This document shows, piece by piece, positions 1 to 20,000 of a DNA stretch of 20,000 nucleotides. Position numbers and translations under genes: made by a program. Numbering within the stretch: the first letter of the stretch is position 1; each line of letters starts with the position of its first letter. The notes under the pieces were generated by a model, which was not told the DNA's origin, did no database searches, and worked only from the letters and a program-made list of their open reading frames with translations. The DNA comes from Eremomyces bilateralis CBS 781.70. Taxonomy: Eukaryota. The stretch lies in NCBI GenBank assembly GCA_010015585.1, contig ML975188.1. One strand, given 5' to 3'.

Positions 1-1270
1 CTCTTTCTTCATTTGCTGCTCCGCCCATGGTCCTTTAGCGTCCCCCTTCCTCCTCTTAACTTTAACGCTCTTCGCGTCCAAGTTCCGTTCCACCATCTCC
101 AGTGACACATCAGATGCAATGCACTTTGTCATTGCAAAATACAACAGATCTGCAGCCTCAAAAGAGACTTCTTCCTTGGTCTTTGCTTCGCACAGCTCAT
201 TGGCCTCTTCCATGATCTTTGCGTGCAGCAGTTTCGTGTCATTGAACAGCCTTGCTGTATATGAGCCTTCGGGCGCGTTCTGTCGGCGATCCAACAATGT
301 CTTCTGGAGCTTGGAGAGACCATAGTATCGACCGAAACAGGTAGCGGTACCCAAGTGGCAGAAGCCTGCAAAGTTCAGTGACGAGTCCACAATCACGGAG
401 GGCAGTCCTACCATTCCCTTTCTGACGGACTACGAAACAGATGCAATCCTTATCGCAATCAAACTTGACGTGAACCAATTCCTGAACATCTCCGCTACTC
501 TCGCCCTTGTACCAAAGGCCTCGCTTCCGGCTCTGATACACTCCTCTTCCGGTCCTAATGCTCTCCGCGACACTCTCTTCACTGCTGTAGACAAGTCCAA
601 GAGCGATTCCCCTTTCATCTGTAACCATGGTGGTAAACAGACCATCTGGTCTGTCGCTCGTAGCACCTGACAGGAGCAGTTTCACCGCGTCAACCAATCC
701 CGGATTGGTTTGAGGTTCCAGCGTTAGATCCGTGGATTTTGCAATTGCGATGCCGCCCAGAATTGACAACCGTGAAAGACGGTCGAAATCGGGATGTTCC
801 AAGGAGAAGTAAACCGGCGGCCGGTCCGAGCTATACTCTTTCAACCACGCCTCTAATAGTTGCACATCCTGGACGTGCCAGAAACAAACCCCGACGGAGG
901 TACCCGCTATTGAGTCAATTATCTCATCCTTCGTGTGTGCTTGATGCACGATAACAACGGTCACACGGTCAAGGTCAATGTTTGGCGTCCGCTCTAGCTG
1001 GACCAACTGCTTCTGGCTGACGAAAACCCCCGCAGCGCCGGCATCGAGCAACGACACAATATCTTCCACCGATTCGAGAGCAGTGACATCGAAATAATTT
1101 TCGAGCCGGCCAAATGACCTCTGGAGATGAGAGAAGGCGGCATCTAGAGTCGACTCGGACAGTGGGATAAAGACGGACCCAAAGTACGACAGTGCAGCCG
1201 ATGGGATCCCTTGGGGAGACAGGACACCTTCGGAGGACAAATCGACGTGCAAAATCAGTGAAGAAGCCAT
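1..1270 (-). CDS. HIS4: Trifunctional histidine biosynthesis protein (PRAMP cyclohydrolase / PRATP pyrophosphohydrolase / histidinol dehydrogenase), 5' part; exons 1270-412 and 365-<1
   Basis: Cyclohydrolase motifs SDRPDGLFTT, LGLVYSS, YQSRKRGLWYKGESSG, DCDKD. A 46-nt intron 411-366 (GTAGGA...TGCAG) joins to GFCHLGTATCF, then the PRATP-PH motifs GSYTARLF, KIMEEANE, EAADLLYF. The gene runs off the window. Confidence 0.95.
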
Positions 1271-1332
1271 GGTCAATGAGGAATTGTCACGGTGGTGTCA
1301 ATTGGGCTTATCTTGAGAGAATGATATTGCAA

Positions 1333-1339
1333 GAGTCAT
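1333..1339 (-). promoter_or_regulatory. Gcn4/CpcA response element (ATGACTC) upstream of HIS4
   Basis: ATGACTC on the minus strand about 63 nt upstream of the HIS4 ATG; HIS4/his-3 is a classic cross-pathway control target. Confidence 0.55.
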
Positions 1340-1498
1340 CGGATTGATACTTGAAAGTTTTCCCACCTCAGCGCCCCCACCGAAGTCGCACTTGCAAACA
1401 AAGGAAGTTTGCTGGGGTGTGACGCCACGACCACAAAGGCAGGCAGGGGGTCTGGGATACTTGGTGCCTTTGTGCCTTGGCGCCTAATGAGATCCTTT

Positions 1499-1584
1499 GC
1501 TTCACGCTTCACGCTTCTACTTCGTGCTTCTGCTTCTGCTTCACTTCAGCTTCTGCTTCGTGCTTCAGCTTCAGCTTCAGCTTC
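1499..1584. repeat. Degenerate (GCTTCW)n microsatellite, about 14 units
   Basis: Direct reading: gcttcac gcttcac gcttct acttcgt gcttct gcttct ... gcttca gcttca gcttca gcttc. Confidence 0.9.
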
Positions 1585-2028
1585 TCAACAGCAATCAACT
1601 CCTCCATTCTGTTCAACTTAGCCACCTTCTCCTATCCCTTTCAATAGTGAAACGAGCAAAAGGTATGGCACTAATATGTATATATGTATAGCAAATGCTG
1701 GGTGCTAGGGGGTGTGTGATGCATGTCTGTAGTAGTTCGCGATAGACAGTTGGAGATTACGATCGCGATGCGATACAAGTCACGGCTCAACTCATGAGCT
1801 CTGGATACGATGATAGGAATCCATTTCTCTCACTTTGGTGCCTTGCACATGGTTTGGTACGTGGGAATGCTTATTGCTCGGCCGAACTTACAGCCTTAAG
1901 GCCGTTGTTCTCCAGGAGGTGCTTTTCTTTGTGTCCATTGGCTTCATGATGTGTTTACAAAGACACCTATTCATTGCTTCCCAGTCTTTCCTGCCTTGTT
2001 TATTGTCCATCGTCATATTACTCTCGGC

Positions 2029-3615
2029 TCAAAACTTCGTGGTGAAGTTCCATCCGACCTTCTTTCCTTTGGCCATTACCATCAAGATTACCGATACAAC
2101 GTAAACAGCTCCGGTGAATCCGACAACACCCCAGTATCCGCCATCGCAGGCCGAGATAAGAGCACCGGCAATCGGGACACCCGTTAGACTTGCGAGTGAC
2201 ACCACCGTGTAGCAAGTCGCATAATACCGTCCGTACTCTTCTGTGCGACACAGCTGACCAACGCAAACGGGCGTTAAAGAAATATTGGATCCCGATGCAA
2301 ACCCGAATAGGAACCCATATATAATCACGATGGCCTTCAGCCCTGAGACCGAAATCTCCATCCCTTGCTCCCCGGAGTCCGGCGGTGCAAGAAGGCTGGC
2401 AGGGAGCCAGAGTGCAATTGTCGTCAGGGCACAGAGCGCCAGGGTGATGATCATTGCATTAAAGCGACCGATCTTGTCAGCGAAGACTCCTGGCAGCCAT
2501 CGTCCAAGAACCGAACCAGCATTTAAGATGGCAATAAGATCGTATCCAGAGCCTTCCGACAGTGCTCCACTTGACATTGCAAAAGACGTCAGATACGTGA
2601 CGGGAATGAACAAGCCCCACTCCATGCAAAAGACGGCCGCAGTAACCAAAGCGAAAGAAGGATCGCGGAAGATCTTGAAGTCAGGCCAGACCGACTGGTT
2701 GGGGTCCGGTGGAAGTCGGGATCGGATGAAAATATTCGAAATGATGCATAGGACGAGGTAGATCAGGGCCACACACCGTGTGGCCCAAGCAAACCCAACC
2801 TTGGGGATCAGAGACTGCAGCATCAGCGGAAAGATGATGCCGCCAATCGCCCCTCCAGTCGCTGCGAGACCGGTTGCGCCGCCACGCTTTTCACAGAAGA
2901 AGTGGGAGATGGCTGAGATTGCGGGCGTGAAGACTAAGGACGTACCAATGCCGCCCATCACACCGAAGACGAGAACAAATTGGTAGTATTCTGAAGAAAC
3001 CGTCAGTGGCTGCCCCAATCCAGGACAAAGGAACACGCACCAGCACAGAAACTGAGAAGGACCACCGCCGCCAATAGCATGATGCTACCTCCCAGGATCA
3101 AAAGCCGTGGGCCATGAGCATCAAAAATCGGACCGATCTGGATCCCGCAGAAGAACGCAAGGAAGAAGGCAATGGAGAAGATCCAACCCAGGGTGCTCTC
3201 ATCGTAGCCTTGGAGTTGATGTTCGGCAAAATATGCTTGGAATATACCGGCTGAGGATTGTTAGCCATCACCATACCGGAGGATGGACGGCCTATCGCTT
3301 ACCAGTGTTCAAAATACCAAAGGCTGCCATCATCCCAGCGAATGCTCCGAAGACCACCAGCCAACCTTGCAGTCCGCCCTCCGGATAGTCGACATCTTCA
3401 CGAAATGTCGATCCAGGTGCGTAGGACTCGATCCTGGATGGGACAGGCTGAAGCTCGGAGAGTCCATCGTGATTATCTGTATGGATGCATTTCTCCGGAT
3501 CACCAACGGGACAGGTTTCAGGATCGCTGCCCTCAGTCCGTGTGGTCCTAATGGTGATCTCCGAGTCCTGGGTGTAATGTAGTCCTGGCTTGCTGCCTTT
3601 GTCGTCTTCTTTCAT
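2029..3615 (-). CDS. MFS monocarboxylate-porter family (MCH4/MCH5-like) transporter; exons 3615-3303, 3250-3041, 2990-2029
   Basis: YPEGGLQGWLVVFG N-terminal motif, many hydrophobic segments, GRWLPGVFADKIGRFN MFS loop. Introns 3302-3251 (GTAAGC..CTAAC..CAG) and 3040-2991 (GTGCGT..CTGAC..CAG) give one continuous frame. Confidence 0.9.
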
Positions 3616-3808
3616 GTGATATGGATGTTCAATTGAAGGGTATGAGCTATATTGATTGTTGACAATAAGTATATAAATGCTCTACATAGAATGATTTCGT
3701 CAATAAAGATATTATGAGAAGTCTAGTTAAATGGAGGCACTGAGGTGGCGTTGAGGGGTTGAGCTGGTTCAGAGTTTTTTTAGTAGTTGCGGGGGACCCT
3801 GATGGGCC

Positions 3809-3816
3809 TGAGTCAT
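3809..3816. promoter_or_regulatory. Consensus Gcn4/AP-1 site TGAGTCAT in the divergent MFS/YIH1 promoter
   Basis: Exact TGASTCA match, about 195 nt upstream of the MFS ATG and about 470 nt upstream of the YIH1 ATG. Confidence 0.45.
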
Positions 3817-4284
3817 GAATTCCGTTGTATGGGAAATCGGAGGACAGAGGCGACCTTCTGCTGGAGCTGGATGTGGAAATTCGATCCCCTCCACTAACTA
3901 AAGACAGAAATCTGGGACCGTTGACCCCGCCAGCTCTTCTCCTCCTTTACCAGTAAGTGTTGCTGATGACAGCATAATATGTCAAATGCACGATATCGGC
4001 CGATTCCTCCAGAGGAAGGTCAAACACAACGTCGACCAATTCGAACTTCGCGACACTTTTCATTTCGGAACGCCACGCTAAGACCGTGTTGAATGCAGAT
4101 CCTGACCCCCTTGGTCAAACCGGTCAAGTCGACGGACAAGTTATTATCAAATTCATCAAGCGGAAAATACTCGTGGACGACAATTCAACAATGATTTCAT
4201 GCATGTGGCCCTTTACGACGATCTAGATTCTAGAACTTATCCATCACCCAACTACTCTAAGTCGTCTCGCAAGCTCGATTGACG

Positions 4285-5136
4285 ATGGACGACTTAGCCA
4301 CGGTCAATGCCGCTCTAGCCGACGAGCTGATCTCAGTGAATTCTATATATGGCGATACGACTCTAGACCTGGCCGGAATTCCAAAAGATGGAAGCGACAT
4401 AGTCTGCGTTCTTCGATTGCCCTCACATGCCGACACGGCTCTGCGGCTCTCCTTCCCTCTGGCATATCCGGATTTGCCGCCTGAGATCGTCGGCACCGAA
4501 ACATTCGGTGGCCCACGCGGGGAAGGCAAACGACTCGTCGAACTCGCGCAAGATGTGTTAGCGAACGTCCATAGGCCCAGTGAGGTCTGTATCTTCGATT
4601 TCCTGGAAGACCTTAGCACGCTGCTGGAATCGGAGGGGGTTCTTCATGATCAAGTCGAACCGGAGCAGAATGATCACGCAGAGGAACTTGCGGGAAGCGA
4701 GCAGAGGCAGCAATTGGCCGCACAACTCCTTGGGGAAGAACCTCCCTGGTCCATCTCGGAGCCCATCGCCAGCAAACGGAGCGTCTTTGTTGCTCGTGCG
4801 GCACCAGTCCAATCCGTGGAAGAGGCAAGTCGCTTCATCATGCACTTGAAAGATACCAACAAGAAAGTCGCCTCTGCAACGCACAACATTACGGCGTGGC
4901 GGATCAAGCGAGACAACATCGTTTATCAAGACTATGATGACGATGGTGAGGATGCGGCTGGTGGACGACTACTGCATTTGTTGCAGTTGACCGATTCTTG
5001 GAACGTTGTCGTCATCGTCACAAGATGGTATGGCGGAATCCACCTGGGACCGGACAGATTCCGCCTAATCGGAGCTGTTGCAAGAGACGCGCTAGTGGTC
5101 GGAGGGTTTGTCAAGGAGAAGAAGAAAGCTGGATGA
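4285..5136 (+). CDS. YIH1: IMPACT/Yih1 family protein (RWD + UPF0029 domains), intronless
   Basis: N-terminal RWD-like region (DELISVNSIYGD, FPLAYPDLPP). C-terminal UPF0029 signatures KRSVFVAR, ATHNITAWR, DDDGEDAAGGRLLHLL, VTRWYGGIHLGPDRF. Confidence 0.93.
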   Translation: MDDLATVNAALADELISVNSIYGDTTLDLAGIPKDGSDIVCVLRLPSHADTALRLSFPLAYPDLPPEIVGTETFGGPRGEGKRLVELAQDVLANVHRPSEVCIFDFLEDLSTLLESEGVLHDQVEPEQNDHAEELAGSEQRQQLAAQLLGEEPPWSISEPIASKRSVFVARAAPVQSVEEASRFIMHLKDTNKKVASATHNITAWRIKRDNIVYQDYDDDGEDAAGGRLLHLLQLTDSWNVVVIVTRWYGGIHLGPDRFRLIGAVARDALVVGGFVKEKKKAG

Positions 5137-5165
5137 GATATTCCTGGAAACAATAGGTTGGGGGC

Positions 5166-6153
5166 CTATCTGATGACACGTGTAGAAGGTGGTGGATTAA
5201 GGACTCCGAGGGAATCAGCTTCCACAGGTTCTGAGCTTACTCTGGATCCATTCATGTCCAGCTTCTCTCGGACGCCGTTAAATAAGATGGCAAGCCGAAT
5301 GATGCCGGTCGATGCCCAGATGCTCCATTGGCCAACAGACAAGATCCCTTCCACCGAAATGGTATCGATGTCTGCCGTGTCGACGTGAGGCGCCAGTCTC
5401 CAGAAATATATCTCAGCAGAGACGACAATGAGGACCGCAACTGCTGGTACGGCAAGAATCAGGAGCTTTATGAACAACCGAATTCCACACTTGGCTCCTA
5501 TCGCCCTATTCGTAATGGGTGTAATGTCGATTCCTTCGTATATGGTTTCAATATCGCTTGACCTCTTCGACTTTGCCGCCTCGATCCGGTAGCATCGCCG
5601 CAAGAAGAGCTAGGCTAGCAAAAACCAATCCAGAAATACCAACGTGGTTCCGGAACTTCTTGAAGTCGAGGCCGAACACGCTCGCATACTCTAACGGCAT
5701 CCACCCGCATACTGTATATGCGACCGTCTCGGCATGCTCAGAAGATGCAGAAACTTTTTCAAAAACCACAAATGCCGTCACAGTCCCGGTGCCGACAAGA
5801 ACACCCCATATCCTTATCAGCGCTCGTGCCCGACTCGCACCAACCCGCTTCGGCACCAGGAGACTCCACACAGCGACCACAGACGACAGCGCCATCATTT
5901 CCACGACCGCTAAAGCATCGAGAGGCATTGGATTCGGGTTCCCTTGCTTTGTATCGGCCAAGGAACTCTTCAATTCTATAAAAGAGTGGATCGCAGTAAC
6001 CACTGTCCGTGTGGTGAACGTCACGAGCGCTGATCGGAAGAGCCAGCCCGGTGGGAGAGGGAGAAGCAGGAGGAGGACGAGGCAATATGTATGCAGACGA
6101 GGTAGAAAGGCGTACGGCGATGATAGTGACAAGGCACACACTTGGATAGACAT
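5166..6153 (-). pseudogene. Uncharacterised fungal multi-pass membrane protein, split across two frames (6153-5548 and ~5600-5166); possible frameshifted pseudogene or sequence error
   Basis: Two overlapping hydrophobic ORFs in different frames. The N-part (YAFLPRL..., TAIHSF) and the C-part (AEIYFW...SVGQW) look like one membrane protein. I found no good frame-restoring intron. Confidence 0.45.
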
Positions 6154-6628
6154 TCCGCCACTATCGTGCCGTATTTGCTGGTTACAAGACCCTATCGGTT
6201 ACCATAACTGTCTGCACGGACTTCTAAGAATGCATTTCTTCGCCCTCAAAGTTAGCAGAATTGTTTCATTATATACGAATTAAAGTATTCTAAATCGTTA
6301 TCTTCCCCGGGAAAGGATCGCAAGAACAAGCTCCGTTCCTTGGGCGCAGTAATTTCGCTTGAAAACGGGGCATAGTTCTCTCCTTTCCAGGAATCAAGCC
6401 TTCAGTTCTGCGATGCATTTGGTGGTGGCGGAGTCTGTCCAACCCACTCCAGTAGTCACGAGAATGCGTTCAAGTAATTCAGCCCTAGATGCGATGGAAC
6501 TGGGCCAAGAAATATTTCTATTCGTTTATTGAAGACCAAATCCAATGCTTTCTATATCACAAAAAACGGTAGCATCACATTTCCCTGGGCCTGCATACAC
6601 TGAACGGCACTGAGTACACAATGGTTGA

Positions 6629-8933
6629 CTATAGCTTCGACGTCACTCGTCCTTCCTCATCCAATTCCTCGATCTTGGCGAATTTGTAATAGAAGTCCAG
6701 GCTCTCTGGGTTGAGGAGCGTTCCTGAGGGTTTAATGATTTTCCCTGATACGATCTGCTTCACTGGCAGCTCAACCTTCTTCAGATTGACCGTGGTCTGT
6801 TGCAGGATGTCAGTAAACGTGTCGTCAGAAGCAGGTAAAACGGCGAAGGTCTTACAGGTATTTCGCGCGTCTCAAAGACGTATTTCGGCACATGCCGCTT
6901 GCTCAATTCTTTCCCGATCCGGTCCTTGACGTCCTTCACGAGAAGCTGATTGAACTTCTTCCCCGGATGCATCAGCAGGAACAGAAGGACGCTCTCGTCG
7001 TCATCCTCCGGCCGTCGTTGCCCCACGCAGATGCTGTCTGCGATCTGATCCGTGAAGAAGTTCTCGATGACGCTGTAGATCTCCGCGGATCCGAACCGGA
7101 CGCCGGAGGGATTGAGCACGCCGTCCGCGCGGCCGAGGAAGAAGATTTGCTTCGTGATCGGGTGGATCATGATGAAGTCACCGTGCGTCCAGACGTCGTT
7201 GAAGCGCTTGAAGTAGGAGCTAAAGTATTTCTCACCCTTGTCGTCGCCCCAGAAGTATACCGGCATGTTGGGGAAGGGTCTGGTGGCCACCAGCTCGCCT
7301 GGGACACCGTCTTCGAGCTCGCTCCCTGGGGTACCGTCGTTGCCTTCGATGGTCTGATCGTAGGCGGCGATGGCGGTGCCGACGCTGGGGCCAACGCAAC
7401 CTCCAACATATATCGGCGTGAGCGGGTTTTCCATCGAAAAGCACCCGGCCAAATCCGTGCCTCCGGAGATGTTGGCTAGCTGGGCATGGGGCGGGAAACC
7501 GGTATCGTAGAACCACTCGAAGAGTGCATCCGACAGAACCATCCCGGTCGAGGTGACGGTCCGAAGTCTAGACAGGTCTGCAATGTCGCGCGGCGCAAGA
7601 TTGTTCTTCTGGAATTCGTGCATGTAGCGCGGAGATATTCCGAGGTTCGTGACTTTCAGGAAGCTGACTAGGCGGATGAAGGTTTTCAGGTCCGGCTGGA
7701 AGGGCGAGCCGTCATAGAGAATGGCGTGACCGCCATAGAGCAGGGATAAGATGGAGGACATATACATGATCCATCCGGTCTGGGGAACGTTAGCACTCAC
7801 GAGCTCGAAGTGGACAATATGGGCACTCACCGTAGTATATTGCAACTGAACCATGTCTGGCCCGAGGTCTCGATGAAGTTTACCTTCCTTCATGGAGTTG
7901 AGGAGGATGCCACCAGTGGAGTGCACGATACACTTCGGGACTCCCGTAGTCCCACTGGAATAGACCACAAGGAAGGGATCCCTAAACTCCACTCTTTCAA
8001 AGGTTAACTTCGTGTTTCCACCAGCCGACTTCAAAAAGTTCGCCAACGTTTCCGACCGCGAAATGGCACTGATATCCACTGCTCTCTCAAATCTCGGCTG
8101 GATGATCGCACCCCAGAACTCCTCGACGTTGCTCATCCCGTCCAGGATCTCCTTGATCTTGGGACGCAGATCGGTCGTCTTCCCATTGTATACAGCGATA
8201 TCATCAATGAAGACAAATCGAGGCTTGATCTGCAACAGGCGGTCCAAGACTCCCTTGGTACCCATGTCCGTGCTTGAGGACGAGAATAATCCACCTAGAC
8301 TCGTGGTTGCTAGGAAGACACATAGTGTGTCGAAACTATTGCTCGCGACCACGGCCACTCGATCACCTTTCTTCACGCCCCGTGCCCTCAACGCGTTGGC
8401 GAACAGCGCCACTCTGGAGCGAAGTTGCGCCCAGGTATACGCTCGAATCTCCGTCCCTCCTTCTCTAACTTCGGTGGTAGCAACCTTATCCGACTCCTTG
8501 CCCCTCGTCGACGTTGCAGTCGGGGTCCCGTGGACTGGAGAGAAGAGAACGTTCTCGGCAAAGTTGAGGCGGACCCCCTCGAACCAGCGGGGAATGCTGT
8601 CCATTCGCGCAGACGGGTCGACTGGTGTCGTGTAGCTGCCTTCATGGATGATCGGGTGAGTGGTCCAGACATCATCCCAGAATGAGAGCTGGGTGATCGA
8701 GTACTGGTAGAGGTCCTGGAAGGTCTGGTGGACAACGTCAATGATCCTTTCGCAATACTAGGGCACATGTTCCATGGAACCCTCTCAAAGGTGTTGGATA
8801 GGATCATTTGGCGTACCTGAAGATTCGTCCCTCTGGTGCGGTTCGTTTGTTGCATGAACCTCCACATGTTCGTGTCCTTGGGATTCTTGTGCTCCCACAG
8901 CTTTCGCGGGGCCGTCAGGGTTGGTGCCGCCAT
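6629..8933 (-). CDS. AACS: Acetoacetyl-CoA synthetase (acetoacetate-CoA ligase), about 700 aa; exons 8933-8817, 8724-7831, 7779-6856, 6796-6629
   Basis: PRWFEGVRLNFAENVL, AMP-binding YSSGTTGVPKCIVH, ISGGTD, WTHGDF, GRADGVLNPSGVRFGSAEIY. Three GT-AG introns (92, 51, 59 nt) give a 2103-nt CDS ending ...GRVTSKL*. Confidence 0.93.
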
Positions 8934-9841
8934 CTTTACTCCGGATCTTGTTGATTCTGATAGAGTCTATATTGAATAGGGAAGTCTATGGACTGTAGCA
9001 AGCTGAGAAATGAGGAATGACACGGACGAGAGTAGGTCGGACTTCTGTCAGACTTTGCAAATGTAGGACTCAAGAAAAGAAATAGTACTTCTTTAACTAG
9101 GTAGTTATTGGAATCATGCACCTCCACCCCCGCAATAACGGTTCCTACCCTGTAGCGCCTCGTTCGGTTGATTGACCATCCCGCATCTGTACTTGGCCGA
9201 GGGGAATGAGGCAGTGGAGCCAACGATGATAGCCGGAGAACGTTTGTTGGTGGCGGAGAACTTGATTCCTATCTACAAGCTTTTTGCACTGCCGTCGGAC
9301 ATCAGCTAGAGACATCAACACGTCCGAATTGCCATATTTTTGCATGGTTCTCTTGCACTGTGTTGCTGTCCGGCTTCGGAAAGATACATCCTGTCTTATC
9401 CCCCAGGTTTCGGAGAATGCGGGGAGGAGAACTGGAGAAGTGGGACGCAAATCTCGCGCGAACTCTCCCGAGATATGGCGCCTTAGCACATATCCGCTCT
9501 ACCATAACGCTTCCGAGCTAATTATTAGCTGGATGAGATTCGGGAAGCTTCCCACCTGAATGCATTTCTCCCGAAGCATGGCGCAAAACTGCAATTAAGG
9601 TGAATCATAGAACCAGCATTTTGAACAAGATGAGAAGTTGAGTCATTCAATTGAGTATACTTGTACAAAACGCTCCAAAATCATTACCAGTGAGTTCTAT
9701 GTACGAGCCGGAATACGATTTCTCCGGAGACGAGTCCAAACGCCGTGGTATCACCATCAGAAAATCCAGGCACCGTGACAACCCTTATCGCGGAGAGGTT
9801 CACATGGCAATGTAACCCTCCTCCACGGCCTCCGCTCGCTT

Positions 9842-11576
9842 TTAGAACTCTCCTCCTCCGCCTCCCAAGGCGGCTGCTCCCCAAACACCTACAAGCCCCC
9901 AAAATCCTGCCCGCCATCCCCTCCAAAGGCCAGACATACCTTGGCCCTTGGACTTCTTCGGCTCTCTTAGCGGCTTTCCCGGTGGACCTTTCTTGGCGAC
10001 GCTGGGCGACGCCACCTTGATCCTCACCCCTTCTTCCCGGGCGATATACCACATTGTTCCCAGCACGCCTCGGTACGGGCCTGGCGTAATGATGAGGTCG
10101 AGCTTCTCTTCCTTCGACGGGCGACCGCTTTGTTCTTTTCGGAAGGACTTGTATCGATCATCGGAAGCCGGCGATCGGAGCAGAGACCAGTCCTTCAGGA
10201 CATGGGCATGGCCGCGCCGAAGCACGGTTTCGAGCGGTAGACGGATGAACAACTCCGCAACTTGCGTGACGAACGTGGCGACTGAAAAGGACGTGGGAGA
10301 GAGGACGGGGTCGATGGATAATGTGCTTCGAAGCACCATGGGCGACGAGGCGGTAAGGAGCGGAGGGATGGCGGAGTGGAGAAATGTGATCGGTAGGATG
10401 GCCGTCGGGACAACGAATGTAGGAAGGGATGCTAACGAAGGGAGAAGGTTTCGCGGAGGGGATGTATGAGGTGTAAGGATGAGTCTAGGTTGCAATGTCA
10501 GTTTTGGAACGATACAAGGCCAATAAGTGGGTGTACTCGCCTGCTCCGAATGATATCGAGTGGACTGAGGATAACACCAGCGACGCCTGCAGCAGCGACG
10601 GCCACGCCTAGGCTCAGCCACGGATGTGCACTGTGCGCTATCCTGATACCGGCCTCACCGATGGCTCCTACACCGATCGCCGTCCCAGGGTCGGAGATGT
10701 TAAACAGTGCGCTGAGAAATGATCGTGTCCATGATTCAATCGTCTTGAGCAGAATATTGTAGACGAACGCGGTGTTTGTCGCTTTCCACAAGCCCCAGGC
10801 GCTCTCTTTCCCCCATAGCTGGGTCAACACTGGTATGAGAGCATCCGGACGACTCAGTTGAAGCCGCGAAGATTGCGATGGAGCCCGTGATCCACTGGTA
10901 CCAGGGAATTGGGAACTCCTTGAGGGGGTGGACGGCTGAGAGGGTCGTCGTCCATGCATGTTTGAATTTGACCTCGAGTTGGCCATGTCGGGTCGAGAGT
11001 AGGCACGAGATGACTCCGGGGTAGTGGAGGTGAAGTAAGATGGCGAGTCATTGTCAGAATCATCGTCGTCGGAAGGAATAAACTGTACGGTCAGTATATC
11101 GACATAGGACAAGATAGGAGAGCTCATACATCTTGATATCGACCATTATAACTCGGGACATGTCGTGATCCGGGTGTTCCCATCCTCGCCATACTTTCTT
11201 CATCTGCACTTCCGGCCAGATGCACCTGTAGCACCGTCTTTGCGACCTCAAACGGTTGTGCCATTAGCACCGACGTGTAGTTCCATACTGCTTGGTCCAT
11301 GAACCTCTTCGCCATCTCCGCCAGCGACGGGGAACCCTCCGGAAGGTAGTCGCCATAGTCGAGATCGGACAACAGACTGCGAGCTGTATTCAGTTTCCCC
11401 ATCTTGCTAAACGGGCGACCGGACGCTGTTCCATTTGGACCATGCGATGCCGCATCAGGAGGAAGGCCTATGGATGGAGGGATATAGTACGGTCGATATG
11501 GGTTGGGGGTGTTTTGCGAAGTGCCGGGTCTCCGGAAGCTGGCGAAGGGAGGGTCATCGAGATCTGCCGACGCCAT
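9842..11576 (-). CDS. UGO1: Mitochondrial outer-membrane fusion protein Ugo1 (mitochondrial carrier-like), about 543 aa; exons 11576-11130, 11082-10541, 10484-9842
   Basis: PNPYRPYYIPP, YTSVLMAQPFEVAKTVLQV, WGLWKATN, LSPLDIIRSRLILTP, LPLETVLRRG, GLWRGWR...GGGGEF C-terminus. Introns 11129-11083 (GT-AG) and 10540-10485 (GC-AG). Confidence 0.88.
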
Positions 11577-12235
11577 GGCAGCATAGTATCAGGTCATCAG
11601 CTGGGTTTATTGGAATGCAAGATGCAGTGAGGTGTAGACTGTAACATGGAGCATCGGGGACGTCACCATCGATAAAACAATTCCTGAATCGCGAGACTGT
11701 CCAACTAAACATGGGCGACCAATTAGCGCGTCATCGTAGACCTCTACGGCTGACGATAGCGACCAGCGTATAATTTGAACATACATCGATACATGTGGTG
11801 AAAGCAAGTGAATGTCTTCACCTCGACGCCTTCCTGGGGGAGACCTGCATTAACCAATTGAACTAAAAGAAATGTAGCGGGGAATTACATAGCTATCTTT
11901 ACAATGGGAATATGCGAAAACAACAACAATCGAAGGTTGTGACTCTTCAAGGATGCTTCTATGTCATTGATATTGCGGTTTCTTCCACTCCGCTTACTCC
12001 TGACATGAACAATAATGCCGGTGCAGTCATTGCTTGGTTGCAGATATTGTCGAGTTGGAATACGAATTTCCTACAAACATGGGAGGGCGCTGACCTCCAT
12101 TAAGTACGGATATAGTCTACCTGTGGATCATGACCCTTCCCTCTTTAGTACACACATTCGAATCGATTGAATCCTGGTCTGCCATGCTTGAATGCCCGCT
12201 GACCCATGAAGCCTCAGCGAAAAGCATCCCTGTCA

Positions 12236-14051
12236 TCACCACCCTCTTCCCCTACCTCTCCCACCTCCGCGGCCACCCATCCCACCCCATCCCTGTGGTC
12301 CCTGCGGCCCACCTTGCCAGCTCGGAACCTGTGGGGGCTGCTGCTGCGTTCCTGGCCATGATGGCATCGGACCTGCGTATGGCATACCCATCGGCGGCGG
12401 AGGGGGGATCGAGAAACCTCCAGGCGCAATAGGAGGAGGCGGATGCGGAGGCCAATTCCCGGTGTAGCCCGCTGGGGGAGGGGGGATCTGCATTTGCATG
12501 CTGTTAGGTCCCATCGGCATTGGGAACGGCATGTTCGCGAACTGTAGGTTTGGCGGAGGGAACGGGCCGGACGAAAATGGTGGTTGGCCCTGAAATGATG
12601 CAGGAAATGGAGGTCCGGGAGCTGGTTGTGAGATGGGCGGAGAATATTGCAGAGGGGGCGGCCCTTGATTCCTTGGGCGATCGCGCCATTCTCTTGGTTC
12701 ATTGCTAGCGTGAACTTGTGGTCTTAACTGCGATCGTGAGCGAGAACGGCGAGATTTATGCGGATACGGTGATCTTGAGCGCGATGAAGAGTATCGCCGT
12801 CTCCTCGCCGCTCGCGAGGACGACTTGGACCGTGAACGTCCGTTGCGCGTGCGATCCCGCGAGTGGTTCCGTGATCGGCTGCGAGAATGGCTGCGCTGGT
12901 CCCGTCGTTTAGGAGTGCGCGAGCTGCCTCGACTCGGTGTATAGGACCGCTGCCTCGGTCGGCTGCTCGAGCGACTTCTTTCTCGACCCCGCGCACTCCC
13001 CGAGGCAAGTTCCCTCGCTCGCCGCTTCATCTGCTCACAGAAAGAAGCAGACCAGCCATAGTACGTGTCCAGCGGCACTAGCTCGCCCGTGTCGGGGTCC
13101 TTCACCAGTGGCTGGCCCATCGCATCTACGTCTTGTACTTGCTCATCAGCATATGGCGAGCGGAAGATTCGATCAATGTCCTCCATGAAATCCTTGACCG
13201 TATTCACAAGACCTGAGTCTGCAGGACCCCGTGTAAGTTGGATCGGTTTCATGTGCGAAATATTGATCGGTCTCGGCGAATTCGGTCGTATATGCGGCAT
13301 CATGTTTGCGGCAGGAAGATCGTAGTAAGGCGTGGAAGGGTCGCCATGAGTCGCGGGCAGATTATAGGGAACATCTTGATTATCCCCCCATCCTTTGACA
13401 GCGGCAGCGCGAGTCTGGCTCGTTGGTATTGGGAAGTCGGAGGTCTTCGCCGCAGTGGCACGTTCTCGTAATCTTGAAATCTCGCCTGATTCTAGAAGTT
13501 TTTGTCGCTCCCAAACGGCCAGCAAATCATCGAGCCTCCTCTCTAGCTTTGCGTGGCCTTTCGAGGAAGCCGACGTATGTGCAACCAGCTCCAACAGATG
13601 CGGTTGGATGCCATTCGAGAAGGACTTGTAGTTCGCCGATGTCGCCTCGTGGTATCGCAAATGATGCAACGCGTCGCTTAGAAGGTACAGTATATGGAGG
13701 CGCCTGCGCGCCGAGGAGGGGGCAGCCTTTGACCCTCCATCATCCAACGATGCGGACACCGCCGCAAGGTATTTCACAAGCGATGTGGTCTTGGAGCTGG
13801 AAGGCACGCAGTTACTGACGAGCCATTTCCGGCATTGCTATCGCATTGCGACGGTTTAGTGGATCCCGAAACAATCACTTCGATCGGGATAGAATTCAAA
13901 CCTGAACGTTGGTCGGCGAGCACTCGAGGAGTACGGTGTTGAGGAGGGTGTGGAAACGCGATAGCTCGTCACGCGACACGGGGGTTGGATCGGGTCGTAG
14001 CAATCCTGCAGCGAAAGACGCCTTGGCTACTGAAAGACTAATCGAAGTCAT
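12236..14051 (-). CDS. CID (RNA Pol II CTD-interacting)-domain protein with RS-rich, Pro-rich and RGG tail, CHERP/SCAF6-like, about 583 aa; exons 14051-13902, 13837-12236
   Basis: Exon 1 MTSISLSVAK...ECSPTNVQ, 64-nt intron (GTTTGA..TAG), then QCRKWLV...RRLHILYLLSDALHH (CID-like), PYYDLPAANMMPHI, long RS dipeptide tract, poly-Pro and a terminal GGRGGGRGRGRGW. Confidence 0.8.
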
Positions 14052-14294
14052 AGTGTTGAAGCAGCATTATTGCCCCGTGTATTGGTGCGAGGTTGAGGAA
14101 AATAGGCCAGTGGTGCATAAAGGCAACCTTTCTGCCCCAAATCATCACGAGCGCAGCTAGCACGTGATCTCTCCCATCCTAGAGTATAGCATCACCCCCC
14201 GTAGGATTATTAATCAAGGTATTCCTAATCATGGGGAGGAAACACGGAAATAGTTGAATCGCTCAAAAACAGCATCTTCGCGACGAGTGCATAC

Positions 14295-14308
14295 TTCCTA
14301 ATTAGGAA
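14295..14308. promoter_or_regulatory. Perfect palindromic CArG/Mcm1-type site TTCCTAATTAGGAA
   Basis: 14-bp perfect palindrome containing CC(A/T)6GG, about 245 nt upstream of the CID-gene ATG. Confidence 0.45.
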
Positions 14309-14445
14309 ATCAAATGATCCCCTTTTCTCATCTGATCGTCTGATCGTACAGTGATGTTTTGATCCTGATCTCGCGCCACATAACTACCTTGCTTACAGCA
14401 TTCACTCTCCGCCTTCCGGAAATCCTCCGCATCCACGCCACCCAG

Positions 14446-17400
14446 CTATGAACTCCGTCCTAACAGTGCCGCCTGCGAAGAAAGCGGAATTGAGGATGAC
14501 GATCCGACTGCCCGTCGGATATCCTACACTATGTCAACACCGCGCGATTGATTCAAATAATGTAAACAAACCTCTGCCGTGATATGCTGGTTCTCCCTCC
14601 TCTGCGCATCCTCCTTCCGGAACTTCATCGTCTCGCTCTCCGTGCGAGGGTTCAAATCCTGCAAGTCGAATGGAGCCTCAAACATGATCCCTCTAAGGCT
14701 TTTCACACGGGAGACTGCCACATAGGTCAGGCCAGGCGCGAACTCCCGCTCCGAAATGTCCAGCACAGCCCGTTCTAGAGTCATTCCCTGCGACTTATGC
14801 GTTGTGATGGCATAGGCGATGGTCAACGGGAACTGTGAACGTGAGCAGGAAGTATTCTCGATATAGAACTCGCGGCGTGATAGGAGGATTGGGACCAAGC
14901 CAATGCCGCCTACGTCCAACGTCGGTCCATCATACCGATCGAATTGAACGAGGAGTACGGAAGGAGGATCCTTATGGATATCAGCACCAGCCTGCCAGCT
15001 AATATCACGCACTGTTCCCATCGCACCGTTCACCAGGCCTCGTTCGGTCCAGAGATTCTCTGTCAACATAATACGGGTTCCCAACGCCATCGGAATCTCC
15101 GAATGGAGGTTTCCTGCCTCATTAGTCGGAACTTTTTCTGCCTTCGCCCCTCCTTCGTGAATAGCTCGACATATCATAACAGGAGAACGGAGATCGCGTA
15201 AACGACAGTAGTTATACACGGCGACCGGCGCTTTCTTACCAAAGATACGGAGAGTGTCCCCAAACGATGCTACCTCCTCAGACGGAAGCATGGCCTGTAC
15301 TCGTGTACTAAGCAGTGTCCAGTCGTCACGAGTTGCGGAGCCTATCCGCAGGTGATCGAGAGCCTGGCGGAACTGAATCGACTCAACGTCATTACCCTGC
15401 TGCCGCACGACTTCATCAAGTTTGATCGTTCGCTCGAATTGGTAGTAGATACTACGCCCATGCCGTTCATCTAGATTTAGATGACTCTTCTGGTTATAAA
15501 GAGCAGTTGCCAAGACCGGAGGAAGCTGGAAGAAGTCGCCACAGAGGAGAATACAGAGACCACCGAAAGACTTGTCTACGCCAGGAAAGATCTCGCGGCA
15601 ACGACGGTCAATATGGGAGAGCTGGCGAAGGCCGATCATAGATTTTTCATCGATAATCAGGTACCGTATACCCCGGAAGGTGGCCTGAGCGGCTTGAAGA
15701 GCAGCCGGCCGGAGGGGATCGAGAGAATTGATATTCTGGACAGGAAGACGGAAAAGAGTATGTAGTGTCGACGCGGAGAGACTGTGAGCTGCGACGCCCG
15801 TAGGCGCAGCACGAAGAACAGGGTTCGGTAATCTATGCCGTGAAGCTGCCTCCTGGAGATGCGAGGAGATCAGCTGAATAACAAAAGACTTCCCTGTACC
15901 CGCCTCGCCATCAACGTTAATCAGAAGCTGAGGCCCAGGAGTGCCTGTCGCAATAACGTGTGCGAAGTGGGTCGTCAGGATATCGTATGTTATACGTTGT
16001 TTAGCGTTCAGCTTTTCAACGGTATCAGGTGCGAAGGGAACAGCTTCATGAATATAGGGATACTGGGCCTTTGCAGTGGCCCACCACTCCTTCGTAATCT
16101 CATACTTCCCGACATGGGACGCCCAATCGTACTCACGGTCAAGAGGTCGTTGACCAAGGGCATCTGGGTCCTCTAGAACGGTTCTATCGCGACCAGGCAG
16201 TTGACCGGCGAGCTCATCCCAGCTCCCTTGCTGATCCTCCTCCTCATTGGCGCCTTCTTCAAACTCATCCTCGTCCGCAAGAACAATAGGGTCGTAATGA
16301 TCCACCGGATGGTTATGCTGACCATTCACGCAAGACGCGGAATACACCTCAGAATACGACGCAAAAAGCAGACCATCAAGCTCGGGCCGGAGGAGATCAT
16401 CCATACGGCGGAAGGGGTGATGTAGCATCAGTTTAACGCGACACCAGTCTTCGCGGGTATCGCCGACCGATGAATATCGGGGGAAGTAATTTAACGCCCG
16501 CTCCTTCCCTTCTCCTCTCTTCCGAATTGAGTTAACCCGTGCGAATTCATAGCAACGTAGAAACTCAAGATAGGAAATGTCGTTAAACGCTTCAGGTCTT
16601 TGCTTATACTTTTGAAGAGGGGAGAGGCCGCTCTGGATAGTCCCATCGTCCTGGATTTCAATTCCTTGGGGCTGCTCCACCTCCGGGCGACAATCGACGG
16701 AAATCACCACGCGTGAAGAGACTTGGAGGGGGAGATCAAGAAGAATATGGGAAACCTCCTGGGCTGACCAATCCCGCTCACCAATTAGACGATTCATAAT
16801 CTTCGTGGTCAGCGAAAGGAATGGCCGGCGCGTATGTTCGGGAACGATCGTTAGGAGATGTTTTAGGATATCGTGGAAGGTGGCCGTCTTCTTCTCTGGT
16901 TTTGAGCAGTACTTTCCAAGATACGCTAATACTGCTCGACTCCCTGTACAGGGCGTGATATCGATATTCGCAAGCCAGGCTGTGATAAGGGCAGGGTTGC
17001 TGTGATTTAACCGATCATCGTTCCGGATACCGCGAAAGTTAAAGAACCTAGGGTTGCCTTCATCCTTCGTAACCACAGGCACATCCCGGATCCGCCATGG
17101 GGCGTAGAAACGACACTCCTTCCGGTCAGTGCGTTTATTCGTACGGAGGCAGTACGCATCACTGCAGTGGTGCCTCTGTACACGGTTGATGATAGCCGAG
17201 TAATGGGCCAGTATATTCTCCTGGGTGTGGGGACTTAGCGCGATAGCACTCCGCTCATCCTCTGGTCGCACCCGACGGGAAGGTTCGGGGTTTAACGCCG
17301 TGATGTGACCGCCCCAGAACTGCGCAAATTTCTCAAGGGCGGCAGGGAGATCCTCCGTAGGGATACGATCAAGCTCGCTGTTAGGGCAGGCACGGTCTAG

Positions 17401-19709
17401 CCAGAGGAGGAAATGTGAGTGCGACGAGCCGCGACCCTGCCACTCGTATCGGCCCCATTGATCGCGGATGTTAAACTTAGGATCTACTAAATTCTTGTAG
17501 AGAGCCTCACGGCGCCGATGAAAGAGGAAGGCGGCGATATGGGGATAGTCTCGGAGGTTCCGGCGTGAGATTGAGATCCGCTCCGCTGGAGATCCATTAC
17601 GCCACTCCTCATATTGAGGTAAATGACGCTGTAGATCATCCCAGTGGTAATCGGCGGCCGACAGCGTTAAAAAGATGTCGGGAGACCCAAACCATTGCAC
17701 GGTAGCTTCAAGCTGCTTACCACGCCCAATCCAATAGGGCCGCGTGCCGCGTAGACTCCCTGAAAAACGGATAATAGAGTTCAGAAGGGCCTGGGCTTCA
17801 GGAGAGTCATCCGCAAAAGCAGCACGGAGTTCCTCAAGAGATAGATCATTATGCTCAGGACGTTGACGAACGAAGTAAGATGCACGGGTACTGACCTGTT
17901 TCCGGAAAAGAGTGTTAAAAAGGACATACCGTAGGCGCGGATGTTTCGCAAAGCGACCATCGTGGAACCTCATCAGATGCTTAATATATTCACGATACTC
18001 TACCTTACGGAGACGGGGATGAACGAAGTCCCCAATACCGCAGGGGAAGCAGCTTGGGAACGCCAGGCTTAGAAGAGCCTGAGAGTGGTTAAACTCAGAT
18101 AGAGGAGTCAATCTAAACTCAGGCATCGTCAGATGCTCACGTCGACGTTCATGAGCATCATCGACATGCTGCCGAAGTTGCTCCATCTCCGTCTGGGGTT
18201 GGAGGAGATCCGGGACTACGGCGACGTAATCTACCTCGTCTCCCGTATCGTCATCGCCGCCTCCTAGCTCTTCTTCCTCAATAGTCTGGACGCCGACCTC
18301 TTCCATAATACTATCATCAATAGGAAGATGCTGCACGCGGCTAGGGTCGACGACGACATCGCGATATCCGGGGTGGTAAACCTTTAGATGGGTTAGCAAC
18401 TGCTCACGACAGATATCTAGGGGGGTGAACCTTGAGATGGGTTAGCCACTGCTCGATGACAGTACGGCGAACACGGTAGTCGCGTCGAAACTGGCGCTGC
18501 ATACGGGGATCCTGATCCCAATTCGCAGGGCGAAGGACAACGATCTCAAGGTCTTTCGGAAGGAGAGGTAGTCGATTGTATACACGCCCCACGTCTCTCA
18601 TAAAGTTGATGATATGTCCTGTATAACGGTACTGAAGACCGTTAACCTTTCGAACCTCCACAGCACAATGGACACGGGCGATAAGGAGCTCCTCTACTTG
18701 AGATAACTCAGGAAGATTGTGATGCGACGGGCCCAGACCAGGATTTAAATGATTCTCTGCGGAATACAGCGGTGGTAAATCGCCTCGTTTCCTATCGTCG
18801 ATCCTACATCGATGACATATACCATCCACGAGACGCATATCAAACCATTTTTCGTCACATTGGGCGCAGTGCTCAAGGTTCAAACTAGCCATCTCCTGGT
18901 GGAAGGCCTTAACGTATCCCCAATCCTGCTCGGAAAGATTGGCATCCTGGATGTTGAAATCCCGGGACTGGGGATCGAGGCGAACATCTCCGCGCTGAAG
19001 TGCTTCTGTACGACCATCATCTCGCTGTTGACGTGTACGATTGCGTTGCTCATCTCTCCGTTGACGTGTACGATCGCTTTGCTCATCTGTCCGTTGACGT
19101 GTACGATCGCGTTGCTCATCTTCCTGATGACGTGTACGGGGTTGCTCATCGCCCTGAATTTGGGATAACCCGGCCAAGGAGATCGGACTTAGACGCCTAA
19201 ACCCGTTGTCGCCATCATCAGGAGCACCTTGACCTGATTGCGGTTGATGTGAAGGTGATAGCCTCCGTCGTTGGAGATAATCCCCGAACGTTGGTAGCGG
19301 CTGGACATTACGGTGTAGACGAGTAGCAGCGCGATGAGCCCGTGACATAGCATTATACTCCCTGCGAGCAGCGGCTCTATCCCCATCGTCTTGGCTATGT
19401 ATTCCGGCACGGTGGAATAGGGAAGCCTCCCGCCTCCAAGACCTATCGTCCTCAGTGTCGGTTGGTTGCGAGGACGAGGCGTCTCGCGTAGACGTAGCGG
19501 CGGGTCGAAGATAGGGGGTCTAATGATGTCAGCTTGAACGTATTCGAATCATTCACTCTACCTACAGCATCACCATGATCGTGGCCGTAACGACATCGCC
19601 AGCACTTCTTGACCAGTAGTCGGCGACGCTTCGAAGTAAACTCCTTATCAACCCTCCAGGACCTACAATTCGAGCATACTCTACCACCGGCGTCTCCAGA
19701 AGATGACAT
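14446..19709 (-). CDS. Helitron RepHel transposase, about 1706 aa (predicted exons 19709-19566, 19519-18431, 18381-14572, 14523-14446)
   Basis: Rep motifs PDIFLTLSA, YEWQGRGSSHSH (HUH), YLGKYCSK (Y2). PIF1 motifs GEAGTGKS, AAPTGVAA, LIIDEKSM, GDFFQLPPV, QFPLTIAYAITTHKSQGMTL, YVAVSRV. N-terminal CxxC..CxxC motifs and LPELSQVEELLIAR region. The exon model is inferred from splice signals; the core 14524-18399 is one open frame. Confidence 0.85.
18363..18454 (-). repeat. Tandem duplication with 49-nt period inside the RepHel gene (37/43 identity)
   Basis: gagcagtggctaacccatctcaaggttcacccccctagatatc vs gagcagttgctaacccatctaaaggtttaccaccccggatatc. Confidence 0.95.
19022..19150 (-). repeat. Coding minisatellite, 4 units (one 30 nt, three 33 nt) encoding DEQxxRTRQxx
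   Basis: GATGAGCAA..CGTACACGTCA.. starts at 19150, 19120, 19087 and 19054. Confidence 0.92.
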
Positions 19710-19873
19710 GTCGGAGGCGTAATAATAGAAGGATAAGTAAGTGGTAGATCAGGAATAAGAAGTAGATTGATTGATTGGTATCCCTACGCCCGTTAGGCCT
19801 CCCTGCGAGGCCCATGTGGGAAGAGTGGTGGAGAGGAAAGAGAGCGACAGAAAGTAAACAGTAAAAAGCATCG

Positions 19874-19912
19874 AAATCACGTGGTTTCCTCTCATAAATC
19901 ACGTGGTTTCCT
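19874..19912. repeat. Two perfect 17-bp direct repeats AAATCACGTGGTTTCCT (period 22) upstream of RepHel
   Basis: Copies at 19874-19890 and 19896-19912, each containing the E-box CACGTG. Confidence 0.9.
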
Positions 19913-20000
19913 TTCGCGAACCCCTGTCTAGCCAATGAGAGGGCAATAAAAAGTTTTTGATTCTACCAATACCACTTAAGTAACTCGCTACGCTCGTGAT

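Follow-up and report, generated by a model that had tools for sequence, protein, structure and literature searches.

A 49-nt intron in the transposase gene of a Helitron of Eremomyces bilateralis CBS 781.70 is, very probably, a spliceosomal (U2-type) intron made by tandem duplication of an exon site that carried a branch motif together with AG|GT. The window, that is, the whole stretch of 20,000 nt analysed here, makes up the final 20 kb of contig ML975188.1 (GCA_010015585.1; genome of 26.9 Mb), and the features that bear on this finding are the following.

14099..19999, minus strand: full-length non-canonical Helitron (FoHeli-like Helitron2) of ~5.9 kb, delimited by the divergence of flanks among copies
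19987..20000, minus strand: 5' arm, 14 nt long, of the asymmetric terminal inverted repeat; the target site may include position 20000
19566..19709, minus strand: coding exon 1, with a CxxC...CxxC zinc-finger-like start; putative start codon ATG at 19709
19520..19565, minus strand: intron 1, 46 nt, GT..AG; joint seen in X1 alone, and L017 has the orthologous intron
18431..19519, minus strand: exon 2, with DUF6570 and a 33-nt in-frame array at 19017-19138; ends in the latent GCTAAC..AAG copy
18412..18454, minus strand: repeat unit 1, 24 nt of exon plus 19 nt of intron, by self-comparison
18441..18446, minus strand: exonic source of the branch motif, GCTAAC within the W-L-T codons
18382..18430, minus strand: intron 2, 49 nt, phase 0, donor GTTCAC, acceptor AAG; exact skip in an RNA-like contig
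18397-18392, minus strand: candidate branch motif GCTAAC of intron 2, a sequence motif
18363..18405, minus strand: repeat unit 2, 24 nt of intron plus 19 nt of exon, by self-comparison
14572..18381, minus strand: exon 3, Rep (HUH, Y2) plus PIF1 helicase (PF14214, E 1.7e-38; PF05970, E 1.5e-22)
14524..14571, minus strand: intron 3, 48 nt, donor GTTTGT; joint in run X1 only, 42/48 identical to the L017 orthologue
14446..14523, minus strand: coding exon 4, through the stop codon of the spliced frame
14144..14168, minus strand: hairpin that holds the 3' subterminal arm (14144-14157, 13/14 match), 45 nt from the 3' end

The element starts with TCACG behind a TNA target and finishes with CTATTTT; the ATTTT end was present in all six copies examined, and the TNAT target context in all five with a readable 5' flank. 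The 3' hairpin had a predicted fold of -6 kcal/mol, equalled by 8 of 200 shuffles, and the 5' end had no predicted hairpin over its first 26 nt. The best-scoring named homologues were Helitron-type proteins of Fusarium, Talaromyces, Fonsecaea, Hirsutella and Metarhizium (38-54% identity over the region tested), and a scan of viral contigs yielded no relative. The 33-nt array at 19017-19138 comprises 3.7 repeats in the window, 4.4-5.1 in L014 and 3.2 in L016. Two upstream ATGs in exon 1 (19576 and 19570) open, once intron 1 is spliced, an overlapping out-of-frame ORF of ~120 codons (19189-19576, minus strand), which from its position could possibly damp transposase translation. Directly past the element's 3' end there is a host ORF of 533 codons (12236-13837, minus strand) made of an RS-rich and a proline-rich part, which we take to resemble a CID/RPR-type RNA-processing protein. 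Over 14099-20000, sequencing runs X2 and X3 displayed many internal-deletion joints (e.g. 14827-19515, 15762-19972 and 15978-19616), which are further non-autonomous derivatives.

An earlier reading made from the sequence only had proposed that a duplication of 49-nt period splits the transposase (RepHel) into two frames, that both copies carry AAG|GT, and that the removal of 18430-18382 restores the frame. All three points are confirmed here. TRF reported a period of 49 nt at 18363-18462 (2.0 copies, 84% matches), and in a scan of lags from 30 to 69 only 49 rose above the threshold. The two 43-nt units (18454-18412 and 18405-18363), with a 6-nt spacer between them, have exactly 6 differences, and both contain GCTAAC and AAG|GT. 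ORF1 (18404-19519, minus strand) encodes DUF6570 and terminates in ...HLKVHPPRYLS*, and ORF2 (14524-18441, minus strand) encodes Helitron_like_N plus PIF1 in a different frame, the two overlapping at 18404-18441. Among the 49-nt registers scanned, GT..AG ends were found only at 18430-18382 and 18465-18417, and only the former keeps the conserved W; with this GT..AG segment (GCTAAC at 18397-18392) and the other two introns out, the frame amounts to 1706 aa, as against 419 aa when intron 2 is kept. The register 18465-18417 was rejected, as it drops the W and was absent among the RNA-like joints listed, the zero-mismatch contig described below using 18430-18382; many longer GT/GC..AG pairs that restore the frame were discarded too, since they delete conserved residues. 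The expected conservation of W and HPxY was found in the 61 homologues (W in 57, H in 58, P in 57, G in 57 and Y in 60, three rows being gapped at W). As for intron size, pattern search pointed to three consensus-like introns of 50-52 nt in the window, and the other two introns of the element are 46 and 48 nt long. The number of differences between the copies had been counted correctly. When L016, which is intronless, serves as the reference, four of the six fall on the intron side and two on the exon side, namely H to Y at 18378 and a silent change at 18370.

A search of the genome returned nine DNA matches plus one distant protein match (L028, 56% protein identity), which is intronless at the site. 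The window copy (L010) and L011, L012 and L013 were 99.97-100% identical over their assembled parts and all carried the 49-nt intron (type A). Type A is also found in L014 and L015, which are decayed and show 92-93% identity near the site. L016 (C7) is intronless at the site and its helicase is missing, as it is in L018 (C38), which has an N gap over the intron site. L017 (C21:23900-32400) is ~84% identical, has an intact frame of 1691 aa if spliced, and bears at the same phase-0 junction (locus base 2948) a different intron of 47 nt (type B, GTATGT..GCTAAC..CTAG); a DNA search with the type-B region found no second copy of this type. Between the window lineage and L017, introns 1 matched at 38 of 55 aligned positions and introns 3 at 42 of 48. 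The copies also presented some peculiarities of their own. L014 (C2) has a ~500-nt insertion with short tandem repeats in exon 2, and its first exon base past the intron is altered (AAG|ATT). L016 and L018 constitute a non-autonomous family without window 16998-14488 and are identical to each other where compared, and L016 displays a 7-nt triple repeat at a frameshift. In L017 there is a 19/57-nt tandem array upstream of the element (locus bases 1110-1235), and its exonic branch motif has been mutated away (CTAAC to CTATT), a loss that perhaps removed a competing latent 3' site.

It is practically inconceivable that the duplication is an artefact of assembly, as the sequence-only reading had considered. 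Helitron copies do sit at contig ends, but the units are not identical (6 differences in 43 positions), six of the nine genomic matches have the duplication with substitutions of their own, and contigs from two DNA runs of one sample cross both units ungapped in a diverged copy (they match L014, with 37-39 differences). Behind intron 2, the changes private to the window lineage since the split of the three type-A lineages were 30 silent in 324 silent sites and 19 replacement in 1056 (ratio 0.19, a crude figure from few copies), and the comparison of L010 with L017 gave dS 0.41 and dN 0.08, also as crude counts. These counts suggest that the Rep region behind intron 2 was under purifying selection while splicing was obligatory. 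The intron had been called young, and this holds only in relative terms, because it is older than the divergence of three lineages between which the sequence near the site now varies by 8-13%.

Of five sequencing runs listed, three contain the stretch. No run is recorded as RNA, X1 having only been guessed to be such. A contig of X1 (481 nt, depth 627.5) spans 18245-18378 plus 18428-18774 with zero other letters. It joins 18378 to 18428 and thus skips 49 nt, and with the cut moved by +3 (CT..AC ends) the segment skipped is exactly 18382-18430, the gap expected between 18300 and 18500 if the intron is removed. This joint was not found in DNA runs X2 and X3, and the GT-AG joints at intron 1 (19519-19566) and intron 3 (14522-14571) were likewise seen in X1 alone. 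Moreover, X1 depth was absent upstream of ~19820. Since GT-AG joints restricted to X1 and a depth stop near 19820 are as expected of RNA, we infer that X1 is RNA. Over the span of the contig, the window differs from L012 at 2 positions and from L016 at 15, and the latter number indicates that the contig derives from window-type copies. The depth of bin 18422-18622 was 608.7, and that computed from this contig was 608.8 (627.5 x 195/201); one contig thus matches the bin depth, so that there is no other contig over 18422-18427 and no retained-intron contig there. The splicing evidence consists of one contig in one RNA-like run, and contigs drop rare variants, so that low-level retention could hide.

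On this evidence two other accounts of the interrupted frame can be weighed. The duplication could be a simple inactivating frameshift, the RNA-like contig coming from an intronless DNA copy. The unspliced frame stops at 419 aa, an intronless genomic copy exists (L016), the type of run X1 was a guess, and a possible source would be a window-identical DNA copy in the X1 sample, without the intron and left unassembled. Nevertheless, the contig bears the alleles of the window and not those of L016, X1 alone also shows two other GT-AG joints, the four youngest copies have the duplication with the region behind it under purifying selection, and the intronless L016 family is without helicase. We therefore consider this account highly improbable. 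The sequence-only reading had proposed that weak sites throttle transposase output. RNA left unspliced would limit the transposase or, in a variant considered here, yield a 419-aa inhibitor; P-element intron 3 is the comparison case for such regulatory intron retention. The fungal donor consensus is GTRAGT, from which the GTTCAC of intron 2 is distant, and the acceptor is AAG. In addition, it was correct that unspliced RNA would give the N-terminal part only, since the retained form of 419 aa comprises DUF6570 and the zinc-finger-like start, but neither Rep nor the helicase. However, no intron-retaining contig was present in X1, and the depth of the spliced contig (627.5) equalled that of the gene body (618 and 518), in one condition and with contigs that hide minor forms; moreover, intron 3 works with the non-consensus donor GTTTGT. 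A throttle is thus unlikely. Splicing appears constitutive rather than regulatory, and GTTCAC, a weak donor, suffices for it.

The sequences of both intron types were compared with the exons at their sides. Against L016, intron A begins with 19 nt from the exon downstream, and its remainder equals 31 nt from the exon upstream with one base missing. Five changes occur in every one of the three A lineages, and between one and three are private, which makes 6-8 differences in 50 columns; each half matches the L016 flanks, and none of 5000 shuffles was as good. Intron B is colinear with the final 43 nt of the upstream exon at 33 of 44 columns, with ~3 nt besides, a match that was the best of 1140 window tiles and was not equalled in 5000 shuffles. 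Nine of its ten mismatches are transitions (P ~4e-4 if one in three is expected); RIP was rejected as their cause because the changes go in both directions. Taken by themselves, the initial 29 nt of B resemble the upstream exon modestly (58 of 5000 shuffles as good for L016, 633 of 5000 for its own, more altered exon), and the exon origin of B is drawn from the whole colinear alignment together with the transition bias. At sites where the exons of L016 and L017 differ, B has the L016 state in 5 of 6, which fits a copy taken early. Introns 1 and 3 did not resemble their flanks. In the spliced coding sequence (5121 nt), AGGT occurs 17 times and CTAAC 3 times, but CTRAC with AG|GT 4-14 nt behind it is found once; this sole site is that of the intron, which explains its location.

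Once intron 2 is spliced, the spacing from W to H at the junction is 24 nt, as in homologues. Among 73 metagenome loci, 52 span the site (43 distinct junctions) and 21 do not; all 52 are intronless with the 24-nt spacing, AG|GT occurs there in none, and CTRAY in 4. These relatives are distant (24-57% protein identity over the best segments); the intronless immediate ancestor is reconstructed from them, and the sole close intronless copy, L016, may represent a secondary loss. With both intron halves matching the flanks, the site intronless in 52 of 52 relatives and exact removal in X1, the proposal of intron gain by AG|GT duplication is upheld. That an old, unrelated intron was homogenised to the flanking exons by local gene conversion appears to us barely credible. 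Two intron sequences at one position do show that replacement is possible, but the site is intronless in the 52 relatives and in the paralogue L028, all bases of both introns trace to adjacent exons, and conversion needs prior homology. In another fungal Helitron clade there is an intron of 44-62 nt located ~70 codons upstream, near query residue 87 and before RGxQY (of 20 loci viewed, 9 had a GT/GC..AG candidate, one of them doubtful; e.g. L058, L061, L063, L065, L068, L081, L097 and L100). It carries no duplication signature (scores of 10-21, versus 45 for intron A and 41 for intron B), so that a duplication origin is not general to Helitron introns. DNA searches of the genome with 501- and 381-nt queries matched Helitron copies only and, given the local origin, an introner-like element is unlikely. 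Transposon-derived introners are reportedly the subject of one published study.

Whether types A and B had one birth or two was evaluated by sequence comparison, which somewhat favours their descent from a single ~66-nt duplication, trimmed or overwritten differently in each. A 66-nt in-frame unit with TGT microhomology contains both and supplies the A of the B donor; under this model A and B would each have lost 16-20 nt, or the 5' half of B would have been overwritten from the upstream exon. The two types have one derived change in common (A-to-G). They display 14 changes since birth, when the full path from one lineage to the other would be expected to give ~11, and a Poisson comparison favoured one birth near the split by ~7-10 to 1, a crude value in which introns are assumed to change at the silent-site rate. 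A minority possibility is that A and B are two independent duplications of different register at one latent hotspot. Their 5' halves are unrelated (3633 of 5000 shuffles as good), whereas the orthologous introns 1 and 3 are alignable; each intron fits one simple duplication (~50 and 46 nt); and the latent site is unique in the gene of an element that makes tandem repeats elsewhere (the 33-nt array). The common A-to-G change, the unit that would hold both introns and the timing ratio stand against it. Any other history of A and B seems improbable.

At the L016 junction, copy 1 passes into copy 2 inside a run of 10 identical bases that includes AAG|GT, which fits the ancestral state, a precise loss or a repeat collapse. 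In the flanks, the three A lineages are united against L016 at 8 of 1671 columns (conflicting patterns 11, 9 and 8), and ~25 such columns would be expected had the shared intron changes arisen after the L016 split (a crude figure; reverse test P 0.07). An 882-nt tree placed L016 outside the A copies (UFBoot 82), and a 1.69-kb test preferred it beside L015 without rejecting the outside position (p-AU 0.35); L011 and L013, near-identical to the window, and L018, with its N gap, were left out of the trees. We believe that loss is the probable explanation for the intronless L016. A history in which the same codon junction gained an intron twice and a repeat collapse followed in one descendant (gain, regain, loss) can be entertained only tentatively.

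The following sequence of events would account for the birth of the intron. By chance, the codons of W-L-T-H-L-K-V would spell a fungal branch point, with AG 11 nt on and GT directly after. A duplication over that motif would leave a donor in copy 1 and a branch point plus acceptor in copy 2, so that GCTAAC at 18397-18392 is the predicted branch point, supplied by the duplicated exon; the spliceosome would then remove one unit and the protein would be unchanged (Rogers model). The duplication may have arisen by slippage or template switching, with an original unit of perhaps 50-66 nt that was later trimmed. The spliced 1706-aa protein would have driven the recent burst of four near-identical copies, and copy L016 would have lost the intron again.

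The mechanism is already known, and what is new is a well-documented natural example in a Helitron. In the literature, where most matches were judged by title and abstract opening, we found neither a duplication-born intron in a Helitron transposase nor two exon-derived introns at one site. No new mechanism is revealed, and nothing points to regulation of the transposase. The case preserves the source, the product, RNA-type splicing evidence and selection evidence, and its multicopy host displays active, decayed, second-form and intronless copies side by side in one genome. It also offers a testable rule, namely that a duplication is viable where codons already spell a branch point plus AG|GT, here one place in 5 kb. 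Two independent births, if true, would mean that nature had repeated the making of an intron from exon at a hotspot determined by sequence.

The element is like FoHeli1/2 of Fusarium oxysporum, as described in PMC5148889, in its asymmetric inverted repeat, ATTTT end, 3' hairpin and TNAT context; the 3' arm of that type lies ~38-51 bp from the ATTTT end according to the same description. It differs in starting with TCACG rather than TCAG, in having no predicted 5' hairpin and in carrying three introns, and the missing 5' hairpin makes it not a FoHeli1/2 proper and brings it nearer the Chaetomium type presented there. The word "intron" is absent from the main text of PMC5148889.

The origin of spliceosomal introns is an old question. 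The Rogers model postulates the tandem duplication of an AG|GT exon, and has been shown experimentally for ATP2A1 (PMC3265369). The sequence-only reading had described it as a proposed mechanism with few natural examples; the mechanism is known, if rarely documented, and PMC3443670, which reviews it, lists 188 events, many of them imprecise. The source sequences of new introns are rarely found, as summarised in PMC4974935. The fission-yeast cases SPOG_01682 and SOCG_00815, multiples of a 24-bp unit (cited in PMC4974935), and the Drosophila near-intron pairs, of which PMC2891723 presents 5 as probable on the basis of proto-splice scores, resemble the window in that an AGGT-bearing exon was duplicated in a fungal or small-intron genome. 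Unlike them, as they are described, the window has a single unit that is not a multiple of three, which makes splicing obligatory. The intron gain in the potato RdRp was also a recent tandem duplication with an identifiable source, but the 3' signals of that intron came from one already present, according to PMC4974935, whereas the window intron takes all its signals from coding sequence. Parallel gains are known for introner-like elements and Daphnia (PMC4457414); in those reported, two introns occupy one position and come from mobile or unknown sequence, while here both copy the adjacent exon. In the Zymoseptoria data summarised in PMC4457414, other duplication kinds, tandem included, make up <1% of single gains. 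The closest exon-duplication system and the window intron have in common an exonic source, a duplicated AG|GT, an exonic branch point and an unchanged peptide. The window intron differs in that its homology to the source is still ~85-90%, in that it has minimal fungal size, and in that its host is a multicopy transposase whose sister copies keep a second form and an intronless form.
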